Of a stretch of DNA of 64,000 nucleotides, positions 1 to 64,000 are shown in pieces. This DNA is from Minisyncoccota bacterium (GTDB lineage: Bacteria > Patescibacteriota > Minisyncoccia > Phycocordibacterales > JABMNX01), in contig JAPHQU010000001.1 in the NCBI GenBank assembly GCA_026195275.1, positions 77,712-141,711 on the forward strand, in the 5' to 3' direction. Positions within the stretch are counted from its first letter, which is position 1. The number at the start of each line of letters is the position of its first letter. The notes beneath the pieces were generated by a model. It had not been told where the DNA came from. It made no database searches and worked only from the letters and a program-made list of their open reading frames with translations. The translations under genes were made by a program, and so were the position numbers.

Positions 1-1
1 C

Positions 2-1543
2 GACTCTAAAGTATACCGATCATTTGCATTATTCTGTCTGAGCGTCGCTATTTGGAGCGGCTTTTATTTTCTCTGGCAGGTCAGTACAGACGCATCTTCG
101 GCACTCTTCTTCTCACGCGCACTCATGGCGGCCGCAATATGGATCCCGTTGCTTTACTTTATCTTCACGTTGCGTTTTCTTGATCAGTACGAAAAGTGGA
201 AGAGGTTTGTATATGTAGGCATTGCGGTATTTTCTGTATTCTTTGTTGCAAACTTTACCCAATATTTTGTAGAAGGAGTCGCCCCGGCGCTCTCATTTAA
301 GTTCTGGCCAACGCCGGGAATACTCTTCCTTCCATTTCTTGTCCTGTGGTTTGCATATCTTGCAGGCAGCACCCTCCTTCTCTTCCGTGAATTCATGGAT
401 TCAACCGGGCTACGCCGTGAGCAAGCAAGTATCATACTGGTAGGGATCACAAGTGGGTTTGTTGCGGGCACAACAAACTACCTCATGTGGTACGGTATCC
501 CCATTCCGCCTTACGGCAATGTCCTTGTTTCGGTATACGTTGGTCTATCTGTATACGCTCTCGTCAAAAGCTATTTGTTTAACATCCAACTCCTCACGGT
601 CGAGCTTCTTGTATTCCTCATCAGCGGAAGCATCTTCGCCAATCTTATTCTCCGGAAAAACACAGAGGGGATCGTCTTCGATATCGGCATTCTCGTTTTT
701 GTCATAATTGTCGGGACCATCATTATCAAAAGTGTACTCAAAGAATCCAAACGAAAACTTGAGCTTCAGGAATTATCTGAGAAACTCAAAGAAGCGAACC
801 TTCGCCTTCAGGAGATCGATCACATGAAATCCGAGTTTGTTGCAACAACTGCACACGAGCTACGCACCCCTCTTTCCGCAGCTAAGTGGGCAATCAACAT
901 GGTGCTCTCGGGTGAGGCGGGTGAGATAAATGAGGAGCAAAAAGAGCTGCTTGATAAGGGGTACCAGAGCAGCGAACGTATAACCAAACTTGTTAACAAC
1001 CTGCTCAACACATCGCGCATGGAGTCAGGAAAGTTTCAGTACGAGTTTAAAGAAGAGTCTCTTGACGAGATTCTCTCCAGTATACACAAGAGTTTCGAGC
1101 AACAAGCAAAAGATAAAAATATAACGCTCAACTACACTCATGAAGAGAAACCCTTACCAAACATTATGCTCGATGCTGAGAAATTGAAGACGGCAATTGA
1201 GAACCTTGTCGACAACGCTATGAAATATACCGAGCCCGGCGACAAGATTGAGATTATCTCTCGAACAAGGGATGGGGTAGTATATATAGATATAGTAGAT
1301 ACCGGTATAGGCATCCCAGAGAGACAGGTGCCACAACTATTCTCTCGCTTCTTCCGAGCCAAAAATGCTGTTAAGGTGCGGCCTGATGGAACCGGACTCG
1401 GTCTCTACATCAGTAAACAAATAGTGGAGAAACACGGCGGAAGAATCTGGATTAACTCCAAAGAAGGCGAAGGTACTGAGGTTCACATTACTCTTCCTCA
1501 GAACGCTGAACCGGAAAAACTTACGCCTGATACAACGGTATAA
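2..1543 (+). CDS. sensor histidine kinase with multi-TM N-terminal sensor; possibly 5'-partial at window edge
   Basis: ORF track 125..1543 (first in-window ATG at 125) but the frame stays open and hydrophobic (SFALFCLSVAIWSGFYFLWQV) back to nt 2; about 6 TM helices, then HisKA H-box (SEFVATTAHELRTPL) and HATPase_c (DTGIGI...GTGLGL); stop overlaps recG start (TAATG). Confidence 0.8.
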   Translation, partial: DSKVYRSFALFCLSVAIWSGFYFLWQVSTDASSALFFSRALMAAAIWIPLLYFIFTLRFLDQYEKWKRFVYVGIAVFSVFFVANFTQYFVEGVAPALSFKFWPTPGILFLPFLVLWFAYLAGSTLLLFREFMDSTGLRREQASIILVGITSGFVAGTTNYLMWYGIPIPPYGNVLVSVYVGLSVYALVKSYLFNIQLLTVELLVFLISGSIFANLILRKNTEGIVFDIGILVFVIIVGTIIIKSVLKESKRKLELQELSEKLKEANLRLQEIDHMKSEFVATTAHELRTPLSAAKWAINMVLSGEAGEINEEQKELLDKGYQSSERITKLVNNLLNTSRMESGKFQYEFKEESLDEILSSIHKSFEQQAKDKNITLNYTHEEKPLPNIMLDAEKLKTAIENLVDNAMKYTEPGDKIEIISRTRDGVVYIDIVDTGIGIPERQVPQLFSRFFRAKNAVKVRPDGTGLGLYISKQIVEKHGGRIWINSKEGEGTEVHITLPQNAEPEKLTPDTTV

Positions 1544-3696
1544 TGCAACTCACTGACTCGATTGAGAAACACTTTCGCCTGGTTGAGACACAGAAGAAGG
1601 CGCTTAAGTGTCTTGGGCTCACTACTATTGAGTCGCTCCTCTACCACCTCCCTTCTCGCTACGAGAATGTATCTGAGATCATGCGCGTTTCAGACCTCAA
1701 GAAAGACGACGCGGCGATCCTCTATGGCACCCTCTCAGGGCTCAAAACCAAGAAGTCGTTTCGCTTGCGCACACCCATCTCCGAAGCGCAGTTTCGTGAC
1801 GAATCCGGCTCAATCAAGATTACATGGTTCCACCAGCCGTACATCGCGAAAATGTATGAGGGCGCAACACACGTAAAGCTCACTGGGAAAGTCACTGGTG
1901 ATACAGACAGTCTCTACATCGCCAACCCGGAGATCGAGCGGATTGATGCGATTCCCGTTGAGACGCATGGACTCTTTGCAAATGGAGACGGTGCATCAGA
2001 CTTCTACGCAATCTACCCCGAGAGCAAAGGAATAACCTCCAAGTGGTTCTACCACAACATGCGCAAGATACTTGAAGGAGGTATTCTCGAACAGATTACT
2101 GACCCGGTGCCGGAAGAGATCCTCAAGCGCTACAATCTTCCTTCACTCACGACTGCGCTCGTATGGATACACACGCCGAGATCTGAGAAAGATAGCTTGG
2201 CGGCGCGTAAGCGCTTCGCGTTTAACGAGGTCTTTTTCATCCAGCTCTTCAAGCAACAAGAACGACACGAGAACAATGAGAAACACTCGCTCCGGGTCAC
2301 CGTCGACGAAGCGCGTATCAAGGAATTCGTGGAGCGTTTCCCGTTTGAGCCGACCGACTCGCAAAAGAGTGCGATTGACTCAATCGCTGAGGACTTCAAA
2401 AAAGAACACCCGATGTCGCGCCTCCTTGAAGGAGACGTTGGCTCCGGAAAGACTGCTGTCGCCGCGACCACCGTCTACGCGGTGACCACCTCGCGCCCCG
2501 AGGGGCAGGACTTCGGCGCGCTCCAAACAGCATACATGGTGCCGACCGAGATCCTCGCCAAACAGCACTTCGAGTCGTTCATCGAGTACTTCAACCACAT
2601 GCCGGTCTCGATCGCGCTTATCACTTCAAGCGGGTGTAAGAAGTTCCCGTCCAAGGTCGACCCAAGTAAGGCGACTGAGATCTCACGCGCGCAACTCCTT
2701 AAGTGGGTGAAGAATGGTGAGATCCCGATCGTTATTGGGACACATTCGCTCATCCAAAAGACGGTAGAGTTCAAGAACCTCGCGTACGTCATTATCGACG
2801 AGCAACACCGCTTCGGTACCATCCAGCGGCAGACGCTTGCGCGCAAGGATGACCGCGCGCCGCACCTGCTCTCGATGACCGCAACCCCGATTCCGCGCAC
2901 GCTCGCGCTCACTATCTATGGCGACCTTGACCTCACCGTCCTCGACGAGATGCCACACGGCAGGAAACCAATCAGGACTGAGATTGTGGTCCCCGACGGA
3001 CGCACAAAAACCTATGAGAAGATCCGCACCGAGCTTGAAGCTGGTCGCCAGGCGTACGTCATCTGCCCGCGCATCGACGAGCCGGATCCGAAGAAAGCGC
3101 TCGCGCTTAACGCAAAGTCGGTGACCGCGGAAGCAGCACGATTAAAGAAAGACGTGTTTCCTGAGTACGAGATCGGCATCCTCCACAGCAAGCTCACCCC
3201 CGCCAAGAAAGAAGAGGTGATGAATGCGTTTGCTGCGGGTGATATTGATATCCTCGTTGCGACGTCGGTCGTTGAGGTTGGGGTCAATGTGCCGAACGCG
3301 ACCGTAATCGTGATTGAAGGTGCGGAGCGCTTCGGGCTCGCGCAGCTCCACCAGCTGCGCGGCCGCGTTATCCGCAGCAACCACCAGGCGCATTGTTTTG
3401 TTTTCTCGGAAAGCAAATCAAAAAAGAGTGTTGAGCGACTTAGGGCACTCGCAACCGCAAAGAACGGCTTCGACCTGGCAGAGTTTGACCTTACACTGCG
3501 CGGCGCAGGAGAGCTCTATGGCAAGAAGCAGTGGGGGCTCTCCGACATTGGCATGGAAGCCATTAAGAATGTAAAGATGGTCGAGGCGGCGCGCAGTGAA
3601 GCAGAGAAACTTATTAACCTCGACCCAACGCTCGTAAAACACCCTGACCTCAGACGACACGTCGAAGAAAAAGTGGAAGCGTCACATTTTGAATAA
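1543..3696 (+). CDS. recG: ATP-dependent DNA helicase RecG
   Basis: 717 aa; wedge domain then helicase motifs GDVGSGKT (Walker A), DEQHRFG (DEAH-like), HQLRGRVIR; followed by hairpin terminator. Confidence 0.9.
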   Translation: MQLTDSIEKHFRLVETQKKALKCLGLTTIESLLYHLPSRYENVSEIMRVSDLKKDDAAILYGTLSGLKTKKSFRLRTPISEAQFRDESGSIKITWFHQPYIAKMYEGATHVKLTGKVTGDTDSLYIANPEIERIDAIPVETHGLFANGDGASDFYAIYPESKGITSKWFYHNMRKILEGGILEQITDPVPEEILKRYNLPSLTTALVWIHTPRSEKDSLAARKRFAFNEVFFIQLFKQQERHENNEKHSLRVTVDEARIKEFVERFPFEPTDSQKSAIDSIAEDFKKEHPMSRLLEGDVGSGKTAVAATTVYAVTTSRPEGQDFGALQTAYMVPTEILAKQHFESFIEYFNHMPVSIALITSSGCKKFPSKVDPSKATEISRAQLLKWVKNGEIPIVIGTHSLIQKTVEFKNLAYVIIDEQHRFGTIQRQTLARKDDRAPHLLSMTATPIPRTLALTIYGDLDLTVLDEMPHGRKPIRTEIVVPDGRTKTYEKIRTELEAGRQAYVICPRIDEPDPKKALALNAKSVTAEAARLKKDVFPEYEIGILHSKLTPAKKEEVMNAFAAGDIDILVATSVVEVGVNVPNATVIVIEGAERFGLAQLHQLRGRVIRSNHQAHCFVFSESKSKKSVERLRALATAKNGFDLAEFDLTLRGAGELYGKKQWGLSDIGMEAIKNVKMVEAARSEAEKLINLDPTLVKHPDLRRHVEEKVEASHFE

Positions 3697-3701
3697 AAAT
3701 A

Positions 3702-3734
3702 CGCCCGCAGCTTTGGCTGCGGGCGCTTCTGGTG
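3702..3734. terminator. intrinsic terminator hairpin CGCCCGCAGC-TTTG-GCTGCGGGCG between convergent recG and orf
   Basis: perfect 10-bp GC-rich stem immediately after recG stop. Confidence 0.5.
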
Positions 3735-3735
3735 C

Positions 3736-4065
3736 CTACATTCTCCACGAGCGCTCATGGAGAAAATAGAGGATACCAAAGGTGAGATGCATAACGCCGC
3801 CGACGAGCATAGTCCACGACAAACTGAGACCGTTCGCCAAATAGAGTCCGCATGGCATAACCAGCATCGATCCGAACCATGCTATTAAAATCATCGCCGC
3901 GCCATCTTGGTAATACTCCCCTGTTTCCTCATCAAACACATTCGCAATGGCGGGGATAAACCATGTCACCCACTGTAAAAGCAGGATGGAGGCGTACTTC
4001 ACGGAAAGTCCCAGATGCCGAATCGGCGCAACGGGAGAAATCCGAGGTCCAATTTGAATATACAT
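3736..4065 (-). CDS. hypothetical small membrane protein
   Basis: 109-aa ORF, ATG at 4065, 3 predicted TM segments; no recognisable motif. Confidence 0.4.
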   Translation of the reverse strand: MYIQIGPRISPVAPIRHLGLSVKYASILLLQWVTWFIPAIANVFDEETGEYYQDGAAMILIAWFGSMLVMPCGLYLANGLSLSWTMLVGGVMHLTFGILYFLHERSWRM

Positions 4066-4176
4066 AACCTGGCTCCTTCAGACTGTTTCTGCGGACAGGC
4101 TATCACACAGGACTCTAAAAAGCCACTCGCATACTCTCGGGCTCGATATGCATAACAATAAGAAAACGCCCTTGGA

Positions 4177-4437
4177 TTACACCAAGGGCGTTTTGATAAA
4201 AACATAGAGCGTGCCAGACATGAGATAAAAACCAACCATGATCGCGCAAAGTGATGGCACCGATGTCACAAACGAGAGGACCAGGAGGAGTGAGGTAATC
4301 ATTCCATAGAGCATGAGAATGCCCACTACGTCAGCCTTAAGGAGCTCATCGATATTTTTGTTTTTAATGTCTCCGATTGCGAAGACAATCCACGCAATAA
4401 GCACCTTGGAGGTCTTGAAGATCAAGTGTCTGTTCAT
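4177..4437 (-). CDS. hypothetical small membrane protein
   Basis: 86-aa ORF, ATG at 4437, two hydrophobic helices; stop embedded in terminator hairpin AAAACGCCCTTGG-ATTACA-CCAAGGGCGTTTTG. Confidence 0.4.
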   Translation of the reverse strand: MNRHLIFKTSKVLIAWIVFAIGDIKNKNIDELLKADVVGILMLYGMITSLLLVLSFVTSVPSLCAIMVGFYLMSGTLYVFIKTPLV

Positions 4438-4589
4438 GCGTCTTCCTTTCTCTTTGGCGTGTATCTAGTCGTGAAAATACCACATATTTCTATATATAGC
4501 AATACCTCTTATAACACGACATGCGCGCTATAGTGACGGGAGTATGAGCTTACAAATGAGTAAACAAGAAGTGCTCTTGTGGTAAACCT

Positions 4590-4612
4590 AGGACCGCCAG
4601 GATATAACATTC
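4590..4612 (-). repeat. degenerate tRNA-derived fragment (variable-loop/T-stem-like GGCGGTCCTAGG)
   Basis: aggaccgccaggatataac resembles the reverse complement of the anticodon-stem/variable-loop region of the adjacent tRNA (ggaccgccaagatataagc). Confidence 0.3.
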
Positions 4613-4661
4613 GTGGGATTGGTTCACTCGGTCAAAATAAAGTAATAATCTCAGATTTGTG

Positions 4662-4735
4662 AGCGTACCAGGATTTGAACCTGGGACCGCGGAGATATAT
4701 TTCATATATTCTCTACATTCGAGTGAACTGCAAAC
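4662..4735 (-). pseudogene. tRNA 3'-half remnant (variable loop + T arm + acceptor 3' strand) fused to an AT-rich hairpin; no acceptor 5' strand or D arm
   Basis: minus-strand RNA ...GAGAAUAUAUGAAAUAUAUCUCCGCGGUCCCAGGUUCAAAUCCUGGUACGCUCA copies CGGUCCCAGGUUCAAAUCCUGG of the intact tRNA 75 nt upstream; no GAGCGUA partner for the 3' acceptor strand. Confidence 0.45.
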
Positions 4736-4740
4736 ATTTG

Positions 4741-4814
4741 TCCGTCCTCCAGGATTTGAACCTGGGACCGCCAAGATATAAGCTTGGTGCTCTAACCAAC
4801 TGAGCTAAGGACGG
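4741..4814 (-). tRNA. tRNA with anticodon UAU (AUA-decoding tRNA-Ile2-like); C1-G72 acceptor
   Basis: revcomp CCGTCCT-TA-GCTC-AGTTGGTTA-GAGC-A-CCAAG-CTTATAT-CTTGG-CGGTC-CCAGG-TTCAAAT-CCTGG-AGGACGG-A folds as canonical cloverleaf; anticodon loop CUUAUAU gives UAU. Confidence 0.7.
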
Positions 4815-4912
4815 AATGCAAGAACTATACCGTAAAGTTGGACTTCTTTGAAGCTCTCATCGTCTGTGCTACAGTGGCATCAGTTTTGTTCCAATGAACC
4901 GAGGAAAATGAC

Positions 4913-5242
4913 ATGCTTTACCGAATCGCAAAGTTGGTTATGACCAGCTACTCGATCATTGGGTCTCTTCTTGGGGCTCTCGTCGGATTCGTCATCTTTT
5001 TGGTGATCTACATCCTTCCGCTTCTCGCTTTCATCATCAACCTTTGCTGGACGCCAGTCATCGCTATCCGTGCATTCGGGCGTCTCGGGAAATATGGGGT
5101 TCCCTTTGGGGAAACATGGCGCAACGAGATCCGCGAGACCAAGAAAGCTTGGCGGGACGTCGTTGAAGGCTTCCATTTCATCTTTTGCGAAGCTCCGCAA
5201 AACATCTTCGACAATCTCCGCCGCACGCTCAGTGCTGCCTAG
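4913..5242 (+). CDS. hypothetical small membrane protein
   Basis: 109 aa, RBS GAGGAAAA 5 nt upstream of ATG, two TM helices; followed by bidirectional terminator. Confidence 0.5.
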   Translation: MLYRIAKLVMTSYSIIGSLLGALVGFVIFLVIYILPLLAFIINLCWTPVIAIRAFGRLGKYGVPFGETWRNEIRETKKAWRDVVEGFHFIFCEAPQNIFDNLRRTLSAA

Positions 5243-5255
5243 CCGGCGACAACGT

Positions 5256-5290
5256 AAAAGGGCCAGCATCCGCTGGCCCTTTCTTTTGTT
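5256..5290. terminator. bidirectional intrinsic terminator GGGCCAGC-ATCC-GCTGGCCC + TTTCTTTTG
   Basis: perfect 8-bp GC stem between convergent orf4913 and ftsH. Confidence 0.6.
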
Positions 5291-5293
5291 TGC

Positions 5294-7282
5294 CTATTCG
5301 CTGTGTTCGATATCCTCTTTTTTCTTCGGGGTGATGCCGTTTGCGATGAGGAGTTTTTCAAATTCATCGCGTTCAAGCGTCTCTACCTTAACGAGCTCCT
5401 GCGCGATCGCGTCGAGTGCACCGCGGTGTTTGGTGAGGATGTCCTCTGCCTTCTTATACGCATCGTCAATTATTTTGTGCACCTCGGCATCGATCTCCGC
5501 TGAGACCTTCTCGGAGTACTCTTTTCCGTCGATACCGGAGCCCATGAGCGCGCGACCACCCTCTCCCTCAAGCGCGACCGGCCCGATCTTATCTGACATA
5601 CCGTATTTGGTCACCATGTTGCGCGCGAGCGCAGTGAGCACCTGGAGGTCATTCGATGGACCAGTCGTCACATCATCAAAAACCATCTGCTCAGCGATGT
5701 ACCCACCAAGCGTCGTCGCTATATCATCGAGAAACTCTTTCTTTGACTGCATCCTCCGCTCATCAAACGGGAGCTTGAGTGTGTAGCCTGCAGCGCGACC
5801 ACGCGAGATGATCGAGATCTTGTGTACCGGGTCAGCGTACGGCAACACGCTTGAGACAAGTGCGTGCCCCGCTTCATGGTACGCGGTGATCTCCTTTTCT
5901 TTTGTATTCAAAACATGACTCTTGCGCTCTGGGCCGAGCATCACCTTCTCGATTGCGCGAATGAGGTCGTACTGAGTCACCTTCTTGCGATTCTCACGTG
6001 CCGCCAAAATCGCACCTTCGTTCATGAGTGAGTAGAGGTCGGCCCCCGAGAAACCAGGCGTACGCTCGGCGATCACGGTAAGGTCAACGTCTGAGTAGAG
6101 TGGCTTCTTGCGCGCGTGGATCTTGAGGATTGCTTCACGGTCAGAGCGGTCCGGCAGGTCAACAGTCACCCGGCGGTCAAATCGCCCCGGGCGAAGGAGT
6201 GCAGGGTCAAGGACGTCCGGGCGGTTGGTCGCCGCCATCACGATCACCTTTTCATTCGGCTCAAATCCATCCATCTCCACAAGGATCTGGTTGAGCGTCT
6301 GCTCGCGCTCGTCATTACCACCCCCGACTCCTGTGCCACGCACACGCCCCACTGCATCAATCTCGTCGACAAAGATGATCGCCGGGGCGGACTGCTTCGC
6401 GAGCTTGAAGAGATCGCGTACACGAGATGCTCCAACGCCGACGAACATCTCGACGAACTCTGAACCGGAGATCGAAAAGAACGGCACGCCAGCTTCACCT
6501 GCGACCGCGCGCGCGAGCAAGGTCTTCCCGGTTCCCGGTGCACCCATGAGGATAATCCCCTTCGGGATTTGCGCGCCAATCGCGATAAACTTCTTTGGGT
6601 TCTTAAGAAAATCAACAATCTCAACAAGTTCTTCTTTCGCTTCCTTTGCACCGGCAACATCTTTAAACGTTACTTTCTGGCTCTGGTCATTCGGGTCAAT
6701 GATGCGCGCCTTTGATTGCCCGAATGAGAATGCTTGCATGCCGGCGCCTTTCACCTGCCGTGAGAGGTACCATATGAAGAATGCGATGAGGAATATTGGG
6801 ATGAGGAAAGGCGCAAGTGAAAAGAACCAGAATTTAAACCCACTCGGGTCTTTCACTTCAACACTCACCTCTCCCAACTCATCGTGAGTGACGCCATAGT
6901 TGGCAAGCGTCTCGGTGAGTGCGGTATTAGCTTCTTTCTTCGACTCTTTCTCAGTAGGCTCCTCACCCTCCTCGGCAACATACGTGGCTACCACTCTCTC
7001 GCCACTTACCACAATCGAAGAGACTTCTCCTGCCTGTATATCTCGCGCAAGCTCAGAGATAGGGATGTTTTTGGTCCCCTCTTCGCGACCAACAATGAAT
7101 GAGTATGTGCTCACCAAAATAAGGAGGAGGAGGAGTGTGCTGAGCAGGTTCGCCCAGAACTGCTGACGTTCAGGGAGTTTTGGCATCTCGGACGAAGGCT
7201 TCTTCTCACCCTTCTTCGGATTTTGTCCGGTGTTTTTTGCGGCTTTTTTCTTACCGCTGTGATTTTTTCCAAAGAGGTCCAT
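5294..7282 (-). CDS. ftsH: ATP-dependent zinc metalloprotease FtsH (Lys-rich N-terminal extension)
   Basis: ORF 5294..7444; start set at ATG 7282 ([13 protein letters not shown]...) preceded by TATAAT 12 nt upstream; TM helices, AAA Walker [12 protein letters not shown], Zn site HEAGHA. Confidence 0.9.
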
Positions 7283-7330
7283 AGTCGTGCCATTATACAT
7301 TAAAATGAGGTAAGATGAACAGGAAGAAGT

Positions 7331-7777
7331 ATGGCAGATCTGATTAGGAACAAAAAAGCAACGTTCAACTTCGAAATCCTCGAAACTTTCGAAGCAGGGA
7401 TCGAGCTTCTTGGGTTTGAAGTCAAATCGCTCCGCAAAAAACAAGGCTCACTTGAGGGTGCGCACGTCCTTGTGCGCGGCGGAGAGGTATTCTTAGTGGG
7501 GGCGACCATTCCGCCCTTTCAGCCGGCAAACACACCGGTAGATTATGATCCTGAGCGCTCTCGCCGTTTGCTCCTCTCAAAAAAAGAAATCAGTGAATTG
7601 GCAGACGTTGAGGCGCAGAAAGGGTTGACAATAGTGCCCATTTCGGTGTATAGTAAAGCACGAAAGCTCAAGCTCAAGGTTGCAATCGCGCGCGGAAAGA
7701 AGAAATACGACAAGCGCGAAGTGATAAAGAAGCGAGAGAGCAAGCGAGCAATCGAGAGAACCTTGAAACAACAATAA
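7331..7777 (+). CDS. smpB: SsrA-binding protein SmpB
   Basis: 148 aa, MADLIRNKKATFNFEILETFEAGIELLGFEVKSLR... typical SmpB; immediately followed by tmRNA gene. Confidence 0.9.
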   Translation: MADLIRNKKATFNFEILETFEAGIELLGFEVKSLRKKQGSLEGAHVLVRGGEVFLVGATIPPFQPANTPVDYDPERSRRLLLSKKEISELADVEAQKGLTIVPISVYSKARKLKLKVAIARGKKKYDKREVIKKRESKRAIERTLKQQ

Positions 7778-7832
7778 TAGATTGTTTCGGTCCTTCCCCG
7801 CCTTTGATCTGGCTCCGGCGAGATCAAAGGCG

Positions 7833-8242
7833 GGGGATGATCGGCTTCGACAATGAAGATATCTTATCTATGTGCAAGGGAGCAGACCAGAACTGCTTAA
7901 AAAGCTGGAACACAATACGTGCAAAGAAATCTGCACTTGGAATGCTTTCACCTTTCCAGATGAAAAACTTCCAGTTCGCTTACGCACAAGCCTAAGCGAC
8001 CATCAGTACGTTTGACGTCCGATATGACGACACTGGTGTAACCCCAATCGGTCTAGGGTGCGCGATTGCCTCGACGCACATCTGAAACTAAGAGACTCGA
8101 CGTGATGTGATTTTGTTTGTTTCAAACACACCACGTTCAAACAGATCCTGATCTTGTATCTGGGTCAAAAAGACAAACTAGCCCTCTGTAGAATCATTTA
8201 TGAGACCTTTCTTGGACGCGGATTCGATTTCCGCCATCTCCA
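7833..8242 (+). ncRNA. ssrA: transfer-messenger RNA (tmRNA, SsrA); tag reading frame ends ...KNFQFAYAQA*
   Basis: 5' GGGGAUGAUCGGCUUCGAC matches tmRNA 5' consensus; 3' end GCGGA-UUCGAUU-UCCGC-CAUCUCC-A gives T arm and acceptor pairing with 5' GGGGAUG including a G3-U70 pair; internal ORF in frame ending GCT TAC GCA CAA GCC TAA (7978..7995); gene directly downstream of smpB. Confidence 0.8.
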
Positions 8243-8310
8243 CATTTATACCAATATGGACCAAAACAGACCGCTTTGTACCAATATGTACAGGTGGTTT
8301 TTTGGTACTC

Positions 8311-8339
8311 TTGACACACTCCGTGTATATAAGTACATT
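8311..8339 (+). promoter_or_regulatory. sigma70-like promoter TTGACA-17-TACATT for orf8368
   Basis: TTGACA 8311..8316, 17-nt spacer, TACATT 8334..8339, 28 nt upstream of ATG. Confidence 0.4.
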
Positions 8340-8367
8340 TTGATCAGTAAAAATAGGGAGTAAGAAA

Positions 8368-8622
8368 ATGTCTGTTCTGCTACTTTTGCTGGGGTACGCA
8401 TGCCTCGGTTACGTTGCCTATCAACTCACCAAAGAACTCTTTGCCATCTACCCCTACGGGGTCAAAAAAGATGGCGACAAGTTCTGGTGGTCCAAGTGGC
8501 TTCCAGGGCTCGGGTTCACTCTTTGCCTTATGGCCGCAGGTGAACCGTTCTATACGCTCATACCTGGCATACTAATCATGACCAGCAGCTACTTCTTCAT
8601 CCCGAAGAAGAAGGTCACCTAA
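8368..8622 (+). CDS. hypothetical small membrane protein
   Basis: 84 aa, RBS AGGGAG, two TM helices; followed by hairpin terminator. Confidence 0.5.
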   Translation: MSVLLLLLGYACLGYVAYQLTKELFAIYPYGVKKDGDKFWWSKWLPGLGFTLCLMAAGEPFYTLIPGILIMTSSYFFIPKKKVT

Positions 8623-8625
8623 CAA

Positions 8626-8667
8626 GTCCCGAAGGAGTCCCACTCCTCTCGGGGCTTCTTCATTTTT
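8626..8667 (+). terminator. intrinsic terminator (12-bp bulged stem + TTCTTCATTTTT)
   Basis: GTCCCGAAGGAG-TCCCA-CTCCTCTCGGGGC followed by U-rich tract right after orf8368 stop. Confidence 0.5.
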
Positions 8668-8963
8668 AATTACACCGATATATACCACTCTGTACCACTT
8701 CGTACCAAATTGGTAATTAAAGTTTTCCAGTGGTCCCGATGAACTCCATACTATTAAAAATACCTTGCTAAAACGGGGTGTTTTTGCTTCACCAGAGAAC
8801 AGTCTTCGTAATGGATCCCTACATCAAAACTCGAGGTACTAGGTCGAGCACCTAGAGCGAGGAGTTTATGACGGAATTGGTAGAGCCATCAGACGACGTC
8901 GAGACAATCTGGGGTGCGCAAGGTGGTACTCACCCTGTCTCTTCTGGGCCGCACGGGTGTTAC

Positions 8964-8991
8964 TTGACAAAATATATAGATATGCTATACT
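8964..8991 (+). promoter_or_regulatory. strong sigma70-like promoter TTGACA-16-TATACT upstream of small ORF 9034
   Basis: cTTGACAaaatatatagatatgcTATACTg; consensus -35 and near-consensus -10. Confidence 0.45.
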
Positions 8992-9033
8992 GTTATTAGT
9001 AAAGATCAATTCCAGACACAAAGGACACGGGTC

Positions 9034-9159
9034 ATGAAATTCGATTCGAAAGCCGCCATGCGAAGCTTCCAGGCGCAACGCGTCTCCAACCGAGATATGC
9101 TCGCTGGTCTCGCCGTCATCATGTTCGCAGTCTTCCTCGCCGCGCAATACATCCAGTAA
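9034..9159 (+). CDS. 41-aa small membrane peptide (polar N-terminus + single C-terminal TM; type-I-toxin-like architecture)
   Basis: MKFDSKAAMRSFQAQRVSNRDMLAGLAVIMFAVFLAAQYIQ; RBS AAAGGA 7 nt upstream; own promoter and own terminator; not in ORF track (<60 aa). Confidence 0.4.
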   Translation: MKFDSKAAMRSFQAQRVSNRDMLAGLAVIMFAVFLAAQYIQ

Positions 9160-9186
9160 TTTCGCCGGCGCATAGCCCCACAAAAA

Positions 9187-9219
9187 GCCCCATGCTTTAA
9201 GTGGGGCTTTTCTTTTTCC
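9187..9219 (+). terminator. intrinsic terminator GCCCCA-loop-TGGGGC + TTTTCTTTTT
   Basis: 24 nt after stop of ORF 9034..9159. Confidence 0.55.
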
Positions 9220-9278
9220 TTTACGTACCTGCCTGAATACTCTATCTTTCTTGATAGGCACACTGAAGGAGATCTTCC

Positions 9279-9428
9279 ATGAAAACACCTTTACAGAGAG
9301 CAGAGAAACTTCTCGCCAAGAGTAAGCGTGCGATCGGCGCCGCATGGCGTATCATCGAAGAAGCAAAGCTTGCACTCAAAAAATCTGACAGAGGTAAACG
9401 GACCATCGAGAATAAACCCGCGCAGTAA
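9279..9428 (+). CDS. 49-aa basic helical peptide, hypothetical
   Basis: MKTPLQRAEKLLAKSKRAIGAAWRIIEEAKLALKKSDRGKRTIENKPAQ; RBS GAAGGAGA 7 nt upstream; stop embedded in terminator. Confidence 0.4.
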   Translation: MKTPLQRAEKLLAKSKRAIGAAWRIIEEAKLALKKSDRGKRTIENKPAQ

Positions 9429-9450
9429 ACCTGTGCGGGTCTTTATTTTC
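9417..9450 (+). terminator. intrinsic terminator CCCGCGCAG-TAAAC-CTGTGCGGG + TCTTTATTTTC
   Basis: 9-bp GC stem overlapping stop codon of ORF 9279..9428. Confidence 0.55.
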
Positions 9451-9522
9451 ATACTTTACAAAGTATTTGAAAGTCGTATGCTGAAGAGCAGAAAACGTTG
9501 AATAGAAGAAAGGAGAGAGGTG

Positions 9523-10029
9523 ATGACCATAGAAGCCCAAGAAACCTCCGTCCACCCAAACGTAGGACAAGTACTCGATGTCATTGAGGATGTTGTCTCT
9601 GTTATGGAATGGTCTCACGAACGACGGGGAGATGAACTCTCGACTCAAGTACCAGGAAGGTGGTGCGACTACGCTGTCCAATTCACATGGATTGGTCAAA
9701 TGGAGTTCCTTGCCTTCTTTTGCGTGCTCGATATGCGCATCGAACCCAATCGAATGAAAGAAGCGTATGAGCTTGTCGGTATATCAAACGACAAGACATT
9801 ACTCGGGTCTTTTACGATCTCGGCTGAAGATCGACTTCCACTCTTTCGGATCGTCGTTCCGATGCGAGGACAGAAAAGAGTGAGTCCTGAGCAAATCAAG
9901 GATATGCTCAATGAAACACTGGCCGAATGTGAGCGATTCTACCCAGCATTCCAATTCGTCATCTGGGGTGGCAAGAACCCACAAGAAGCGATCCGTGATG
10001 CCATGATTGAAGTTGAAGGCACCGCATAA
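9523..10029 (+). CDS. hypothetical cytoplasmic protein, possibly YbjN/T3SS-chaperone-like fold
   Basis: ORF 9520 starts GTG; ATG at 9523 with RBS AAAGGAGAGAGG; about 168 aa acidic protein; family call is weak pattern resemblance only. Confidence 0.55.
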   Translation: MTIEAQETSVHPNVGQVLDVIEDVVSVMEWSHERRGDELSTQVPGRWCDYAVQFTWIGQMEFLAFFCVLDMRIEPNRMKEAYELVGISNDKTLLGSFTISAEDRLPLFRIVVPMRGQKRVSPEQIKDMLNETLAECERFYPAFQFVIWGGKNPQEAIRDAMIEVEGTA

Positions 10030-10047
10030 TCTCCTTGCAATAAGTAC

Positions 10048-10080
10048 CCGCCCGGCTGCGCCGGGCGGTTCCTTTTTTAT
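10048..10080 (+). terminator. intrinsic terminator CCGCCCGGC-TGC-GCCGGGCGG + TTCCTTTTTTAT
   Basis: perfect 9-bp GC stem after orf9523; also downstream of convergent rhodanese gene. Confidence 0.6.
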
Positions 10081-10083
10081 AAG

Positions 10084-10392
10084 CTACTGACGCTCCACTT
10101 TGCCACCGGCCTCTACCCAATCGTGAAGGCCGCCGATATTACTCACACTACTAAACCCTGCTGCTTCAAGAAGCTGACATGCCATACCTGCCCTGCCGCC
10201 GCTACGACAATATACGTATATATCGGTGTCCTTTGAACACTCCGGCAGTACGCCGCCGTTTAGGCGAGCAAGGTCGAGATGCAATGAACCGTCTGCATAT
10301 CCGTCACTGAGACGCTCATCACCCGTGCGAACATCAATCAACACTGCTTCTCCAGAATCAAGCCCCTTTTGAATCTTTCGTATATCAAACAT
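10084..10392 (-). CDS. single-domain rhodanese (thiosulfate sulfurtransferase-like)
   Basis: Track ORF 10084..10521 begins with GTG; domain begins at ATG 10392 (MFDIRKIQKGLDSGEAVLIDVR...); active-site loop CRSGGRAG. Confidence 0.7.
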   Translation of the reverse strand: MFDIRKIQKGLDSGEAVLIDVRTGDERLSDGYADGSLHLDLARLNGGVLPECSKDTDIYVYCRSGGRAGMACQLLEAAGFSSVSNIGGLHDWVEAGGKVERQ

Positions 10393-10560
10393 ATTTGAGA
10401 TCTTTTTTACTCGACCAGTATAACAAACACAAGAACACCAAGCCAACAAGGTGGCCTGGTGTTGTCCTGTGATGACGAAAGTGTCCGATGTCTCATAATT
10501 ATCCGTCTTCTCTGTGTACACTTCTTTATAAAAAGCAGGGACCTTGCTACTATATAGATA

Positions 10561-11631
10561 ATGACACGAAACACGCTCACTCGATTCTCAACAGTACAGA
10601 ACACGCTCTTCTTCGGTTTACTCGCTCTAGGTACCGGTGCATTTATCTGGCTGATTAACGATTTTATTATGCCCGTCTTCTGGGCGATTGTACTCGCGAT
10701 TGTCTTTTATCCGCTACAGCACCGGTGGGCGGTCTTTGTACGGAACCGTACGGTCGCCTCACTGCTCACCATCTCTTCAGTGATCCTTGTTATCTTTGTT
10801 CCTCTTTGGATTATTGGCGGGCTCGTAGTCGAAGAATCAATCAGCACCTATGACCGTTTTGCAACCGGTAGTTTTGAAGCGTCTCGATCAAGTATTGTGA
10901 ATCAAGCGCTTGAGCAGTTGAACAAGATTGATGGCGTTTACCTTGATGAGGAAGGTGTCAAAGAGAAACTCTCGTCGTTTGTTCAGGTGGTAAGCGCGTG
11001 GTTCGCGCGCGAAGCATTTGAACTTGGGCAAGCGACCTTTGGTGTGATGGTAAGCTTCTTGCTTATGCTCTACCTGCTCTTCTTTATGCTCCGTGATGGA
11101 CCGAGAATTGGTCGCGCAATCGAGCACACACTCCCGCTTGGCAATGAACGAGAGGAGGCTCTCTTCACTAACTTTGCGCGAATCACACGCTCCATCTTCA
11201 AAGGGACACTCGCGATTGCACTCATCCAAGGTGCTATCGGTGGTGCGCTCTTCTGGATTGCCGGCATTGATGGCGCGCTTCTCTGGGGTGTGGTGATGAC
11301 ACTCCTCTCAATCATCCCGGCGATCGGTCCGAGTATTGTCTGGCTACCAGCTGGTGTCATCCTACTGCTCTCAGGCTTTATGTGGCAAGGAGCGGTTGTC
11401 CTTGTTGGTGGTGTTGTTATCATTAGTCTTGTCGATAATATACTACGCCCACTCCTCGTAGGCAGAGACGTGAAGATTCCTGATGCAATCATTCTCCTCT
11501 CCACAATTGGTGGTCTTTCTGTCTTTGGAATTACCGGTATTATTATTGGTCCGGTCATTGCCGGGTTCTTCCTCTCCCTATGGAAGATCTTTGAGGTCGA
11601 TTACCGAAAAGACCTTGAAACACAAGGCTAA
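10561..11631 (+). CDS. AI-2E family transporter (PerM/YdiK-like permease)
   Basis: 356 aa, about 8 TM helices, family-typical GALLWGVVMTLLSIIPAIGPSIVWLPAG segment. Confidence 0.7.
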   Translation: MTRNTLTRFSTVQNTLFFGLLALGTGAFIWLINDFIMPVFWAIVLAIVFYPLQHRWAVFVRNRTVASLLTISSVILVIFVPLWIIGGLVVEESISTYDRFATGSFEASRSSIVNQALEQLNKIDGVYLDEEGVKEKLSSFVQVVSAWFAREAFELGQATFGVMVSFLLMLYLLFFMLRDGPRIGRAIEHTLPLGNEREEALFTNFARITRSIFKGTLAIALIQGAIGGALFWIAGIDGALLWGVVMTLLSIIPAIGPSIVWLPAGVILLLSGFMWQGAVVLVGGVVIISLVDNILRPLLVGRDVKIPDAIILLSTIGGLSVFGITGIIIGPVIAGFFLSLWKIFEVDYRKDLETQG

Positions 11632-11669
11632 TGTGTGTTATACTGCGGTACCTTTAAACATAGGTCAAT

Positions 11670-12218
11670 TTGAGTAAACAGGTACGAATAAACCAAGGAA
11701 TTCGAGCAAAAGAGCTCAGAGTGGTTGGCGCCGATGGCGCTAATTTAGGTGTTTTGTCGCTCAAAGAGGCTATTTTGAAGGCCGAGGAGGCAGGACTCGA
11801 CCTTATTGAGATCTCGCCGAACGCCAAGCCGCCAGTTGCAAAAATAACGGACTATGGTAAATTCCAGTACGAGCTAAAGAAAAAGCAGCGCGAGATGAAA
11901 GCAAAGTCTCACGTCACTGAGACCAAATCTGCGCAGGTGAAGGTTGGTACCGGTGAGAACGACATGAATCTCAAGGCACGCCGTATCTCAAAGTGGCTCT
12001 CTGAGGGCCACCGAGTGAAGATTGATCTGTTTTTGTGGGGACGCTATAAGTACATGGACTTTAATTTCCTCAAGGAACGCCTCGAGCGATTCCTCAACCT
12101 TATCACCGAAGAATACAAGGTTGCCGATGAGATCAAGAAGAGTCCCAAAGGACTCACTGTAGTGATTGAACGCGGTAAAATTGTTAAAAAAGATACCGCG
12201 GAGACTTTGGAGAAATAA
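11670..12218 (+). CDS. infC: translation initiation factor IF-3 (non-ATG start, TTG at 11670)
   Basis: INQGIRAKELRVVGADGANLGVLSLKEAILKAEEAGLDLIEISPNAKPPVAKITDYGKFQYE matches IF-3; infC-rpmI-rplT order conserved. Confidence 0.85.
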   Translation: MSKQVRINQGIRAKELRVVGADGANLGVLSLKEAILKAEEAGLDLIEISPNAKPPVAKITDYGKFQYELKKKQREMKAKSHVTETKSAQVKVGTGENDMNLKARRISKWLSEGHRVKIDLFLWGRYKYMDFNFLKERLERFLNLITEEYKVADEIKKSPKGLTVVIERGKIVKKDTAETLEK

Positions 12219-12223
12219 ATATC

Positions 12224-12409
12224 ATGAAAACAAACAAATCGTATTCAAAGAGATTGAAGGTAACGAAGACCGGCAAGACCATTGGGCGTAAGCCGGGTCA
12301 GAACCATTTCAATGCAAAAGCGACAGGTGAACAGCGCAGAAAGAAACGCAACGGTGTTGTAGTTAAACTTGCCGCAAAGGTACGCAACCGTTTTCTACCA
12401 CACGCATAA
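12224..12409 (+). CDS. rpmI: 50S ribosomal protein L35
   Basis: 61 aa very basic, MKTNKSYSKRLKVTKTGK..., position between infC and rplT. Confidence 0.85.
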   Translation: MKTNKSYSKRLKVTKTGKTIGRKPGQNHFNAKATGEQRRKKRNGVVVKLAAKVRNRFLPHA

Positions 12410-12440
12410 TTCTTTATTCATCATCCCTAATTCATAACAT

Positions 12441-12788
12441 ATGGCACGAGTAAAAGGAGGAACAACTACACTAAAGCGACGTCGAGAGACTCTTGGGATG
12501 ACCAAGGGCTACCGTCTTGGACGCTCAACAAAGAAAAAGCAAGCGTACGAGGCAATCGCACATGCAGGTAACCACGCATTTGCCCACCGAAAAGACAAGA
12601 AGGGAGACTTCCGTCGGCTCTGGACTGTGCGCATCAATGCCGCAGTGCGTGCGCTCGGTAATCTTTCATACAGCAGATTTATCGACACACTAAAGAAGAA
12701 GGAAGTCGGACTCGACCGGAAAGTGCTTGCAGAGATCGCCAAAGATCGACCGGAGAGCTTTGCGCGCATCGTTGAGCAGGTAAAATAA
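12441..12788 (+). CDS. rplT: 50S ribosomal protein L20
   Basis: MARVKGG...WTVRINAAVRALGNLSYSRFIDTLKKKEVGLDRKVLAEIA typical L20. Confidence 0.9.
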   Translation: MARVKGGTTTLKRRRETLGMTKGYRLGRSTKKKQAYEAIAHAGNHAFAHRKDKKGDFRRLWTVRINAAVRALGNLSYSRFIDTLKKKEVGLDRKVLAEIAKDRPESFARIVEQVK

Positions 12789-12823
12789 GGCTGAGTCACT
12801 GGTCAACGGCCATCAGTCATCAG

Positions 12824-12857
12824 AAAAACCGCGGCGCTTTGCGCCGCGGTTTTGTAT
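12824..12857 (+). terminator. intrinsic terminator ACCGCGGCGC-TTT-GCGCCGCGGT + TTTGTAT
   Basis: perfect 10-bp GC stem after rplT. Confidence 0.6.
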
Positions 12858-12928
12858 ACTTGCGTCCCCTGCCACTTCCTTGTATGGTATCCACAGACAT
12901 CACACAAGGTTAAGGAAAGGAACGTGCC

Positions 12929-13348
12929 ATGCTCGGATTCCCCTGTGCCCATTGTGGCAATATCGAATTTTTACATCAAACCCATCAAGTTTCAGATGCT
13001 GGGTTCTATGACGGACTCACACCCCTTCATGTACCCATCGACGAAGAAAAATTTTGGTGGGGCCCTTTTGAGGAGCGGAAGTACCAGGAGGCTAAACGCA
13101 AACCTGGGTATCAGCACGATCTTCTCACCTGCCCAGGCTTTGAGCACAGAAAGCAAGATCTGGGGATGGAGATGGTCAGGCGCGCGATCGAGGAAAACTT
13201 GCCAGGCCCTCACCTACTTCCGCTACCGAAGCAACTTATCGAAAAAGTCCGTGAGGGTATTCAAGAGAAACGCCCAAATCTATTCGGAGGAGGTCTTACT
13301 CGTGTCTACTTCAATCGTGGAGCATCGTTCGTCGCCATCGGCGAATGA
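12929..13348 (+). CDS. hypothetical protein (CxxC-containing, 139 aa)
   Basis: RBS AAGGAAAGGAAC before ATG 12929; chosen over overlapping 12852..13397 frame which lacks RBS; MLGFPCAHCGNIEF..., no known motif. Confidence 0.5.
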   Translation: MLGFPCAHCGNIEFLHQTHQVSDAGFYDGLTPLHVPIDEEKFWWGPFEERKYQEAKRKPGYQHDLLTCPGFEHRKQDLGMEMVRRAIEENLPGPHLLPLPKQLIEKVREGIQEKRPNLFGGGLTRVYFNRGASFVAIGE

Positions 13349-13352
13349 GCCG

Positions 13353-13390
13353 AAACCGCCGCACTCAAGGGTGCGGCGGTTTTTCTTTAT
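13353..13390. terminator. bidirectional intrinsic terminator CCGCCGCAC-TCAAGG-GTGCGGCGG + TTTTTCTTT
   Basis: between convergent orf12929 and beta-CASP RNase gene. Confidence 0.55.
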
Positions 13391-13393
13391 ATT

Positions 13394-14806
13394 CTAAAAG
13401 AGCTCAACGCGACTTCCCTTTTCAGGGACGGTGGCATTCACGCCAAGTTCATCACGCAAACGCTGTGTGAGAAAGAGTGACGCCTTTGGCTCCCCCATCA
13501 CGACAAATGCCTGCTTGAGTGTGTCTTTTGCGTCAGCAACAAAGTCGATGAGGTGGTCGGAGTCTTTGTGCGCAGAAAAACCGTCGATAGCGCGCACCTC
13601 GGCACGCACAAAAACTTTATCACCGTAGATCGTTACCTCCTTTGCCCCCTCTCTGAGTCGTCTACCAAGCGTCCCGGCACCCTGGTAGCCAATGAAGAGT
13701 AGCGTGTTCTTCGAGTCAGAGAGAATGTGCTTCTCATGCTCGAGTACACGCCCCCCAACCGACATCCCCGAACCGGCAATGATGATCTTCGGACCCGGCG
13801 TCTTCATAATGACTCTTGACTCGGGGACAGTGCGTGTCTTCTTAAAAAGTGGAAACTGGAAGATGTTGTCTCCTTCTCTAATTTCCTTTCTTACCTCATC
13901 TTTAAAATCATCGGAATAACGGGTATATATATCCGTCGCGCGTATCGCAAGCGGCGAATCAAGAAACACAGGGATTTCAGGTACAACCCCATCCTCAATA
14001 AGATTATTGAGAAAATAGAGAAGGACCTGCGTCCGATCAAGCGAGAATGCAGGAATGAGCAATGTTCCTTTCCGAGAGATCGTATCCTTAATAGCTTCTA
14101 CAAGGAGCCCCTCCCGATCATCTTTCCCTTCGTGATTACGGTCACCATAGACACTCTCCATCACCAAGTGTGTTGCTCCTTTAATACTCTCTGTGTCCGG
14201 AAGAAGTGGTGATGGGGAGTTGCCAAGATCTCCAGTAAAGACTATCTTCTTTCCGTCGTAAGCAAATTCAAGTATTGCTGAGCCAAGGATGTGCCCGGCA
14301 TCCTTTAGGGTTACGGAGAAACCTTGCGGAAACGATTGTTCTTCGTGATACCTGATTGTTTCCCACTGATTGAGCGCACGGTCGATGTCTTCTCTCTCAT
14401 ACATAATCGGCTTACCTCGCTCACGCGCCTCATGCGCAAGAATCGTAAGCGCATCTTCGAACATCACCCTTGCCAAGTCGCGCGTTGCCGGTGTTGAGTA
14501 TATCTTCCCACGGAAGCCGTCGCGCACAAGCTTAGGGATACGCCCAATATGGTCCGCGTGTGCGTGCGTCACAAAGAGTATGTCGATTGATGCCGGATCA
14601 TACGGAAACGGGTCGTAGTTGCAATCGTGACAGTACTGCTCGCCTTGCACGAACCCACAGTCAACGAGAATCCGCGCGTCCTCAAACTCAAAGAGAAAGT
14701 TTGCCCCGGTCACGCCACCGGCGCCGCCGTAAAACGTGATCGCTGCTTTATTCACTTCTGTATCTTTATTTTGTTCCATATTTTGTTCCATTTTGGTTAC
14801 TACCAT
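13394..14806 (-). CDS. MBL-fold / beta-CASP family ribonuclease (RNase J/CPSF73-like)
   Basis: 470 aa; ITFYGGAGGVTGANFLFE...ILVDCG...THAHADHIG metallo-beta-lactamase motifs plus beta-CASP C-terminal region. Confidence 0.8.
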   Translation of the reverse strand: MVVTKMEQNMEQNKDTEVNKAAITFYGGAGGVTGANFLFEFEDARILVDCGFVQGEQYCHDCNYDPFPYDPASIDILFVTHAHADHIGRIPKLVRDGFRGKIYSTPATRDLARVMFEDALTILAHEARERGKPIMYEREDIDRALNQWETIRYHEEQSFPQGFSVTLKDAGHILGSAILEFAYDGKKIVFTGDLGNSPSPLLPDTESIKGATHLVMESVYGDRNHEGKDDREGLLVEAIKDTISRKGTLLIPAFSLDRTQVLLYFLNNLIEDGVVPEIPVFLDSPLAIRATDIYTRYSDDFKDEVRKEIREGDNIFQFPLFKKTRTVPESRVIMKTPGPKIIIAGSGMSVGGRVLEHEKHILSDSKNTLLFIGYQGAGTLGRRLREGAKEVTIYGDKVFVRAEVRAIDGFSAHKDSDHLIDFVADAKDTLKQAFVVMGEPKASLFLTQRLRDELGVNATVPEKGSRVELF

Positions 14807-15185
14807 ATATGGTAGTAAAAAATATTACCGCGAAAATCGTACCGAGTGCATCCATAGCAAGATCGGTGGTGGTGTCGAGTACATAATTGTTCTCAATCGG
14901 GATCCCCGCAAGCACTTCAAACACCTCCCACCCGACCCCAACAATAACAATCGCCCCTCCGGCAACAAGGAGCGTCTTGGTCAGACTACGTGCGACGCAG
15001 ATGTAACCAGACTCAAAGAAAAGCCAGAGCGATGCGAGCCCAACAAGAAGCCCGCCAAGGAAATGCATCATGGTATCAAACCACGAGTACGTCCAGTAGA
15101 GATAGAACTCAATTGCCGACGCATGGAGCACCGCGATCATCACAAGTAGCATGAACCAGAGTATGAAGAGTGGATGTTTGTGCAT
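14766..15185 (-). CDS. hypothetical membrane protein (4 TM; possibly DUF457/YdjM-like)
   Basis: ATG at 15185 preceded by TATACT 6 nt upstream (leaderless-type); overlaps downstream gene by up to 41 nt. Confidence 0.45.
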   Translation of the reverse strand: MHKHPLFILWFMLLVMIAVLHASAIEFYLYWTYSWFDTMMHFLGGLLVGLASLWLFFESGYICVARSLTKTLLVAGGAIVIVGVGWEVFEVLAGIPIENNYVLDTTTDLAMDALGTIFAVIFFTTIYGSNQNGTKYGTK

Positions 15186-15272
15186 AGAGTAAGTATAAAG
15201 TTGAAAGTCAAAAGTTGAAAGTGATACTGTATTGATCTCTTGGTGTCTGTATTCAAGAGAAGAACAAAAACA

Positions 15273-15299
15273 AAAAACCGCACGAGGCGGTTTTTTGTT
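15273..15299. terminator. intrinsic terminator AAAACCGC-ACGAG-GCGGTTTT with U tracts on both strands
   Basis: 8-bp stem flanked by A/T runs in the ndk-downstream intergenic region. Confidence 0.5.
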
Positions 15300-15476
15300 A
15301 AGGGGGATGAAAGTACTTACCCAGTGTTGTACACGTGGGTGCCCTCAGCGATGTGCCGTGTCATGCACATACTTAATGCATTTTAAGCTCCCTGGATAAG
15401 TAACTAAGTGGATAATACTTTCTTCTCCCCTGTCTATATTGTACTCTCCTCGTGCGAAGGTGCAAATGTGCACAAA

Positions 15477-15512
15477 AATAAACGCCAGGCACAGCCTGGC
15501 GTTTATTTTTGG
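15477..15512 (-). terminator. intrinsic terminator AACGCCAGGC-ACAG-CCTGGCGTT just downstream of ndk
   Basis: 10-bp GC stem flanked by A/T tracts, 20 nt after ndk stop. Confidence 0.55.
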
Positions 15513-15533
15513 CTTATGTAAGCCTTCCAGGGA

Positions 15534-16139
15534 CTACTCTAAAATCCCATCAATATTAACGTCGTAGAGGATCTCGTCTGAAATGAGGCGGTAGCTGATA
15601 AGCTCACCCTCCACAAACCAGTGCTTGATCTCATTCTCTGCCTCCTCAGCTGAGCCTGATGCATGCACAATGTTACGCACCGCACGCCCATCGCCGTCTG
15701 CCATGCGGTATGAATCGAGGACGTAGTCACCGCGAATGGTCCCAACGTCTGACGAGAGTGGTTCCGTCGAGCCAACAATCTTGCGTACCAACTCTGCTGC
15801 GTGCGCTCCCTGGAGCACCATGAGCACGACCGGCCCTGAGGTCATGTACTTCTTGAGGTTCTCAAGTATCTTCGCAGTGACTTCAAGCGGGTCTTCTGAA
15901 GGTGGAGTGAGCCCTTTCTTCTTGTATGACTCGATAGCTTTCTCGCCGGTAACTGTGCGCCACGATGGATCAAGAGTATAGTGCGCCTCTACTTGACCTG
16001 CCTCAGGAACAGCCATCTTAAGCGCCACCATTTTGAGTCCGACACGTTCAAAACGTGAAATAACTTCTCCAATGAGTGAGCGCTGTACGCCATCCGGTTT
16101 GATAATAACGAGTGTTCTCTCTTTGCTGTGTTTTGACAT
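15534..16139 (-). CDS. ndk: nucleoside diphosphate kinase, long form (about 200 aa with insertions)
   Basis: ERTLVIIKPDGVQR and NIVHASGSAEEAENEIKHWF match NDK signatures incl. catalytic His; TATACT 6 nt upstream of ATG. Confidence 0.8.
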   Translation of the reverse strand: MSKHSKERTLVIIKPDGVQRSLIGEVISRFERVGLKMVALKMAVPEAGQVEAHYTLDPSWRTVTGEKAIESYKKKGLTPPSEDPLEVTAKILENLKKYMTSGPVVLMVLQGAHAAELVRKIVGSTEPLSSDVGTIRGDYVLDSYRMADGDGRAVRNIVHASGSAEEAENEIKHWFVEGELISYRLISDEILYDVNIDGILE

Positions 16140-16255
16140 AAGAACAAGTATAAAGTCAAAAGTTTAAAGTTGAAAGTGGAAAACGGATTATTCTATGGTA
16201 TAGTTTTTACAGAATCATCGTAGCAATTCTGCTTTGAGAACTAATGGAGGACGTC

Positions 16256-16396
16256 ATGAAAAAACTCTGTTGGAAACCCATCATCATCCACAAACCGTCG
16301 GGTGGCGACATCACCGGAGGTGGTGGCGGATTCATCGGCGGGGGCTCCGCAGACATCGGTCAAGAACGGACCAGTCTCGAAGAAAAGGGCATCTGA
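16256..16396 (+). CDS. 46-aa Gly-rich small peptide, hypothetical (antisense orientation relative to neighbours)
   Basis: MKKLCWKPIIIHKPSGGDITGGGGGFIGGGSADIGQERTSLEEKGI; strong RBS GGAGGA 5 nt upstream; followed by hairpin terminator 16419..16450; not in ORF track. Confidence 0.3.
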   Translation: MKKLCWKPIIIHKPSGGDITGGGGGFIGGGSADIGQERTSLEEKGI

Positions 16397-16418
16397 AGAC
16401 TCCCTGCACAACGCACAA

Positions 16419-16450
16419 GCCGCGCTCTCTGAGCGCGGCTTTCACTTTTG
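16419..16450 (+). terminator. intrinsic terminator GCCGCGCTC-TCT-GAGCGCGGC + TTTCACTTTTG
   Basis: 9-bp GC stem 22 nt after stop of small ORF 16256..16396. Confidence 0.5.
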
Positions 16451-16481
16451 CAGATATACAGACACCCCATGTCCGTATATT

Positions 16482-17246
16482 TTAGACTTCCGTGAGTATT
16501 TCCGGGCCGTCTTTGGTGATGATGATGCAGTGCTCAAAGTGCGCACTACGCGAACCATCGGCGGTACGTACCGTGTAATCGTCATCTTCAAAGATAACAT
16601 CGGCGCCACCCATGTTAAGCATTGGCTCAATGGCAATCACCAGACCCTCTTTAAGCTCCTCTCCCTCGCCCGCTTTGCCGTAGTTTGGAACCTGCGGCCC
16701 TTCGTGAACACTCTTCCCAATACCATGCCCGCAAAGCTCGCGGACAATGCCGTAGCCGTAGGGGCGCACGAACTCCTGTATTGCGTGCCCGATGTCGCCC
16801 GTCGTATTCCCGACACGTGCCGCGTCAATCCCTACGTAGAGCGCTTCGCGGGTCACTCGGAGGAGCTCCTGTGTCTCTTTATCGATATTACCAACAGGTA
16901 CCGTGATACCACTGTCGGATGCGTAGCCGTCATGAATAAGCCCGGTATCAAGTCCGACGATGTCGCCGTCTTGAAGCACAGTGTTCCGCTCGGTTGGAAT
17001 GCCATGCACCACTGTGTCATTAACTGCGACACAGAGCGTTGCCGGGAACGGTCGGGACACACCGTGCGGCTTATAGTCGAGAAATGCGGGCGTATCGCCA
17101 TGCTCGCGAATCATCTCTTCCGCCATATCGTTGAGCTCACGCACAGTCATGCCCGGTCTTACAGCCTTTGCAAGTGTTTGGAGCACGGTCGCCAGACGGC
17201 GACCCGATTCGCGAAGTTTCTCTTTATCTTGTTCGTTAGCGATCAT
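16482..17246 (-). CDS. map: methionine aminopeptidase type I
   Basis: 254 aa; metal ligands in DGDIVGLDTG, HGIGKSVHE, IAIEPM contexts typical of MetAP-I. Confidence 0.9.
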   Translation of the reverse strand: MIANEQDKEKLRESGRRLATVLQTLAKAVRPGMTVRELNDMAEEMIREHGDTPAFLDYKPHGVSRPFPATLCVAVNDTVVHGIPTERNTVLQDGDIVGLDTGLIHDGYASDSGITVPVGNIDKETQELLRVTREALYVGIDAARVGNTTGDIGHAIQEFVRPYGYGIVRELCGHGIGKSVHEGPQVPNYGKAGEGEELKEGLVIAIEPMLNMGGADVIFEDDDYTVRTADGSRSAHFEHCIIITKDGPEILTEV

Positions 17247-17295
17247 TTTCCAGGTGTTAGGGATTAGGTTCTAGATTATTAGATTGTATTAAAAG

Positions 17296-17892
17296 TTAGT
17301 CGATATTGAGTGCGGCACGGATGTCTCTCTGCACATCTTCGACCGACTGATCGCCATTGATATCATGGACATAATACCCATCCTTTTCGCGGAGATACTC
17401 AATCGACGGGAGTACTTCTGTACTATACCAAGTGAGACGTTTGGAAACGTACTCGTCGTCAAGGTCGTCTTTTCTTCCGCGATTCCGTAAACGGTCACGG
17501 CAAATATCTTCAGGGACATCGAGAATAATCGCGTGCATCTGTGGCGCACCGAAGAATTCGAGTGCTTCTTCAAGCATCTTAAATTCCGGCAGGAGGCGCA
17601 CCCCATCGAGCATGAGGAATTCTTTCCCTGTATAGTTCGCAATAAGAAAACTCGAAAGAAGCCAAATTGGAATAAAAGATGGCAAGAGATTCCCCTCATT
17701 GATGATACCTGCCGCACGCTGTGCTATTGCACCCGGATGCTCTTTTATGAATGAGCGAATTTCTTCACCACCGTCAAAAGAGAGCATTGGTGTCTGTGGG
17801 TACGAAGTCTCAATATGCGCTTTGAGCACATCTGCCTGAGTACCCTTGCCAGCTCCTGAGGGTCCAAAGAAGATAATTGTTTTGGGTTGCAT
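17296..17892 (-). CDS. adk: adenylate kinase
   Basis: P-loop GPSGAGKGTQA; TATACT 5 nt upstream of ATG. Confidence 0.9.
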   Translation of the reverse strand: MQPKTIIFFGPSGAGKGTQADVLKAHIETSYPQTPMLSFDGGEEIRSFIKEHPGAIAQRAAGIINEGNLLPSFIPIWLLSSFLIANYTGKEFLMLDGVRLLPEFKMLEEALEFFGAPQMHAIILDVPEDICRDRLRNRGRKDDLDDEYVSKRLTWYSTEVLPSIEYLREKDGYYVHDINGDQSVEDVQRDIRAALNID

Positions 17893-18022
17893 GAAATCAG
17901 TATACGGGTAATGGCTAAAAGTTGAAAGTGGATGCGACAGAATCCACTAGGATCGCCAAAATCGAATGAAGAACGAAGAGGCTAAACCTGCTCGCTTAAA
18001 ACACGAAAAAGCAGATACATGT

Positions 18023-18109
18023 AAACCGTCAAAATCGGATAAAGTACGGGAGGCAAGAAAAAGATTTCTTTCCGTAACCGACGAAGTAATTTGCCGATTT
18101 TGACGGTTT
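18023..18109 (-). repeat. 16-bp perfect inverted repeat (AAACCGTCAAAATCGG ... CCGATTTTGACGGTTT) with 55-nt loop, overlapping secY stop
   Basis: seen directly; sits where rpmJ/infA usually follow secY. Confidence 0.5.
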
Positions 18110-19382
18110 AATACTCGCGCATAGAGATCTGCGCATCAACCTTCTTCACTAGATCAATCACCACTGATACTGCAATAAGAAGCGCGGTACCACCGATTGC
18201 GAGCGCAGTGATGCCGGTGATTGCTTGCATACCAAGTGGTAATACCGCAATACCGCCAAGGAAGAGGGCCCCAACGAGTGTGAGGCGAGTGAGGATCTTC
18301 GCGAGATACTCCGAGGTCATGCGACCCGGACGGACACCAGGAATGAATGCGCCGCTCTTCTGGAGATTCTTTGAAGTCTGATCCGGATCAAAGGTAACTG
18401 CGGTGTAAAAGTAAGTAAAGAGAAACACAAGAAGGAAGTAGATACCTGCGTAGATTGCCTGATTTGAGAGGCCATTCACAATCGCGGCTGAAACAGGACT
18501 CACATACGCGATACCAAGATTTGAGAGAAAACTGAAAACCATCTGCGGGAAGAGCAGAAACGAAAGTGCGAAGATGATTGGGATCACACCAGCTTGATTG
18601 ACTCGGAGTGGGAGGTAAGTCGACATGCCGCCGTATACCTTCATGCCGCGCACACGACGCGCGTAGGTAATTGGGATAGGGCGCTCCGCTTCAGTAACTA
18701 CCACAACCCCCGCTGTGATAAAGATGCCCACGAGGACGAATCCGAGGTAAAGTGGCAACTGAGAGATGTCAAACGCAAAGATAAGTTGACTGACGGTTGT
18801 CGGGAGACTTGCGACGATACCCGCAAAGATAATGAGCGAGACACCGTTTCCGATACCGAACTCAGTGATAAGCTCACCGATCCACATCAGAAGGATCGAG
18901 CCAGCCGCAATGACCGCGACATTGGTGAGAGTGGTAAAGAAATCTGTGTCGGTGATGATACCTTGACGCTGAAGCAAAATATAAAAACTGAACGCTTGAA
19001 CGAGCGCAAGCGGAAGAGTGAGTAGGCGTGAATACTGCTGGAATCGCTTTCGCCCCGCTTCCCCTTCTTCTTGGTATAGCGCCTTGAGCTTCGGCGACAT
19101 GATAGTGAGGAGTTGCATGATGATCGAGGCGGTAATGTACGGACCGACACCAAGCATTACGATCGAGAGGTTTGCAAGCCCACCTCCTGAGAAGATATTG
19201 AGGAGACCAAGGAACTGGTTGTTTGTGAAGAAGTTCTGAAGCTGTACCAGGTCAATACCGGGGATAGGAATAGCGGCAAGGAGACGGAACACTACCAACG
19301 CAAACACAATGAACAGCAAACGATTACGAAGTGTGCTGTCCTTGATTACGAGAGAAAATTTACTGAAAAGTGTTCCGAACAT
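18108..19382 (-). CDS. secY: preprotein translocase SecY
   Basis: ORF 18108..19478; start set at ATG 19382 (MFGTLFSKF...), 5 nt after rplO stop; 10 TM topology. Confidence 0.9.
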   Translation of the reverse strand: MFGTLFSKFSLVIKDSTLRNRLLFIVFALVVFRLLAAIPIPGIDLVQLQNFFTNNQFLGLLNIFSGGGLANLSIVMLGVGPYITASIIMQLLTIMSPKLKALYQEEGEAGRKRFQQYSRLLTLPLALVQAFSFYILLQRQGIITDTDFFTTLTNVAVIAAGSILLMWIGELITEFGIGNGVSLIIFAGIVASLPTTVSQLIFAFDISQLPLYLGFVLVGIFITAGVVVVTEAERPIPITYARRVRGMKVYGGMSTYLPLRVNQAGVIPIIFALSFLLFPQMVFSFLSNLGIAYVSPVSAAIVNGLSNQAIYAGIYFLLVFLFTYFYTAVTFDPDQTSKNLQKSGAFIPGVRPGRMTSEYLAKILTRLTLVGALFLGGIAVLPLGMQAITGITALAIGGTALLIAVSVVIDLVKKVDAQISMREY

Positions 19383-19386
19383 ATTT

Positions 19387-19836
19387 TTATGCAATCGATC
19401 CTCCCGCCTTCTCAATCGCCACCTTCGCAGCCTCGGAGAAAAGACACTTAGAAACTGATACCTTCTTGCTGATCTCACCCTTTGCGAGAATCTTTACTAC
19501 AGGGAGTCGTCCACCCGCCTGGGTAATCACACCATGTGTGTGAAGTGTCTCCGGTGTCACCTGCTCACCACTCTTATAGAGCGCGTTAATGGTGCTGAGG
19601 TTTACCGGTGTTGGTTTAACCACGCTGCTGTTGACGGTGCGCCCTCGGTTCTTGCCGTGCCCACGGAGTTTGGGGAGCTTCTTGATGATGTCGCGCATCT
19701 CTGGTCGAAGAGAGTGCCCTGCACGCGCGGTCTGTCCCTTCATACCACGCCCCGATGTTTTACCACGGAGCCCCCCACGACCGACACGCTTTTTGGTCTG
19801 TCGCTTTGTCTTTGGTTGTAGTTCGTTAAGCTGCAT
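19387..19836 (-). CDS. rplO: 50S ribosomal protein L15
   Basis: start at MQLNELQPKTKRQ... (ATG 19836), 11 nt after rpsE stop; no rpmD (L30) between rpsE and rplO. Confidence 0.9.
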   Translation of the reverse strand: MQLNELQPKTKRQTKKRVGRGGLRGKTSGRGMKGQTARAGHSLRPEMRDIIKKLPKLRGHGKNRGRTVNSSVVKPTPVNLSTINALYKSGEQVTPETLHTHGVITQAGGRLPVVKILAKGEISKKVSVSKCLFSEAAKVAIEKAGGSIA

Positions 19837-19846
19837 GATGGTTGGA

Positions 19847-20404
19847 TTATGCCTGAAGATCTTGTAATGCCTTAATTGCTGCTTGAGCATTATTAAGCTT
19901 GTTCTTGCTTCGCGAGAAAATCTTCGCCGTCACATCTTTGATCCCGGCGAGTTCAAGTACAGTACGCACTGAACTTCCCGCCACCAAACCACGCCCGGGA
20001 GACGGGATGATCTGAATCTGTGATGCGCCATACTTGGCGGACACATCATGAGGGATACTCATCTCTTTGGTGGTACGCACGGTGATCATGTTTCGCTTTG
20101 CCTGGCGCGTCGCCTTCTCGATCGCAAGCGCAGTGTCACTTGCTTTTCCGACACCAACACCCACACGCCCTTTTTTGTCGCCAAGCACCATGGTAACCGA
20201 GAAGCTGAAGCGGCGACCTCCAGCAACAACACGGACTACTCGACGAATTGACACGATCTTCTGTATGAACTCGGAACGTGCGCGATCTGCTCGACGGACG
20301 ATCCTGCGCGGATTCTTCTTAAAGGTATTCTTCGCAGGATTTACATCAACGCCGGATGTCGCCTGGGTATCGTTTTTTTCTATTGTTGCGGTTTCTTTTG
20401 TCAT
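19847..20404 (-). CDS. rpsE: 30S ribosomal protein S5
   Basis: VVAGGRRFSFSVTMVLGDKKGRVGVGVGKA core S5 motif. Confidence 0.9.
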   Translation of the reverse strand: MTKETATIEKNDTQATSGVDVNPAKNTFKKNPRRIVRRADRARSEFIQKIVSIRRVVRVVAGGRRFSFSVTMVLGDKKGRVGVGVGKASDTALAIEKATRQAKRNMITVRTTKEMSIPHDVSAKYGASQIQIIPSPGRGLVAGSSVRTVLELAGIKDVTAKIFSRSKNKLNNAQAAIKALQDLQA

Positions 20405-20422
20405 ATCGATTACTACTCTCTA

Positions 20423-20767
20423 TTAAAACTCAAGACCTCCGGCACGGGCACTATCCGCAAACGTTTTAATGCTTCCCGCATAAAGAAACCCACCGCGGTC
20501 AAATACAACGCTGGTGATACCCTTTTTCTTTGCCTCCTCTGCGACCCTCATACCTGCAGCCTCAGCGCGCTCACGAGGTGTGCCTTTGCTCCCCGCGGAA
20601 GAAACAGACACAAGCGTGTTCCCCGCGCTATCGTCAATAATCTGCGCAGTGATGCGAGTATTTGAGCGAAACACCGCAAGTCGTGGACGCGCACTGGTTC
20701 CTGACACCTTCGCACGGATGCGTGAGTGTCTGCGAGCGCGTTGTTCTTTTTTTGTTTTGCCAATCAT
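20423..20767 (-). CDS. rplR: 50S ribosomal protein L18
   Basis: [36 protein letters not shown] typical L18. Confidence 0.9.
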
Positions 20768-20788
20768 AGCTATCTTTTTAGATCAGGA

Positions 20789-21325
20789 TTACCCGACAGT
20801 CTTCTTACCTTGTTTTCGTCGTACGACTTCACCTTCATAGCGGATACCCTTGCCTTTGTATGGCTCCGGCTTCTTTACCGCACGGATCTCAGCTGCAAAT
20901 TTACCGACTTTCTCTTTGTCGGAACCTGAGACACTGATTGTATTCTTTTCAACCACTACGGTGAGTCCTTCAGGAACCTCAAGAATAACCGGGTGTGAGA
21001 AACCAACAATAAGCTCGAGGTTCTTGCCGGAAAGAGAGACACGATACCCGACTCCTTCAAGGATAAGTTTCTTCTCAAATGGCTGATTCACTCCGGCGAC
21101 CATGTTCTTAATATGTGATGCAAAAGTACCCCAGAGCGCAGTCGCTGCTTTTGAATCATTTACCGGTGAGACAACCACTTCACCCTCCTTAACAGCAACC
21201 GAGACCGCCTTGTGTAGAGGGCGCGAGAGCTCACCGAGTGGTCCTTTTACTGAGACGACACCATCAACAATCTTGACTTCGGTCTTCTCAGGAATGATGA
21301 CGGGCTGTTTTCCAATACGTGACAT
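20789..21325 (-). CDS. rplF: 50S ribosomal protein L6
   Basis: start MSRIGKQPV (ATG 21325) 8 nt after rpsH stop. Confidence 0.9.
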   Translation of the reverse strand: MSRIGKQPVIIPEKTEVKIVDGVVSVKGPLGELSRPLHKAVSVAVKEGEVVVSPVNDSKAATALWGTFASHIKNMVAGVNQPFEKKLILEGVGYRVSLSGKNLELIVGFSHPVILEVPEGLTVVVEKNTISVSGSDKEKVGKFAAEIRAVKKPEPYKGKGIRYEGEVVRRKQGKKTVG

Positions 21326-21335
21326 ATGTAAATTT

Positions 21336-21731
21336 CTACCAGATCTTAAAGAGTGCTTCTCCACCAACACGCTCTTTGCGCGCTTCTTCGTCAGTAAGCA
21401 CTCCTTTCGGGGTTGAGATGATAAGCGACCCTTTTCCGTATTTCACCGGATTAATCTCATTTGCTCCAACATACAAACGACGGCCAGGGCGTGATACGCG
21501 CTTGATGCCGTGAAGTGCGGACTTGCCGGCTTTGTCGTAACGAAGCCCAACCTCGAGCACTTTCTGTGCACTCTTACCTTTCGCTTCCACTGATGTAAGG
21601 TAGCCTTTTTGCTTGAGCACATCGGCAATCGCCTGGCGGAACTTTGAGTATGGCGCAGAGACCACATCTTTCCCAACGGCAGACGCGTTTTTAATTCGTA
21701 TGATGAAATCTCCTACTGGGTCTCCTACCAT
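21336..21731 (-). CDS. rpsH: 30S ribosomal protein S8
   Basis: [16 protein letters not shown]... typical S8. Confidence 0.9.
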
Positions 21732-21910
21732 GATGCTTTCTTAATACCGGGGATATTCCCTTCGTTTGCGAGTTCGCGGAAGCAAACCCGACAGAGGTCG
21801 AAGTCGCGCATGTAGCCGTGTGCGCGGCCACATCGAAAACATCGCCGTACTACGCGGGATTTGAACTTCGGTGTCTTCTCTGATCGTGCGATTACTGATT
21901 TCTTTGCCAT
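21725..21910 (-). CDS. rpsN: 30S ribosomal protein S14 type Z (Zn-ribbon, C4)
   Basis: [46 protein letters not shown]; 61 aa from ATG 21910. Confidence 0.9.
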
Positions 21911-21952
21911 ATTTAGATATAGTCGCAAGCGATAGCGCGCTTACTAGATCTT

Positions 21953-22017
21953 ACACCCCGTGAAATGCATCACTTTGGTGATGCACCCGCGCCCTGCGGT
22001 GCGGGATTTCACTGGGG
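21953..22017 (-). repeat. structured three-helix element, copy A1 (42 nt upstream of rpsN start on the transcribed strand)
   Basis: outer stem CCCCGTGAAAT / ATTTCAC(T)GGGG enclosing hairpins GCATCAC-TTTG-GTGATGC and CCCGCGCC-CTGC-GGTGCGGG; homologous to 35038..35104 and 22039..22099. Confidence 0.6.
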
Positions 22018-22038
22018 TTCGGTGATTCTATACTCCGA

Positions 22039-22099
22039 CCCCGATGAAATCTTCCGCCTTAGGGCGGAAGCGTGTCGCTTCGCGACACATCTCACGGGG
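22039..22099. repeat. structured three-helix element, copy A2 (opposite orientation to A1)
   Basis: CCCCGATGAAAT-[CTTCCGCC-TTAG-GGCGGAAG]-[GTGTCGC-TTC-GCGACAC]-ATCTCACGGGG; internal hairpin sequences nearly identical to copy B at 35038..35104. Confidence 0.6.
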
Positions 22100-22215
22100 T
22101 TAGTTCAGCATTGTCGTCCCGACTGAGATGTCGCGACTCGGTGCTTCACTAAAAAAGCGTTCTGTGACGCTCGGCCTATAGTATCAGGCTGACCGTCCAA
22201 AGTCAATTCTACCCT

Positions 22216-22758
22216 TTAACTCTCCTCTTTTTGAAGTGGGAAGCCGAGATTCTCAAGGAGTGCCGCTGCTTCTTCCTTCGTGCGGGCGGTGGTGGTGATC
22301 GTCACCGCGAACCCAAAGACATCGCGAAGCTCCTCGTCCGGTGTCTCGGGGAAGATTGTGTGCTCCTTGATGCCGATGGTGATGTTGCCCATCTCATCGA
22401 GCGCTGAGCGTTTGATGCCACGGAAGTCGCGGGTGCGCGGAAGCGCGATGTGAATAAGCTTATCCAGAAAATCGTTCATGCGCGCACCACGGAGTGTTAC
22501 CTGGTATCCGACAATGTCTCCCTCGCGAAGTTTGAAGGTTGCGATAGATTTCTTCGCCGGTCGCGCTGAAGGCTTCTGTCCTGTGATCTTCATGAGACGA
22601 TCTTGGATCACCTGGACCTTATTCTTATCTTTGAGTGACCCGGTACCAACTGAGACGACCACTTTCTGAATACGCGGCGATTGGAACACGTTTGTATATC
22701 CAAAACGCTCCTTGATTTCTGAAAAGATGTTCTTTTGTCTTTCTTTTGTTACTGACAT
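22216..22758 (-). CDS. rplE: 50S ribosomal protein L5
   Basis: typical L5 N-terminus and length 180 aa. Confidence 0.9.
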   Translation of the reverse strand: MSVTKERQKNIFSEIKERFGYTNVFQSPRIQKVVVSVGTGSLKDKNKVQVIQDRLMKITGQKPSARPAKKSIATFKLREGDIVGYQVTLRGARMNDFLDKLIHIALPRTRDFRGIKRSALDEMGNITIGIKEHTIFPETPDEELRDVFGFAVTITTTARTKEEAAALLENLGFPLQKEES

Positions 22759-22763
22759 ACTAT

Positions 22764-23072
22764 TTATTCAAGTGTGGTATTACTCTTTTTCGCGACACGC
22801 GTATACTTGCCGTCTACTTTTTTGATTCCGATACGGGTTGGTGTTCCACTTTTCGGGTCAAGCACCATAACATTCGATACATGGACCGGGAGCGTCTTGT
22901 CGATGATTTGTCCTTGCTGGCGCTGCGCCGTTGGACGCTGGTGACGCTTTTTCACGTTTACCCCCTCAACGACCACTTTGTCCTCTCGTGGGAGCGCACG
23001 AAGCACCTTACCGGTCTTTCCCCGGTCCTTTCCTGCGATTACTTGTACTTTGTCTCCTTTCTTTATCTTCAT
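22764..23072 (-). CDS. rplX: 50S ribosomal protein L24
   Basis: start MKIKKGDKVQVIAGKDRGKTGKV (KOW motif), ATG 23072. Confidence 0.9.
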   Translation of the reverse strand: MKIKKGDKVQVIAGKDRGKTGKVLRALPREDKVVVEGVNVKKRHQRPTAQRQQGQIIDKTLPVHVSNVMVLDPKSGTPTRIGIKKVDGKYTRVAKKSNTTLE

Positions 23073-23082
23073 ATTGATTTCA

Positions 23083-23454
23083 CTAAACAATTTCTGGTGC
23101 GAGCGAGACGATCTTCTGGTATCCAGCCTCGCTAATCTCTCGTGGGATCGGACCGAAGATACGTCCTGCTTTTGGTTCTTTCTTCTCCTTCTCTACAATA
23201 ACCACCGCGTTCTCGTCGAACCGGATGTACGAACCGTCTTTGCGTCGAAATGGCTGTTTCTGGCGGACCACAATACCACGCACAACGTCTTTCTTCTTCA
23301 CTTGCTTGCGCGGCTCAGCACTCTTTACTGAGAGTACCACAAGGTCACCAATGCGCGCATAGCGTCGCTTCGATCCGCCAAGCACCTTGAATACCACGCC
23401 TATTTTTGCGCCCGAGTTGTCAGTTATCTTTACTTTTGTTTGCGGTTGAATCAT
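23083..23454 (-). CDS. rplN: 50S ribosomal protein L14
   Basis: MIQPQTKVKITDNSGAK... typical L14. Confidence 0.9.
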   Translation of the reverse strand: MIQPQTKVKITDNSGAKIGVVFKVLGGSKRRYARIGDLVVLSVKSAEPRKQVKKKDVVRGIVVRQKQPFRRKDGSYIRFDENAVVIVEKEKKEPKAGRIFGPIPREISEAGYQKIVSLAPEIV

Positions 23455-23477
23455 GGATTTAAAATTAAGAAGAAAGA

Positions 23478-23762
23478 TTATGAATCAGACTTAGTCTCGC
23501 CATTAAGGACGACAAATGACTTATTCTTTGAATACGGGCGTGTCTCTTGTATGGAAACTCTCTCACCGATCTGCTTTGTGTTGCCTGTATCGTGCGCCAT
23601 GTACTTCTTTGATCGCTTGATAAACTTCTTATACTTCGGATGTTTGGTGTAACGCGACACCTGAACCACCACCGTATCTTTCATTTTGTTGGACACGACC
23701 ACACCACTGAAAACTCTCTTTTCGGTTGTCTTCTCGGTCTGATTTGTTTGTTTCGATTCCAT
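23478..23762 (-). CDS. rpsQ: 30S ribosomal protein S17
   Basis: VFSGVVVSNKMKDTVVVQVSRYTKHPKYKK typical S17. Confidence 0.9.
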   Translation of the reverse strand: MESKQTNQTEKTTEKRVFSGVVVSNKMKDTVVVQVSRYTKHPKYKKFIKRSKKYMAHDTGNTKQIGERVSIQETRPYSKNKSFVVLNGETKSDS

Positions 23763-23779
23763 GATGATATCGTGTTTAT

Positions 23780-23959
23780 TTACCCTCGGCTCTTAAGCTC
23801 GGTAAGGATGCGTGCGACCTCTTTGCGGGTGTTTCGTCCCTCTTTGACGTTACGTGTCTTGCTTCCTGAGATACCAAAACGAAAGGCGCGCAAAGATTCA
23901 CGCTTCTCGTTAAGCGTCTTTATCAAGTCCTTGTCTGTTTTTTTCTTAATCTCCGTCAT
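23780..23959 (-). CDS. rpmC: 50S ribosomal protein L29
   Basis: start MTEIKKKTDKDLIKTLNEKRESL (ATG 23959) 4 nt after rplP stop. Confidence 0.85.
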   Translation of the reverse strand: MTEIKKKTDKDLIKTLNEKRESLRAFRFGISGSKTRNVKEGRNTRKEVARILTELKSRG

Positions 23960-23963
23960 ATTA

Positions 23964-24386
23964 TTATCCTTCTCGAGTTGCCACCTTGCTCTTAAGCGGG
24001 AGCTTTGCGCCAGCCTTGCGGAGCGCTTCACGAGCGACAACATCGCTTACTCCGTCAATCTCGAAGACAATACGCCCCGGACGGACTTCAGCAACATATC
24101 CTTGCGGATCTCCTTTACCTTTACCCATACCCACTTCGGCAGCTTTTCGTGTAAACGGTCGATCAGGGAAGATGCGGATCCATGTCTTGCCAGTCTTGCC
24201 GAGTGAACGGCTAATCACGCGACGCGCTGCCTCAATCTGATTTGAAGTCACTCGCGCGCCAGTGGTTGCCTTAAGCCCGTGTGAGCCAAAAGAGACTCTT
24301 GTTCCGCGTGCTGCCGCGTGCACCTTATCTTTGTTGGTGCGTCCGGTCTGCCACTTTCTGAATTTTACTTTCTTCGGAAATAGCAT
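23964..24386 (-). CDS. rplP: 50S ribosomal protein L16
   Basis: MLFPKKVKFRKWQTGRTNKDKVHAAARG typical L16. Confidence 0.9.
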   Translation of the reverse strand: MLFPKKVKFRKWQTGRTNKDKVHAAARGTRVSFGSHGLKATTGARVTSNQIEAARRVISRSLGKTGKTWIRIFPDRPFTRKAAEVGMGKGKGDPQGYVAEVRPGRIVFEIDGVSDVVAREALRKAGAKLPLKSKVATREG

Positions 24387-24392
24387 ACGTGT

Positions 24393-25058
24393 TTACTTAT
24401 CATTCTCAAACACCTCACCACGGTAGATCCACACTTTGATGCCGATAACCCCATACGGAAGATACGCCTTTTCGCGCGCAAAATCAATATCCGCACGAAA
24501 TGTCTGAAGTGGCACACGTCCTTTTTTCACCTCCTCGCGGCGCGACATCTCTGCACCACCAAGGCGTCCTGATACCGCGATGCGCACCCCTTTAACGTCA
24601 CGGTTTGCCATGACCTTCTCTGCGGTCTGCTTAAGGACGCGACGAAACGGCATGCGCTTCTCAAGACCTTCCGCAATCATCTGCGAAACGATTGCCGCAT
24701 CGGACTCAGGTGTGCGAACCTCTTCAATACTAAGGTTGATCTCAGGAAGTTCCTCGACACCGGTCTTTCGTACCACTTTCTCGATCTCGCTTTTAATCTT
24801 GGTGCTGCCTTCACCACTGCGACCAATAACAATACCTGGGCGAGAGGTCTTGATGATGACCTTAAGCACATTCTGATTGCGCTCAATCTCAACACCGCTT
24901 ACATACATGCCGCGAAGTCGCTTTATCAAAAAGTCGCGGATGGTGGTATCGATCTTAACACCCTCACGGTATGCACGCGGGTTTGTTGAGAACCATCGTG
25001 ATTTCCAATCACGAAGGATGCCGAGGCGGTGTGCGTATGGATGTACAGTGTGTGTCAT
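24393..25058 (-). CDS. rpsC: 30S ribosomal protein S3
   Basis: KH domain + S3 C-terminal domain, 221 aa. Confidence 0.9.
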   Translation of the reverse strand: MTHTVHPYAHRLGILRDWKSRWFSTNPRAYREGVKIDTTIRDFLIKRLRGMYVSGVEIERNQNVLKVIIKTSRPGIVIGRSGEGSTKIKSEIEKVVRKTGVEELPEINLSIEEVRTPESDAAIVSQMIAEGLEKRMPFRRVLKQTAEKVMANRDVKGVRIAVSGRLGGAEMSRREEVKKGRVPLQTFRADIDFAREKAYLPYGVIGIKVWIYRGEVFENDK

Positions 25059-25059
25059 G

Positions 25060-25389
25060 TTATTTTTCTACTTTTCCTAGTGCCACGTGGATGTGACTTG
25101 AACGTTTTTTGATTGGCGCTGCGCGACCACGTGCACGCGCTCGGAAACGAACAAATGAGAGCCCTTCGTCAACTTTGATCTCAGACACCTTGAGCTCTTC
25201 GCGTTTTACACCTTGTTGTTCAGCGTTTGAGACAGCTGACTCGATCAATTTTTTCATCGGAAGTGCCGACTTTTTTTCAAGGAATGAAAGTGCCGTAAGT
25301 GCGCGCAGAACACTCTTTCCACGAACAAGATCAGCAACGAGGCGAACCTTGCGTGGTGACTGTCGGTAATTCTTTAAAAACGCTTTCAT
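25060..25389 (-). CDS. rplV: 50S ribosomal protein L22
   Basis: start MKAFLKNYRQSPRKVRLVADLVRGKSV (ATG 25389), 13 nt after rpsS stop. Confidence 0.9.
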   Translation of the reverse strand: MKAFLKNYRQSPRKVRLVADLVRGKSVLRALTALSFLEKKSALPMKKLIESAVSNAEQQGVKREELKVSEIKVDEGLSFVRFRARARGRAAPIKKRSSHIHVALGKVEK

Positions 25390-25402
25390 GATTGAATAAA
25401 TA

Positions 25403-25735
25403 CTACTTATCAGATGCCTTTGCTGCCTTTGCTGCTGCGATTTCGGCATCCTTCTTCTTCTGTTCAAGCTCCTTCTGCATCTTACCGCCATGTCGGTGGA
25501 ACTTCTTGGTTGGTGAAAACTCACCAAGTCGGTGACCAACCATCTCATCAGTTACAAATACTTCAACATGATCACGACCATTGTGGACTCCAAAAGTGAA
25601 GCCGACCATCTCGGGAGAAATCTGGCTACGGCGCGCCCACGTCTTAATAATCCCCGCTTCTGCCGGTTTCTTACCCTCGATCTTTCGCATAAGTCGAGGC
25701 TCGACGTATGGTCCTTTCTTAATGGATCGTGCCAT
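25403..25735 (-). CDS. rpsS: 30S ribosomal protein S19 with Lys/Ala-rich C-terminal extension
   Basis: [20 protein letters not shown]...[18 protein letters not shown] typical S19. Confidence 0.9.
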
Positions 25736-25849
25736 AAAATATGTAAAGCCAAAATAATAAGCCCTCTTCGAGCTTGCAGGGTATAGTAGCCGAAATAGGT
25801 TCTAATGTCAAATTTAAAGGACGGCGCTCTCTTATCTGTAACGCCGCCC

Positions 25850-26110
25850 TTATTTTGTGTACACATAGGTACGTGGCCCATCCTCAAACCTCACTGGAAT
25901 CCAACCATTTTCACCCGATATTTGGAGGGTTCGGAGCCGCCGCACCCCTTTTGTTACACATACATCCACTCTGACCTTGTTCCCCTCGGGGTATTCCCGG
26001 ACACTGTGGAAGACGACTCGCTGAGATATAAAACTCTCAACAGGATGAATTTCATGATCAAAACCACCCCCCTGACACGAAAAGGATTCAGTTATATTGC
26101 CGATCCACAT
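25850..26110 (-). CDS. hypothetical 86-aa protein inserted between rplB and rpsS
   Basis: ATG 26110 with RBS AAGGTGG 5 nt upstream (track ORF starts at GTG 26119); same strand as operon; alternative plus-strand ORF 25805..26131 cannot be excluded. Confidence 0.35.
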   Translation of the reverse strand: MWIGNITESFSCQGGGFDHEIHPVESFISQRVVFHSVREYPEGNKVRVDVCVTKGVRRLRTLQISGENGWIPVRFEDGPRTYVYTK

Positions 26111-26175
26111 AATCGCCACCTTCTTGTATAGTGATTATCTGATTTAACAAAAGCACGAATTAACAAGAAAATCAA

Positions 26176-26222
26176 AACACCCCGCTCGTGGGAGTGGGGT
26201 GTTTCTGTTCTATCGCTTTTTG
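26176..26222 (-). terminator. intrinsic terminator overlapping rplB stop (ACACCCCGCTC-GTGG-GAGTGGGGTGT + T-rich)
   Basis: 11-bp stem; on minus RNA followed by UUUUGAUUUUCUUGUU. Confidence 0.5.
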
Positions 26223-27049
26223 CCAACTTTTCTCCGGCGAACGATGAGTGTGTTTGAATATTTCTTTGGCGTGCGAGTCTTCTGACCTTTTCCGGTCGGC
26301 TTGCCCCACTTGCTCACTGCGCGACGACGGCCGCGTCCTGCCTTTCCTTCACCACCACCATGTGGGTGATCAACTGGGTTCATTGCTGAACCACGGACCG
26401 TTGGGCGCTTACCGAGCCAGCGGTTTCGTCCCGCTTTTCCGATATTGGTGAGTTTGTGTTCCTCGTTTGAGACTTCTCCAATCGATGCCCATGCCTCGGC
26501 CGACACTTTGCGCACCTCACTTGACGGCATCTTAAGGAGCGTATAGCCCGCGTCAAGTCCAATGACCTCCGCGTAGTTTCCTGCTGAGCGGGCGAGTTTT
26601 GCACCCCCTTCAGGTTTTATCTCTATATTGTATACAAAGGTACCAACCGGGATATGCTTCATACGCATACGGTTGCCCGGCTTAATTGGCGCTCGATCAG
26701 CGATTGTGATCGTGTCCCCTACCTCAATGGACTGTGGCAATAGGACATAACGCCGCTCGCCGTCTGCAAAGAGAATGATCCCGATGAAGCCTGAACGATT
26801 TGGGTCGTACTCAATCGTCTCAACGCGCGCCGGGATGTTGCGTTTATTGTAGAGAAAATCAACATCACGAAAACGCCGCTTATGACCGCCACCTTTGTGT
26901 CGGGTTGTGATTCGTCCTGCACTGTTGCGACCAACTGAGCGCTTGCCGCCTTTTGTGAGTTTCTTGAGTGGCTTTGATCGAGTGAGTTTCTTGAGACTCA
27001 CCTGTGTCATGCCGCGCCGTCCTGGTGTTATTGGTTTAAATGATTTCAT
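26210..27049 (-). CDS. rplB: 50S ribosomal protein L2
   Basis: 279 aa, conserved L2 core. Confidence 0.9.
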   Translation of the reverse strand: MKSFKPITPGRRGMTQVSLKKLTRSKPLKKLTKGGKRSVGRNSAGRITTRHKGGGHKRRFRDVDFLYNKRNIPARVETIEYDPNRSGFIGIILFADGERRYVLLPQSIEVGDTITIADRAPIKPGNRMRMKHIPVGTFVYNIEIKPEGGAKLARSAGNYAEVIGLDAGYTLLKMPSSEVRKVSAEAWASIGEVSNEEHKLTNIGKAGRNRWLGKRPTVRGSAMNPVDHPHGGGEGKAGRGRRRAVSKWGKPTGKGQKTRTPKKYSNTLIVRRRKVGKKR

Positions 27050-27055
27050 ATTGGT

Positions 27056-27466
27056 TTATGCGATACTGATCGTGTCACCTTTCTTAAGGTAGACGTACGC
27101 TTTCTTCCCTCCGGATTTTGTTCCAAAGAGATTGCGAGATCCACGCACACGCACGCGCTTTGACGGAACTCTCGTGATGTTGATCTTCCGTGGCGTCACC
27201 TTGTAGAGTGTTTGAATCGCCTCAATAATGTCGTGCTTGGTCGCACGAGGGGAGACATCGAAAACATATACTCCTTCCTCGGCATTGAGCGTAGCTTTTT
27301 CGGTGATTCGCGGACGAGTAAGTATCGATGCGGTGTCTCGTGTGATAACTGGCGTAGCCTTGGTGTCGACCTTCTTTTCCGCTTTCGGCGTTTTCTTCTC
27401 TACTGCCGGAGCTACCGCTTCTGCCGCGTTCTCCTCACCGTCTTTTTTTATTCGAAATAATGCCAT
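27056..27466 (-). CDS. rplW: 50S ribosomal protein L23 with Lys/Ala-rich N-terminal extension
   Basis: C-terminal 95 aa match L23. Confidence 0.85.
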   Translation of the reverse strand: MALFRIKKDGEENAAEAVAPAVEKKTPKAEKKVDTKATPVITRDTASILTRPRITEKATLNAEEGVYVFDVSPRATKHDIIEAIQTLYKVTPRKINITRVPSKRVRVRGSRNLFGTKSGGKKAYVYLKKGDTISIA

Positions 27467-27467
27467 A

Positions 27468-28160
27468 TTACTCGTTTACTATCACTTCTTCTTTGCGTGT
27501 CGCTCCCTTGCTCTCAAGGAATGAAAGTGCCTCAGATGGATTCGCGAAGATGACATACTTGGTTGCCAACACGTCACGCGCATTAAGATTGCGTACCTCG
27601 CCAACCTCCATGTTGCCGAAGTTATTAAAACTCCTCTCAACCACAGGGTCCTTATCAGCGGTCACCACAAGAGCACTATTGCGCTTCTTTGAGGTGAGCG
27701 TATCAAATCCTGCAACCTGTGACAATGCACCAAGTGTTTTCTTTGCCTCAGCGGTCTTTGGCGCATCAAACGCAAATGAATCAACAAAGAGAAGCTCCCC
27801 ATCACGAAGTTTCTGTGAAAGCGCAGTATAGAGCGCCTTGGTGCGCATTTTCTTATTTATCTTCTTTGAGTAGTCCTTGTCGTTTCGCGGACCAAAAGTA
27901 ACACCGCCACCGCGCCAGAGTGGTGAACGGCTTGAGCCGTGACGCGCGCGACCGGTGCCCTTCTGGCGCCATGGCTTTTTACCGCCACCGCGCACTTCGC
28001 CGCGATCTTTCGTGTGAGCTACGGGCGTGCGTGCGTTTGCCTCGATCGCAACAACGACCTGATGCACGAGATCAGCATTCCACGGAAGTCCAAAGACCTG
28101 CTCGGGGAGCGAGATGGTGCGAACCTCTTTTCCTTCTTGGTTGTATACTTTTGCGTCCAT
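27468..28160 (-). CDS. rplD: 50S ribosomal protein L4
   Basis: GGGKKPWRQKGTGRARHGS motif. Confidence 0.9.
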   Translation of the reverse strand: MDAKVYNQEGKEVRTISLPEQVFGLPWNADLVHQVVVAIEANARTPVAHTKDRGEVRGGGKKPWRQKGTGRARHGSSRSPLWRGGGVTFGPRNDKDYSKKINKKMRTKALYTALSQKLRDGELLFVDSFAFDAPKTAEAKKTLGALSQVAGFDTLTSKKRNSALVVTADKDPVVERSFNNFGNMEVGEVRNLNARDVLATKYVIFANPSEALSFLESKGATRKEEVIVNE

Positions 28161-28170
28161 ACTATAAAAA

Positions 28171-28776
28171 TTACTTTACACGAATCTCAACGAGGGTTCC
28201 TCGGTGTCCGGGTACCGCGCCCTTAAGCACGATCTGATTGTTCTGCGTGTCGACCTGAAGCACTTTAAGGTTCTTGACCGTTACCCGGTCAGCACCCATA
28301 CGCCCTGCCATACGAAGCCCTTTAAGCACACGCTGCGGACCCTGTGCTCCAATTGAACCCGGAGTTCGCTCGTGGTGTTTGTTACCATGCGAACGACGAC
28401 CGCCGGCAAAACCATGGCGCTTCACCACACCCTGGAACCCTTTACCTTTTGAGACAGCTGAAACCTCAACAACATCTCCCACCTCAAACTTTGAGACATC
28501 GACGACATCTCCACGATTGAATTCCTCATCAGTTTTGAACTCTTTGAGCGTACGAAACATGCCAAGATCTTTGAAATGCCCCTTCTGTGCACTCGCAACA
28601 TTCTTTTCGTGCTTCTCACCAAAGCCAACCTGCACCGCTTGGTATCCGTCTTTCTCGGTCGTCTTTACCTGAGTCACGGTCACAGGACCCGCCTTGAGGA
28701 CGGTTGCCGGCGACACAGCACCAGTCTCATCAAAGACTTGCGTCATGTATTGCTTTGTTCCAAGAATGAATTTCAT
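28171..28776 (-). CDS. rplC: 50S ribosomal protein L3
   Basis: ORF 28171..28917; start set at ATG 28776 (MKFILGTKQYMTQVFDETG), about 201 aa like L3. Confidence 0.85.
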   Translation of the reverse strand: MKFILGTKQYMTQVFDETGAVSPATVLKAGPVTVTQVKTTEKDGYQAVQVGFGEKHEKNVASAQKGHFKDLGMFRTLKEFKTDEEFNRGDVVDVSKFEVGDVVEVSAVSKGKGFQGVVKRHGFAGGRRSHGNKHHERTPGSIGAQGPQRVLKGLRMAGRMGADRVTVKNLKVLQVDTQNNQIVLKGAVPGHRGTLVEIRVK

Positions 28777-28994
28777 TGTTACGAAAAAATCCGCAATGGA
28801 CAGAGTTCCATGTGCGGAATATCTGCCATTGGTCCGCGAGGCGGACATAGCTACCCAAAATTGGGTACAGGGAGAGTATACAGGAGTGGAATAATAATGC
28901 AAGTAGAGCGCCCGCACCTCACTTGGAGGTTAAACGTTCTAAGTATTCTGATTCTCCATAAAATTTATCTAATGTGGCACTGGTGCTGACACAA

Positions 28995-29030
28995 CAAAAA
29001 ACCGCCTATATAGGCGGTTTTTTGTTGTGT
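28995..29030. terminator. perfect palindromic bidirectional terminator AAAAAACCGCCTATATAGGCGGTTTTTT right after rpsJ
   Basis: 15-bp perfect palindrome with A/T tracts both sides, 17 nt downstream of rpsJ stop. Confidence 0.65.
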
Positions 29031-29046
29031 TTCTGATAACCAGAGA

Positions 29047-29457
29047 CTACATCATCTTCACCTCAATCGAGACACCTGAAGGTAAAGATAGGTTGGTCAA
29101 CGACTCGATGACCTTCTGGTTGGGGTTGAGTATGTCGATCATCCGCTTATGGACCCGCATCTCGAATTGTTCTCGCGCGTCCTTATGTACGAACGTAGAC
29201 CGATTTACCGTGTAGCGCTTCTTTTCAGTCGGAAGCGGCACCGGTCCCACAACCTCAGCGTCGTAGCGCATCGCGGTATCGATGATCTGCTTCACCGATG
29301 TATCAAGGAGTTTGTGCTCGTAGGCGCGAACCCGGATACGAAGGCGTTCGATGCCGCCGGAAGCTTCCGGCGATTTCTTTTTTGCAGACGCTTTCTTTGT
29401 CGTTTTTTCTTTTGTCTCTTTAGTTGTCATGGTTCTTTTTTCTCTTTTGGATGACAC
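29047..29457 (-). CDS. rpsJ: 30S ribosomal protein S10 with Lys-rich N-terminal extension
   Basis: core IERLRIRVRAYEHKLLDTSVKQIIDTAMRYDAEVVGPVPLPTEKKRYTVNRSTFVHKDAREQFEMRVHKRMIDI matches S10. Confidence 0.9.
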   Translation of the reverse strand: MSSKREKRTMTTKETKEKTTKKASAKKKSPEASGGIERLRIRVRAYEHKLLDTSVKQIIDTAMRYDAEVVGPVPLPTEKKRYTVNRSTFVHKDAREQFEMRVHKRMIDILNPNQKVIESLTNLSLPSGVSIEVKMM

Positions 29458-29499
29458 GCGTGTAACTACCAGTGTAGCACAGAGTGTCGTTTGTGTTGC

Positions 29500-30696
<1,197 letters not shown>

Positions 30697-30911
30697 GATA
30701 ATTTTCTTTTAATGACTTAGGAATTCCCAGAAGTAAGCGCGCGAGAACGATAACTTATTTCCAAGAACTACCAATGACTAATAAATGAACGGGCAGAACC
30801 CGCACAAAAAAACACGCGTTAATGCGTACCGAACATACTACAGAGGGCTAGTGTGAAAGTCAAGAAAAAAGAAGCTGAAAATCATTAACTTTAGAAAGTA
30901 AGATAATCGCG

Positions 30912-30946
30912 AAAAAACACCAACCTGCAGGTTGGTGTTTTTTGTG
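30912..30946 (-). terminator. intrinsic terminator ACACCAACCTGCAGGTTGGTGT (palindrome) + TTTTTTG after fusA
   Basis: 12-bp perfect stem 18 nt after fusA stop; separates fusA from tuf. Confidence 0.6.
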
Positions 30947-30963
30947 GCTTATATAATACTCTT

Positions 30964-33156
<2,193 letters not shown>

Positions 33157-33227
33157 AAAATCAGTTTATAAAGTTAAAAGTTATAAAGTTCGCAAGATAT
33201 TCTTCTGTACTAAAGATACCCTGAAAA

Positions 33228-33689
33228 TTACCAGGCGAAGTGAGCAAAGGCCTTGTTCGCCTCTGCCATCTTGTGTGTATTCTCTCGGCGCTTTACCGCC
33301 TCTCCTTCACCTGCGTACGCGAGCATAAGCTCTTCGGCAAGTCGCTTATGCATTGGCATGCCTTTACGCGCCTTTGCAGCTGCAATGATCCAACGCATTG
33401 CGAGCGCAAGACGTCGCTCTGCGCGAATCTCGCGTGGCACCTGGTAGTTTGCACCACCGACACGCCGCGAGCGCACCTCAACTGATGGCTCAACATTGCG
33501 GAGCGCTGTCTCGAAGATCTCGATCGGGTCACCCTTCTTCTTGAGCTCATCGAACGTTCTGTACACAATCGTGCGTGCAGTGTTCTTCTTGCCGCGTTCC
33601 ATGATGTAGTTGATGAGCTTCGCTACCTTCACTGAGTCATACGTGAAGTCTGGCTGAAGTTCTACTTTTTTCTTGAGTGGTCGTCGCAT
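33228..33689 (-). CDS. rpsG: 30S ribosomal protein S7
   Basis: typical S7, 153 aa. Confidence 0.9.
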   Translation of the reverse strand: MRRPLKKKVELQPDFTYDSVKVAKLINYIMERGKKNTARTIVYRTFDELKKKGDPIEIFETALRNVEPSVEVRSRRVGGANYQVPREIRAERRLALAMRWIIAAAKARKGMPMHKRLAEELMLAYAGEGEAVKRRENTHKMAEANKAFAHFAW

Positions 33690-33694
33690 AGTTA

Positions 33695-34102
33695 TTATTT
33701 TTCTCGTTTTGCACCGTAGCGGCTTCGGCTCTTCTTTCGGTTTGCTACCCCCTCCGCATCAAGCTTACCGCGCACAATCGTGTAGCGCACGTTAATGTCT
33801 TTCACGCGCCCACCGCGCAGAAGCACCACTGAGTGCTCCTGAAGGTTGTGTCCCATACCGGGGATGTATGCGGTTACCTCCATACCGTTCGTAAGACGAA
33901 CGCGGGCAATCTTTCGGATAGCTGAGTTCGGCTTACGCGGCGTCTTGGTCGTCACCTTTGTGCAGACTCCACGCTTGAATGGTGAGGGGTAGAATGCCGG
34001 ACGATTCTTAAGTGTATTGAAACCACGAGTAAGTGCCACCGCTTTTGATTTGGTGACCGGCTTTTTTCGTCCCTTTCGAGCAAGTTGATTGATTGTTGAC
34101 AT
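33695..34102 (-). CDS. rpsL: 30S ribosomal protein S12
   Basis: [57 protein letters not shown]. Confidence 0.9.
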
Positions 34103-34147
34103 AATTCAAACAGAAACACGCCAGTTGCGTGTGGACACTACTGTACT

Positions 34148-34192
34148 ATGCCCGCTTAAAAAATGCAACAAAAGACGGGGCTGAGGCTCCGT
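34148..34192 (-). terminator. intrinsic terminator for M50 protease gene (ACGGAGC-CUCA-GCCCCGU + CUUUUGUUGCAUUUUUU on minus RNA)
   Basis: 7-bp stem + long U tract about 90 nt after stop of 34281..34928. Confidence 0.5.
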
Positions 34193-34280
34193 TTCAGATG
34201 TTTTGTTCTCTTCTTCCGTATCCATTAATCAAATGAATCTGCTCAGTATCCAAACACACTCCTCGTCCTCTAATAATCTC

Positions 34281-34928
34281 CTAGATGCCAACGATATGTT
34301 GTGTAAGAGAGTAGACAAACTGTATGAACACACCACTAAAGAGATAGATAAAGAGAAGAATGAGTCCAAATCCGAGGAATACGTTGTACTCAAGCGTGAC
34401 GCGCAAGCGGTCATATGCCTGCGCGAGAGAGGACGGTAGAAATGCCGCAAGCACCTTTGAGCCGTCAAGTGGTGGGATTGGGATGAGGTTGATTGTCGCC
34501 AGAAGTATATTAATAAATACAACAAGTGTACTTATCTCAATAAACGCCGGTGTAAGGAAGCCGAACAATGACCCGATATGTACCACGACACCAAAGAAAA
34601 GTGCGATAAGGATATTCACGCCGGGACCAGCAAATGCCACGAGTGCTTCGCCCCACTTCTGCGCCCACGCGTACTTACGCAAATTATACGCATTGTACGG
34701 CACCGGCTTTGCCCATCCAAAGAGAATCGGAGAACTCGAGAGAACCAAAAGCCCCGGAATAATGATCGACCCCATGAGATCGATGTGCTTCAGCGGGTTA
34801 AGGGTGAGTCTGCCGGCAACGCGCGCGGTCGGATCACCAAGTGAGTTCGCAGCGTACCCGTGTGCAACCTCATGGATAACCACTGAGAGGATGAGTATGA
34901 TAATAGCGAAGAGAATTCCTGTTTCCAT
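34281..34928 (-). CDS. site-2-protease family (M50) membrane zinc metalloprotease
   Basis: HEVAHG (HExxH) inside first TM helix, 215 aa polytopic membrane protein. Confidence 0.75.
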   Translation of the reverse strand: METGILFAIIILILSVVIHEVAHGYAANSLGDPTARVAGRLTLNPLKHIDLMGSIIIPGLLVLSSSPILFGWAKPVPYNAYNLRKYAWAQKWGEALVAFAGPGVNILIALFFGVVVHIGSLFGFLTPAFIEISTLVVFINILLATINLIPIPPLDGSKVLAAFLPSSLAQAYDRLRVTLEYNVFLGFGLILLFIYLFSGVFIQFVYSLTQHIVGI

Positions 34929-35037
34929 ATATAGTCTATAGCTTATCGTCTTTACCGTGGTACGTAAATGGCGATTTGCATAAAACGAAGTAAACTGGTA
35001 TATTCTGTAGCACTTGATTGAGTGGTGGTGTGAAGAT

Positions 35038-35104
35038 CACCCCAGTGGAATCCTCCGCAGTAGTGGCGGAGGTGTGCCGCCAAGGCGACACATTTCACGG
35101 GGTG
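35038..35104 (+). repeat. structured three-helix element, copy B, 40 nt upstream of rpmB start codon
   Basis: CACCCCAGTGGAAT-[CCTCCGC-AGTAGTG-GCGGAGG]-[TGTGCCGCC-AAG-GCGACACA]-ATTTCACGGGGTG; same architecture and outer-stem sequence as 21953..22017 (reverse complement) and internal hairpins nearly identical to 22039..22099. Confidence 0.6.
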
Positions 35105-35144
35105 TCAGACCTTCTCATTCGCTCCGCTCATAACAAGGTCTAAC

Positions 35145-35387
35145 ATGGCAAAAGAATGTCCAATCACAAAGAAGACCTCTAAGGTTGCTGGCGGCTACAG
35201 CAACCGTACTCGTGCTACCCAATTCAACCCAACCGGCAAAAAGCGTCGCCAGGTGAACCTCCAGAAAAAGACTATTTTCGTCCCTGAGATTGATAAGAAA
35301 GTGACTGTCAAAGTATCAACCAAAGGAATCCGCACGATCAACAAGAACGGCGCATACAAAACCCTCAAGAAAGCAGGACTAATTTAG
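35145..35387 (+). CDS. rpmB: 50S ribosomal protein L28
   Basis: MAKECPITKKTSKVAGGYSNRTRATQFNPTGKKRRQVNL...VSTKGIRTINK matches L28. Confidence 0.85.
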   Translation: MAKECPITKKTSKVAGGYSNRTRATQFNPTGKKRRQVNLQKKTIFVPEIDKKVTVKVSTKGIRTINKNGAYKTLKKAGLI

Positions 35388-35420
35388 AAAGTTGAAGATG
35401 GAAAGCAGAAAGTAGAGACT

Positions 35421-35458
35421 AAACCCCGGCGCCATAGGCGCCGGGGTTTATCTTTTGG
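35421..35458. terminator. bidirectional terminator ACCCCGGCGCC-ATA-GGCGCCGGGGT + TTATCTTTTGG
   Basis: 11-bp perfect GC stem after rpmB, overlapping stop of convergent ComEC-MBL gene. Confidence 0.6.
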
Positions 35459-36314
35459 TGACTGAAAAGCCGTCTGATTCAAAGAGAATTGTTCCGACAT
35501 CCGCTGTGTTCACAGTTTCAATTCCAAGCGCATTGAAAAGACCTATCACTTCTTTATGCGGATGTCCGTAACGATTATCCTCCCCAGCAGAGATGACCGC
35601 AACTTGCGGGCTAACCGCGCGTACAAATGACTCATCACTCGATGTTTTTGAACCATGATGTCCTGCTTTGAGTACGTCGCTCTCCAAACTCCTGCTGTTG
35701 AGGTAGACAAGATACCGCTCAATAGTCTTCTGTGCGTCCCCGGTGAGCATAAACTCTGTCTCGCCGTACACAATACGGATGATGACCGAGCCAGAGTTCG
35801 TCTCAAGATGAGCGACATCACGGTCAGGGAAAAGTATGTCAGCGTACACCCCGCTCACCTCGTCGAGGACAACACGCTGTCCGCGGCGCGCAAGCGCCGC
35901 GGTGACATTGCTCCTTGAGACGGTCTTCTGCAGCTCTTCATATACTGCTGTGTCGTTGAATACACCCGAGTGGAGATATTGAGAGACTTCGTAGCGCGAA
36001 AGCACCTCAATCAGCCCGGCGATGTGGTCTTTGTCGGGATGTGTTGCGAGAACTACATCGATTGACCGGTCGCCCCACGGCATGACTTGTGAGAGTTCAC
36101 GGAGTACCCCCGTGTTCGACCCGCCATCAACGAGCATTTGGTTGCCATTTGGCGCTTCGATGTATATTGCATCGCCTTGCCCAACATCAAGGAACGCAAC
36201 AGTGAGCACCCCCACCCGATCTGTTGCCGCAAGCGTTGCAGACCAAATAAAAAAGTTGAAAAGAATGAATATCAGAACAACGAGTGAGCGTGAGTAGAGC
36301 TGTATAGACTTCAT
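35448..36314 (-). CDS. ComEC/Rec2-type metallo-beta-lactamase domain protein (stand-alone, N-terminal membrane anchor)
   Basis: VDGGSN...VVLATHPDKDHIAGL...MLTGD...VLKAGHHGSKTSS...AVISAG as in the C-terminal MBL domain of ComEC; separate gene from channel domain at 37355..38860. Confidence 0.7.
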   Translation of the reverse strand: MKSIQLYSRSLVVLIFILFNFFIWSATLAATDRVGVLTVAFLDVGQGDAIYIEAPNGNQMLVDGGSNTGVLRELSQVMPWGDRSIDVVLATHPDKDHIAGLIEVLSRYEVSQYLHSGVFNDTAVYEELQKTVSRSNVTAALARRGQRVVLDEVSGVYADILFPDRDVAHLETNSGSVIIRIVYGETEFMLTGDAQKTIERYLVYLNSRSLESDVLKAGHHGSKTSSDESFVRAVSPQVAVISAGEDNRYGHPHKEVIGLFNALGIETVNTADVGTILFESDGFSVTKR

Positions 36315-36383
36315 ACACTTTTAGTATACAAGAACAAACATTTAACTTTTGCTACAATAAAGAAAACTAATCACACATTACGT

Positions 36384-36971
36384 ATGGAGTATCAAGAACA
36401 AACATTTAACCTACCAGCGCTCGAAGGAATCTCAGCTGAGCAGATCGAGGTACACCTCGGGCTCTACCGCGGATACGTGAAGCACACAAACCTTATCCGC
36501 GAGAAAATCCATGAGCTGGAAGTCGCAAACAAAGAAGGAAATACATACACGATTGCTGAGCTTCGCCGACGCTTTAGCTTCGAATTCGACGGTATGCGCA
36601 TGCACGAATACTACTTTGAGTCTCTTGAAGATGGTGCAAAGACACTCGAAGATGGCGCACTTAAATCGGCGCTTGCGGATAAGTACGGAAGTTTTGACGG
36701 ATTCATTGAGCATTTCAAAGCAGTTGGTATGAGCCGCGGCATCGGCTGGACTGTCCTCTACTGGGACCCGAAAGGAGAAACACCACATGTCGCATGGGTT
36801 TCTGACCACGAGCTTGGTGTGCTCGCCGGGCTCCCCGTCCTCATCGCGATGGATATGTGGGAGCACGCCTTCATGGTTGACCATGTCCCCGCCGAGAAAA
36901 GCGCGTACATCGACGCCTTTCTCAAAAACCTTAACTGGAGTGTCGTCGAAAGACGATTTGGAACTCTATAG
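36384..36971 (+). CDS. Fe/Mn superoxide dismutase
   Basis: metal ligand contexts EVH, MRMHEYYF, DMWEHAF; C-terminal NWSVVERRF typical of Fe/Mn SOD. Confidence 0.8.
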   Translation: MEYQEQTFNLPALEGISAEQIEVHLGLYRGYVKHTNLIREKIHELEVANKEGNTYTIAELRRRFSFEFDGMRMHEYYFESLEDGAKTLEDGALKSALADKYGSFDGFIEHFKAVGMSRGIGWTVLYWDPKGETPHVAWVSDHELGVLAGLPVLIAMDMWEHAFMVDHVPAEKSAYIDAFLKNLNWSVVERRFGTL

Positions 36972-36973
36972 AA

Positions 36974-37010
36974 ACAAATGACGGACATCGATGTCCGTCA
37001 TTTGTGAATA
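36974..37010. terminator. bidirectional terminator, 14-bp perfect palindrome AAATGACGGACATCGATGTCCGTCATTT
   Basis: between convergent sod and orf37037. Confidence 0.6.
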
Positions 37011-37036
37011 GGGTTTTAATCTCTATTCTCGAGAAT

Positions 37037-37330
37037 CTAGCTTGATCCTCCTGGGGTACCAGGAGTTCCTGGAGTTCCTGGATCTTCAAGAGCGTCGCAC
37101 CCCGCTTCAGGAACCGGGTACTTGTCACCGTGCGCTTCGTGCGCAGGCCACGACCTCTCACTGACTTTGATTATCTCCCATGGATGTTCTTCAGAGCCGG
37201 TCTGGTGGCAGATCTCCATGCGCGTCTGTGTCATATACATCCCCGCTCCCGCAATAGCGGCAACAGCAACTCCGAATACAACTATTTGTGTTGGCATATT
37301 ATTTATCGTATGTATTAAATGAATATACAT
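37037..37330 (-). CDS. hypothetical small membrane protein with C-terminal (GTP)3 repeat
   Basis: 97 aa, one TM helix, C-terminus ...DPGTPGTPGTPGGSS encoded by tandem ggaactcctgga repeats. Confidence 0.4.
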   Translation of the reverse strand: MYIHLIHTINNMPTQIVVFGVAVAAIAGAGMYMTQTRMEICHQTGSEEHPWEIIKVSERSWPAHEAHGDKYPVPEAGCDALEDPGTPGTPGTPGGSS

Positions 37331-37354
37331 ATAGTATACCTGACACCTCCAACG

Positions 37355-38860
37355 CTATTCCACCAACATCCGTGTAAAACTCTCTTCTTCTTGTCTGCGC
37401 CAACGAATGAGAATCAAGAGAACGACTCCATAAAGCAGGTAGATACCAACCATAAGCCACAACGGGAAAGTGTCGAGATGCAGTGATGCAAAGGGGAGTC
37501 GTGCGAAGAGATCGACCACACCAAGCTGATACGAAAGAAAGATCTGCGCAAGAAACGCAAACGGTGTCGCGAGAGATTGACTCACAAACCCCACAACACC
37601 CGCGAGAAACCCGAAGAGCATGGTAATTGGCACCGTAATCAGCACAAGGAGGTTTACCGGCAAAGCGACAAGCGAGAGCTCGCCGACCTTGTAGAGAAGA
37701 AGTGGCAGTACAAATATTTGCGTTGCAATAGTCGCCGTCGCAAACTCGCGAAATTGCAAACGACTCGGCACGAAGTGAAGCCACTCCTCAAGAAGCGGCG
37801 CAAGCCAGATGAGCCCAAGCGTCGCAAGGAACGAGAGTTGAAAGGACGCGTCGTGAATAAGGATCTTTGGGTTGTGAAGCAACATGAGAAACCCCGCGAT
37901 GAAAAGCCCCCGGGTCATGTCGCTTGTGCGCCCAGTCGCGCGCGCAAGAATCACAAAAAGCGCCATGATGCTCGCGCGCACAATAGTTGCCGAGCCACCA
38001 ACCATGATCGCAAAGAGAGGGATCGCGCTCACTCCAAGCATGAGCCCGATTGCAGACGGAAAGAATGAAAGTGCGCGCATGATCGCGTCTGCAACGATGG
38101 TCACGTTGTAGCCGGAGAGCACCACAATATGGATGATACCGGTGGTACGAAAGTCTTGCTGCAGCTTCTCGCCGAGTGACTGCTTCGCACCAACGACGAG
38201 CCCACCAAGAAGCGAGCTCTCCGGGTCTGGGATGAGTCGGCCAATACTCTCAAGAAATGAATGTTTAAAACTAAAAAGATGACGCTTGATAATATTTCCA
38301 TGCCCACTTGATACAAAGGATATCTCGGGGAATATCATTTCATAAAATATGTCGTCCTTTGAGAGATATGCTGCGTAGTTAAAGTACCGACCGGCGTCTG
38401 TTGTGAATCCACCCGGTTTCATAAGCTCACCCTCAAGACGCACACGGTCGCCATAGTGAAACACGGGGTACGAATCCGCAACTACGCGGACCTTTTCACG
38501 GACGAGAGTCTCAGAGATGTGGTCTACAACCACTGTGTAGTTGGTATTATTCTCGCGCCGGTCCGGTTCATCAATAACAACCCCTTCGAGTATTGCTTCA
38601 CTTCCCGTACGTGATTCAAACTCGATACCTCCACGCTTGAGTTCAGCAATATCCATGCGCAACACCCCGCTCCCAACCGCAAGAATGACAAAACTAACAA
38701 GCAATACTTTTCTGCGCTCCTGAGAGACGAGCGAAGAGAGTGCAACAGCTCCTCCGAGAAAAAACACAAAGAAAGAAAATGCAAATCCAAGATCAAAAAA
38801 GGAGCGCCAGAGCACTCCGATACCAAACCCGATGATGATTATGTAGAGGAGAAACTTCAT
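37355..38860 (-). CDS. comEC: ComEC/Rec2 competence channel domain protein (DUF4131 + competence domain)
   Basis: 501 aa polytopic membrane protein; IHIVVLSGYNVTIVADAIMRAL motif typical of ComEC channel domain. Confidence 0.7.
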   Translation of the reverse strand: MKFLLYIIIIGFGIGVLWRSFFDLGFAFSFFVFFLGGAVALSSLVSQERRKVLLVSFVILAVGSGVLRMDIAELKRGGIEFESRTGSEAILEGVVIDEPDRRENNTNYTVVVDHISETLVREKVRVVADSYPVFHYGDRVRLEGELMKPGGFTTDAGRYFNYAAYLSKDDIFYEMIFPEISFVSSGHGNIIKRHLFSFKHSFLESIGRLIPDPESSLLGGLVVGAKQSLGEKLQQDFRTTGIIHIVVLSGYNVTIVADAIMRALSFFPSAIGLMLGVSAIPLFAIMVGGSATIVRASIMALFVILARATGRTSDMTRGLFIAGFLMLLHNPKILIHDASFQLSFLATLGLIWLAPLLEEWLHFVPSRLQFREFATATIATQIFVLPLLLYKVGELSLVALPVNLLVLITVPITMLFGFLAGVVGFVSQSLATPFAFLAQIFLSYQLGVVDLFARLPFASLHLDTFPLWLMVGIYLLYGVVLLILIRWRRQEEESFTRMLVE

Positions 38861-38868
38861 AAGATCCG

Positions 38869-39279
38869 CTACTCCCCGCGGTCCATAGCTTCATTCGCGA
38901 GTCGGTCCGCTTCTGCGTTCTCCGCGCGCGGTATATGCGTGAAGGTAACATGTGGCATGTCTTTGAGCATCTCTTGGATCCGGTTGTATTGATCGCGAAG
39001 TGTGGGCATCTTAATACGGTAGTTACCATTGAGCTGCTCGACCACGAGTTGGCTATCAAGCTTAAAAAGTATCTTTTCCTCTGCAAATCCGAGATCTTTC
39101 GCGGTATGGAGTCCAAGGATAACCGCTTCATACTCCGCCCAGTTGTTTGTCTGCACACCAAGAAACCGCGAGGTCTCTTCAATAACCTTCCCGTCATCCC
39201 CCACAATAACAACACCGGCTCCAGCCGGCCCTGGGTTATTTCGCGCACCTCCGTCGGTATAGATCGTGATGTGTTTCAT
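38869..39279 (-). CDS. rnhA: ribonuclease HI
   Basis: start MKHITIYTDGGARNNPGPAG (ATG 39279); DDE residues in YTDGG, WAEYEA, LDSQLV, HIPRAENAEADRLA. Confidence 0.9.
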   Translation of the reverse strand: MKHITIYTDGGARNNPGPAGAGVVIVGDDGKVIEETSRFLGVQTNNWAEYEAVILGLHTAKDLGFAEEKILFKLDSQLVVEQLNGNYRIKMPTLRDQYNRIQEMLKDMPHVTFTHIPRAENAEADRLANEAMDRGE

Positions 39280-39692
39280 TCGTGTAAGTATACCAAAGAA
39301 AAAGAAACGGCTCGCGCACAATGCGCGAGCCAGGAAATGTGAAGGCGACGGAAATTGAGGGTCGACACTCTTTTACGAACAACGAACCCATTCCATTGAG
39401 TACCCTCCTCGTCAAAGAAGGCATACGAGTCATCGACCTTGCTTTTTTTGCCGTGGTAGAGACCAACTCCATACGGCAAGGGGACCGTGAACTCTTCCAC
39501 GAATCCATTGCCGAGAATCTGTTTTGCAAGCGACGGGTCGGTGAGTGCGACGCCGCAAATGTGATACTCATGCCGAAAGAAGTAGGTTTGAAAAGATTTT
39601 TCTTGGTGCGACGCTTTCACATGAAGGACGTAGCAGTCGTCGAGGAACACCTTTTTAATCCAGCTTCCCAGAAAGAGAACATATTTCAGCAT
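39276..39692 (-). CDS. hypothetical protein (138 aa)
   Basis: ATG 39692 with RBS GGGAG 7 nt upstream; stop abuts rnhA start; no recognisable motif. Confidence 0.45.
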   Translation of the reverse strand: MLKYVLFLGSWIKKVFLDDCYVLHVKASHQEKSFQTYFFRHEYHICGVALTDPSLAKQILGNGFVEEFTVPLPYGVGLYHGKKSKVDDSYAFFDEEGTQWNGFVVRKRVSTLNFRRLHISWLAHCARAVSFSLVYLHE

Positions 39693-39769
39693 GGTTTTTC
39701 TCCCTTTGTCTGTTTGATACGCCAGCTGTTCTAGAAAAGATAGTAACATCCTTTCACAGGATGTCAAAT

Positions 39770-41491
39770 CTAGCGAATGTCCACAATACGAAGCCGGAGT
39801 TCGGGAGACCGTCCAAAGGTTGAGCGCTCAATGTGCGCAACCACATTAACATTCTTCCCCGGCGCAATATCGACTTCGAAACTTTCTTCAGTGCGGAAAA
39901 ACGCAATCGCCGGAATAACTCTTCCGTTATCAGCGAGACACACCTCAAGATGATTCATGGTCTTCCCGAAACGTCGCACACTTTCAATTAGCACATTTTC
40001 GAACAGAAATATTGGTTTTGGATTACCTTCGCCAAACGGTGCAAGTTGATTGATTAACCGGTAGGTGCTCCACGACACATCAGCGGGCGTCAGTGTCGCA
40101 TCAACCTGTATCGACCCTTCTTTCTCGAGGGTTTCCACTTGTTCGTATGCTGTGTTAAGCACTGCTTCAAGTTCGTGCACACACTCACGAGTCACTGAAA
40201 AACCGCCGGAAAAGTGGTGTCCGCCAAAAGCAATAAGCGAGTGTGTTGCCGCCTTCATAAGTGAGACAACACTCACCTCTCCGTTTGAACGACATGACCC
40301 TTTAAGCACCCCACCACCTTCTTCTCCCCAGAGACACACTGTCTTTCCATGCTCATCTACAAGCGAGTTGGCGGCGAGTCCGAGGAGCGACGGCTTCCAT
40401 TTTGGGTTCCCCATCACAATAACCTCGCCAAGTGAGTCTCGCTCAGCAATTTCTTTCCTGATCTCGCGCACCATCGCGGCAACGACCCCTTTTCGCTCAT
40501 TATTGATCTTGTGCAAATGTTCTGCATACATACCACCCTCTGCCTCATCGCGGGTCGCAAGTAAATGAAACGCTTCATCCGGTCGGTCCATGCGGCTTGC
40601 CGCGTTGATGCGCGGAGCGATCATGAACCCAATATCATCTTCGGTAATCTCGTGTTGTTTCATCCACATCTTTCGGAATAATTTCATAAGCCCAGGGCGA
40701 GGCGATTTCCTGAGCACCATAAGACCATAGTGTGCGAGCACTCTATTCTCCCCCGTGAGCGGTACCATGTCGGCAACAGTTGCAATACCTACAACATCAA
40801 GGAGCCATTTCTCCCACCCTTCTGATATAGCAAAGTACTCACCCCCGAATTGTTTGTCCCCTTTTTGTATGAGCGCAGTGACCAGCTTCCACGCAACCCC
40901 CGCACCACAGAGCCCATCAAATGGGTAGGTGTCATCCGCCTGTTTGGCATTCACGATTGCGTAGGCCTCAGGCAACTCATCGCCCGGGAGGTGGTGATCG
41001 GTGATGATTACCTCAATACCAAGTTCGTTGGCATGCGCCACCGCATCAACATCAGTGATCCCAACATCAACAGTAATAATAAGTGAGACTCCTTGCTCAT
41101 TAAGTTTGTCTATTGCACACGCATTAAGCCCGTACCCCTCTTCGTGTCGGTGTGGGATGTAGTTGGTAAACTTCTTGTATTCGACTTTTTTGAAAAAGTC
41201 GTGAAGCACCACGCCGCCGGGGATACCATCGCAGTCAAAATCGCTGTATATCGCAATCATCTCTTTGTTTTTCATTGCCACGAGAATGCGATCAACCGCG
41301 CGACCCATATCTTTCATTAAAAAAGGGTCGTGAAGATGTTTTCCATAATCGGGATGTAAAAAATGTTCCGCTTCCTCGCGGGTCGCAATACCGCGGTTTG
41401 CGAGTAGTGTCCTCAAGAGCGACGGGTACACGTCAAGAGCATCCGATTCCTTTGTTTTCTCCTCCCGATTTTCTTGAGTACTAGTTGTCAT
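39770..41491 (-). CDS. recJ: single-stranded-DNA-specific exonuclease RecJ
   Basis: DHH motifs IAIYSDFDCDGIPGG, ITVDVGIT, ITDHH; DHHA1 domain; 573 aa. Confidence 0.9.
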   Translation of the reverse strand: MTTSTQENREEKTKESDALDVYPSLLRTLLANRGIATREEAEHFLHPDYGKHLHDPFLMKDMGRAVDRILVAMKNKEMIAIYSDFDCDGIPGGVVLHDFFKKVEYKKFTNYIPHRHEEGYGLNACAIDKLNEQGVSLIITVDVGITDVDAVAHANELGIEVIITDHHLPGDELPEAYAIVNAKQADDTYPFDGLCGAGVAWKLVTALIQKGDKQFGGEYFAISEGWEKWLLDVVGIATVADMVPLTGENRVLAHYGLMVLRKSPRPGLMKLFRKMWMKQHEITEDDIGFMIAPRINAASRMDRPDEAFHLLATRDEAEGGMYAEHLHKINNERKGVVAAMVREIRKEIAERDSLGEVIVMGNPKWKPSLLGLAANSLVDEHGKTVCLWGEEGGGVLKGSCRSNGEVSVVSLMKAATHSLIAFGGHHFSGGFSVTRECVHELEAVLNTAYEQVETLEKEGSIQVDATLTPADVSWSTYRLINQLAPFGEGNPKPIFLFENVLIESVRRFGKTMNHLEVCLADNGRVIPAIAFFRTEESFEVDIAPGKNVNVVAHIERSTFGRSPELRLRIVDIR

Positions 41492-41529
41492 TTTGGCTCA
41501 TTTTATCATACAATCAGCATACGACTGAT

Positions 41530-41934
41530 ATGGACGACCTATTCGACAAAATCATCCGTGGCGATGTGCCCTCCGAGAAGATTTACGAGGATGAGTACAC
41601 GTACGCATTCCTCGACATTAACCCAAACAACCCTGGGCATACACTCGTCGTGCCAAAGGTGCACTCAACAAACGTTCTCGATATCACCGAAGACGACTGG
41701 GTACACCTCATGAAGACAGTGCGTCTCCTCGCGCCCAAAGTGAAAGAGGCAATGGAGGCTGATGGGGTACATGTGTACATGAATAACGAGCCAACCGCAT
41801 TCCAAGAGATCATGCACACCCACGTGCATATCATCCCACGACACAAAGGTGATGGTTTCCATCCATGGAAAGGAACACCTTACAGTAGTGAAGAGATATC
41901 AAAGGTTGGAGACGCTATTCGCGCACTACTCTAA
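41530..41934 (+). CDS. HIT-family (histidine triad) nucleotide hydrolase
   Basis: HTHVHIIPRH histidine triad; ATG 41530 (track ORF starts at TTG 41485). Confidence 0.85.
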   Translation: MDDLFDKIIRGDVPSEKIYEDEYTYAFLDINPNNPGHTLVVPKVHSTNVLDITEDDWVHLMKTVRLLAPKVKEAMEADGVHVYMNNEPTAFQEIMHTHVHIIPRHKGDGFHPWKGTPYSSEEISKVGDAIRALL

Positions 41935-41942
41935 TCTCTGCA

Positions 41943-41976
41943 AAAAAGACGGCGACCTGAAGTCGCCGTTTTGATA
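41943..41976. terminator. bidirectional terminator GACGGCGAC-CTGAA-GTCGCCGTT + TTGATAT
   Basis: 9-bp stem after HIT gene. Confidence 0.5.
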
Positions 41977-42003
41977 TGTGTGCAAAAGAAAACTCGACAC
42001 ACC

Positions 42004-42144
42004 CTAGAGAACACCGAGAAGGAGAGAGGCAACGAAAAAGATCATGACCACTGCACCGATTGCGCCAACAAGCCGGCTTTTTGTGTTGCTTTCCTCTTTC
42101 CGTTGATAGGGCACACCGACACCGAAATTCTCCTGGTCTCCCAT
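42004..42144 (-). CDS. 46-aa tail-anchored small membrane protein, hypothetical
   Basis: ATG 42144 with RBS GGAGG 6 nt upstream; MGDQENFGVGVPYQRKEESNTKSRLVGAIGAVVMIFFVASLLLGVL. Confidence 0.4.
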   Translation of the reverse strand: MGDQENFGVGVPYQRKEESNTKSRLVGAIGAVVMIFFVASLLLGVL

Positions 42145-42209
42145 ACCACACCTCCTCAAAGTAGTTTCTATTACTAAACTCACTATAACAAAAAGCGACA
42201 AATCCGCCA

Positions 42210-43331
42210 CTAGTGACCATCTTCGAGCGCCTCTATCCCCGGCAGAGTGCCATGAAGAAGAAATTCAAGCATTGCACCACCACCTGTTGAGACAAAAGAA
42301 AACTTGTCACGAAGCCCCAACTGCGAAACTGCCGCGACTGTGTCACCACCCCCAATCACACAACGTGCGTCGCTTTCAACAATTGCGTGCGTCAGCGCAT
42401 CAGTACCCTCTGTAAACCCGTGCTCATACTCACCCAGCGGTCCGTTCCAAAGCACAAATCGCGCCTGCGCAATCTTATCTCTAAGGAGCTCTGCGGTCGC
42501 CGGACCTGCGTCAAGAATACGCTCACCTTTCTCTATCTCATCAAGACGTCGAATCTGGTTCTTGCCACTATCAGAGACAACAACATCAATCGGGAGTGAC
42601 ACATTCGGGAGTGAACCCAGACCGGACATATCAACGTCGGCACCTGAAATGAGTGAGTCCCCGATCTCAAAACCTTGTGCACGGAAAAAATTGTTGGCAA
42701 GCGCGCCGCAGACAAAGACCTCGTCGTAGATTCGGCTGAACTTTTCGATGAGCGGGAACTTGGTCTCAAACTTTATGCCACCAAGAATAAAGATTGATGC
42801 ATCCTCCGGTTGAAGAGAATGTGTGAGCGCCTCAATCTCCTCGCGCAAACGCAGCCCGCCATAATGTGGCAGATATCGAGGAACTCCAATTATTGACGCG
42901 TGCTCACGGTGCGACGCGGCAAACGCGTCGTTCACATACACGTCTGCCAAAGAAGCGAGTTCGCGCGCAAAGTCGTCATTGTTATCAACTTCACGCGGGT
43001 CACGACGCACATTCTCAAGCAACAATATCTCTCCATCTTCAAGTCTCTCAACGGCAGATCGAGCAACATCGCCAACAATGTCTTCGACAAAGCTTATCGG
43101 GACGTGTTTTCTGAGTTCGCGATATATTGGTTCAATCGAAAGCGCATCACGCCCAAAATGACTGAGTATAATGACCTTTGCTCCCGCATCACGCAAGAAT
43201 AATAGCGTCGGGAGCAACACGGTCACGCGAAACGCGTCAACAACCTGACCATCCACAACTGGCGCATTGTAATCAGCGCGGAGCAATACGCGTTTTCCGG
43301 AGAGGTCTGTTACATTATCGATCCATTGCAT
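42210..43331 (-). CDS. pgk: phosphoglycerate kinase
   Basis: VLLRADYNAP..., GPLGEYEHGFTEGT, GGGDTVAAV motifs; 373 aa. Confidence 0.9.
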   Translation of the reverse strand: MQWIDNVTDLSGKRVLLRADYNAPVVDGQVVDAFRVTVLLPTLLFLRDAGAKVIILSHFGRDALSIEPIYRELRKHVPISFVEDIVGDVARSAVERLEDGEILLLENVRRDPREVDNNDDFARELASLADVYVNDAFAASHREHASIIGVPRYLPHYGGLRLREEIEALTHSLQPEDASIFILGGIKFETKFPLIEKFSRIYDEVFVCGALANNFFRAQGFEIGDSLISGADVDMSGLGSLPNVSLPIDVVVSDSGKNQIRRLDEIEKGERILDAGPATAELLRDKIAQARFVLWNGPLGEYEHGFTEGTDALTHAIVESDARCVIGGGDTVAAVSQLGLRDKFSFVSTGGGAMLEFLLHGTLPGIEALEDGH

Positions 43332-43335
43332 GTTT

Positions 43336-44118
43336 TCACTTCACGCCACCTTGGGCAAATTTAAGTATTTCATTAAAACTCTTTGCCGACAGGCTCGCAT
43401 GACCAACCAGAAGCCCGTCTACCTCGCCTTCCGCGAGAAGCGTGGCCACATTCCCCGGCTCAACTGATCCGCCATAGATAACCGGTAACCGAAACGCCAC
43501 CTGCTTCTTATAAAGCTCAGTAATGATCTTCCTTATAAAGAGAACGGTTTCGTGTAATTCATCGGGCTGCATAGCAGCTCCCTCGCCTTTACCGATTGCC
43601 CAGATTGGTTCGTACGCGATAACGATGCGTACGAGTTGCCGTTCGCTCACCCCTTTGAGTGCCTTCGTGATCTGACTTCGCAGGAAAGTAAGATGTGTAC
43701 CCTCACGATGATCACGGTCGGACTCACCGACACACACTACTGGTGTAATGCCCGCCTTAAGTGCGGCAAGCACCTTTCGATTAACCGCCTGGTCGTCCTC
43801 TCCCTGCGCCCTTCGCTCTGAGTGTCCCAAAATGACATACGTTGCTCCGATGTCTTTGAGCATTTTTGGACTCACCTCACCTGTATATGAACCTTTCTCC
43901 TCCCAGAACATATTTTGTGCACTAAGGAGAATACGATGACCACGATAGAGTGATGAGAGAATCGGAAGATATATTGACGGCGGTGCAATGACTGTCTGCA
44001 CCTTCGCAAGTTTGCTCGCCATCTGTTTTACCTCAGCAAAAAGCCGTTTTGCATCAGCCGCGCTTTGCGGGTTCATCTTCCAATTGGCAATAATGAGTTT
44101 TTTCCGTACTTTTGACAT
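43336..44118 (-). CDS. tpiA: triosephosphate isomerase
   Basis: start MSKVRKKLIIANWKMN (ATG 44118, TACAAT 8 nt upstream); catalytic contexts NWKMN, GHSERR, AYEPIWAIGTG-like. Confidence 0.9.
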   Translation of the reverse strand: MSKVRKKLIIANWKMNPQSAADAKRLFAEVKQMASKLAKVQTVIAPPSIYLPILSSLYRGHRILLSAQNMFWEEKGSYTGEVSPKMLKDIGATYVILGHSERRAQGEDDQAVNRKVLAALKAGITPVVCVGESDRDHREGTHLTFLRSQITKALKGVSERQLVRIVIAYEPIWAIGKGEGAAMQPDELHETVLFIRKIITELYKKQVAFRLPVIYGGSVEPGNVATLLAEGEVDGLLVGHASLSAKSFNEILKFAQGGVK

Positions 44119-44302
44119 TGCCACTATTGTAGCATGCTCGTAGAACGGAGTAGCTATGAGACGTCCACTGTTTATGCCGTCTGTTCCGCATACCAATAAA
44201 CGCCAAGCACGTCCCTGGCGTTTACCAAACAAGCGCTTCCCAGAGCCATAATAAACGCCAACCTGAGGTTGGCGTTTATTTTCTCTAGCTTTCAGAGGTG
44301 GA

Positions 44303-45718
44303 CTACAGCTCTTCTCGCCACTCTATAAAATTAAAATCATCGCTTGTGTACGGCGTGAGTGGTGGCGGATCTTTTGCTTGTGTGCGGTCGTATGAACTGT
44401 TTCGGGTGTTGTACCCGGAACAATAGACACCATTACAGTTCCACTTGGTGCCAACACGACCATTGGAGACAATGGTTCCACTGATCGTAAGCGAGTTCTT
44501 GTATGCATCGTCTGGATTGTATTCCTCGGCTGCGTCGTAGTAGTTGCGGCCAAAATGACCGGTTTGTGCGATAAAGATACCGCGAATCGATAGGTCATTC
44601 GGGGATACCGCCGGTATCAAGATATCCTCCTCAGCAATGACTGTGAGTCCATCGGTCCCCGCAAGTGTTGAGTAATTGATATCGCCTTCTATAATGATGT
44701 CTGTTTCAATATTTGCGTTCACGAGATCAGCTGACGCAATGGTGATCTTCCCCTTTACTGTTCCTTCAATCCAAAGTTTGTCTTCAACAAAGACAAGACT
44801 GCAATCAGCCGGTGGTGTGTAGCTCTGCAGGAACGTCTCTGAGAGTATTGTGTTGTACTCTTGCTCCCACCCCCACTGCGAACTGTATCCCCAATCACCA
44901 TTGCCGGCACTGTCAACGCGATATACATCCAGGGTGCCGTCACTCTGAAAGACTACATGATATCCATACGCACCGGAGTCGCCAAGATAGATACCGCCAC
45001 TTCCCGCGAGCGTCTTCATTGTTGAGAGGTCAGCGGTAATCCCCGCAAAATCGATTTGCGCAACGGGGAAATCCCAGAGATGTGAGTTTGGGCCAACGCC
45101 AAAGATACCATCTTCGGTTGAGTCTGGGTCACAGTCAAACGTTGCGGTGCATGTCCAACTTGCAACTGCACTCTCGACCAGCGATTGATTCTCCCCATCC
45201 ATACGGATGCCGCCATTTGAATGGTAGCGCCCCATAATAGTTCGGTCTTCTCCCGCCCACACATTTCCATTAACGATGTAGGCATATTCAGCAACAGACG
45301 GGTGTGCGTACCGTCCAAAGATGACTCGCGTGAGTGAAGTGTCGTCGCTTGTCCAGCCAGTTGAAGTAATGTCAATCGAGGTGACTACGCCGCACTGCGT
45401 GTTGCCTTCAACATCGAGAGAGAAGGTGCCAATCTCACCACTCTCCGGATCATTGTAGGTGTGCTCATATGGACCACTCGCTCCCGTGCCGTCTTGGAGA
45501 TCATCAGGGAAATGTGCAAGAAACCACTTGTAGTAATCAAGTCCGGCCTCAGCAATCGCTCCGGCCTTCTCTCGGTTCTCTTTGGAGAACTGTACTTTGT
45601 TTTGAATGAAGATATACCCTGAGAGTGATGAGACGACAACAAAGAACACGCCGGCAAATACCAAAACAAGAATTGTGATGTAGCCACCGTATTTTGTTTG
45701 TCTATCCTGGTATGTCAT
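44303..45718 (-). CDS. hypothetical large exported protein with N-terminal membrane anchor, last gene of type IV pilus operon
   Basis: start MTYQDRQTKYGGYITILVLVFAG (ATG 45718); no class-III signal motif; Ser/Thr/Gly/Asp-rich extracellular region. Confidence 0.5.
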   Translation of the reverse strand: MTYQDRQTKYGGYITILVLVFAGVFFVVVSSLSGYIFIQNKVQFSKENREKAGAIAEAGLDYYKWFLAHFPDDLQDGTGASGPYEHTYNDPESGEIGTFSLDVEGNTQCGVVTSIDITSTGWTSDDTSLTRVIFGRYAHPSVAEYAYIVNGNVWAGEDRTIMGRYHSNGGIRMDGENQSLVESAVASWTCTATFDCDPDSTEDGIFGVGPNSHLWDFPVAQIDFAGITADLSTMKTLAGSGGIYLGDSGAYGYHVVFQSDGTLDVYRVDSAGNGDWGYSSQWGWEQEYNTILSETFLQSYTPPADCSLVFVEDKLWIEGTVKGKITIASADLVNANIETDIIIEGDINYSTLAGTDGLTVIAEEDILIPAVSPNDLSIRGIFIAQTGHFGRNYYDAAEEYNPDDAYKNSLTISGTIVSNGRVGTKWNCNGVYCSGYNTRNSSYDRTQAKDPPPLTPYTSDDFNFIEWREEL

Positions 45719-45725
45719 ATCGAGA

Positions 45726-46325
45726 TTATTCATCACGCAGGTTGCGCAAAGTGGCACTTGACCGAAGTGTGTAGTTGTTTGGCAAGCGTGATGGGTTAAC
45801 ATTAACGACCACCTCTGCTTTGATGAAGCGCACATCGGTCGTGCTTGCTGTGCTAATCTCACTCCCCGCGCCATTGTAATAAGTGAAGATATCGATCGAC
45901 TCAGCATTATTCCTCACATTGTCGGATATTGTTGATACTTCCTCCTCTACATCGTTATACGTTAGCGGGTCACCAGCTGAATCCGTCACGCCACGCTTGA
46001 GGTCGGTGCCATCAAGGAAGTAACGCACCCGCTCGATGAAAATATCAGAATCAACATCGCTATAGAAAGTGATGGTGGAGGTGGCTATGGAGACAATTGG
46101 GTACGCTCCCTCGTCTGAGAAAGTCGCCTCTCGTATATCTTTGACCATTCCCTCGATTCCTTTTCGCGCACTTTGAACCGCGAACGACTGCTCAAGCGCA
46201 TGCGTGTTCGAGCGATAGAAAAAACCGATAGAAGCGACCAGTGCGCCGAGTACAATAATGAACACCCCAAGAACCATAAGTGTTTCAAGTAGTGTGAAGC
46301 CTTTTTGGCGAGATATATGTATCAT
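45726..46325 (-). CDS. type IV prepilin-like protein (class III signal MIHISRQKG|FTLLETLMVLGV)
   Basis: canonical prepilin peptidase site G|FTLLE with Glu+5 and hydrophobic helix. Confidence 0.8.
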   Translation of the reverse strand: MIHISRQKGFTLLETLMVLGVFIIVLGALVASIGFFYRSNTHALEQSFAVQSARKGIEGMVKDIREATFSDEGAYPIVSIATSTITFYSDVDSDIFIERVRYFLDGTDLKRGVTDSAGDPLTYNDVEEEVSTISDNVRNNAESIDIFTYYNGAGSEISTASTTDVRFIKAEVVVNVNPSRLPNNYTLRSSATLRNLRDE

Positions 46326-46327
46326 AC

Positions 46328-47680
46328 TTAGCTACTTGAGAGGATAACATGAAGCATCGACGCACCGTCTATCTCAACATTGTTTACCGTCTTCGCGGTA
46401 TACCCAGAGAGAGAAACATCAGCGGTGTACGAGTTGCCACCATCAATGGTTCCTGAGGAAAGACTGTCATCAAAGAACGTCTGCCCACACTCCCCGGTAC
46501 TCTGCGTCGTATCATACCCACTGCGATAGAGGCGCACCGAGGCGCCGGAAAGCAAATTGTCGCTTGCGTCTTTCACATCGACCAAGAGTGAGTGTGCGAC
46601 ATCAGGGGCAAGATAGATCGATACTGTCTCACTCGCACCAGGAGAAAGGTCTGCCGGCTGTGGCTGACACGACTCAGCGATATCATACCCCGTGGCGGTG
46701 TCGTCTATCTCAATGGTGTATTCATCCCATTCGAGTGAGGTGGTGGTTACGCTGCCTGAGGCGCCGGTGTTAATTGTGCTTTCATATTTATAGATTGGGT
46801 TACTCTCACTGTCCGTACCAATGGTCTTTGAACCACGGACCGAGAACGGAATATTTGGAAGTGGTGTCGTTGTACCAACCTCAAACGTCTCAACCGTTAT
46901 CTGGCCAAGCACGTCAATCGAGAAGGACTGTGACGTGGTATTGGATTCGGTGACGGTCAGGTGACCCGGGCTTGGATTAGGGTTACTGCCCGATATCGAG
47001 TATGTTTGTGAGCCACTGTATCCGCTTTTACTTACGGTGATCTCGTAGTCACTTCCTGCAGGTGCGCCAGGAAACTCAACAACACCCGCTGTGCTGCTAT
47101 ACGTAGAGAGAGCGACAGCCGGACTCACCGATGAATTTGCCACTGAGACTAGCGCACTAGGAACCACACCCCCGAAAGCGTCGAGCACTGTTATCTTCAA
47201 AGTCCCACCGCCGACGACACTCTCTACACTCGACGGTACGATATTTGTTGCCAAAGAAAATTCTCGTGTCTCACCGCGAAGATCCCACGACACAACCGTC
47301 TTCACCACTTTATAGTCAGTGGTGATACCGTTCTCGTCAGAACCGCCAGAGCCATCCTCAGGTGCGTCAACATACCGCACAAAAGTACGCCGCGTATAGG
47401 TGACGCCGTTGAACATCTCCTCCTCTTCTTCTGCCAAGATACCCGCGGGAATACCGCCAACCGTTCCGACATCATCGTATGAGAGTGAGCGAATATACTC
47501 GACACGTTCGTGCGCGAGCGCGAGCGCACCGGTCTTTAGTTTGACACTCTGGACCAACTCAAGGGAAAGCTTGAATGCACCAAACAGTCCGAGGAAGACA
47601 ACAAGAAGAATCGCGGTCCCAAATACCGTGTCGATCATTGACATACCTTTTTGTGTGCTCAATCGAGGTTTATACACCAT
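46328..47680 (-). CDS. large pilin-like protein (prepilin-type N-terminus QKG|MSMIDTVFGTAILLVV + Ig/CarboxypepD_reg-like repeats)
   Basis: 450 aa; N-terminal class-III-like signal with Asp at +5, Ser/Thr-rich beta-rich remainder. Confidence 0.6.
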   Translation of the reverse strand: MVYKPRLSTQKGMSMIDTVFGTAILLVVFLGLFGAFKLSLELVQSVKLKTGALALAHERVEYIRSLSYDDVGTVGGIPAGILAEEEEEMFNGVTYTRRTFVRYVDAPEDGSGGSDENGITTDYKVVKTVVSWDLRGETREFSLATNIVPSSVESVVGGGTLKITVLDAFGGVVPSALVSVANSSVSPAVALSTYSSTAGVVEFPGAPAGSDYEITVSKSGYSGSQTYSISGSNPNPSPGHLTVTESNTTSQSFSIDVLGQITVETFEVGTTTPLPNIPFSVRGSKTIGTDSESNPIYKYESTINTGASGSVTTTSLEWDEYTIEIDDTATGYDIAESCQPQPADLSPGASETVSIYLAPDVAHSLLVDVKDASDNLLSGASVRLYRSGYDTTQSTGECGQTFFDDSLSSGTIDGGNSYTADVSLSGYTAKTVNNVEIDGASMLHVILSSS

Positions 47681-47695
47681 AGAGTAAAACCAACG

Positions 47696-48910
47696 CTAAA
47701 TACTTTCAGAGAGCGAGTAGATCGGTGAGATCATCGAAAGCGCAAAGAAACCGACAAAAGTACCGATTACTATCATAAGGAATGGTTCAATGATGGTCGA
47801 CATATCTTTTGTCTTTTGCTCAACCTCTTCCTCAAAGAATTCCGCGACTCGCAACAACATGTCAGGCAACTTCCCCGTCTCTTCTCCAACTGAGATCATC
47901 TCGCCAACCAAGATCGGGTAGAGATGTTCGTTTTCCGCAAACGCTCCCGAGAGCGATGCACCTTTTTGCACGTCGTGCTCTGCTCGCTTGAGCACCTCGC
48001 GGTAATACGAGTTCTGCATCACATCGCTCGTGATTGAGATTGCAGTAACAATCTCCACTCCGGAAGAGAGTAAGGAGGCGAACGTACGCGCAGTACGCGC
48101 TGCATACACCTCTTTCACCAAAGGGCCGACAATCGGAATATGAAGGTAGGTGAACTCCCATGCGCGTCTTCCTTGAGGTTGGCGAAGTCCAAGATAAAAC
48201 AGACCGCCGAGTGCGAGCGGAATAAGGAGTGCGAGCAGTGTGTTGTGAGTGAGAAAATCGCTCACTCCAATAACCGCTTGTGTACTCTTTGGCAACTCAG
48301 CGCCAAGCTCGTTGAATGTCTGGGTCAATGTTGGCACCACATAGATAAGCATCAAAACACCGATTATGATCATGGCTATAATGATGATGCTTGGGTACAT
48401 GAGCGCACCGCGGATCTTCCGTTTCAGCGTATAGGAACGCTCAAGTTGTCTACCGATAAGCGAGAGTGCATACGAGAGCTTCCCACTCTCCTCACCTGCG
48501 CGCACCATTGAGACAAAAAGTGGCGAGAAGACTTTGGGGAATTCACCGAGCGCACCATGGAAGCTTCCACCAGCTTTGATGTTGCGGTTGAGCGACGAGA
48601 GAACGATCTTTAATTTTGGATTTCTTGTCTGTCGCTCCAAAACCGCAAGTGAACGAGAGAGTGAGAGACCCGCGTCAATCATTGCACCAAGATTTCGTGT
48701 TACAACGATCTTCTCATGTTCACGCACCGCGCCAAAGACCTCATTAAACCACTCCATTGAGAAACGGCGACTCCCCGCCTCCACTACCTCAAGAACCTCT
48801 CCGCCTTCTTCGCGGATGCGCGTGTAGAGTGCAAATTTATCCAGTGCACTTATCGTGCCTTTGTAGACCTCTCCTTCTTTATTCTTTGCTTTATAGTGAA
48901 ATTCGGTCAT
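47696..48910 (-). CDS. pilC: type IV pilus assembly platform protein PilC (GspF family)
   Basis: 404 aa, two T2SSF-like repeats with 3 TM helices. Confidence 0.85.
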   Translation of the reverse strand: MTEFHYKAKNKEGEVYKGTISALDKFALYTRIREEGGEVLEVVEAGSRRFSMEWFNEVFGAVREHEKIVVTRNLGAMIDAGLSLSRSLAVLERQTRNPKLKIVLSSLNRNIKAGGSFHGALGEFPKVFSPLFVSMVRAGEESGKLSYALSLIGRQLERSYTLKRKIRGALMYPSIIIIAMIIIGVLMLIYVVPTLTQTFNELGAELPKSTQAVIGVSDFLTHNTLLALLIPLALGGLFYLGLRQPQGRRAWEFTYLHIPIVGPLVKEVYAARTARTFASLLSSGVEIVTAISITSDVMQNSYYREVLKRAEHDVQKGASLSGAFAENEHLYPILVGEMISVGEETGKLPDMLLRVAEFFEEEVEQKTKDMSTIIEPFLMIVIGTFVGFFALSMISPIYSLSESI

Positions 48911-48916
48911 ACAACT

Positions 48917-50665
48917 TTATTCTGAAACCACACGGAGTACCTCCTCCACTGTGGTAATACCCTGAACCGCTTTGAAGATGCCGTCTTCAATCATAGTCAT
49001 CATACCTTCTTCTTTCGCTCGCGCCTCGATCTCTTCGGTGGTCGCCCCTTTCATGATGAGTCCTTTGATCGCGTCAGAGAGATGGAGGATCTCATGAATA
49101 CCAATTCGCCCACTAAAACCATCCTCACACATCTCTGATGGTTTCTCCTTATAAAACGGAATATCTTCCCAAGTTGCGTCATTCTTAATCAACTTTTCCT
49201 CCTTCAGTGCCTTAAGAACCGCGTCAAGGTCAACTGATTGACCAAGCTTCTCAATCTCGGCTGCCGACATGGTGTATTCTTCTCGCTCTCCACAAAGCTT
49301 TCGTACCAGTCGTTGTCCGATGATAACCTCAAGTGTTGATACGAGAAGAAACGGCTCGACATCCATGTCGAGCAGTCGCGGAATTGCACCGGCAGCAGAG
49401 TTTGTGTGAAGTGTTGAGAGCACGAGATGTCCGGTCAAAGACGCGTTAATCGCGAGCGCCGCTGTCTCATTGTCACGGATCTCACCGACCATAATAATAT
49501 CTGGGTCTTGTCGCACGAGTGCGCGCAAACCGTTGGCAAATGTAAATCCAATATCCGGCTTCACTTGCGTCTGATTGATGCGCGGCATCTGATACTCGAT
49601 TGGGTCCTCGATTGTAGAGATATTAACATTGGTCGTATTGAGGATATCAAGGACCGTGTAGAGCGTAGTTGTCTTTCCTGACCCGGTCGGCCCAGTCGTG
49701 AGAATCATGCCGGTCTTCTGGCGCGTCGCTTCGTGGATGCGCTCGAGTCCTTCGCCATGAAAACCGAGTCCTTCGAGTGTGAAGCCGGAGATATTCTCCC
49801 GAAGGAGGCGCATGACCGTCTTTTCACCAAAGTAGGTAGGAAGTACCGACACACGGAGTGAGACGCGTTCGTTCTCCGACTCCATCTTAAATCGACCGTC
49901 CTGCGGCAGACGCTTCTCATCCAGTTTGAGGTTGGAGAGCACTTTAATGCGCGCTGTTATGGAAGAAGTGGCTTCCTTCGGAAGTGTCATTGCATCATGG
50001 AGGATTCCGTCGATACGGTAGCGGATCAACACATTGTCTTCACGCGGCTCGATGTGTATGTCTGACGCGTTTTGGTTGATCGCATGACGAAGCAACGAGT
50101 CAACAATGCGCACCACCGGCAGGTCTTCGGCAAGCCGTTTAAGATCGCTCTCTGACATGTTGGCGCCCTCTTCAGGCACACCTTTCAGTGATGCAGTCTC
50201 ACGCTTAATGATTTCACCGAACTCTTCCTTGAGACTCTTTTGATACTGCTTGAGTGCCGCTTTGATCGAAGCGGTGTCGGTGAGTCGCGGCAATATCTTG
50301 AGCCGGACCTTCTTCTTAACAAAATCGATTGCCGTGAGGTCATCCGTATTAAGCATAGCGACCTCAAGACTATCGTCGCCTTTTTTATACGCGATGATGT
50401 TGTGATTGCGTGCAATTGGTTCAGGAATAAGCGAGAGTACGTCAAAGTTTACCCGCGTATTCTGGAGGTTAACAAAGGGAATTCCCAAAATATGTGCTTG
50501 TGCGCGACGCAGGTCATCCTCGGTAACATCGCCGTTACTCACGAGTATATCTCCGACACGAACATCTTTTTTCTCCGCCTCTTTCTCGGCAGATTCAAAA
50601 CCGCTCTTTGATACTATGCCGGCATCGAGGAAAAATTCTTTGAGCTTTGATTCGTTAATGTACAT
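48917..50665 (-). CDS. pilB: type IV pilus assembly ATPase PilB (GspE family)
   Basis: start MYINESKLKEFF (ATG 50665); Walker A GPTGSGKTTTLY, Asp/His boxes, tetracysteine-like CGE...C region; N-terminal GSPII_E_N domain. Confidence 0.9.
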   Translation of the reverse strand: MYINESKLKEFFLDAGIVSKSGFESAEKEAEKKDVRVGDILVSNGDVTEDDLRRAQAHILGIPFVNLQNTRVNFDVLSLIPEPIARNHNIIAYKKGDDSLEVAMLNTDDLTAIDFVKKKVRLKILPRLTDTASIKAALKQYQKSLKEEFGEIIKRETASLKGVPEEGANMSESDLKRLAEDLPVVRIVDSLLRHAINQNASDIHIEPREDNVLIRYRIDGILHDAMTLPKEATSSITARIKVLSNLKLDEKRLPQDGRFKMESENERVSLRVSVLPTYFGEKTVMRLLRENISGFTLEGLGFHGEGLERIHEATRQKTGMILTTGPTGSGKTTTLYTVLDILNTTNVNISTIEDPIEYQMPRINQTQVKPDIGFTFANGLRALVRQDPDIIMVGEIRDNETAALAINASLTGHLVLSTLHTNSAAGAIPRLLDMDVEPFLLVSTLEVIIGQRLVRKLCGEREEYTMSAAEIEKLGQSVDLDAVLKALKEEKLIKNDATWEDIPFYKEKPSEMCEDGFSGRIGIHEILHLSDAIKGLIMKGATTEEIEARAKEEGMMTMIEDGIFKAVQGITTVEEVLRVVSE

Positions 50666-50763
50666 ATTTATAAATGAGTACTTGAGCGCACACGCATCGT
50701 TTCTTAAAGTATACCAAAGAAACACACGTCTTTTGTTTGGTTTTCGACAAAATATGTGTATTG

Positions 50764-50792
50764 TTGACTTGCGTGATTCTGTATGCTACACT
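50764..50792 (+). promoter_or_regulatory. sigma70-like promoter TTGACT-17-TACACT for nusA
   Basis: seen in divergent intergenic region 64 nt upstream of nusA ATG. Confidence 0.4.
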
Positions 50793-50855
50793 CCATTTAC
50801 TACTGTCCGTTACGAAACGGGCATATTTTTTTAGAAAATTGAATAACAATTGAAT

Positions 50856-52220
50856 ATGTTCGACCTTAAAGTAATCAATTCGGTACTCGACCAACTCGAA
50901 GAAGAGCGCGGCATTCCCCGCGAGAAGGTCTTCGAAGCTATTGAGACTGCGCTTGCAACTGCATACAAAAAAGAATATGGGAAACGCGGACAAATCATTC
51001 GTGCGAAGTTTGATGTAACCACCGGAGATGTAGAGTTCTTTCAGGTGAATATTGTTGTTGATGAGACTATGGTGCGCGGTGAAGAAGAGGAGCCGGAAAA
51101 TGAAGACGATCTTCGCTCACGCTTCAACCCGGAACACCACATCATGATGGAGGATGCGAAGCGTATTAAAAAAGATGCAAAACTCGATGACGAGCTTGTC
51201 TTCCCGCTTGAAACAAAGGATGACTTTGGACGCATTGCCGCCCAGACTGCAAAACAGGTGATTATCCAGAAGATCCGCGAAGCGGAAAAAACATCGATTC
51301 TCAAGGAATATGGAGAACACGAGGGTGAGATTGTCACCGGAACTGTACAACGTATAGAGCGCGGCAACATCTTTGTTGACCTCGGTCGCGCAACTGGCAT
51401 GCTTCCGTATGACGAACAAATCCCCGGCGAGCGTTTCCGCCAAGGTGAGCGACTTCGTGCACTTCTCTACTCAGTAGAAGAAAGCCCGCGCGGCACCTAT
51501 CTCCGCCTTTCGCGCTCACACCCCGACTTCCTTAAGAAGCTCTTTGAGGGTGAAGTCCCTGAACTTGCCTCTGGCGCAGTTGAGATCAAAGGTATTGCTC
51601 GCGAAGCAGGTTCACGATCAAAGCTTGCGGTTGCGTCTCACGACGAGCATATCGATCCTGTTGGTTCTCTCGTTGGGCAACGTGGCGTACGCGTAACAAC
51701 TGTTATGAGCGAGCTTGGCGGTGAAAAGATCGACGTCATCGAATGGTCGGATGACCCGGTAGAATTCATCGAGGAAGCACTCTCTCCCGCAAAGATCATC
51801 AATGTCGCTATCAATGAAGCGGATGAGCGCGCAACTGTCGAGGTTGATGAAGACCAGCAGTCACTCGCAATCGGTCGTGGCGGACAGAACGTACGTCTCG
51901 CAGCGAAGCTGACCGGTTGGAAGATCGACATCCACTCAATTGGCGGTGAAAGCATTGCTGAAGCTGACGCGACTCATGTTACTATCAACGAAGAGACACC
52001 TGCTGAAGTAGCTGAGAAACCAAAAGAGGTGACTACTGAAGAAAACGAGACTCCTGAGACAGAGATCCAGGCCGAGGAAGTTGCGGTCTCAACCGAAATC
52101 CCGTCCGAAGACGGGGAAACCCCTGTAGAAATCGAGCAAACCGAGGAAGCAGAATCCGGCGAAACGGCTGAGAGTGACTCTGTAGAATCGGAGACTCCTG
52201 AGATTGAGGAGGAGAAGTAA
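50856..52220 (+). CDS. nusA: transcription termination/antitermination factor NusA with acidic C-terminal tail
   Basis: NusA N-terminal domain, S1 and KH domains; ATG 50856 (track ORF starts TTG 50850). Confidence 0.9.
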   Translation: MFDLKVINSVLDQLEEERGIPREKVFEAIETALATAYKKEYGKRGQIIRAKFDVTTGDVEFFQVNIVVDETMVRGEEEEPENEDDLRSRFNPEHHIMMEDAKRIKKDAKLDDELVFPLETKDDFGRIAAQTAKQVIIQKIREAEKTSILKEYGEHEGEIVTGTVQRIERGNIFVDLGRATGMLPYDEQIPGERFRQGERLRALLYSVEESPRGTYLRLSRSHPDFLKKLFEGEVPELASGAVEIKGIAREAGSRSKLAVASHDEHIDPVGSLVGQRGVRVTTVMSELGGEKIDVIEWSDDPVEFIEEALSPAKIINVAINEADERATVEVDEDQQSLAIGRGGQNVRLAAKLTGWKIDIHSIGGESIAEADATHVTINEETPAEVAEKPKEVTTEENETPETEIQAEEVAVSTEIPSEDGETPVEIEQTEEAESGETAESDSVESETPEIEEEK

Positions 52221-52250
52221 TATCACTTAGTAAGTAACCAAAAAATTTCT

Positions 52251-52787
52251 ATGGACCTATGGCATGACGTACCTCTCGGTGACAATGTCCCAGAGGAATT
52301 CAACACTATCATCGAGATCCCGAAGGGGTCATTCAATAAATATGAGATCGATAAAGAAACCGGTCTCATCGCGCTTGATCGCGCGAACTACTCAGCAACA
52401 CCATATCCATTTGACTATGGGTTTGCGCCGCAGACGCTCTGGGAGGACAACGACCCGCTCGATGTGATCGTCCTCACCACCTTCCCGCTTCACCCCGGTA
52501 TTGTGGTGAAGGTGCGCCCTGTCGCAGTGATGGAGATGATCGACTCAGGTGAGTCAGACTACAAGATCATCACGGTCCCGGCAGACGATAAACGCTGGGA
52601 CAACGTGAAAGACCTTAAGGATGTGAACGAGCACAACCTCAAAGAGTTTAAACACTTTTTTGAAACCTACAAGGAGCTTAAAGGAAAAGGCGACATTGTC
52701 GAAGTGGGAGACTACAAGGGCAAGGAAGATGCCAAGAAAGCAGTTCTTCGCTCAATTGAGCTTTACAAAGAAAAGCACGGAAAATAA
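52251..52787 (+). CDS. ppa: inorganic pyrophosphatase (family I)
   Basis: IEIPKGSFNKYEID, DPLDVIV motifs; 178 aa. Confidence 0.9.
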   Translation: MDLWHDVPLGDNVPEEFNTIIEIPKGSFNKYEIDKETGLIALDRANYSATPYPFDYGFAPQTLWEDNDPLDVIVLTTFPLHPGIVVKVRPVAVMEMIDSGESDYKIITVPADDKRWDNVKDLKDVNEHNLKEFKHFFETYKELKGKGDIVEVGDYKGKEDAKKAVLRSIELYKEKHGK

Positions 52788-52804
52788 CACTGATTCCACT
52801 TATT

Positions 52805-52848
52805 AACAAACAGGGTATTCGTCCACGAATACCCTGTTTGTTATACTA
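52805..52848 (+). terminator. intrinsic terminator AACAAACAGGGTATTCG-TCCA-CGAATACCCTGTTTGTT + ATACTAT
   Basis: 17-bp perfect stem after ppa. Confidence 0.6.
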
Positions 52849-52887
52849 TATGTGTCACTTGGCATAACTAACATAATTATACTCATC

Positions 52888-53835
52888 ATGAATTATTCAT
52901 ATACACACACTCACCTCCTTTCAGGAATTGTGCTTGCGGGAATCATTCTCTCTATAGGTACGTTCTCCGTACACGCACAAACAGACCTCCGTCCGCGCCC
53001 GGTGCAATCAACGACTGACAATCGACCGGACTACCAACCCGAACCGGCACGATACGATAACTCCAGACACCAGGAAACATACAGAACTACCGGTTTCCCC
53101 GAGCGCACAACAGTCTCTCAAACAAACACTGAGCCGCAAAGCTTTCTTGAAAAAGCGCGAAACATGCTCTTGCAACGCCGCGAAGATCTAAAGAATAGAA
53201 ACATGATCCCAACAGAAGTTCGAGACTCTACAGAGTCCGGCTTCCGTGCCGGTATGGCGTCAGGGACTCCAGAACTGATTCGAGCGCAACTCGCCACTTC
53301 AACGAAAGAACGACTGGAACAAATAGAAGAACGAAAGAGTGAGCTGCGTTTGCAATTGGAAGAACGACGCGCGGAACTGGAAGAAAAGAAAAACGAACGT
53401 ATTGCGCGCTACCTTGGATACATCTCACGAAAGATGGACGCCGCGATAGAGCGACTAAACACATTGGCTGACCGGATCCTCTCACGCATTGAGAAACTTG
53501 AGGAAGTCGGGCATGAGATGACCGATGCGCGCGCAGTTCTTGATACCGCTCGCGGAGAGATCGCGATTGCTGAGGAAGAGATGAATAGCGCACTTGAGGA
53601 CGCAAAAACCGCACTTGAAGAAGACATGACACGAGAAGCATTTGGACAAGTCGCTTCAACGCTCGCGCACGCAAAAGAGAGTCTTCGCGATGCACACAAG
53701 GCATTGGTCGAGGTGATTCGCTTACTCCATGACACACTTGGAGAGACAGGAGAGGACGACGAAAGAGAAGATGATGAGGGTGGCGAAGATGACGAATCTG
53801 ATGAGACACCAACAACACCAGGAGAAGAACAATAA
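52888..53835 (+). CDS. hypothetical secreted coiled-coil protein with acidic C-terminus
   Basis: ATG 52888 preceded by TATACT 4 nt upstream (track ORF starts GTG 52852 inside terminator); signal-peptide-like N-terminus, Glu/Arg/Leu-rich heptads, C-terminal EDDEREDDEGGEDDESDE. Confidence 0.5.
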   Translation: MNYSYTHTHLLSGIVLAGIILSIGTFSVHAQTDLRPRPVQSTTDNRPDYQPEPARYDNSRHQETYRTTGFPERTTVSQTNTEPQSFLEKARNMLLQRREDLKNRNMIPTEVRDSTESGFRAGMASGTPELIRAQLATSTKERLEQIEERKSELRLQLEERRAELEEKKNERIARYLGYISRKMDAAIERLNTLADRILSRIEKLEEVGHEMTDARAVLDTARGEIAIAEEEMNSALEDAKTALEEDMTREAFGQVASTLAHAKESLRDAHKALVEVIRLLHDTLGETGEDDEREDDEGGEDDESDETPTTPGEEQ

Positions 53836-53860
53836 TATTTAGCCACTAACCTACCCTATT

Positions 53861-54232
53861 ATGAACGAAGATATGAAAAAAGGTGCAGACAAAGAGCAGG
53901 TTGTCACATCTGAAACGCCACAACCTGAGGTCCCGAACACACTTCAGGACAACTCTCCTGAGAAGAGTACCGCCGGACCGCTCGTTGCCATCATCATTAT
54001 CATTGTGATGCTTATTGTCGGCGGCTTCTACTTTTGGAAGACAAAGATCGGCACGCTAGAAGATGCCAACCTCCCAACTATCCAACAAGAAGGTGAGGCA
54101 ACAGAAGGAGTGATTGACCAACTTAAGACACAGGGCACGTCAGACGAGATCAGCGCAATTGAAGAGGATCTTAGTGCAACCGATCTTGAGGACCTCGACG
54201 CGGAGCTCGACCAGATTTTAAACGAACTCTAG
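53861..54232 (+). CDS. hypothetical acidic protein with one central TM helix
   Basis: 123 aa, GPLVAIIIIIVMLIVGGFYFW helix. Confidence 0.45.
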   Translation: MNEDMKKGADKEQVVTSETPQPEVPNTLQDNSPEKSTAGPLVAIIIIIVMLIVGGFYFWKTKIGTLEDANLPTIQQEGEATEGVIDQLKTQGTSDEISAIEEDLSATDLEDLDAELDQILNEL

Positions 54233-54249
54233 AGCTAACTCTTGGACTT

Positions 54250-54284
54250 CAAAAACGACCCATCTAGATGGGTTGTTTTTTATT
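54250..54284 (+). terminator. intrinsic terminator AACGACCCATC-TAG-GATGGGTTGTT + TTTTTATTT
   Basis: 11-bp stem after orf53861. Confidence 0.55.
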
Positions 54285-54316
54285 TAGAGATTCGAGTCCT
54301 CTCTGCGAAAGAGTTT

Positions 54317-54345
54317 TTGACATACACCAATTCACACGCTAGACT
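54317..54345 (+). promoter_or_regulatory. sigma70-like promoter TTGACA-17-TAGACT giving near-leaderless tig transcript
   Basis: consensus -35; -10 ends 9 nt before tig ATG. Confidence 0.45.
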
Positions 54346-54354
54346 GTGCGGACT

Positions 54355-55518
54355 ATGACAGACAGTAAAAAAGGTGCAGAAACACTTTACACAAACCTGG
54401 ATATTACTAACCAAGAAGGGTCTGAGGTGAAGATTAGTGGCGAGATCCCCACTGAGGTGCAGGTACCATACCGCGAGAAAGCCATCAAGAAGCTTGGCGA
54501 AAACGCGACAATCGACGGCTTTCGCAAGGGACACATCCCCGAGAAGGTGCTCGTGGAGAAAGTCGGCGAGGAGCGGGTCTTGCACGAGGTTGCTGAGATG
54601 GCAATCACGGATATCTACCCTGCTATCGTGATTAAAAACAAGCTCGATGTGATCGGGCGACCACAGGTATCGATCACCAAGCTTGCCGCGGGAAATCCGA
54701 TCGGCTTCTCTATCACCACCGCGGTGATGCCGGAGGTTTCCCTTCCCGACCACAAGAAGATCGCTGAGGAGGTCATGAAGGAGAAAGACGACCTCGAAGT
54801 GACCGACGCAGACGTGGAGAAGGTGCTCACTGAAGTACGCCAAGGTAAAGCACGTTTTGATAAAGCAAAAGCCGAAGCGGAGGCAAAAGAGAGCGGTGCA
54901 GACGGAGGAGAAAATGAAGAGGCAAAAGACAGCAAAGAAGACCTTGAGGAAGAACTCCCTGAACTCGATGATGCATTCATTGCAACACTCGGTGGCGACT
55001 TCAAAACTGTTAAGGAATTCGAGGAGCGCGTCCGTAAAGACCTTGGTGTAGAGAAAGAACGCAAAGCACGTGAAAAGAAGCGTGTCACACTTTCAGAGAA
55101 GCTCATTGAAGAGGCAAAAGCTGACCTTCCAAAAGTCATGGTTGAGAGTGAGCTCGACAAAATGCTAGCGCAGATGAAGGATGATGTGGCGCGCGCCGGC
55201 ATGAAGTTCGAAGATTATCTCACCCACGTGAAGAAAACCGAAGAAGATATGCGTGCGGAGTGGAAGGAACAGGCTGAGAAGCGTGCAAAACTTCAACTTG
55301 TACTCAATAAGATAGCGACCATGGAAGATATCCATGCCGACCATGATGAGGTACATAAGGAGATGGACAAGATTCTCGAGCAGTTCAAAGACGCCAACCC
55401 GGAGAACGTCCACATCTTTGTCGAAACTCAACTCACCAACGAGGCAGTGTTCAACTTCCTTGAGAACGGAGGAAAGAAAGATAGAAATAAGGAGGAAAAG
55501 CAAGAAGCTGGTCAGTAG
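54355..55518 (+). CDS. tig: trigger factor
   Basis: GFRKGHIP ribosome-binding signature, FKBP-like middle domain; ATG 54355 (track ORF starts GTG 54346). Confidence 0.9.
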   Translation: MTDSKKGAETLYTNLDITNQEGSEVKISGEIPTEVQVPYREKAIKKLGENATIDGFRKGHIPEKVLVEKVGEERVLHEVAEMAITDIYPAIVIKNKLDVIGRPQVSITKLAAGNPIGFSITTAVMPEVSLPDHKKIAEEVMKEKDDLEVTDADVEKVLTEVRQGKARFDKAKAEAEAKESGADGGENEEAKDSKEDLEEELPELDDAFIATLGGDFKTVKEFEERVRKDLGVEKERKAREKKRVTLSEKLIEEAKADLPKVMVESELDKMLAQMKDDVARAGMKFEDYLTHVKKTEEDMRAEWKEQAEKRAKLQLVLNKIATMEDIHADHDEVHKEMDKILEQFKDANPENVHIFVETQLTNEAVFNFLENGGKKDRNKEEKQEAGQ

Positions 55519-55533
55519 TCATCGGTCACCACA

Positions 55534-55574
55534 AAAACAAATGTCCGACATTAGATGTCGGACATTTGTTTTGG
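55534..55574 (+). terminator. intrinsic terminator AACAAATGTCCGACAT-TAG-ATGTCGGACATTTGTT + TTGGG
   Basis: 16-bp perfect stem after tig. Confidence 0.6.
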
Positions 55575-55633
55575 GAAGGGTTGTTTGTTCAAACTGATAA
55601 ATTTGCTAATATAGCCGTACCTAAGAAACAAAT

Positions 55634-56236
55634 ATGAAACACGAATTCAAACCAACAAAATCACAGCTCGTCCCCATGGTGATCGAGAAATCACAGTTCG
55701 GTGAGCGGGCCTTTGATATTTACTCACGACTTCTCAAGGAGCGCATTATTTTCCTCTCAGGGCCGATCAACGACGCAGTCGCAAACCTCGTCGTGGCGCA
55801 ACTCCTCTTCCTTCAGTCGGAAGACCCAAAGAAGGACGTCTTCCTCTACATCAATTCCCCGGGCGGCTCAGTCACCTCAACCATGGCAATGATCGACACG
55901 ATGAACCACATCAAACCGGACGTTGCGACCGTGTGTGTCGGCATGGCGGCTTCAGGTGGCGCATGGACACTCGCCGCAGGCAAGAAAGGCAAGCGCTTCG
56001 CGCTCCCAAACGCAGAAGTGATGATCCACCAGCCGCTTGGCGGCGCCGAAGGGCAAGCAACCGACATTGAGATCACCGCGCGCTGGATCCTCAAGACCAA
56101 AGAGCGCATGACCAAGATGATGGCGGACTTCACCGGGCAAGACGCAAAGACGATCGAGCGCGACATCGACCGCGACTTCTGGATGACCGCCCAGGAAGCG
56201 AAGAAATATGGCGTCGTCGATGAAGTCTTAAAATAA
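55634..56236 (+). CDS. clpP: ATP-dependent Clp protease proteolytic subunit ClpP
   Basis: Ser-His-Asp contexts [15 protein letters not shown]; 200 aa; no clpX follows. Confidence 0.95.
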
Positions 56237-56361
56237 GACCCGTGTCTTGTTTGTCATCGACGACGAGACGGAGGCATATTGCGAGCCTGCGAGCAAAGCC
56301 GAGCCCGGGCAGGAGGTTCTTAGTGAAGATGAGTGCGAAGCACGAAATCTGAGCTTAGAAA

Positions 56362-56392
56362 CCTGACGCTGTCGATGAGGTGCTCAAATAAG
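56362..56392 (+). repeat. DR1: displaced copy of clpP 3' end (encodes ...DAVDEVLK*)
   Basis: cctgacgctgtcgatgaggtgctcaaataag; 29/31 identical to DR2; translates to clpP C-terminal heptapeptide VDEVLK + stop; followed by own terminator 56424..56455. Confidence 0.6.
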
Positions 56393-56462
56393 TTTAAAGT
56401 AGAAAGTTAGAAGTTATAAAGCAAAAACCTTACGATATATCGTAAGGTTTTTAGATTGGTGG

Positions 56463-56493
56463 CCTGACGTTGTCGATGAGGTGCTGAAATAAG
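56463..56493 (+). repeat. DR2: second displaced copy of clpP 3' end (encodes ...DVVDEVLK*)
   Basis: cctgacgttgtcgatgaggtgctgaaataag; followed by hairpin AAACGTCACACATATGTGTGACGTTT. Confidence 0.6.
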
Positions 56494-56546
56494 CAAAAGA
56501 AGAATTTTCTAAAACAAACGTCACACATATGTGTGACGTTTGTTTT

Positions 56547-56569
56547 ACTTGGAGGTCGAGCCTCCAAGT
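56547..56569. repeat. 23-bp perfect palindrome ACTTGGAGGTCGAGCCTCCAAGT (left boundary of cargo segment)
   Basis: second near-identical copy at 57232..57254, both preceded by TTTTACTTGG. Confidence 0.6.
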
Positions 56570-56649
56570 AAAAAATACAATAAAACTGGACAGAGTTTAT
56601 ATTTTGTGTTTATATTACCCCCAGACATAGATACGGAAGGAGAGAAGAT

Positions 56650-57183
56650 ATGACCGATACGTATGGTGCTCAAGAGGCCCAAGACCTGATTGACCTCTCG
56701 GTAAAGGTTGAGGGTTTCGACAACTGGCATGATGCACTCGCCACGGAAATCGAGATTGGGGGCATCTGGGCAAAAGAGACCGGTAAGACGAAAGCGTCCT
56801 TGCTCGAGGTCTGCGACGTCATGGCGCGAATCAACAGAATATCCCGCGAAATCGCGTACTTTTCCACGCTCATCAATGAGGGCTACCAGCTCGAGGATGC
56901 CGTGGTGAGCTTCCGAGGCGACGAAGAAGACGCATGGGGGAAATGCACCTGGATCAAAGATCATCCCAGCTACAAAGACCCTGAACACCGTCTGCGCGAC
57001 ATGTTCAAGTCCGATTGTGCTATCTCGTTCGCCAGTGCATTTTTCGACACCGAGCATGCCGGTGAGCAGAGGTTCACCCTGCAGTCGGTCGCCGTCTGCA
57101 ACGGCTTCTTGTTCCACAAGACGATCCTGTTTCACCGAGTCGTCTTTTCCAAGCCGAAACAAACTGCGGAAGAAGCCGCCTGA
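56650..57183 (+). CDS. hypothetical 177-aa protein (cargo gene of putative decayed integrated element)
   Basis: strong RBS GGAAGGAGAGAAG 6 nt before ATG; own terminator 57198..57231; no recognisable motif. Confidence 0.5.
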   Translation: MTDTYGAQEAQDLIDLSVKVEGFDNWHDALATEIEIGGIWAKETGKTKASLLEVCDVMARINRISREIAYFSTLINEGYQLEDAVVSFRGDEEDAWGKCTWIKDHPSYKDPEHRLRDMFKSDCAISFASAFFDTEHAGEQRFTLQSVAVCNGFLFHKTILFHRVVFSKPKQTAEEAA

Positions 57184-57197
57184 ATCGGACTTGCAAT

Positions 57198-57231
57198 GGC
57201 CACCCCACCCTGGGGTGGCCTTTTTCATTTT
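57198..57231 (+). terminator. intrinsic terminator GGCCACCCCA-CCC-TGGGGTGGCC + TTTTTCATTTT
   Basis: 10-bp perfect GC stem 14 nt after ORF stop. Confidence 0.6.
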
Positions 57232-57254
57232 ACTTGGAGGTCGGACCTCCAAGT
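57232..57254. repeat. 23-bp perfect palindrome ACTTGGAGGTCGGACCTCCAAGT (right boundary)
   Basis: direct repeat of 56547..56569 with loop GA/AG swap. Confidence 0.6.
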
Positions 57255-57527
57255 GGTAAATTCGACAAAGCTGAAAACCCGTGATATGTTGAGGATGTAG
57301 ACTTATTGAATTAAATTTGAAACCTGAGGACCTGCTCACCATCTCGACACAGAGAATATGAACAGGTTCCGTGCTTCCCCGCCCGACCGAGACGACCGAA
57401 AATACCTTGCGTGAATACCCTATTTTTACCCCATGATCTTCACTCATCGAAACATCTCACTGAAACGGTAGCAACACAAGCGAAAAGCAAGGTTTCTTGC
57501 CCTATCCTACGGTAGGCTAAGAACCAT

Positions 57528-59057
57528 ATGTCATTAAAAGTAATACTTGTTCTGCTCATCCTTGCAGGACTCTTCGGTACCGCCTTTGGGTACTTCCTCC
57601 GGTGGATCATCTCCCTCGGAAAACGCGGCTCGATGGAGCTCGAGATCAAGCAAATGATGCTCGAGGCTCGCGAAGAGGCAAAGCAAATCGTCCAAGATGC
57701 GGAGACCAAGGCCGAAGAAACAAAAAAACAACTCCACAGTGAGTCAAAAGAGAAAGAATCGCAGCTGAAGCGAACAGAAGACCGCCTTGTGAAGAAGGAG
57801 GAGCTTTTGGATAAGCGTCAGGGCGATATCGACGCTGATGTAGAGGGTCTTAAGCAGAAAATTGAGGAGGTTCGCGCACTCAAAGAGCGTGCAAACACAC
57901 TCATCGAGGAGCGCGAAGCGGCACTTGAGAAAACATTGCACCTGAGCCAAACAGAGGCGAAGACTGAGCTCTTTAACCTGCTTGAGAAACAGCACGAGGA
58001 GGATATCCTTGTGCGTCTGCAAAAGCTCGAGATCTCCGGCAAGGAACGACTCGACCGAAAAGCGAAGGATATCCTCACCACCTCGATCCATCGTCTCGGC
58101 AACTCGGTGATCGACGATATTATGGCGACCTCGATCCAGATCCCGTCTGACGAGGTGAAAGGAAAGATTATCGGTAAGGAAGGGCGCAACATTAAAGCGT
58201 TTGAACGTGCGACCGGTGTTGACGTTATCATTGACGATACGCCAAACATGATCACCATCTCATCGTTTGACCCGGTACGCCGCCATATTGCGTGCATTGC
58301 CCTTGAAAACCTCATCACCGATGGACGTATCCAACCAGCAAAAATTGAGGAACTCGTCGGTAAAGCAAAAGACGAGGTGAATAAAACGATAAAAGAGAAG
58401 GGTGAGCAGGCCGCCTACGAAGCAGGTGTGCACAACCTCGACCCGCGCGTAATCGCGATTCTCGGCCGACTCCACTTCCGCACCAGTTACGGTCAGAATG
58501 TGCTCTACCACTCGGTTGAGATGGCACACATCGCCGGTATGCTTGCCGAGGAACTCGGCGCAGACCCGTATGTCGCTCGTGCGGGGGCACTTCTACACGA
58601 CCTTGGTAAAGCGGTCGACCACGAGGTGCAAGGCACACACGTTGAGATTGGTCGGCGTATTCTCCAGAAATTCGGCGTTGATGAAGCAATCGTTAAAGCA
58701 ATGCAGGCACACCACGAAGAATACCCGTACGACACACCCGAATCGATCATCGTGCAGGTAGCCGACGCTATCTCAGGCGGACGCCCCGGGGCACGACGCG
58801 ACAGCGTTGAAAACTACATCCAGCGCCTTGAAGACCTTGAAGCTATTGCAAACGGGTTTCCCGGCGTTGATAAGAGTTACGCAATCCAAGCAGGTCGTGA
58901 GATCCGCGTGTTTGTAACACCAGAGAAGGTTTCTGACCTTGAAGCAAAGAAACTCGCGCGAAATATCGCGCTCCAGATTGAGAATGAGCTGAAATACCCC
59001 GGCGAGATCAAGGTAAATGTGATCCGCGAGTCTCGCTCGATCGAGATGGCGCGGTAG
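57528..59057 (+). CDS. rny: ribonuclease Y
   Basis: N-terminal TM helix, coiled coil, KH domain, HD domain (LLHDLGK). Confidence 0.9.
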   Translation: MSLKVILVLLILAGLFGTAFGYFLRWIISLGKRGSMELEIKQMMLEAREEAKQIVQDAETKAEETKKQLHSESKEKESQLKRTEDRLVKKEELLDKRQGDIDADVEGLKQKIEEVRALKERANTLIEEREAALEKTLHLSQTEAKTELFNLLEKQHEEDILVRLQKLEISGKERLDRKAKDILTTSIHRLGNSVIDDIMATSIQIPSDEVKGKIIGKEGRNIKAFERATGVDVIIDDTPNMITISSFDPVRRHIACIALENLITDGRIQPAKIEELVGKAKDEVNKTIKEKGEQAAYEAGVHNLDPRVIAILGRLHFRTSYGQNVLYHSVEMAHIAGMLAEELGADPYVARAGALLHDLGKAVDHEVQGTHVEIGRRILQKFGVDEAIVKAMQAHHEEYPYDTPESIIVQVADAISGGRPGARRDSVENYIQRLEDLEAIANGFPGVDKSYAIQAGREIRVFVTPEKVSDLEAKKLARNIALQIENELKYPGEIKVNVIRESRSIEMAR

Positions 59058-59131
59058 TGCGACACCCTTGCGCTACCACACCAGGGCGTGTATGTTTGGT
59101 TCAGGAGAAGTGTTCCAGGAAGGAGTGTGCG

Positions 59132-59407
59132 ATGTTTTACGCAACTGTTTTTGCGCTCATACCACGCCCCCGATACATGTTTTGGCTCGGATGGCACATC
59201 GGTTGGTCATATGCCGGCCTGTATGACTGGCTCAAGAAAAAGACTATCGCCTATTATCGGTCTCAGCTCATGAAGCTCGATACAGGCTTCATGATAAGTG
59301 AGGCGGGGCGTGAACTTATTCGCAAACGCAACGAAGCCCGCGAAAGAGGCATCGACCCGATGAGTTCTGAATATCCGGGACTCGATGATGTTCTCAAGCG
59401 GCCGTGA
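59132..59407 (+). CDS. hypothetical small membrane protein (91 aa)
   Basis: ATG 59132 with RBS GGAAGGAG; track ORF 59057..59407 begins without RBS directly at rny stop. Confidence 0.45.
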   Translation: MFYATVFALIPRPRYMFWLGWHIGWSYAGLYDWLKKKTIAYYRSQLMKLDTGFMISEAGRELIRKRNEARERGIDPMSSEYPGLDDVLKRP

Positions 59408-59420
59408 GACGAGCATCTTC

Positions 59421-59458
59421 AAACCGCGCCAAGCTGAGCTTGGCGCGGTTTTTTGTTG
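59421..59458 (+). terminator. intrinsic terminator AAACCGCGCCAAGC-TGAG-CTTGGCGCGGTTT + TTTTG
   Basis: 14-bp perfect stem. Confidence 0.6.
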
Positions 59459-59637
59459 CCGTCGTGCTAGTTTCCATGAAAAAATTGACAATCCACCGAA
59501 AAATATCGCTAAAATACTTGTCCCCCACGGGATATTGCGCTTAAAATCATGCTCTGTATAATGTGAACAGTAATTTCGCAGTGCAGAATATAGGTTTTGT
59601 GCTGGTTATGACAATTATTAAGTTATAAATATTTGCT

Positions 59638-59910
59638 ATGAACAAAGCAGCTATCGTTGAAAAGGTACACGAAGTGCTCGGCGGAACAAAAGCTGACGCA
59701 GAGCGCGCAGTGGACACTGTTGTAGACAGTATTGTTGACGGACTTAAGGGAGGCCAGGAGGTCTCAATCGCAGGACTCGGAATCTTCGAGGCAAAGATGC
59801 GAAGCGCACGAACCGGACGTAACCCACGCACCGGTGAGAGCATTCAGATCCCTGCAATGCGCGTACCAAAGTTCCGCGCAGCAAAGGCGCTCAAGGACGC
59901 GGTTAAGTAA
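59638..59910 (+). CDS. hup: DNA-binding protein HU
   Basis: MNKAAIVEKV...AGLGIFEAKMRSARTGRNPRTGESIQIPAMRVPKFRAAKALKDAV typical HU. Confidence 0.9.
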   Translation: MNKAAIVEKVHEVLGGTKADAERAVDTVVDSIVDGLKGGQEVSIAGLGIFEAKMRSARTGRNPRTGESIQIPAMRVPKFRAAKALKDAVK

Positions 59911-59930
59911 TAACTGTTTCCCCACTATAC

Positions 59931-59964
59931 AAAAACACCCGGCGTATGCCGGGTGTTTTTGTAT
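59931..59964 (+). terminator. intrinsic terminator AAAAACACCCGGC-GTAT-GCCGGGTGTTTTT
   Basis: 13-bp perfect stem after hup. Confidence 0.6.
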
Positions 59965-60109
59965 TAGGTAAAGAACAGCTTATTGGAAACACGCGCATTT
60001 AATATCTGTGATTCTTGGAGTTCGCTGGGCGTCAGGTTTCTAAGCTCACCGTTCGCACTTCGTGCTCCGCTTCACAATCGAGCGCGAAAGCAAAATAGTT
60101 TGCTTTCTA

Positions 60110-60147
60110 ACAACAAACACCGCCTCGAGGAGGCGGTGTTTGTTGTT
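60110..60147. terminator. bidirectional terminator, palindrome AACAAACACCGCCTCGAGGAGGCGGTGTTTGTT
   Basis: 15-bp stem just downstream (minus sense) of tRNA-Gly. Confidence 0.5.
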
Positions 60148-60156
60148 ACTCGATTG

Positions 60157-60227
60157 TGCGGGTGGGGGTAATCGAAACCCCGACTACTGCTTGGAAGGCA
60201 GTCATTTTACCACTAAACTACACCCGC
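60157..60227 (-). tRNA. tRNA-Gly (anticodon UCC)
   Basis: revcomp GCGGGTG-TA-GTTT-AGTGGTA-AAAT-G-ACTGC-CTTCCAA-GCAGT-AGTC-GGGGT-TTCGATT-ACCCC-CACCCGC-A; perfect 7-bp acceptor, anticodon loop CUUCCAA. Confidence 0.8.
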
Positions 60228-60253
60228 AGAACGCTATGTATCCTACCAGAAAC

Positions 60254-60284
60254 ACAAAACCCCCGCAATGCGGGGGTTTTGTAA
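60254..60284. terminator. hairpin AAAACCCCCGC-AAT-GCGGGGGTTTT (bidirectional terminator)
   Basis: 11-bp stem with flanking A/T tracts. Confidence 0.5.
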
Positions 60285-60607
60285 GAAGCGGGTGAAACTA
60301 CTCAGTTGCAGCTTCCTCGGTTGCCTCCTCAGTTGAGGTTGCCTCCTCAGTCGCTGGAGTCTCGGGCATTGCTGCTCCCTCCTCCATGTTTTCTCCGTCG
60401 AATACGAATGTCATGATGAGTCTTTGTTGTTAGCCCCAGAAGTCCTTTTAAGACCTCCAAAGCGCTGTTAAACAAAAAGCTGGGCTATACCCAAGCTATG
60501 ACGAATAGTATACACGAGCACCATTGTTTGTCAATACCCGACCATATTCTCTACATATTGTCAAAAAATTCAAATATGGCGGACATTCTTGCTATACTAA
60601 GGATGCT

Positions 60608-61795
60608 ATGCCACTTTTCCCACTCATCCAGGTCATTGTAAGCCGTGTTGTTATTGGTATCATCGCAATCCTCGCCACACTTGGACTCGGATCGGTTTCT
60701 GAACCAATCGCCACAAACACCACGAATCAAACCGACGCACCTCAGGAAGTGGCCACTGAAGAGCCTGAGGCACCTCAGGAGGCCGAGAAGGATCCACAGA
60801 AGACGGTTGAGACTCCTGAAGAGCCTACTGCGAAAGAAGGGACCCCAACCACTACCCCACTTGAGACCGTGCAGGGACTCACAGAAGAGCCGGATGAAGC
60901 AATAATTACAGAAACCGCAACCTCGACCCACAAAGAGCCGCTCACTTTCGCAGAGATTAACACCAACACCACAGAAGCACTGGTTAACATCCTCTGCTCG
61001 CAAAATGTTGCAACAGCAGTAACGCCGATCACCGGAAGCGGTGTCATTATCGACCCGCGCGGAGTGATCATCACCAACGCACATGTCGCTCAGTTCTTTC
61101 TGCTTAAAGACTACCCCGTCGAAGACGCACTCTCGTGCATCATCCGCACCGGAAGCCCCGCACGCCCCATGTACACCGCAGAGCTTCTTTACATACCGCC
61201 AATCTGGATCTCAGAGCACGCCGAGGACATTACCGATAGCGAGCCGACTGGGACCGGCGAGAATGACTATGCTTTCTTGCGCATTACCGGCCGCACCAGC
61301 CCTGATGCAGGAGGCCTCCCCACCTCGTCCTCTTACTTACCAATGGATGCCGAAGCAACGATCGAGACAGGTGCACCAGTGCTTGTAGCAGGGTATCCTG
61401 CAGGCTTCCTTGGCGGTATCTCCGTCCAAAAAGACCTCTACTCAGTCTCGAGCATCACAACAATTGGGGAGCGCTTTACTTTTAACACAAACACAATAGA
61501 TCTCTTCTCGACCGGCGGCACTGTTGTCTCGCAAGGCGGCTCTTCCGGTGGTGCGGTCGTCTCAGCAAAGGAGAAGCTCGTCGGTGTTATCGTAACCAGC
61601 ACTAATGGCGACACGACCGCCGAACGTGACCTGCGCGCGATCAGTGTTGGACACATCAACCGCAGCCTTTTTGAGTACAGCAACACCACAATAGATGCGC
61701 TTCTCTTCGGAGATGTAGCACTTCGTGCCCGCCTCTTCAATATCGGCACCGCGCCGGCGCTGACCGATATCTTGGTGAACTCACTCAATAATTGA
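60608..61795 (+). CDS. trypsin-like (S1/S1C) serine protease with N-terminal TM anchor and Pro/Thr/Glu-rich linker
   Basis: ATG 60608 with RBS AAGGA; catalytic triad contexts TNAHV, NDYAFLRI, GGSSGGAVV. Confidence 0.75.
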   Translation: MPLFPLIQVIVSRVVIGIIAILATLGLGSVSEPIATNTTNQTDAPQEVATEEPEAPQEAEKDPQKTVETPEEPTAKEGTPTTTPLETVQGLTEEPDEAIITETATSTHKEPLTFAEINTNTTEALVNILCSQNVATAVTPITGSGVIIDPRGVIITNAHVAQFFLLKDYPVEDALSCIIRTGSPARPMYTAELLYIPPIWISEHAEDITDSEPTGTGENDYAFLRITGRTSPDAGGLPTSSSYLPMDAEATIETGAPVLVAGYPAGFLGGISVQKDLYSVSSITTIGERFTFNTNTIDLFSTGGTVVSQGGSSGGAVVSAKEKLVGVIVTSTNGDTTAERDLRAISVGHINRSLFEYSNTTIDALLFGDVALRARLFNIGTAPALTDILVNSLNN

Positions 61796-61926
61796 AAAAG
61801 CGCACTGAGACACCTTTGAAGAAGAAACAAAAATGAAGAAGTGTGCTACGCGCTATTTATTATTTCGAGTAAGTCTGCTTTAGCAGACTATCTTACACTG
61901 CATGTTTGTGTTGTCTTGCTTCTGTC

Positions 61927-63006
61927 CTACTTCGCAACAAACACGGTCTGTGTTGGGTAGGCAAACTTGATCTTTTCTTTACCAAATCGTGTGAAGAGCT
62001 TGAGGAGGATCTCCTGTTGAGTATCCATGAATGCCGTATAGTCGCTCGTCGGCACATAGTAGACCACGTCGAAGTCTATCGATGAGTCAGCAAGTTTTGC
62101 GAGATGAACTCGATCAAGACGCGCCCTACTTTCCCCCACGCCTTCTAATATCTCGCGCACTATACCGGGAATCTTCTCAAGGACTGCAGGTTTTGTGTCA
62201 TATACTACCCCAAAAGAAAATGTTGCTCGACGCTCTTCTAGCTTTTTCATGTTTTGTACGCGTGCTGAGGTGAGCTCTTTGTTTGAAATGACAATCTCCT
62301 CACCCTGGAGCGCGCGCAGGCGCGTTGTTTTAATACCGATTCGCTCAACGGTACCTGAGTGGTTGCCGACGACAATGAAGTCCCCTACCTCAAACGGCTT
62401 ATCAAGGTAGATCGCAAATGAACTAAAGAGATCAGAGAGGATATTCTGCATCGCGAGCGCAACTGCGATACCACCAATACCAAGCCCGGCAATGAGTGAG
62501 GTTATGTTAATACCGAGGTTTGAGAGCACCGCAAGTATGGCGACCACCCAGAGACCCCATTTGATAAAGTTGCTCAAGAAGCGATACGCATTTTGCACGT
62601 CTTTCCCCTCTTTCTCTGCACGTTTCGCGAAAGTGTACTCAACGAGTATATGGAGTGCGACGACCACCTGGTAGGCGATGACAATGAGGAATATTGTGTC
62701 AACAACTTTCGACACCGCACCTGAGAGCACCAGGTATTGGAGTCCGACCCAAAGCCCGATGACGTAATAGAACGCCGGCTTGAGGCTCCGCACAACCCGG
62801 ATGAGCGTGTCGTCGATGTCGGTCTTTGTCTTCTCGGCGAACGAAGCGAGTCGGCGAAGCACTATCCCCTGCACCACCTTGAGCGCCACAATCGCAAGTA
62901 CCGCAACCACAAATGCGACCACATAGTCTTGCACTGTATTTCCAAAGATAATCGTGAACCGGTTTACTGGTTCATTAAGAAGTATTGAGATGTTCATGTG
63001 TGTCAT
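61927..63006 (-). CDS. mscS: mechanosensitive ion channel, MscS family
   Basis: 3 N-terminal TM helices + MscS beta-domain; ATG 63006 (track ORF starts TTG 63018). Confidence 0.8.
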   Translation of the reverse strand: MTHMNISILLNEPVNRFTIIFGNTVQDYVVAFVVAVLAIVALKVVQGIVLRRLASFAEKTKTDIDDTLIRVVRSLKPAFYYVIGLWVGLQYLVLSGAVSKVVDTIFLIVIAYQVVVALHILVEYTFAKRAEKEGKDVQNAYRFLSNFIKWGLWVVAILAVLSNLGINITSLIAGLGIGGIAVALAMQNILSDLFSSFAIYLDKPFEVGDFIVVGNHSGTVERIGIKTTRLRALQGEEIVISNKELTSARVQNMKKLEERRATFSFGVVYDTKPAVLEKIPGIVREILEGVGESRARLDRVHLAKLADSSIDFDVVYYVPTSDYTAFMDTQQEILLKLFTRFGKEKIKFAYPTQTVFVAK

Positions 63007-63019
63007 TGTAGCAAACAAA

Positions 63020-63052
63020 AAAGAAGCGACAAATGCCGCTTCTTTTTTGTTT
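63020..63052. terminator. hairpin AAGAAGCG-ACAAATGC-CGCTTCTT flanked by A/T tracts
   Basis: between mscS start and tRNA-Pro-derived repeat. Confidence 0.45.
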
Positions 63053-63058
63053 TATTCG

Positions 63059-63075
63059 TCGGGGAGCCGGAATCG
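63059..63075 (-). repeat. 17-nt direct repeat of tRNA-Pro 3' end (TCGGGGAGCCGG-AATCG), att-like scar
   Basis: 17/18 identical to 63242..63259, located 183 bp downstream (tRNA sense) of intact tRNA. Confidence 0.5.
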
Positions 63076-63241
63076 GTCACGAGTTGCTAGAGATTGTTCA
63101 GAGCAGAGCTCATCAAATCCCAAGCACTCTCGACCCCGCCTCACTGTTGCTCGTGCCTCGCAACATGTTCCGGCTTTCGATTCTCGACAGAAGCAAAGCA
63201 GTTTGCTTCCTGCTCCCCCCACTCCGCGCAAAGCGCTACGT

Positions 63242-63312
63242 TCGGGGAGCCGGGAATCGAACCCGGGCCGCTCGGTCCCAAACCGAGTACACTACCATTA
63301 TGCTACACCCCG
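63242..63312 (-). tRNA. tRNA-Pro (anticodon UGG), C1-G72
   Basis: revcomp CGGGGTG-TA-GCAT-AATGGTA-GTGT-A-CTCGG-TTTGGGA-CCGAG-CGGC-CCGGG-TTCGATT-CCCGG-CTCCCCG-A; C1:G72 typical of tRNA-Pro; one U-U in acceptor and G-U-rich D stem lower confidence. Confidence 0.65.
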
Positions 63313-63422
63313 CTATTTAGTTTTAGACCGTCAATAAAAAGCTCTCCCTTGACTGCAAAATCATACCATAAAGCACTATAATATCCAGCGTGTATATCTC
63401 TAAAGGACACATAAAGGACATT

Positions 63423-63893
63423 CTAAAGGACAACATTTTCGATATATCGACACTTCGCTTCCCTCCTCTTTTCATCCAAAAAGACAACGAGTACATCAAA
63501 CTGCCATTCGCCCTCATATTTCTTCTCCAAAAGATACGTCTGGATCACCCGCGACATGCGTTTGAGCTTCTGCGGGTGCACCTTTTCTTCCGGCTGGTAC
63601 CCGTCGAGTGTTTCAGGTGAAACGCTCCGGATACCGGGAAATGCCGTGGTTTTAACCTCTACAAAGTACAATCTCCCCTGCTTTTTAGCCACAATGTCTA
63701 TCTCACCCCATTTGCGCCAGTGGTTCCGCTCCACGATCTTAAACCCACGTTTCATGAGAAACGTACACGCGACATTCTCACCAATTCGCCCAATCCGCTG
63801 ATTTTCAGTCTCATTTGCTCCTACTTGTTTCATGCGAAACAAATCCTTCATAAACTCTTTTATTTCAATCAAGATATCCATAGTGTTTCCCAT
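63423..63893 (-). CDS. YraN-family (UPF0102) endonuclease-like protein
   Basis: GENVACTFLMKRGFKIVERNHWRKWGEIDIVAKKQGRLYFVEVKT matches YraN core. Confidence 0.6.
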   Translation of the reverse strand: MGNTMDILIEIKEFMKDLFRMKQVGANETENQRIGRIGENVACTFLMKRGFKIVERNHWRKWGEIDIVAKKQGRLYFVEVKTTAFPGIRSVSPETLDGYQPEEKVHPQKLKRMSRVIQTYLLEKKYEGEWQFDVLVVFLDEKRREAKCRYIENVVL

Positions 63894-64000
63894 GAAACCT
63901 CTCCCCGAAGTTTATCACCGAATTTTGGGTAAGTGGGTAGTTACAGCATTTACGCCTTAAAATCTGTTTATAAAGATTTATAAGTAGATTTTAGGGAATA

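Follow-up and report, generated by a model that had tools for sequence, protein, structure and literature searches.

Partial copies of tRNA-Ile(UAU) downstream of a complete gene in a Minisyncoccota bacterium: possible traces of serial whole-gene replacement through short non-coding insertions

The anticodon loop is a classical crossover position of integrases that target tRNA genes. At classical tRNA att sites, and at degenerate elements flanked by att repeats, tandem accretion gives arrays with more than one displaced copy. The tRNA-Ile(UAU) gene described here is found on contig JAPHQU010000001.1 of a Minisyncoccota bacterium, in a stretch of 64,000 nucleotides called the window below. Its surroundings share with such sites the direct repeats of the 3' portion of the tRNA, starting from the anticodon or T loop, and the presence of more than one displaced copy. 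They differ from them in that there is no island, in that one of the copies (copy 2) does not fit the 5' half of the present gene, and in that relatives carry 5' halves upstream of the tRNA.

A second known arrangement is tRNA-dependent lysogeny in actinobacteriophages, where the integrating DNA breaks up a tRNA gene and itself supplies the substitute (Guerrero-Bustamante and Hatfull, 2024; PMC10865867). The likeness is that the host tRNA is not rebuilt, that a complete tRNA of the same isotype is imported, and that parts of the resident gene flank the incoming one. However, that system involves a whole prophage, a tyrosine integrase and a common core of about 10 bp (PMC10865867), while the inserts in the loci studied here are non-coding, only about 170-260 nt long, have a 4-nt TATA overlap and are repeatedly nested. 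None of the loci yielded an integrase or phage gene. By this analogy the array in the window would follow the logic of tRNA-dependent lysogeny without belonging to it.

When it comes to the anticodon, bacterial tRNA-Ile with UAU is known from a few species lacking tilS, such as Mycoplasma mobile, where AUA is decoded independently of TilS (PMC3575796). The anticodon is genomically encoded in both cases, but here it is a trait of a whole lineage within the Paceibacteria. The disrupted, split and multi-intron tRNAs found in Archaea and in the red alga Cyanidioschyzon are also similar in having inserts in the anticodon, T and D loops that pair with adjacent tRNA sequence. In the present loci, in contrast, an intact intron-less copy is always present, the interrupted copies are often defective, and there is no group I core. 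A tRNA intron, be it group I or bulge-helix-bulge, was rejected because of this constant intact copy and because no G precedes the 3' junction. In the window region and nine related loci no Rfam intron or ribozyme was matched at E <= 5-10, and no tRNA-Ile occurring in interrupted form only was found in the 13 loci without an ARAGORN tRNA-Ile call, most of which are short contigs.

The gene in the window (Table 1) is identified by ARAGORN as tRNA-Ile with anticodon tat, and the Rfam family RF00005 matches it from 4741 to 4814 over the full model with 70.7 bits. In the cloverleaf UAU occupies tRNA positions 34-36, so that the anticodon proposed in the initial annotation is confirmed. The view of this anticodon as an oddity of the locus is not supported. 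Of 80 genome loci, 68 have the same tRNA near recG, and adding metagenome loci brings the number to 111 non-redundant loci; a UAU tRNA linked to recG/ftsH is standard for the whole lineage. Counted over 22 housekeeping genes from the window, the codon AUA accounts for 86 of 9615 codons (8.9 per 1000) and for 11.6% of the isoleucine codons, and since it is present in conserved genes a decoder of AUA is needed. No TilS domain was seen within the 64-kb window, a result that says nothing on the rest of the genome.

The neighbours of the tRNA are housekeeping genes. A histidine kinase gene and recG are found upstream on the plus strand, and ftsH, smpB and the tmRNA on the other side; two small membrane-protein ORFs are also among the neighbours. 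A consensus scan identified a promoter-like site whose -10 hexamer ends 9 nt 5' of tRNA-Ile. Its block AACTTTACGGTATAGTT is also found 5' of the tRNA in one related locus (L001; related loci are given L numbers), and a -35/-10 block is found in the same place in L002, L081 and L086. The stretch at about 4840-4870, 5' of the tRNA, was considered as a decayed outer 5' half and rejected, as it aligns with the promoter -35 region of relatives.

Table 1. Positions of the tRNA genes, the partial copies and the associated elements in the window
Feature	Position	Strand	Basis or remark
Functional tRNA-Ile, anticodon UAU	4740-4814	-	ARAGORN; Rfam; acceptor CCGTCCT/AGGACGG, discriminator A, CCA not encoded
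Predicted promoter TTCAAA-17 nt-TATAGT, sigma-70-like	4824-4852	-	Match to consensus only
Trailer AAATGTTTGCAGTTCACTCGAATGT	4715-4739	-	Aligns with trailer and 3' internal-loop strand of the tRNA-enclosing hairpin E in L003/L081
AT-rich hairpin AGAGAATATATGAAATATATCTC	4692-4714	-	RNAfold; its 3' arm forms the beginning of copy 2
Copy 2, 3' half of another tRNA-Ile(UAU) allele, TATATCTCCGCGGTCCCAGGTTCAAATCCTGGTACGCTCA	4660-4699	-	Repeat D2, alignment
Spacer after copy 2	4632-4659	-	Starts CAAAT, as does the tRNA's own trailer
CCGAGTGAACCAATCCCACGAATGT, second copy of the motif ending CGAATGT	4607-4631	-	Repeat D11; holds 3' strand of 9-bp helix
Copy 3, tRNA positions 34-55, TATATCCTGGCGGTCCTAGGTT	4585-4606	-	Repeat D1, blastn-short
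TACCACAAGAGCAC, start of T-loop insert common to distant relatives	4571-4584	-	Junction comparison
tRNA-Pro	63242-63312	-	
tRNA-like unit after tRNA-Pro	63059-63220	-	

Two partial tRNA copies were claimed to lie downstream of the gene, and they are real. The 21-mer GGTCCCAGGTTCAAATCCTGG has exactly two occurrences in the 64 kb, against 0 expected from 100 shuffles, and copy 3 matches the tRNA with two mismatches in blastn-short (E = 3e-4). They had been placed at 4662-4735 and 4590-4612, which denotes the same features with limits that are a few bases off. Copies 2 and 3 also bear out the claim that more than one event is recorded at this tRNA gene. Both are direct and start in the anticodon loop, the spacings in the array are 81 and 93 nt, and neither copy is scored as a tRNA by Rfam even at E <= 10. 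Copy 3 is near the present allele. It has no acceptor and stops in the T loop, where the sequence continues as TACCACAAGAGCAC.

Copy 2 consists of the anticodon TAT (it starts TATATC), the stem strand CTCCG, an intact T arm and the acceptor strand TACGCTC. It has in common with the tRNA 7 nt of the anticodon loop, a block of 23 identical nt that runs through the variable loop and the T arm, and ACAAAT as a 6-nt flank. Two nucleotides differ in the 3' strand of the anticodon stem (CTCCG vs CTTGG) and six of seven in the 3' strand of the acceptor (TACGCTC vs AGGACGG), while everything between and beyond these two strands is identical. The description of the copies as progressively degraded is thus wrong for copy 2. 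As its differences sit in the 3' strands of two stems and are not scattered as decay would have them, copy 2 is, to judge from this pattern, a different allele and not a worn version of the present gene. The stems concerned are those in which tRNA-Ile(UAU) alleles vary among related genomes. The acceptor strand of copy 2 can form only two of seven pairs with the present 5' strand CCGTCCT, so that an old 5' half joined to a 3' half brought by an element would give a mismatched acceptor stem. The present acceptor stem is perfect, and the present gene must therefore be a complete replacement and not a reconstituted chimera of host and element.

The sequence between the copies is also organised. 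The motif ending CGAATGT sits before each partial copy, and the AT-rich hairpin stands in the place of a normal anticodon stem-loop. The string GTTCACTCG (4720-4728) is complementary to CGAGTGAAC (4622-4630), and in the predicted fold the trailer forms a helix-closed unit around copy 2, with GUUCACUCG pairing to CGAGUGAAC at these same positions. CCGAGTGA fits the motif CCGA[AG][CT]GA of the E modules of relatives, which are described below. As for the far end of the array, L027, L053 and L058 also have the junction GGTT..ACCACAAGAG(T/C)A behind a truncated copy. The module CACCACAAGAGTATTTCC is found again in L158. The recG identity to the window is about 61% for the genomes sharing the TACCACAAGAGCAC-type insert.

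RecG-based searches assign the window to the class Paceibacteria of the Patescibacteria and gave a closest relative with 76-77% identity to the window. The RecG scan of metagenomes found no relative above 77%, and hence no strain-level filled or empty site for the window, and exact-protein look-ups for close strains with the 86-aa ORF and SmpB returned no record. Among the related loci the tRNA-Ile lies in the plus orientation relative to recG in 56 and in the minus orientation in 55, while the neighbour genes keep theirs. Such random orientation beside fixed neighbours indicates that a small tRNA module is often rearranged.

Partial copies were counted at E <= 0.001 in the 108 non-redundant tRNA-Ile loci with sufficient flank. 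An upstream direct 5' copy was found in ten loci, and eight of the 11 such copies end at positions 35-38. A downstream direct 3' copy was found in 24, with 11 copies starting at positions 34-35 and another 11 at 56-58, and an inverted copy in only one. About one quarter of the relatives carry such pieces in this polarity, 5' ones upstream and 3' ones downstream, with breaks in the anticodon or T loop. The genes for tRNA-Ser(GCU) and tRNA-Ser(ACU) in these loci behave likewise, with breakpoints in the D and T loops. One locus, L058, equals its close relative L056 plus a block of 123 nt made up of spacer and an old 3' half; this could reflect a precise insertion or recombination between repeats. 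L019 and L032 have near-identical flanks and differ in the subfamily of F1, a T-loop module, held between TCGAA and TCGAG.

In ten relatives the copies are nested (L027, L033, L038, L054, L057, L098, L107, L118, L003 and L081). These loci begin with an outer 5' half ending GCTTA, followed by a hairpin E of 54-60 nt and TAT. Then come a leader, a complete tRNA, a trailer complementary to the leader, an A, and the outer 3' half starting TATAC. The closing helix of E covaries (for example CG in five sequences and UA in four), and its internal loop is conserved. The trailer is 14-18 nt long, which puts the start of the outer T arm at +106 to +110 in eight loci. The resident tRNA is split around the insert in L027, L038, L098, L118, L033, L054, L003 and L081, while in the window 3' parts only are found. 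In every nested locus the full tRNA-Ile(UAU) is the inner gene. In L027, L038, L098 and L118 all seven pairs can form between the acceptor strands of the two outer halves. The anticodon loop or stem of outer copies is defective in L118 (TAGAG), L027 (TATAG), L057 (TGTAC) and L058 (a deletion), as well as in L074. The putative promoter, which is conserved, sits before the outer 5' half in L081, L003, L054 and L033, and this position makes the outer gene the old resident and the inner one the insertion. In the window, L001, L002 and L086 the putative promoter abuts the functional gene.

These observations lead us to a tentative reading, for which the chances fall somewhat short of even: the copies in the window would be left over from serial replacement of the whole gene, each time through a small non-coding insertion into the anticodon loop. 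The region 4571-4852 on the minus strand would then hold one working tRNA-Ile(UAU) with a putative promoter of its own and, behind it, what is left of older tRNA-Ile(UAU) genes. A short non-coding segment carrying a complete tRNA-Ile(UAU), or sometimes a tRNA-like unit, would enter the TATA of the resident anticodon loop and split the resident gene, and the incoming gene would assume AUA decoding. The logic would be to disrupt and complement, as in tRNA-dependent lysogeny, and no prophage would be involved. The split halves may subsequently decay, be homogenised by gene conversion or be removed by recombination between direct repeats, which would explain why only 3' parts are left in the window beside a promoter-proximal gene.

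Two histories might give the present array. It may have arisen through two successive, nested rounds. It may also stem from one insertion of a helix-closed, D-armless tRNA-like unit holding copy 2, with the 3' half of the present allele being displaced as copy 3. Several points weigh against the reading as whole-gene replacement. Neither a recombinase or transposase nor a circular intermediate was found, and the inserted segments are much smaller than any integrative element known to us. The signs of selection on RNA structure and the identity of outer and inner sequences in some relatives, both taken up below, also count against it. The nesting of the window is deduced from relatives with at most 77% recG identity, and the window itself holds no 5' half. 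The order of present allele, other allele and present-like allele, which is seen in the window, L027 and L054, further fits no single clean history.

The trailers may instead have a function. The copies would then be parts of co-transcribed D-armless tRNA-like RNAs, consisting of an acceptor-like helix, a hairpin and a T arm, that are kept for instance for pre-tRNA processing, as a decoy or for regulation. This is a serious rival, which we nevertheless consider unlikely. In the window tRNA-Pro is followed by a similar unit with an acceptor-like strand, the hairpin GCAAACTGCTTTGC, GAGAATCGAA, a module F2 of about 100 nt and the exact last 17 nt of the tRNA. A terminator comes after it, and a degenerate version of such a unit is found after tRNA-Gly. 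In relatives tRNA-like units are also found 3' of tRNA-Ser and tRNA-Ile, and at least three families of T-loop modules sit on 3' fragments of these two tRNAs. In an alignment of 14 F1 sequences 92% of the cells are paired, against 66% in shuffles. The covariation score is 0.659 vs 0.229; no shuffle out of 500 reached this value, and slid controls stayed at <= 0.24. G.U pairs occur 17 times and A.C pairs four times, and this excess of G.U places the structure on the tRNA-sense strand and suggests a structure at the RNA level. Taken together, the covariation in E, in the leader/trailer helices and in the T-loop modules and the G.U excess would point to selection on RNA structure, and so to a function and not only to relics. 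Function is also favoured by outer halves that equal the inner gene in several genomes, even though these genomes have unlike alleles.

Folding of the array itself gives a mixed picture. The segment 4600-4739 has z = -2.5, with two of 200 shuffles equally stable, and a possible acceptor-like partner for copy 2, GAATGTA, could form six of seven pairs. Taken on its own, however, copy 2 (z = -1.7) is not remarkably stable, and the same is true of copy 3 (z = -0.3). The initial annotation had named conservation of the copies in relatives as a functional structure as an outcome that would speak against integration scars. Similar copies are indeed present there, some of them with conserved modules, but in the two closest relatives the 3' copy is reduced to about 10 nt (L003) or to a decayed stretch (L081), and this favours relics in the window over a conserved functional structure. 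About three quarters of the tRNA-Ile loci in relatives lack any partial copy at E <= 0.001, and the disabling changes in many outer copies also argue against a maintained function.

A wider proposal, speculative and unlikely in our view, is that Paceibacteria carry an undescribed class of small, protein-less structured elements in tRNA loops, comprising E, the modules F1, F2 and F3, and the hairpins GCAAACUGCUUUGC and AGUCUGGGAGACU. The genes for tRNA-Ile, tRNA-Ser and tRNA-Pro would thereby come to be surrounded by tRNA-like units that are nested or lack a D arm, and copies 2 and 3 would be one worn example. They might be RNA-level mobile elements or new introns that move between sites resembling tRNA loops, or else functional tRNA-mimicking RNAs that co-evolve with the neighbouring tRNA. 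Rfam at permissive thresholds gave no family for E, F1 or F2 in the window region and nine related loci. Exact patterns searched in IMG/VR gave none for F1 and five chance matches in high-GC contigs for F2. By eye, neither E nor F2 fits the defining cores of the hammerhead, C/D-box, k-turn, RNase P or SRP RNAs. A MITE of the TA-targeting, IS630/mariner-like kind was also considered; TA flanks do occur, yet the helices at the termini show covariation in place of the conservation expected of such an element. No E-like sequence was found away from tRNA-Ile in 1.6 Mb. A loose regular expression for the E internal loop was discarded as unspecific (0.48/kb near tRNAs vs 0.40/kb elsewhere).

A purely local origin would need no foreign DNA. 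Slippage, unequal crossing-over or template switching would have duplicated parts of the gene, and gene conversion and hairpin-extending mutations would have done the rest. We regard this as quite unlikely. It would account for the outer halves that equal the inner tRNA in L038, L098, L118 and L033. Under replacement such identity, which L107 also shows, requires recent events or gene conversion, as the alleles vary between genomes. Copy 3 of L054 is a mosaic, which also fits local exchange, as do the many junctions that fall at palindromic TATA or TTCGAA. On the other hand, the spacer is not repeated after the second copy, so that there was no tandem duplication. Inner and outer genes are of different alleles in L027, L054 and L057, the window gene and copy 2 show the same mismatch, and these foreign alleles argue against local copying. 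Conserved modules that are not tRNA (E, F1 and F2) sit at the junctions, and nesting needs an insertion.

The initial annotation favoured integrase-mediated insertion. A tyrosine-integrase element would have entered the anticodon loop, its attP-borne 3' half would have rebuilt the tRNA, and the island would later have been deleted, all of this twice. A direct repeat of a 3' tRNA segment beginning in the anticodon or T loop, the mark of a classical att scar, is found here, copy 3 is near the present allele, and prophages flanked by att sites occur in some Patescibacteria. Still, this origin seems improbable. Insertion with a rebuilt 3' end is contradicted by the poor fit of the copy 2 acceptor to the present 5' strand, and such insertion cannot produce the upstream 5' halves of relatives. 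As to the island that was supposed to occupy the site, the copies in the window are closely spaced, and none of 42 non-overlapping ORFs of >=170 aa has a Pfam integrase, recombinase or transposase domain. These ORFs mostly encode proteins of the ribosome, translation, secretion, competence and glycolysis, and Pfam matched none of the others. For the small ORFs next to the copies, PHROGs and Pfam gave nothing informative. The ORF orf109a (3736-4065) was examined as possible cargo and is an ancestral neighbour, with homologues at the same place in L002, L003, L082 and L083.

No partial copy more than 700 nt from the tRNA was found in the scanned non-redundant tRNA-Ile loci, except two 14-nt matches (E = 0.002). 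In IMG/VR, exact patterns running from the anticodon loop to the T arm revealed no attP-like fragment; these 3'-half patterns matched 45 contigs, all with complete tRNA genes of phage or archaeal type. L166 has a Paceibacteria-like tRNA, and in its neighbourhood Pfam identifies an RNA ligase and enzymes of amidoligase type but no integrase. The classical picture of integrase, island and rebuilt 3' end thus fails on the compatibility of copy 2, on the presence of an island or integrase, and on the one-sided copies it would leave in relatives. An assembly artefact, with strain variants merged into a false tandem, is highly improbable: all fetched relatives are metagenome-assembled genomes or metagenome contigs, but the same architecture is found in dozens of independent assemblies, including OZ244961, which is titled chromosome (L001, with a tRNA-Ser nest), and the spacers are unique sequence.

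For these bacteria, a phylum with almost no experimental genetics to our knowledge, replacement by small insertions would mean that tiny non-coding insertions repeatedly overwrite essential tRNA genes in reduced genomes, related assemblies being about 0.6 Mb in size. Each insertion would supply the replacement gene, and the leftovers would pile up in nested or tandem order, a minimal form of addictive gene replacement. This could help explain the sharp differences between tRNA-Ile alleles among close relatives, as well as the random orientation of tRNA-Ile relative to its neighbours. For genome annotation, tRNA fragments beside tRNA genes in this group are best not read as evidence of prophages or genomic islands. 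The covarying modules, being absent from Rfam, are candidates for new structured RNAs or for a new kind of mobile element.

In relatives, 3' fragments of tRNA-Ile and tRNA-Ser carry, in their T loop, an insert of 60-75 nt belonging to the family of structured modules that we call F1. The family was aligned (alignment A2) from 14 recG-linked loci of related genomes and metagenome contigs, here numbered with L (L004, L011, L019, L032, L042, L058, L064, L073, L077, L079, L098, L104, L120, and L145). In F1, TTCGAA is followed by a long covarying hairpin, the motif GUACUG and a short hairpin with the loop UGUAA. The predicted structure is strongly supported by covariation, and its G.U pairs outnumber the A.C pairs by 17 to 4. 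No match to F1 was found in Rfam. When it comes to the close relatives L019 and L032, the same site is occupied by different F1 subfamilies.

A second family, F2, is found in the window downstream of tRNA-Pro, in a tRNA-like unit that lacks the D arm (fold z = -2.0). This unit begins with an acceptor-like strand, GGGGGAG, followed by the hairpin GCAAACTGCTTTGC and then GAGAATCGAA. The next part is F2 itself, a structured module of about 100 nt containing GGCGGGGTCGAGAG ... CTCGTGAC, and the unit closes with an exact repeat of the last 17 nt of tRNA-Pro, after which comes a terminator. Downstream of tRNA-Gly a terminator comes first, then a hairpin, AGAAAGCAAACTATTTTGCTTTC, that resembles the one in the tRNA-Pro unit, and behind it a degenerate F2-like sequence (GAAGCGGAGC...); a copy of the tRNA 3' end is absent from this stretch. 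The three F2-like modules of L084 (GTCCGAAGCGGAGGC ... GGGGTCGCGAG ... CTCGTGAC) are free-standing, outside any T loop, and in front of each of the first two lies the hairpin GCAAACTGCTTTGC.

Positions of features in the window and in related loci
Feature	Locus	Position	Strand	Context
tmRNA, 411 nt	window	7833-8243	+	immediately 3' of smpB
Hairpin and degenerate F2-like stretch	window	60030-60108	-	3' of tRNA-Gly 60156-60227
tRNA-like unit without D arm	window	63059-63220	-	3' of tRNA-Pro 63242-63312
Three F2-like modules in tandem	L084	6700-7110	+	3' of tRNA-Ile
Second stretch resembling the recG 3' end	L002	~5630-5660
Second stretch resembling the recG 3' end	L003	~4265-4290
tRNA-Ser(ACU)	L008, L009, L012, L013, L020, L021, L029, L030, L039, L042, others

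On the upstream side of recG, ARAGORN calls in many relatives a tRNA-Ser(ACU), whose position 34 is an A, as a neighbour of tRNA-Ser(GCU). The ACU anticodon is unusual among bacteria. On the 5' side of several tRNA-Ser genes (L001, L011, L038, L053, L074, L077, and others) positions 1 to ~18 are repeated, accompanied by a hairpin and by a strand that is antisense to this repeat; on the 3' side stands a D-armless tRNA-like unit closing with the 3' end of the same tRNA.

The window tmRNA encodes a long tag, AKKSALGMLSPFQMKNFQFAYAQA, and the tags of the relatives are comparably long.

Among the non-redundant related loci, tRNA-Ile(UAU) is in the plus direction relative to recG in 56 and in the minus direction in 55, while the orientation of the genes beside it is constant. 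Three genomes (L027, L055, and L098) share a conserved hairpin between promoter and tRNA-Ile, in which the 5' strand of the acceptor is combined with a sequence complementary to it (CCGCCTGTA ... CAGGCGG). In L002 and L003, about 850 nt 3' of the true recG stop, the recG-end-like stretch CTACACTTTGAATAAG is joined to the -35 element of the tRNA promoter; the interval contains a homologue of orf109a, a small ORF and old neighbour of the tRNA-Ile locus. This arrangement looks like an insertion at the end of recG in which the final recG codons were duplicated.

Follow-up and report, generated by a model that had tools for sequence, protein, structure and literature searches.

Why do rplE and rpsN, members of a ribosomal-protein gene block (rplN to secY) whose remaining junctions we confirmed to be short, lie hundreds of nucleotides apart, and what occupies the space between them? 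In the window, by which we mean the whole 64,000-nucleotide stretch of Minisyncoccota DNA analyzed here, a first-pass annotation had placed two copies of a structured RNA element in this gap, inserted inside the spc operon, and had suggested a role in regulating rpsN. Pfam searches confirmed the gene identities (L5, S14, S8, and L28). The gap is wider than the 287 nt originally given and measures 305 nt, because rpsN starts at ATG 21910 (21908-21910) and not at TTG 21928. The product of this ATG begins with MAKKS, matching the S14 orthologue in another locus (L078), which has an identical N-terminus and a matching upstream structure; the 42 nt reported between the nearer element and the start codon agrees with the ATG. 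The features of the gap and its borders, in the direction of transcription, are the following:

22216-22758, minus strand: rplE (L5), the upstream neighbor (Pfam PF00281 and PF00673)
22178-22206, minus strand: putative sigma-70-like promoter, TTGACT-17-TACTAT (with TG), a consensus match only
22146-22172, minus strand: promoter-proximal hairpin GAGCGUCACAGAACGCUU with the U run UUUUAGUGAA behind it, where the rpsN transcript is predicted to begin
22038-22100, plus strand: A2, an inverted orphan Y-shaped element whose canonical sense is antisense to the operon
22024-22041, minus strand: P1a, GGGUCGGAGUAUAGA, the putative partner of the HP2 loop in the rpsN leader (-12.2 kcal/mol)
21955-22018, minus strand: A1, a Y-shaped element with its canonical sense on the transcribed strand, the tip domain of the rpsN leader cassette
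21911-21954, minus strand: HP2 of the rpsN leader, hairpin AGAUCUAGU / ACUAUAUCU (-10.9 kcal/mol)
21725-21910, minus strand: rpsN (S14, short Cys-containing form, 61 aa; Pfam PF00253, E = 7.7e-23)

The promoter-like site begins 10 nt past the rplE stop codon, and the same arrangement of promoter, hairpin, and U run is present in relatives (L121, L125, L131, and L137). A gap with its own promoter-like site and 5' hairpin, both conserved in relatives, argues against the view of a simple insertion inside the spc operon.

A structure-based scan of the full 64-kb window returned exactly three sites, each an approximately 62-nt three-way junction, which we call Y elements: A1, A2, and a third copy, A3, previously reported at 35038-35104 and located here at 35040-35102. 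The stems and hairpins of A1 and A2 within 21929-22215 were as annotated. The A1 outer stem pairs CCCCGTGAAAT (21956-21966) with ATTTCAC(T)GGGG (22006-22017) around the inner hairpins GCATCAC-TTTG-GTGATGC and CCCGCGCC-CTGC-GGTGCGGG, so that the minus strand reads A-CCCC-A-GUGAAAU, two hairpins, and then AUUUCACGGGG-U. In A2, CCCCG(A)TGAAAT (22039-22050) pairs with ATCTCACGGGG (22089-22099) around TTCCGCC-TTAG-GGCGGAA and GTGTCGC-TTC-GCGACAC. That A1 and A2 indeed face opposite ways is evident from where the single bulged base lies in each; they are arranged head-to-head, 19 nt apart, and A2 shares its plus-strand orientation with A3. The three-way junction forms from either strand in all three copies (-36 to -40 kcal/mol), with folding z-scores of -4.4 to -7.2 and 0 of 200 shuffles as stable. 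The bare 11-mer, allowing up to two mismatches, is at chance level in the window (19 matches, 17 expected); the nonrandom part is the paired architecture and not the word. A search for loop-like sites elsewhere in the window matched A3 only. Rfam 15 at gathering thresholds found a tmRNA and three tRNAs in the entire window and no Y-element family, and permissive scans of 21700-22400 and 34950-35250 gave only chance-level microRNA matches far below threshold.

A3 lies in the 5' leader of rpmB, on the plus strand, where the order of parts is as follows:

34975-35004, plus strand: promoter-like site for rpmB, TTGCAT-17-TATATT
35018-35037, plus strand: P1a, UUGAGUGGUGGUGUGAAGAU, the putative partner of the HP2 loop in the rpmB leader (-15.9 kcal/mol)
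35039-35103, plus strand: A3, a Y element in canonical sense in the rpmB 5' leader
35104-35144, plus strand: HP2 of the rpmB leader, AGACCUU / AAGGUCU with loop CUCAUUCGCUCCGCUCAUAAC
35145-35387, plus strand: rpmB (L28; Pfam PF00830)

Two parts of these leaders were absent from the first-pass annotation: the 42-nt hairpin HP2, which abuts the ATG, and its upstream partner P1a. Together they define a cassette of about 150 nt in the order purine-rich P1a, a linker of 0-29 nt (mostly 14 nt or less), Y element, one U, HP2, and AUG. The window holds two complete cassettes, A1 with rpsN and A3 with rpmB; downstream of A2 there is neither an HP2 nor a gene. The 3' strand of the rpsN HP2 stops 4 nt short of the ATG and the rpmB HP2 ends 3 nt before ATG 35145, while the rpsN P1a, situated in the interval from A2 to A1, overlaps the A2 end. 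As a generic scan for hairpins before ATG codons proved too noisy, we replaced it with an HP2 profile HMM, which matches almost solely next to Y-type domains and recognizes the rpmB copy (E = 0.003). The rpsN HP2, a divergent family member, is missed by the HMM alone and is contained in the match to R1, a covariance model seeded with five co-linear sequences after a MAFFT alignment of full elements disagreed with the structure. R1 matches 21908-22018 on the minus strand (A1; 41.2 bits, E ~5e-7) and 35039-35147 on the plus strand (A3; 45.9 bits, E ~4e-8), whereas A2 reaches just 19.4 bits (E ~0.2, plus strand).

The expectation that elements of the same architecture have relatives elsewhere was borne out. 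An exact-pattern scan of reference genomes gave at least 120 stretches (by our estimate, fewer than 10 are expected by chance), mostly from Patescibacteria among the matches listed and with several copies per genome; in one Kaiserbacteria MAG, matches lie on at least six contigs. Among the matches listed, the copies are mostly intergenic and mostly single, and at about 40 loci the conserved HP2 comes after a Y element, always in one fixed sense, and ends 0-4 nt before the ATG of S12, S19, S14, L28, L2, L3, EF-Tu, NusA, and others. In 43 pattern matches among those listed, an ORF starts 34-49 nt past the Y element, always in the same sense; five were excluded by eye, and in the 38 accepted cases the distance is 37-46 nt (42 nt for A1 and A3) and the conserved hairpin fills it. 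Some Y elements directly follow stop codons. Full-text literature searches for the arm sequences found coincidental primer matches only and keyword searches on Patescibacteria repeats and RNA motifs turned up no account of it, so that, as far as could be found in Rfam and the literature searched, the Y element is undescribed.

This distribution bears directly on the suggestion that the element is an autoregulatory leader specific to rpsN and sensing S14, S8, or zinc. Its location in the rpsN leader fits the idea, as do the copy before a second zinc-ribbon-type ribosomal protein gene, rpmB, and that before rpsN in L078, the only other rpsN with a copy among the matches listed. However, among the matches listed, more than 20 unrelated gene families lie downstream of the cassette, including those of Fpg, ParB, FtsA, MraZ, GlmS, NusA, and ComEC, and Y elements also precede exonuclease III and S11. 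Occurrence at loci unconnected with ribosomal proteins, which the annotation had named as counting against its proposal, is thus what we found, with unrelated genes and several copies per genome. At the rplE loci of the 80 closest L5 relatives (63-76% L5 identity), 0 of 80 carry the Y element, 336 kb around rplE in these relatives contain no canonical copy, and their rplE-rpsN gaps hold other sequences of 79 to more than 2,000 nt. The conserved nucleotides, moreover, are in a Watson-Crick stem and do not look like a mimic of an rRNA binding site. As judged from these sequences, the distribution of the element largely refutes the S14, S8, or zinc idea, which we regard as very improbable.

The helices had been said to differ between copies yet stay paired, as a signature of selected RNA. 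The first half of this holds well beyond the window. In 47 R1 matches, 95.7% of cells are paired in comparison with 71.4% after shuffling, in an alignment fitted to the model and with the outer stem fixed by the search pattern. Two-sided changes affect 26 of 34 pairs, and the covariation score is 0.553 against 0.119 in shuffled data (0 of 500 shuffles) and 0.055-0.084 in slid controls. Compensations are seen in the outer stem (e.g., UGUUAAAU/AUUUAACA and GUCAAAU/AUUUGAC), and the HP2 base compensations are GAU/AUC (9), GGC/GCC (4), GGU/ACC (2), and GAC/GUC (1). The second half of the claim does not follow, as a DNA repeat would give the same pattern. Counted over outer stem, inner hairpins, and HP2 stem together, there are 1,436 Watson-Crick, 17 G·U, and 16 A·C pairs, that is, no RNA-type wobble signature, and the folding energies show no preference for either strand. 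These four helices are strand-symmetric Watson-Crick palindromes, which a mobile DNA repeat also fits, and they warn that "compensatory" palindromes are by themselves no proof of selection at the RNA level.

A strand-specific signal is found in the complementarity between P1a and HP2. The predicted partner of P1a is the loop of HP2 together with its 5' strand; in the resulting helix, P1, 17% of pairs are G·U. P1 duplexes average -13.45 kcal/mol in the transcribed sense against -9.66 kcal/mol on the opposite strand (29 of 37 better; Wilcoxon p = 2e-5), and shuffled upstream sequence gives -8.2 ± 3.0 kcal/mol. The specificity is modest, with means of -13.3 kcal/mol for self and -11.2 kcal/mol for non-self pairs and a median rank of 13 of 38, and the rpsN duplex is weaker than those at many other loci. 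About one-third of the 38 whole-leader minimum-energy folds, read by eye, use P1; among them is that of A3, where the fold of the rpmB leader contains the helix of P1a and the HP2 loop. P1 and the HP2 stem compete for one strand and are thus predicted to be mutually exclusive helices at the start codon, full P1 and full HP2 being, by our geometric argument, sterically incompatible because the connecting strands are only 1-4 nt long. In 38 of 38 leaders, the start region can be held open at a cost of no more than 5.9 kcal/mol. A Shine-Dalgarno sequence precedes only 16 of the window's 76 genes, so that what counts is plausibly a start region that is A/U-rich and open.

The reading that we favor, though tentatively, takes A1, A2, and A3 as members of one family of Y-shaped palindromic repeats that is dispersed and common in Patescibacteria genomes and presumably transcribed in mRNA untranslated regions, where it forms the tip of a structured leader cassette. 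The cassette would most likely act as a generic leader controlling access to the start codon or the stability of the mRNA. In a closed state, the 5' strand and loop of HP2 would pair with its 3' strand and bury about 12 nt before the AUG; in an open state, they would instead pair with P1a in a long helix P1 around the Y element, leaving the A/U-rich start region, devoid of a Shine-Dalgarno sequence, single stranded. The Y element may serve as a stable clamp keeping P1a beside HP2. The default would probably be the open form, with the 5' end of the mRNA also buried in a helix, and HP2 would shut the start codon when P1a cannot pair, e.g., owing to a ribosome on the upstream gene, to RNA processing, or to a bound factor. 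A2 would be an inverted orphan copy without a cassette of its own.

The strand symmetry of the four helices is also expected if the Y element has no RNA function of its own and represents selfish or mobile DNA, a palindrome of the REP/BIME or MITE kind that multiplied at the DNA level and built up in tolerant intergenic spots such as the leader before HP2; A1 and A2 would then be a BIME-type head-to-head cluster. Similar head-to-head pairs are found at L008, L031, and L049, other palindromes are nested in or adjoin HP2 at four loci (L047, L051, L016, and L065), and, among the matches listed, these arms recur as REP-like arrays, nested or in tandem, both in Desulfobacterota and at locus L062. 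Within one genome the Y elements are near-identical and the adjacent HP2 hairpins diverged, which suggests that the Y part spreads or homogenizes alone, and the absence of the element from the syntenic region of the 80 relatives points the same way. Against a purely selfish palindrome stands its placement: where flanking genes are co-directional, the canonical sense is with the genes in 35 cases and against them in 7, A2 and six other copies (p = 1.5e-5, a hand count among the matches listed), and the element stands exactly 1 nt from HP2 and 37-46 nt from the ATG. The cassette is also kept before orthologous genes despite turnover of the hairpin sequences (before rpmB in L056, L111, and the window, and before rpsN in the window and L078). 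There is no visible target-site duplication, a Y1 transposase is found in 0 of 785 neighboring ORFs (a weak test), and a search of 2.9 million viral contigs gave just two Y-element matches. We consider this explanation unlikely.

The remaining two explanations assign the leader another task. P1 stacked on the Y outer stem could be a duplex cut by RNase III or a similar nuclease, separating cistrons, stabilizing the upstream RNA, and freeing a short unstructured leader downstream. P1 reaches 12-18 contiguous pairs, up to about 20 if extended into the HP2 5' strand (L044, L093, L050, and L021), and encloses a compact domain in the manner of rRNA processing stems; many copies are placed between ribosomal-protein cistrons (S19, L2, L3, S11, and S14) and before nusA, which are classic RNase III contexts in Escherichia coli and phage T7. 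Against this, P1 is short or weak in many copies, A1 included, and many are apparently at the very 5' end of a transcript, with no cistron to separate; we hold a processing signal to be improbable. Less probable still is a BoxA-type site for NusB and S10 (NusE) in the 3' half of HP2, which would recruit Nus factors for antitermination or for translation repression like that of E. coli suhB and couple translation genes to free S10. The main HP2 subfamily (GCUCCUUAAAA, GCUCGUUAAGA) agrees at 10 of 11 positions with the BoxA consensus GYTCTTTAANA (PMC5725501), and 8-12 nt separate the candidate site from the AUG. Translation genes are enriched downstream, accounting for 16 of the 39 genes identified there among the matches listed, and nusA is in the set. 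The match nevertheless fades in other subfamilies (8 of 11 in A3 and none in A1, by our own alignment), the candidate site is base paired in both alternative conformations, and we put the probability of so close a likeness to an 11-mer arising in a conserved 40-nt motif at 1 in 100 to 1 in 250. None of the 201 loci examined contains an rRNA gene, and the window has no rRNA either.

The structured-leader reading could be extended to a phylum-wide riboregulator in which one global signal sets the synthesis of the translation machinery, in bacteria mostly without Shine-Dalgarno initiation, and the Y module has spread or been homogenized at the DNA level. We hold this to be unlikely. If true, dozens of housekeeping and translation genes per Patescibacteria genome would be under one switchable leader, wired into a regulon by a mobile repeat, with the 30S subunit on the Shine-Dalgarno-like P1a, NusB-S10 on the BoxA-like HP2, or an RNase as candidate signals. 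A large part of bacterial diversity belongs to the Patescibacteria, whose gene regulation is very little understood. The structured leader itself, if real, would be a concrete, searchable sequence module that marks the start of many core genes and joins the features of dispersed repeats and structured leaders. It would give a handle on the initiation or stabilization of mRNAs without Shine-Dalgarno sequences in this group and on the break-up of ribosomal-protein operons and the repeat-driven rewiring of expression. For annotation, the cassette pinpoints the true start codon of rpsN.

Among known systems, the REP/BIME elements of enterobacteria and pseudomonads, which have a known mRNA-stabilizing role, are similar in being short multicopy extragenic palindromes (three copies in 64 kb here) that are transcribed in operons or 3' UTRs, as the Y elements probably are. 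They also share clusters of alternating orientation (A2/A1, L008, L031, and L049), an extrahelical base in the stem, and near-identity within and divergence between genomes. The Y element differs from them as a three-way junction with two variable inner hairpins, where REP is a single hairpin, and in lacking a GTAG-type 5' tetranucleotide, some copies having a TTTA/TAAA flank; no RAYT transposase is found among the neighboring ORFs searched, and the element is fixed 1 nt from a second hairpin abutting the start codon, in a Patescibacteria host. The Correia (Neisseria), BOX (Streptococcus pneumoniae), and MIRU (Mycobacterium) elements are likewise dispersed structured repeats directly upstream of genes or between cistrons, and they alter expression, e.g., through RNase III sites or overlap with stop and start codons. 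The Y element has no sequence similarity to them, shows no terminal inverted repeat accompanied by a target-site duplication, and lies within two conserved helices that compete with each other. Ribosomal-protein leaders such as the S8 site of the spc operon also place structured RNA directly before start codons, and in alternative-pairing leaders one helix hides the start region and a competitor frees it; here, in contrast to ribosomal-protein leaders, one cassette serves many unrelated genes per genome, the conserved stem pairs are Watson-Crick with no apparent mimic of a protein site, and the orthologous rpsN locus does not conserve it. BoxA/Nus sites of rRNA leaders and E. coli suhB resemble HP2 in an 11-nt GCUC-N-UUAA-N-A near the start codon of translation genes (PMC5725501), whereas the HP2 match is imperfect, subfamily dependent, and buried in helices. 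The gamma-proteobacteria have 0-7 putative BoxA sites per genome (PMC5725501), and HP2 would give many genes per genome.

Several other classes were considered and set aside. The inverted arms expected of a MITE are present, but the flanks, inspected by eye only (e.g., at A1, TTACA before the CCCC arm and TTCGG after the GGGG arm), show no direct duplication. The predicted exclusive pairing of P1 and HP2 at the start codon is that of a riboswitch expression platform; a ligand-sensing core is not seen, as the junction has 0-2 unpaired nucleotides, conservation is in Watson-Crick stems, and the gene set is heterogeneous. Hammerhead and twister-sister ribozymes are excluded by the lack of a CUGANGA/GAAA core, an almost fully paired junction, and no Rfam ribozyme match, and integron attC sites by the lack of a GTTRRRY motif and the fully paired junction. 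There is no promoter inside the cassette, with no -35 hexamer at a workable spacing and a -10-like hexamer that is not conserved, nor an intrinsic terminator, since the U run begins 7 nt past the stem. TIGR-Tas arrays were considered because L062 contains a 36-nt tandem array. TIGR arrays repeat a 36-nt unit that carries box C/D motifs and a pair of variable spacers (PMC12045711), whereas the L062 array conserves self-complementary arms, varies at only 9 nt, and has neither box C/D nor dual spacers.

The architecture is also seen in a broader form that fits the structured-leader reading: before rplF (L125) and rpsH (L130), relatives carry P1a, HP2, and the AUG around a different stem domain, ACCC...GGGU.

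The first-pass annotation had placed two three-helix elements in opposite orientation between rplE and rpsN, and both were found with the stems it gave, as was a third copy at 35040–35102. The remaining gene junctions of the rplE/rpsN/rpsH block are short and this gap is long, as claimed, but it measures 305 nt and not 287 nt, because the true rpsN start is the ATG at 21910.

Genes flanking the gap (ORF and Pfam)
22216–22758, minus: rplE
21725–21910, minus: rpsN
21336–21731, minus: rpsH

We refer to these ~62-nt three-way junctions as Y elements (A1 and A2 in the gap, A3 elsewhere) and defined their canonical sense, R, as A-CCCC-A-GUGAAAU, hairpin, hairpin, AUUUCACGGGG-U. In this sense A1 reads on the minus strand, and the other two read on the plus strand. 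Each element folds into the three-way junction at −36 to −40 kcal/mol (Z −4.4 to −7.2), a stability reached by 0 of 200 shuffles. A structure-aware scan found exactly these three Y elements in the 64-kb window, where the bare 11-mer of the outer arm occurs at chance frequency.

No Rfam family matched the Y elements, and full-text search of the literature gave no relevant occurrence of the arm sequences. We scanned one genome per species for the pattern CCCCGTGARAT-N30-55-ATTYCAYYGGGG and obtained at least 120 matching stretches, against fewer than 10 expected by chance on our own estimate. Among the matches listed, the majority were from Patescibacteria (Kaiser-, Wolfe-, Taylor-, Yonath-, Nomura-, Moran- and Magasanikbacteria, Paceibacterota, Saccharibacteria and Peribacteria), several genomes had more than one match, and the interior of the Patescibacteria copies was invariably two hairpins; the inner hairpin sequences track genome base composition and are wholly different between genomes. 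A second group among the matches listed was Desulfobacterota, where the same arms form REP-like arrays, nested or in tandem. Such arrays of the 11/12-nt arms were seen in L006, L062, L077, L106, L114, L117 and other loci (Desulfobacterota and one Liptonbacteria locus), some repeating every 36 nt and flanked by TAAAC or CAGGC. As the arms are identical in different phyla, they point to possible horizontal spread or a common binding protein. Because window EF-Tu is ~82% identical to the copies in two matched loci (L093 and L076) and the interval from rpsE to rplO (19847–20404 and 19387–19890) lacks an rpmD (L30) gene, an absence typical of Patescibacteria, the window is Parcubacteria-like. It also holds a tmRNA gene at 7833–8245 (101 bits).

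An ORF started 34–49 nt 3′ of the Y element, in R sense, in 43 pattern matches; five were dropped by eye, and in the 38 accepted cases the distance was 37–46 nt. This interval is occupied by a conserved hairpin, HP2 (typically UGAUGAUUUUUAUAGUCGCUUCGCUCCUUAAAAAUCAAUC), whose 3′ strand ends 0–4 nt before the AUG. The pairs A1/rpsN and A3/rpmB share this layout, each at 42 nt. A2 has nothing comparable to HP2 and a start on its R-sense side and is most readily explained as an orphan copy in inverted orientation; when the leader fold is predicted, it can pair with A1 into a five-hairpin multi-way junction (z = −9.3). A profile HMM of HP2 matched almost solely beside Y-type domains, including variants with compensatory changes in the outer stem. 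HP2 was absent from the REP-like arrays, and the only two matches in the viral collection IMG/VR (L201 3622–3677 and L202 4799–4854) have the same Y element followed by CAGGGAGGAUUAUU-AUG, a classical Shine–Dalgarno in place of HP2.

The Y element is preceded by P1a, a stretch rich in purines with the pattern GAGYGRAGYGAG. Its complementarity covers the HP2 loop and reaches into the 5′ strand of HP2, and the resulting helix, P1, and the HP2 stem contest the same strand. P1a, Y element, HP2 and AUG together make up the cassette. Read in R sense, the P1 duplex reaches −13.45 kcal/mol; it is weaker on the complementary strand (−9.66 kcal/mol, P = 2e-5) and with shuffled upstream sequence (−8.2 ± 3.0 kcal/mol), and 17% of the P1 pairs are G·U. 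By our reading of the structures, about one-third of the 38 whole-leader minimum-energy folds use P1, that of rpmB included. In none of the 38 leaders does it take more than 5.9 kcal/mol to hold the AUG and the 12 nt before it single-stranded.

A covariance model seeded with five co-linear sequences recovered 47 cassettes at E < 1e-6, among them both window cassettes; A2 scored just 19.4 bits. On this alignment, which is fitted to the model and has its outer stem fixed by the search pattern, 95.7% of paired cells were complementary (71.4% in shuffles), both sides changed in 26 of 34 pairs, and the covariation score was 0.553, compared with 0.119 when shuffled (reached in 0/500) and 0.055–0.084 in slid controls. 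The four helices contained 1,436 Watson–Crick, 17 G·U and 16 A·C pairs. Since G·U and A·C pairs are about equally rare and folding energy gives no overall advantage to either strand, these helices behave as DNA-level palindromes; an RNA-type signature was found in P1 only.

Downstream genes, assigned by N-terminal sequence and length, included 16 translation genes among 39, an enrichment (P ~ 2e-8) relative to an assumed background of 8%.

Genes downstream of the cassette
Translation-related: S12 (×4), S19 (×2), S14 (×2), L28 (×3), L2, L3, S11, EF-Tu
Other: NusA, Fpg (×4), ParB, FtsA, MraZ, GlmS, YebC, ComEC, exonuclease III and others

Ribosomal-protein genes are plainly not the only ones to have the cassette, and given this distribution the earlier proposal of an rpsN-specific regulator responding to S14, S8 or zinc fails and is hardly tenable. 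We tentatively favor, at somewhat below an even chance, the model that Y elements are dispersed REP-like repeats supplying the apical domain to a generic mRNA leader, in which competition between P1 and HP2 would control access to a Shine–Dalgarno-less start codon; with the 5′ end buried in P1, mRNA stability would probably be affected too. Transcription, switch and trigger are all three our inference. That the elements are purely DNA-level mobile repeats is unlikely but deserves weight, the helices being strand-symmetric. Orientation speaks against it: by hand count, 35 copies between co-directional genes have their R sense in the direction of those genes and 7 in the opposite direction. The recurrent neighbors of the cassette loci belong to the str and S10 operons and do not include transposases. 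An RNase III-type processing signal is improbable, and a BoxA/Nus-factor site in HP2 still more so, even with the main HP2 subfamily fitting GYTCTTTAANA at 10 of 11 positions.

The Y part appears to have its own dynamics, because in a Kaiserbacteria MAG near-identical Y elements adjoin HP2 hairpins diverged with compensatory changes, extra palindromes are nested in or beside HP2 (L047, L051, L016 and L065), and pairs arranged head-to-head as in A2/A1 are seen again in L008, L031 and L049. A second class of copies, also in R sense, lies directly after a stop codon (0 nt in L025 and L052). Inverted repeats within the HP2 loop or between Y and HP2 (L047 2300–2443, L016 3475–3596, L065 1804–1926 and the 148-nt spacer of L051) make the cassette appear a hotspot for nested palindromes, and at L045 1832–1972 a bulge-less Y element has HP2-like hairpins next to it on both strands, resembling a cassette that works in both directions. 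The cassette is akin to repetitive extragenic palindromes and to structured leaders, both of them known kinds. Neither Rfam 15 nor the literature searched describes it, and our searches gave no description of a mobile-looking Y module joined to a conserved competition of two helices right at the start codon of numerous core genes.

The relatives comprised 80 metagenomic loci (L121–L200) with L5 63–76% identical to that of the window. Their rplE–rpsN gap ranged from 79 to >2300 nt (44 loci with both genes located), often with a terminator and sometimes with whole genes inserted, and the junction is a rearrangement hotspot. No canonical Y element was found in the 336 kb from these loci; P1a, another ACCC...GGGU stem domain, HP2 and AUG precede rplF in L125 and rpsH in L130. 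The rpmB cassette is common to the window, L056 and L111, and the rpsN cassette to the window and L078. A promoter, TTGACT-17-TAnTAT, with a 5′ hairpin and U run after it is present both at window 22206–22146 and in several relatives, so rpsN is predicted, by consensus match, to head its own transcription unit.

Upstream of nusA, a ~900-nt noncoding region in L007 (5150–5400) has three tandem A/U-stem hairpins, matching no Rfam family, whose plus-strand loops resemble P1a (UGAGUGAAACGA, ACGAGCAUAGCG) and are therefore complementary to HP2 loops; they could be a trans-acting RNA or decoy. Related hairpins lie in the rplE–rpsN gap of L176, L180 and L185. The tuf (30697–30870, minus) and rpsN (22146–22206, minus) leaders both start with TTGACT-17-TAGTAT or TACTAT and within a few nucleotides carry a short GC hairpin and a run of 6–7 U, conserved in relatives for rpsN, which could be a promoter-proximal attenuator or 5′ stabilizer. 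Shine–Dalgarno-like sequences precede 16 of 76 window ORFs. In many window genes only 6–7 nt separate a TATACT-like −10 box from the ATG, and TTGAC frequently lies 17 nt further up (e.g., ttgactttcaactttatacttactctATG); this proximity suggests that leaderless mRNAs are widespread.

Window genes with a TATACT-like −10 box near the ATG
14766–15185, minus
15534–16139, minus
17296–17892, minus
30964–33156, minus
35448–36314, minus
38869–39279, minus
60608–61795, plus

Follow-up and report, generated by a model that had tools for sequence, protein, structure and literature searches.

Few gene orders in prokaryotes are as conserved as the adjacency of rplB and rpsS, and operon models, as well as the syntenic r-protein marker blocks of CPR phylogenomics, presume that the two genes are contiguous. 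In the 64,000-nt stretch of DNA analysed here (the window), they lie 474 nt apart, as an earlier note on this sequence had stated, with the spacer at 25736-26209. That note took the spacer for a foreign insert that had split the S10 operon. We asked what the spacer contains, whether its content is responsible for the split, and whether the open reading frame (ORF) within it is a gene.

Predicted transcription signals at the rplB-rpsS junction

The operon is on the minus strand. From rplB to rpsS, the spacer holds a terminator (T1), an SD-led 86-codon ORF, a second terminator (T2) over the ORF stop, a promoter, and an rpsS leader with a hairpin and U-run, all recognised from the sequence:

26210..27049, minus strand: rplB (uL2); Pfam Ribosomal_L2_N and Ribosomal_L2_C, E 5e-30 and 6e-50
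26165..26204, minus strand: T1, intrinsic-terminator-like hairpin and U-run; 12/13 bp, 4-nt loop
26116..26122, minus strand: SD-like AAGGTGG; 5-mer AGGTG match, 5 nt upstream of the ORF ATG
25850..26110, minus strand: orphan ORF, 86 aa from ATG; 9.9 kDa, pI 7.8
25805..26131, plus strand: antisense ORF, 108 aa; same triplet register as the minus-strand ORF
25809..25851, minus strand: T2, hairpin over the ORF stop codon, adjoining the -35 box of the rpsS promoter
25783..25811, minus strand: sigma-70-type promoter TTGACA-17 nt-TACTAT, candidate for the rpsS-rplV-rpsC... unit; 10/12 consensus matches
25736..25775, minus strand: rpsS leader; 6-bp hairpin AAGCUC-gaaga-GGGCUU, then a U-rich run up to the rpsS ATG
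25403..25735, minus strand: rpsS (uS19), first gene of the downstream unit; Pfam Ribosomal_S19, E 5e-32

The upstream transcription unit, rplC-rplD-rplW-rplB, ends with rplB, whose product matches a protein of an NCBI MAG, 'Candidatus Pacebacteria bacterium', with 100% identity. Past this gene, the two arms of T1 (26192-26204 and 26175-26187) are followed by UUUUGAUUUU, and the folded element has an MFE of -21.7 kcal/mol (z=-6.0), a stability reached in 0/200 shuffles. The earlier note had described a terminator hairpin overlapping the rplB stop; the hairpin is present, but it begins 5 nt downstream of the stop and does not overlap it. The second hairpin reported at the end of the ORF was recovered at 25817-25851, where it overlaps the TAA of the 86-aa ORF (MFE -19.5 kcal/mol, z=-5.2; as stable in 0/200 shuffles). 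The 3' tract of T2, UUUAAAUUU, has an interrupted U-run, and with T-runs on either side this element is potentially bidirectional. T1 and T2 both display the stable stem, U-rich tract and stop-codon position by which intrinsic terminators are recognised in sequence.

The placement of T2 against the -35 box of the candidate promoter is also found in two related loci, L169 and L165. In 25 related loci rpsS is preceded by a TTGAC-N16-18-TAnnnT promoter, and in the alignment of relatives positions 1 to 5 of the -35 box (T, T, G, A and C) and the T/A positions of the -10 box are invariant. Promoter and hairpin are conserved at the DNA level among close relatives, with 82.5% identity across 63 nt between the promoter block of the window and that of L161.

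The rpsS leader hairpin begins 7 nt past the -10 box, and the rpsS ATG that follows it lacks an SD. By itself the hairpin is weak, at -6.9 kcal/mol with z about 0, yet it keeps its position in 22/22 aligned relatives, 3-9 nt past the -10 box in a loop-anchored count, and these 22 sequences contain 14 distinct stems with 2-4 canonical pair types per position, a pattern of covariation. Under strict criteria the hairpin is present in 13/18 loci against a background of 1.6% (P=3e-20). RNAalifold predicted no structure on the MAFFT leader alignment because the hairpins are out of register there, and neither loop nor stem sequences are conserved among the relatives. The same motif also follows the promoters of tuf, of the unit after rplE and of two further loci in the window, and thus is not specific to rpsS. 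In many relatives the leader is merely 29-47 nt long and therefore has no space for an antiterminator or a protein-binding mimic. A search of the spacer and the whole window against Rfam gave no relevant match; BTnc231 reached 29 bits, below its gathering threshold of 80. Operon specificity, an alternative fold and an Rfam family, which would mark an r-protein leader or attenuator, were not found for the rpsS leader.

We conclude that the S10 cluster is physically split at rplB|rpsS, as the earlier note had stated. With a predicted terminator, promoter and leader inside the spacer, it is very probably split transcriptionally as well.

The junction across related Paceibacteria

The premise that rplB and rpsS are normally contiguous holds for bacteria outside this group: in 126 unrelated bacterial loci the spacer has a median of 11 nt and a maximum of about 143, with none >150. 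It does not hold within the organism's own clade. The earlier note had proposed checking whether relatives keep the two genes adjacent, and 24/28 related Paceibacteria loci (n=28 being those that contain both genes) do not, with spacers of 153-2258 nt. Other junctions in the clade stay at or below about 170 nt; widening to hundreds of nucleotides occurs only at rplB|rpsS and, secondarily, at rpsJ|rplC.

What fills the spacer differs from lineage to lineage. The cargo is unrelated between lineages and lies on either strand (the opposite one in L001, L012 and L081, for example), and an all-against-all comparison found shared cargo only between L087 and L088. Pfam identified SAICAR_synt, DUF5674, MazE+PemK, DAGK_prokar, DUF3298 and MazE-like cargo, besides many orphans. 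In L161 (171 nt), L089 (201 nt), L007, L083, L166 and L170 the slot is empty, and such slots, about 150-200 nt long, consist of the rplB terminator and the rpsS promoter and leader modules alone. An equivalent of T1 follows rplB in 11/18 relatives with wide gaps, against a background of 1.9% (P=3e-15). The junction thus combines the same core flanks with varying content, empty sites and junction-specific widening, the marks of a hypervariable hotspot.

Because the split is clade-wide, we favour a lineage-wide accessory slot over a one-off foreign insertion. We consider it reasonably likely that the spacer represents, in this genome, an accessory-gene slot found across the clade, located at a transcription-unit boundary inside the S10 cluster of a Paceibacteria lineage (candidate phyla radiation, CPR) and carrying one fast-evolving ORF as cargo.

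The earlier note's attribution of the split to a foreign insert is not supported by this comparison, since most of the clade shares the split, together with the terminator, promoter and leader, and it is also found where there is no cargo. Under that attribution, a recently and horizontally acquired cassette of ORF, SD and terminators would have divided a contiguous rplB-rpsS operon. Several properties of the ORF would suit such an origin: it is missing from the close relative L161, its codon usage is atypical, an SD precedes it although the genome hardly ever employs this signal, and at normal thresholds the relatives have no homologue of it. However, no target-site duplication or inverted repeat brackets the ORF, where short chance repeats are the only ones present. 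No transposase, integrase or recombinase was found, and further copies turned up neither in the window nor in viral, phage and plasmid collections. The GC content of the ORF, 0.475, is no strong anomaly against 0.496 for the window (spacer, 0.447), and a weak homologue occupies the same site and frame in L169. A recent foreign insertion is, in our assessment, unlikely.

The open reading frames and their relatives

The ORF at 25850-26110, its RBS AAGGTGG and its translation proved to be as the earlier note had given them. The product reads MWIGNITESFSCQ...RTYVYTK, with a GTG at 26119 as an alternative start; it has no hydrophobic segment and is predicted to be all-beta. AlphaFold2 run on the single sequence gave an unusable model (pLDDT 46). 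Its description as a protein of no recognisable family likewise stands for Pfam, PHROGs, PADLOC, NCBIfam and PDB sequences; the best PDB match, uL15 at E=0.76, was treated as noise and rejected as a relative. Neither a word-indexed search of 5.8 billion proteins nor the IMG/VR, phage and plasmid collections contained a homologue. An exhaustive phmmer search of 1.84 billion representatives returned three matches (E 2.5e-5 to 9e-4), which we rejected as repeat-inflated, multi-stretch alignments to unrelated giant repeat proteins. As to a type II toxin-antitoxin identity (MazEF-like, compare L010 and L011), there was no Pfam or PADLOC match, and the ORF stands alone.

The one detectable relative comes from a sister lineage. 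Among 181 slot ORFs, the top non-self match to the ORF of the window's locus (WIN) is the ORF at the same position in L169, with a BLASTP E=0.003, 25% identity over 52 residues and a Smith-Waterman shuffle p=0.002. Across all WIN-L169 frame pairs, the best tblastx HSP joins the two ORF frames (E 0.005, against 0.35 for the antisense pair). The similarity is marginal after counting about 20 comparisons. Among five slot ORFs of close lineages, WIN-L169 is the only conspicuous pair. Two further candidate homologies were not significant and were set aside: L163-L167 (p=0.03) and WIN-L165, the latter pair sharing a C-terminal G-x-R-T-Y-x-Y-x-K motif (p=0.06-0.07).

An r-protein tree clusters WIN, L161 and L169 together. 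The ORF is missing from nearly all relatives, including L161, which is among the closest and has an empty slot. As its sole detectable relative occupies the equivalent position in L169, vertical inheritance, accompanied by very rapid divergence, is favoured over recent import. Conservation of the same gene under purifying selection in relatives, which the earlier note had named as evidence against an insert, was not seen in strong form; what relatives offer is the marginal L169 match.

Is the ORF a gene at all? The spacer could instead be non-coding, with regulatory signals only and with the 86-aa and 108-aa ORFs as chance frames or decayed former cargo. By chance, a random 474-nt sequence would contain a lone ORF of at least 86 aa on one strand or the other with p=0.12. 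The codon-usage score of 0.02 falls between the coding and non-coding distributions (native genes, 0.24 +/- 0.08; 18% of known non-coding ORFs equal it), and the strand log-likelihood ratio is +2.1 nats in favour of the minus strand, compared with 16.7 +/- 8.3 for native genes. The ORF has no significant homologue outside the marginal match above, no recognisable promoter lies between T1 and the ORF, and a single 5-mer SD has a chance rate of 6.9%.

Other evidence argues against a non-coding spacer. Both codon-aligned frames are open, and ORFs that long on both strands are expected by chance with p=0.006. First-position composition resembles that of genes, with G at 0.35 in the ORF and 0.37 in genes, T2 falls exactly at the ORF stop, and the L169 match is in the ORF frame. 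Moreover, four close lineages have, at this position and on the same strand, SD-led ORFs of 90-109 aa. The SD is nearly missing from the genome, at about 3/63 ORF starts where the random rate is 6.9%. In the closest lineages, the 5-mer precedes 4/5 same-strand slot ORFs but only 1/54 flanking core genes (Fisher p=5e-5), and GGAGG also precedes slot ORFs of close relatives. We regard a non-coding spacer as somewhat unlikely.

The plus-strand ORF at 25805-26131, which the earlier note had offered as a mutually exclusive alternative, does exist and runs antisense to the minus-strand ORF in exact codon alignment. As a real gene antisense to the operon it would have the greater length of the two, a weak promoter-like site upstream (25729-25758, plus strand), and the precedent of opposite-strand cargo in the three relatives already named. 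Yet T2, read on the plus strand, places a hairpin and a TTATTTTGTG tail within its codons 4-15. First-position G is 0.20, against 0.37 in genes, the codon score is -0.03, and no homologue was found in Pfam, PHROGs, PADLOC, NCBIfam or a further search. The best cross-lineage translated match is also in the minus-strand frame. We judge the plus-strand ORF to be a codon-aligned shadow of the minus-strand one and hold a gene there to be very improbable.

The position of the minus-strand ORF between two r-protein genes, in operon orientation and with co-expression by read-through possible, might also suggest a true member of the S10 cluster, whose product would associate with the ribosome or regulate the operon in this lineage specifically. 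The L169 ORF, as a possible orthologue in the corresponding slot, would fit this. However, almost all relatives lack the ORF or have unrelated genes in its place, with empty slots in L161 and L170, and it has 25% identity to its L169 counterpart where the flanking r-proteins have 82-89%. Such a role is extremely improbable. The paired open frames, the recurrent SD-led slot ORFs and the weak L169 homologue lead us to regard the ORF as probably a real, fast-evolving accessory small-protein gene on the operon strand.

A proposed explanation and comparison with known systems

We propose that the accessory slot arises from the architecture of the junction. The boundary would insulate two transcription units, so that insertions could occur there without a polar cost, while the highly conserved flanking genes might serve as homology arms for recombinational exchange. 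Together, insulation and homology arms would let the site gather cargo and exchange it over time. Here the cargo appears to be one 86-codon ORF, SD-led, terminator-flanked and on the operon strand. Its product would most likely be a small, soluble, beta-rich protein, dispensable and evolving very fast, and the gene was probably present in a common ancestor with the L169 lineage and then lost in L161. With no promoter recognisable for the ORF itself, its expression would depend on read-through of T1 and would be low.

A broader proposal would bring in the hairpins that precede rpsS, tuf and other units. They could be a general device against upstream read-through, or a global attenuator in SD-less CPR genomes, with rplB|rpsS and secondarily rpsJ|rplC forming a dedicated slot for SD-led small proteins. 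Such a device would block read-through from upstream and spare transcripts that start at its own base. If the slot were dedicated in this sense, T1 read-through would couple the small proteins to ribosome synthesis, and they might act in host interaction, in defence or counter-defence, or in ribosome modulation. We consider this combination quite unlikely.

The accessory-slot reading would mean that the S10 operon in reduced Paceibacteria genomes is not transcriptionally monolithic. The slot would be a defined site at which to seek fast-evolving lineage-specific genes such as toxin-antitoxin modules and orphan small proteins, and the clade would supply a natural collection of insulated terminator, promoter and leader modules. 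To our knowledge, transcription signals have so far not been mapped in such organisms. SD-led slot ORFs beside SD-less core genes offer a lead on translation control in CPR, and the promoter-proximal hairpin with its U-run offers one on transcription control.

How does this junction compare with what is known? In the literature searched, we found no description of the rplB|rpsS boundary or of the slot in CPR. R-protein operons are subdivided by intrinsic terminators and internal promoters, and the signals here resemble these: a GC-rich hairpin and U-tract past a stop codon, and consensus -35 and -10 boxes at 17-nt spacing. Stabilising stem-loops at transcript 5' ends are found in the E. coli ompA and B. 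subtilis aprE/ermC leaders, and leader attenuators in r-protein operons. The rpsS leader shares with the former a short hairpin that precedes a highly expressed gene and lies at or near the predicted start of the transcript, and its hairpin and U-run resemble an attenuator terminator. Unlike either, it is short, unconserved in sequence and without an Rfam match, and its motif recurs at other promoters.

The ORF resembles the orphan small proteins of CPR/Patescibacteria in being short, confined to one narrow lineage and without a detectable family. It differs from them in lying in a defined, recurrent slot with a dedicated SD and terminator, and in having analogous ORFs, of slight or no similarity, in the slots of sister lineages.

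A study of the translation-gene supercluster traced 67% of rearrangement events to insertions. As in that study, non-ribosomal genes here interrupt a conserved supercluster. The events that it details affect the rpoBC operon itself or the inter-operon boundaries rpoBC-str and str-S10, each a single event that became fixed in a clade, whereas the insertion point here is within the S10 operon and its content has been repeatedly replaced.

Hypervariable hotspots between core genes have been described for E. coli defence islands (PMC10121019) and for Listeria (PMC5174086). Like those, the slot sets unrelated accessory genes between a conserved core pair, includes empty sites and carries toxin-antitoxin cargo. 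In contrast to them, its flanks are adjacent genes of the S10 operon, its cargo is tiny (0-3 genes, 0.15-2.3 kb), and no integrases, tRNA or att sites were found at it; the comparison here also extends across species- to family-level lineages rather than strains.

Layout of the rplB–rpsS spacer

The S10 cluster is encoded on the minus strand and runs tuf, rpsJ, rplC, rplD, rplW, rplB, gap, rpsS, rplV, rpsC and onward. The gap between rplB and rpsS carries an ordered series of signals.

Features of the rplB–rpsS spacer in the window
25736-26209, minus: rplB–rpsS gap, 474 nt
5 nt past the rplB TAG, minus: terminator-like hairpin T1, 12/13 paired bases, then UUUUGAUUUU; MFE -21.7 kcal/mol, z=-6.0
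26116-26122, minus: Shine-Dalgarno (SD)-like AAGGTGG, preceding the ATG at 26110
26110 (ATG) to 25850 (end), minus: window ORF, 86 codons
at the window ORF stop codon, which it takes in, minus: hairpin T2; MFE -19.5 kcal/mol, z=-5.2
25811-25783, minus: rpsS promoter TTGACA-17 nt-TACTAT, immediately adjoining T2
7 nt past the rpsS promoter, minus: rpsS leader hairpin, 6 bp, AAGCUCgaagaGGGCUU, then a U-rich run to the rpsS ATG

No recognisable promoter was found in the 42 nt between T1 and the SD-like motif, and the rpsS ATG is without an SD. The gap, the terminator after rplB, the SD-led ORF and the hairpin at its end are thus all present as an earlier note had described them, except that T1 begins beyond the rplB stop instead of overlapping it.

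Other features of the window may be recorded here. The mechanical rplV ORF (25060-25548, minus) runs ~49 codons upstream into rpsS; judging from alignment, the true start is almost certainly the ATG of MKAFLKNYRQ... right behind the rpsS stop, and the overlap an ORF-calling artefact. Several ribosomal proteins carry Lys/Ala-rich terminal extensions, among them uS10 (rpsJ, 29047-29457; 136 aa, roughly 30-aa N-terminal tail), uL23 (rplW, 27056-27466; 136 aa, roughly 40-aa N-terminal tail) and uS19 (rpsS, 25403-25735; 110 aa, C-terminal tail). Lengths are similar in close relatives (uS10 140 aa and uL23 144 aa in L162). Rfam places a tmRNA gene at 7833-8245 (plus; 101 bits) and three tRNA genes at 4741-4814, 60157-60227 and 63242-63312 (all minus).

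A clade-wide break with conserved boundary modules

An NCBI MAG protein that bears the label ‘Candidatus Pacebacteria bacterium’ matches the rplB product at 100% identity, and the closest genome representatives belong to the Kaiserbacteria/Paceibacterota group of Patescibacteria. We sampled rplB loci of GTDB species representatives and of JGI metagenomes, with nearer relatives (81-84% uL2 identity) taken from the protein database. Across 126 loci from other phyla the spacer had a median of 11 nt and a maximum of 143, none exceeding 150, while 24 of the 28 clade members having both genes showed spacers of 153-2258 nt; in 4 further loci, rpsS was not found within the 0.9-3 kb searched downstream of rplB. 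On a uL2 neighbour-joining tree these loci form one clade, in which three short-spacer members are nested, and sister lineages outside it have 10-28 nt spacers.

The signals that bound the spacer recur across this clade. In 11 of 18 wide-gap loci, a terminator-like hairpin and its U-run are found no more than 50 nt from the rplB stop, against a background of 1.9% (P=3e-15), and a promoter of the form TTGAC-N16-18-TAnnnT precedes rpsS in 25 related loci. In all 22 aligned cases a leader hairpin of 4-9 bp starts 3-9 nt past the -10 box, with a T-rich tail behind it; under strict criteria 13/18 pass, against 1.6% (P=3e-20). These hairpins comprise 14 distinct stem sequences, and every position of the stem shows 2-4 types of canonical pair. 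Among the closest relatives, promoter plus leader is the sole block of slot DNA still alignable (82.5% over 63 nt with L161). Because these modules recur across the clade, the break is an inherited feature that the window ORF did not make. The earlier note had attributed the split to a foreign insert, a reading that is not supported, as the terminator, promoter and leader are shared with relatives, including those whose slots are empty.

Since its hairpin starts close to where transcription is predicted to begin and a U-run comes next, the rpsS leader resembles a terminator placed just past a promoter. The same arrangement, defined as a consensus promoter, 4-11 nt, and a GC hairpin with a T-run, was found at four other sites.

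Other promoter–hairpin–T-run arrangements in the window
30863-30789, minus: upstream of tuf
22206-22155, minus: downstream of rplE
50764-50830, plus: other intergenic site
60534-60480, minus: other intergenic site

As it follows these four other strong promoter-like sites, the promoter-proximal hairpin seems to belong to a leader design used generally in this genome rather than to be an rpsS-specific regulator. It could stabilise the 5' end and leave an unstructured U-rich landing site for ribosomes in SD-less translation; it could terminate upstream read-through, incompletely for transcripts starting at its base; or it could be an attenuator, constitutive or factor-modulated.

Cargo turnover and the window ORF

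Pfam searches with the largest slot ORFs identified the following cargo, and many other slot ORFs of relatives matched no family.

Cargo of the slot in relatives
L001 slot, opposite strand: SAICAR synthetase
L003 slot: DUF5674
L010:3898-4493, inside or just downstream of the slot: MazE/MazF toxin-antitoxin pair
L011:1910-2164, inside or just downstream of the slot: MazE-like antitoxin
L013 slot: prokaryotic diacylglycerol kinase
L087 slot: DUF3298

When all slots were compared with one another, cargo was shared only by the sister loci L087 and L088. Several slots are empty (L161, 171 nt; L089, 201 nt; L007, L083, L166 and L170), holding hardly more than terminator, promoter and leader. Four of the closest lineages carry ORFs of 90-109 aa on the same strand and in the same slot as the window ORF.

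Slot ORFs of the closest lineages
L163:3944-4246, operon strand
L165:1023-1328, operon strand
L167:3456-3785, operon strand
L169:3421-3693, operon strand

Pairwise similarity among these ORFs was not significant except between the window and L169; the window and L165 ORFs have a C-terminal G-x-R-T-Y-x-Y-x-K motif in common (p about 0.06).

We have demonstrated how the signals are ordered in the spacer, that they recur across relatives and that the cargo turns over. In the mechanism that we propose, rplB would close one transcript and rpsS would open another, so that insertions between terminator and promoter, having no polar effects, would be tolerated. Homologous recombination via the very conserved flanks may assist cargo exchange. 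Signatures of a mobile element are absent: the slot is not bracketed by repeats or a TSD, the ORF has no second copy in the window, and there is no GC anomaly (ORF 0.475, window 0.496).

Whether the window ORF is a gene was weighed on several lines of evidence. The codon score of 0.02 (native genes 0.24 +/- 0.08; known non-coding ORFs -0.18 +/- 0.20) speaks against coding, as do the lack of a recognisable promoter of its own and the absence of a significant homologue in every library and among 1.84 billion representative proteins, in keeping with the initial description of an ORF of no recognisable family. For coding, it shares one triplet register with a long plus-strand ORF (108 aa, 25805-26131), as happens by chance in 0.6% of simulated spacers. 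Such a pairing of long opposite-strand ORFs in one register classically marks a coding frame accompanied by its shadow. The minus strand is favoured by first-position G (minus frame 0.35, genes 0.37, plus frame 0.20) and by T2 lying exactly at the minus-strand stop; read on the plus strand, T2 would be a terminator within the first 15 codons of the plus-strand ORF.

Translation signals and comparison with L169 also bear on this question. SD is essentially missing genome-wide: among window ORFs no shorter than 100 aa, about 3/63 have a 5-mer SD at the first start, which equals the 6.9% expected at random, and core genes are preceded instead by A/U-rich sequence (r-protein starts, for example, at 27049, 27466, 28160, 25058 and 30696). 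Slot ORFs of the window and its sister genomes are the exception, with a correctly spaced 5-mer SD in 4 of 5, compared with 1/54 of the relatives' flanking core genes (Fisher p=5e-5). The L169 ORF is the best non-self match of the window ORF among 181 slot ORFs (ungapped over 52 residues, 25% identity; pairwise BLASTP E=0.003, shuffle p=0.002), and across 36 frame pairs the top translated match between the two slots is ORF frame against ORF frame. A concatenated uL2+uS19+uL22+uS3 tree clusters the window, L161 and L169 together. We consider it fairly likely that the window ORF is a real, very fast-evolving and dispensable small gene, inherited in the lineage of the window and L169 and lost in L161; this reading is provisional because the similarity to L169 is marginal after multiple testing. 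Its product (9.9 kDa, pI 7.8, without a hydrophobic segment) is predicted with low confidence to be all-beta. The ORF may be weakly expressed through T1 read-through, its SD making up for the missing U-rich, SD-less leader of core genes.

A second slot and known hotspots

The rpsJ–rplC junction is the only other one similarly expanded within the clade.

Second widened junction
28780-29046, minus: rpsJ–rplC junction, 267 nt in the window, strong terminator directly after rpsJ (AAAAAACCGCCUAUAUAGGCGGUUUUUUG)

Past the terminator lie a promoter-like TTGCAT-16-TATACT and leader hairpins. Because the junction reaches 860-1466 nt in L001, L003, L006, L014 and L081, we regard it as a second variable slot.

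No description of an S10-operon slot with content turnover was found in the searchable literature. A study of rearrangements in the translation-gene supercluster takes its detailed examples from the rpoBC operon or from the spaces separating operons, each being a single fixed event; the rplB–rpsS slot, unlike these, is internal to the S10 operon and undergoes turnover of its content. Hypervariable hotspots flanked by core genes are known from E. coli (PMC10121019) and Listeria (PMC5174086), and it is these that the rplB–rpsS slot resembles in its behavior.

Follow-up and report, generated by a model that had tools for sequence, protein, structure and literature searches.

The structured element in the rpmB leader of this Minisyncoccota genome is probably one copy of a dispersed, mosaic, and portable leader cassette of Paceibacteria/Parcubacteria (CPR), transcribed as a 5′ UTR and acting in cis. 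Its structure is conserved, it abuts the ATG of a promiscuous set of genes in sense orientation, it occupies lineage-specific insertions, and it lies downstream of a conserved promoter. The unit serves a broad housekeeping set and is specific neither to ribosomal proteins (r-proteins) nor to zinc. It is absent from Rfam and from the literature that we searched, and it represents a new family within a class that is known in broad terms, that of dispersed structured repeats which have been co-opted as leaders. CPR/Patescibacteria make up a large and almost uncultured share of bacterial diversity, with tiny genomes and few known regulators, and here a widespread structured RNA or DNA module stands before dozens of essential genes, and close relatives differ by its gain or loss. 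If active on mRNA, the module may show how genes are expressed without Shine-Dalgarno sites and may mark out a post-transcriptional regulon of global scope; if selfish DNA, it would be a new family of repeats able to tolerate or exploit insertion sites immediately ahead of the start codons of essential genes. Either way, it is a useful marker and a warning that “r-protein leaders” seen in a single genome can be dispersed repeats.

At rpmB, the element consists of a three-way junction at 35039-35103 (+), followed by a hairpin at 35104-35144 that runs up to the ATG (Table 1). The junction folds with an MFE of −36.9 kcal/mol (z = −4.9). The original prediction had placed a structured element at 35021-35144, and its sequence, its fold, and its covariance model score of 89.1 bits all bear this out. 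A stem abutting the ATG in both the rpmB and the rpsN leader had also been proposed and is present in each, for instance as the AGACCTT/AAGGTCT pairing at rpmB. The distance from the junction to the start codon is alike in the two leaders, as had been noted, with the lengths amended from 40 and 42 nt to 41 nt at rpmB (ATG at 35145) and 44 nt at rpsN, where the stem closes at the ATG just as it does at rpmB.

Table 1. Coordinates of the features at the rpmB and rpsN loci, numbered from the first nucleotide of the window.
Feature	Position	Strand	Details
Native rpmB promoter	34975-35004	+	TTTGCA/TTGCAT, 17-18 nt spacer, TATATT (promoter scan)
Left arm U	35020-35035	+	GAGTGGTGGTGTGAAG; imperfect inverted copy of the P4 loop, can pair with the P4 loop
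P1 outer stem	35039-35051 x 35092-35103	+	ACCCCAGTGGAAT x ATTTCACGGGGT; one bulged A, 35044
P2 hairpin	35052-35072	+	CCTCCGC/GCGGAGG
P3 hairpin	35074-35091	+	GTGCCGC/GCGACAC
P4 hairpin	35104-35144	+	last base is nt −1 of rpmB
P4 stem at rpmB	35107-35113 x 35135-35141	+	AGACCTT x AAGGTCT
P4 loop motif	35118-35130	+	TTCGCTCCGCTCA
BoxA-like motif	35126-35136	+	GCTCATAACAA; BoxA score 8/11
rpmB (bL28, 80 aa)	35145-35387	+	Pfam PF00830
Intrinsic terminator after rpmB	35420-35450	+	terminator scan
A1	21911-22018	-	three-way junction 22018..21955 and P4-type hairpin 21954..21911, ending at the rpsN ATG (21910)
A2	22038-22130	+	three-way junction 22038-22100 and P4-like tail 22101-22130; then ATG and 17-codon ORF (22131-22184)
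Terminator-like hairpin at rpsN	22172..22155	-	upstream of the inserted A2/A1 pair
Native rpsN promoter	22206..22178	-	TTGACT-17-TACTAT

The three copies in the window (the whole 64-kb stretch of DNA that was analyzed) served to build a covariance model, which we ran over the window with filters off. The model finds exactly three copies, the number given in the original prediction, at 80-90 bits and with E-values of 1e-18 to 1e-21. A1 scores 90.5 bits and A2 scores 79.6 bits on the + strand and 33.3 bits on the − strand; the reverse strands of the three copies reach 31-33 bits, and the rest of the 64 kb reaches at most 16 bits. It is on the + strand that A2 resembles the other two copies, so its orientation is opposite to that of both A1 and the rplE-rpsN transcript. 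A2 and A1 thus lie head to head, 16-17 nt apart, between rplE and rpsN, and the pair with both of its tails (21911-22130, ~220 nt) sits between the terminator-like hairpin and the rpsN ATG. A similar head-to-head pair wholly fills the 224-nt rplW-rplB spacer of another locus, L076. Neither A2 nor the antisense copy of L076 precedes a gene. The three window copies share P1 and differ in P2 and P3, with compensated pairing.

To describe the distribution of the unit, we scanned contigs at one genome per species with a strict pattern (CCCCRRTGRAATC-N30-55-CATYTCACGGGG). It matched three sites, all in CPR (two in Candidatus Yonathbacteria and one in a MAG labeled Saccharibacteria), which are followed by a small membrane ORF, a pilC-type gene, and rpsL. 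A slightly looser pattern recovered at least 120 stretches in JGI metagenomes. Viral contigs (IMG/VR) gave 0 matches, and we rejected a viral origin on this basis. The matches fall into two populations. In class 1, the leaders, the junction is followed by a hairpin of ~34-45 nt whose last base is nt −1 of the ATG and whose loop has the form TCRYT-n-YRYTC, as in the window. Class 2 copies have the same outer stem with small loops and form tandem or nested arrays in other contigs, e.g. L063.

The original prediction had called this shared cis element uncatalogued, and a search of Rfam 15 agrees: neither the gathering thresholds nor E ≤ 10 yielded a match, and the output was only miRNA-type noise. 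Our literature search (exact sequence, CPR leaderless genes, and r-protein leaders) found no description of the element. Several known element types were also considered and set aside. Known ribozyme and riboswitch classes were rejected on the Rfam result and on inspection, which found their core motifs absent. An integron attC site was rejected by inspection as well: the unit ends are ACCCCAG... and ...CACGGGGT, and the GTTRRRY core is absent. The terminator scan at both loci reported only the hairpins at 35420-35450 and 22172-22155 and did not report the units as a GC-rich stem with a T-run, and so we do not regard them as intrinsic terminators.

Across the family, the 12-bp P1 stem (ACCCC-A-GUGAAAU/AUUUCACGGGGU) is invariant in sequence in hosts of 29% to 52% GC. 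The region that it encloses folds as exactly two adjacent hairpins in 40/44 leaders, with unrelated sequences that range from GC-rich to AU-rich. In order to assess covariation, we compared the pairing of each 5′ arm to its own 3′ arm with its pairing to 3′ arms taken from other copies. Cognate arms paired at −7.1 kcal/mol versus −3.3 kcal/mol for non-cognate arms in P4, where the arms were set by position alone; the corresponding values were −9.3 versus −3.6 kcal/mol in P2 and −7.8 versus −2.1 kcal/mol in P3, where the arms came from each copy's own MFE fold, a choice that favors cognate pairing. The permutation P value was ≤ 5e-5 for each of the three stems. P2, P3, and P4 covary across the family. 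In alignments of the family, MAFFT misaligns the variable hairpins, and the covariance model alignment mixes both strands.

The junction linkers comprise 0-2 unpaired nucleotides and are variable, as are the loops. With so few unpaired and non-conserved nucleotides, the junction offers no obvious ligand pocket. P1 and P4 adjoin without a linker, so that the first P1 nucleotide and the AUG emerge at one helix junction. The P4 loop is C/U-rich and conserved (UCGCUUCGCUC...UUAAAA), and the last paired base of P4 is nt −1 of the start codon. We had considered an asymmetry of G·U over A·C pairs as proof of a sense RNA; the outcome was reversed (14 G·U pairs in sense folds vs 39 in antisense folds) and gives no positive support. 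The antisense strand also folds more stably in 42/43 leaders. Both advantages of the antisense strand arise largely because the P4 region is G-poor.

Upstream of P1, the left-arm motif GAGCGAAGYGAG is seen again in other copies. In the MFE fold of 35012-35150, RNAfold predicts that left arm U pairs with 35116-35130 in the P4 loop, and the same pairing is predicted in L036. A conserved switch based on this long-range pairing was rejected: the energies of duplexes between cognate arms do not differ from those between non-cognate arms (P = 0.13), and several copies are without U.

Comparison with close relatives indicates that the rpmB copy arrived recently. The window L28 is 100% identical to an NCBI protein from a Candidatus Pacebacteria MAG, and the nearest named relatives are Kaiserbacteria. 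We fetched seven syntenic M50-peptidase/rpmB loci (L125-L131; L28 identity 80-96%), and the covariance model found the three-way junction in none of them. The closest relative, L129 (L28 96% identical), has the same promoter, ATTTGCAT-N17-TATATT, followed by CTCTACACTT-TAT-ATG, which places its ATG 13 nt after the −10 box. In the alignment, the window reads CACTT, then 129 nt (35016-35144), then ATG, and L129 reads CACTT-TAT-ATG. Given the shared promoter and the short distance to the ATG in L129, the window carries a 129-nt insertion at 35016-35144. This block comprises the left arm, the three-way junction, and P4, stands in place of “TAT” before the ATG, and shows no target-site duplication in the alignment with L129. 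The gap between the M50-peptidase gene and rpmB is 29-77 nt in five other relatives and 227 nt in L126 (Kaiserbacteria), where a P4-like module stands behind another long stem; the different stem there indicates that the modules are separable.

The rpsN locus gives a similar picture. The three-way junction is absent from the two rplE-rpsN loci of relatives that were compared (L132 and L133), and L133 shares the rpsN promoter and the terminator-like hairpin, which there lie directly before rpsN. These comparisons show that the rpmB copy was inserted, in a lineage-specific manner, into the stretch from the native promoter to the ATG; the rpsN pair is a second insertion of this sort. The absence of the junction at both genes in relatives marks it as a recent insertion and not as a conserved leader of these genes, and because the relatives manage without the element at the same genes, it is dispensable there.

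To characterize the genes that the unit precedes, we took a census of 44 non-identical class 1 leaders (three-way junction, P4, and ATG) and assigned the downstream genes by Pfam. R-protein genes follow 11 of the 44 leaders (~25%) and encode eight different proteins: L28 (2, the second rpmB being that of L114), S14, S12 (2), L29, L10 (2), L3, L27, and L35. Other translation and RNA genes are those for EF-G (3), EF-Tu, class-I LysRS, NusB-NUDIX (2), and PNPase. The census also contains genes for chaperones and proteases (ClpB/C (2), ClpP, and DnaK), for DNA metabolism (SSB, Fpg (3), and RuvA), and for glutaredoxin, GlmS, DUF167 (2), PilC (2), a PilB-type ATPase, PrgI, and several small unknowns. 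Further copies precede the genes for L2 and DnaG. In total, ~43% of the downstream genes in the census are related to translation or RNA; together with the r-protein share, this amounts to enrichment without specificity.

The unit keeps a strict link to the start codon. Of the 120 unique matches listed, 44 are followed within 200 nt by the start of a sense ORF that is 80 aa or longer, and 29 of those 44 ORFs start 33-45 nt after P1. P4 ends exactly at the start codon, always in sense orientation, in more than 40 independent gene contexts.

These results change the regulatory part of the original prediction, which had tied the element to S14 and L28 as a possible r-protein leader or riboswitch-like regulator with a link to zinc. 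Specificity for S14 and L28 does not hold, given that r-proteins follow only a quarter of the leaders and that the junction is missing in the relatives' loci. Among the genes that it had proposed to check in other genomes, rpmB is preceded by a unit in L114; rpmE, rpmG, and rpmJ are preceded by none in the 44-leader census, and most downstream genes are unrelated. Some r-protein association therefore exists, yet it is unspecific. The proposed connection to Zn-ribbon proteins and Zur fits neither the gene set nor the window L28, in which there is only one Cys and the CxxC motif is missing. An autogenous or riboswitch-like mechanism fits neither the promiscuity of the genes nor the tight junction linkers.

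The host context bears on how the unit could function. An SD-like tetramer is found before only 12 of 70 long ORFs of the window, and in ~11 window genes the ATG is preceded at 4-9 nt by a −10-type hexamer, in most cases TATACT, which is a leaderless signature. From these signals, the host appears to be largely without Shine-Dalgarno sites and otherwise to use leaderless messages or very short leaders. Among class 1 leaders, 17/42 have a strong −10-like hexamer 5-7 nt before P1 (counted to the A of ACCCC), and the ~45 nt upstream of P1 are conserved over 15 gene contexts with the consensus TTGTTTAGAAAATTAAC-GAGCGAAGTGAG-TATAAT. Many units thus seem to carry their own promoter, with transcription starting at P1. 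At rpmB, we infer that the native promoter is used; as the insertion lies between this promoter and the ATG, the unit would be transcribed as the 5′ UTR. We also considered that a TAnAnT sequence inside P4 might be the real promoter, which would leave the junction untranscribed. We did not accept this by itself, since the two arms of P4 covary and the insertion sits downstream of the native rpmB promoter.

Based on these features, we propose that the unit acts in cis in the mRNA. It has up to three parts: many copies begin with the ~45-nt upstream segment, with its −10-like TATAAT 6-7 nt before P1; the three-way junction follows, with an invariant outer stem and two inner hairpins that vary freely yet stay paired; and P4, with its conserved loop, closes at the start codon. 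Units are found singly before genes or as head-to-head pairs inside operons. At the 5′ end or close to it, the junction may form a stable structure that protects this end or is recognized by a common factor, which would read the invariant P1, and P4 may supply or gate the translation initiation region. A difficulty is that nt −1 to −12 are buried in P4, an arrangement that should impede initiation instead of aiding it. A more ambitious version, which we consider unlikely, is that the unit is a genome-wide, portable translation-start module in a phylum that has given up Shine-Dalgarno pairing and favors leaderless mRNAs. A conserved factor, such as the ribosome, NusB/S10, or an RNase, would recognize both P1 and the P4 loop. 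The unit would then recruit the initiation machinery to an internal AUG, or be cleaved off to yield mRNAs that begin with 5′-AUG, and head-to-head pairs would divide operon transcripts into cistrons that are each stable on their own. If true, this would be a new bacterial solution to initiation on messages that are not leaderless, and a single post-transcriptional regulon for CPR housekeeping genes.

Several known systems share part of this architecture. By analogy, the spread of the unit resembles that of REP/BIME or MITE-type repeats. Like the REP/BIME repeats of enterobacteria and REPINs, the units are short extragenic palindromes with an asymmetric bulge that occur in many copies and in inverted pairs, are combined with other conserved motifs, and are located between cistrons; the window holds three such imperfect palindromes in 64 kb, and inverted pairs are seen both there and in L076. 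REP/BIME repeats are transcribed and affect mRNA stability. Unlike them, our units begin with ACCCC and have no 5′ GTAG, their loop is expanded to two covarying hairpins in a three-way junction, and they stand at the start codon, in 5′ leaders and not in 3′ regions. Correia elements (Neisseria MITEs) and pneumococcal BOX/RUP elements are likewise structured repeats of ~100-150 nt that are inserted near genes and co-transcribed in 5′ UTRs, with a modular build, possible promoter-like hexamers, and a filled/empty polymorphism such as the one in the alignment of the window with L129. Correia elements have 26-bp TIRs and a TA duplication, whereas here there is neither a duplication nor any sequence similarity, and unlike all of these elements the unit's right end always abuts the ATG. 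When we looked for terminal repeats in the window copy, the U arm (35020-35035) and the P4 loop proved imperfectly complementary, though not in all copies and not in a cognate-specific manner.

Leaders of other kinds offer further comparisons. ompA, ermC, and aprE have 5′-terminal stabilizer stem-loops, and phage T4 genes 25 and 38 have “split RBS” hairpins. Our unit resembles these in its stable structure at the 5′ end and in the hairpin directly before the start codon; they are single-gene features, however, and not a dispersed family with invariant sequence. Autogenous r-protein leaders, including those of S15 and L20 and the candidates of Eckert and Weinberg 2020 (PMC7247131), are also structured RNAs directly upstream of the gene, some of them with three-way junctions. 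They are consistently tied to one operon and conserved with it, whereas the unit here precedes many kinds of genes and comes and goes among close relatives. BoxA/Nus leaders (rrn, lambda nut, and E. coli suhB; PMC5725501) share with it a GCUC-N-UUAA-type motif within ~10 nt or less of the start region, an association with translation-related genes, and possible translational control. They differ in that the motif here is partly paired, the window match is weak, and the large invariant three-way junction has no counterpart.

The alternatives to a cis-acting leader cassette differ widely in probability. An autogenous r-protein leader or zinc-linked regulator of S14/L28 is very improbable, and the gene census largely refutes the r-protein leader. 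Small r-protein genes do follow two of the three window copies and 11/44 family members, including the second rpmB in L114; most copies precede unrelated genes, however, and the junction is missing at rpmB and rpsN of close relatives. Eckert and Weinberg 2020 (PMC7247131) list no L28 leader. P1 and the loop motif have no match (≤ 2 mismatches) in the 23S and 5S rRNA of L018, and mimicry of these two rRNAs was set aside on this comparison. The missing CxxC motif and the lack of copies before rpmE, rpmG, and rpmJ weigh against the zinc link. We give equally little credence to a riboswitch for a global metabolite or ion. Its layout would be a structured aptamer followed by a start-occluding hairpin, with the predicted U:P4-loop pairing as the alternative fold. 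Against this, that pairing does not covary, the junction has few unpaired nucleotides and no conserved loops, the conserved part is a regular helix, and the downstream gene set is metabolically incoherent. We judge a Nus-factor (NusB/S10) leader rather unlikely; here the P4 loop and 3′ strand would form a BoxA site beside the start codon that ties the expression of translation and housekeeping genes to free NusB/S10, in the manner described for E. coli suhB. A family consensus of GCTC(C/A/G)TTAAAA is located 7-9 nt before the ATG and resembles lambda nutL CGCUCUUAAAAAUUAA and Aquifex GGCUCCUU, and two units precede nusB-like genes. At least 9/11 positions match the gamma-proteobacterial BoxA consensus, GYTCTTTAANA (PMC5725501), in 26/43 leaders versus ~7% of shuffles; ~25% of boxA-associated gene functions are translation-related, and BoxA can repress translation (PMC5725501). 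On the other hand, the rpmB copy matches at only 8/11 positions and A1 and A2 at 6/11, half of the BoxA-like motif is base-paired in P4, and the invariant P1 is left unexplained. In L018, the one organism in which the two could be compared, the rrn BoxA-like sequence upstream of 23S is GATTCTTTGACAA, and its own unit loop, CGCTCATAAGAAA, is a weak match.

A possible, though tentative, alternative is a selfish DNA repeat (REP/RAYT-, IS200/IS605-PATE-, or MITE-like) whose hairpins matter only in single-stranded DNA, for a transposase or recombinase. P1 with its extrahelical base would then be the enzyme binding site, and effects on neighboring genes would be incidental. A single-stranded-DNA role for the hairpins is a serious rival to the leader cassette. 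The insertions are recent and lineage-specific; as with BIMEs/REPINs, head-to-head pairs of ~220 nt are found repeatedly; the sequence of P1 does not vary over the full range of host GC content; other contigs, e.g. L063, contain arrays and nested P1-type hairpins; the complementary strand folds better, with more G·U(T) pairs; and the U and P4-loop arms look like imperfect terminal inverted repeats. The regular placement of P4 against the start codon, always in sense and in more than 40 contexts, is hard to reconcile with it, as we know of no transposition mechanism that explains a unit end placed exactly at start codons. The rpmB site also lacks a target-site duplication, the units lack the GTAG head of REPs, and no transposase was encountered. 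Finally, the three copies of one genome combine a shared P1 with different, compensated P2 and P3, which argues for long-term selection on structure and against recent copying. Quite improbable, in our view, is a punctuation or processing element modeled on tRNA punctuation in mitochondria, in which cleavage at the unit's 3′ edge or between paired units would free leaderless-type mRNAs, starting at or near the AUG, from longer transcripts. Judged by Rfam and by inspection, the unit is unlike any known self-cleaving ribozyme or RNase P/Z substrate, and units with their own −10 box need no processing to be leaderless. Nevertheless, the reading suits a host with leaderless or short leaders and no SD sites, a unit placed exactly between the TSS region and the AUG, adjoining P1 and P4 helices that bring the 5′ end and the AUG together at one junction, and pairs placed between cistrons. 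It is also consistent with L081, in which two junctions begin at a tRNA discriminator base, an RNase Z site.

Shine-Dalgarno motifs were nearly absent across the whole window, occurring at 12 of 70 long ORFs, and in many first genes a TATACT-type -10 box lay just 4-9 nt 5' of the ATG. This suggests that leaderless mRNAs are widespread in this Paceibacteria genome; example genes are listed in the table. We also noted that the 38-nt direct repeats form, on the minus strand, a common promoter-like block (…TTGACTTTCAACTTTATACT…) immediately 5' of leaderless-type genes.

Coordinates of genes, repeats and RNA features
Feature	Location	Strand	Detail
SD-poor/leaderless-type genes	window 14766-15185, 15534-16139, 17296-17892, 35448-36314, 38869-39279, 43336-44118, 60608-61795		examples
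38-nt direct-repeat family	window 15186-15223, 16141-16178, 17893-17930, 56385-56422		AGAGTAAGTATAAAGTTGAAAGTCAAAAGTTGAAAGTG
47-nt inverted repeat	window 56323-56369 and 60029-60075		81% complementary; arms 3.7 kb apart
Second repeat pair	window 56543-56606 / 57228-57291
ATG + 17-codon ORF	window 22131-22184	+	MSRLGASLKKRSVTLGL; 3' of A2
tmRNA gene	window 7833-8245		Rfam RF00023, 101 bits
Three-way junction	L081 6249-6300	+	the two start at tRNA-Ala and tRNA-Val discriminator base
Three-way junction	L081 11394-11445	-

Directly after the native rpsN promoter (TTGACT-17-TACTAT) stood a terminator-like hairpin with a T-run (window 22155-22206, minus strand), and the same layout was kept in a relative lacking the repeat (L133 4575-4625). 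This arrangement could provide rpsN-rpsH with an attenuator or leader of its own. The short ORF that follows A2, the inverted copy of the repeat unit, is antisense and extends into the leader of rpsN; a leftover start or a chance ORF could explain it. In the closest relative, the rplE-rpsN gap held two inserted Cys-rich ORFs of 151 and 107 aa (L132 1051-1939) with several CxxC motifs, each with its own terminator and promoter, and neither had a match in Pfam.

In a Kaiserbacteria relative, the leader of rpmB carried a P4-like hairpin with the unit's loop motif (L126 9775-10000), preceded by a different 16-bp long-range stem (CCCGTCCCATTTTTGC...GCAAAAATGGGGCGGG) enclosing ~130 nt.

Because both junctions of contig L081 begin at a discriminator base, their 5' ends would arise by tRNA 3' processing. 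In L033, one contig outside class 1 (junction plus P4 hairpin ending at the ATG), the junction's 3' arm overlapped the first bases of an ORF resembling type IV pilin genes (…TG followed by FTLVEMMVVVAIIGIL; 8393-8470).

Dense tandem and nested hairpin arrays with the same or a variant outer stem occurred in contigs from other organisms: L063 (1000-1900, minus strand), L082, L083, L088, L091 and L098. The array outer stems were CCCCAGTGAAAT/ATTTCACGGGG and CCCCAGTTAAAT/ATTTAACGGGG, the G-C to U-A changes being compensatory.

On contig L018, the 23S rRNA gene extended over 5.3 kb (1572-6879, minus strand), which implies large insertions; a tRNA-model match lay within it at 5063-5134.
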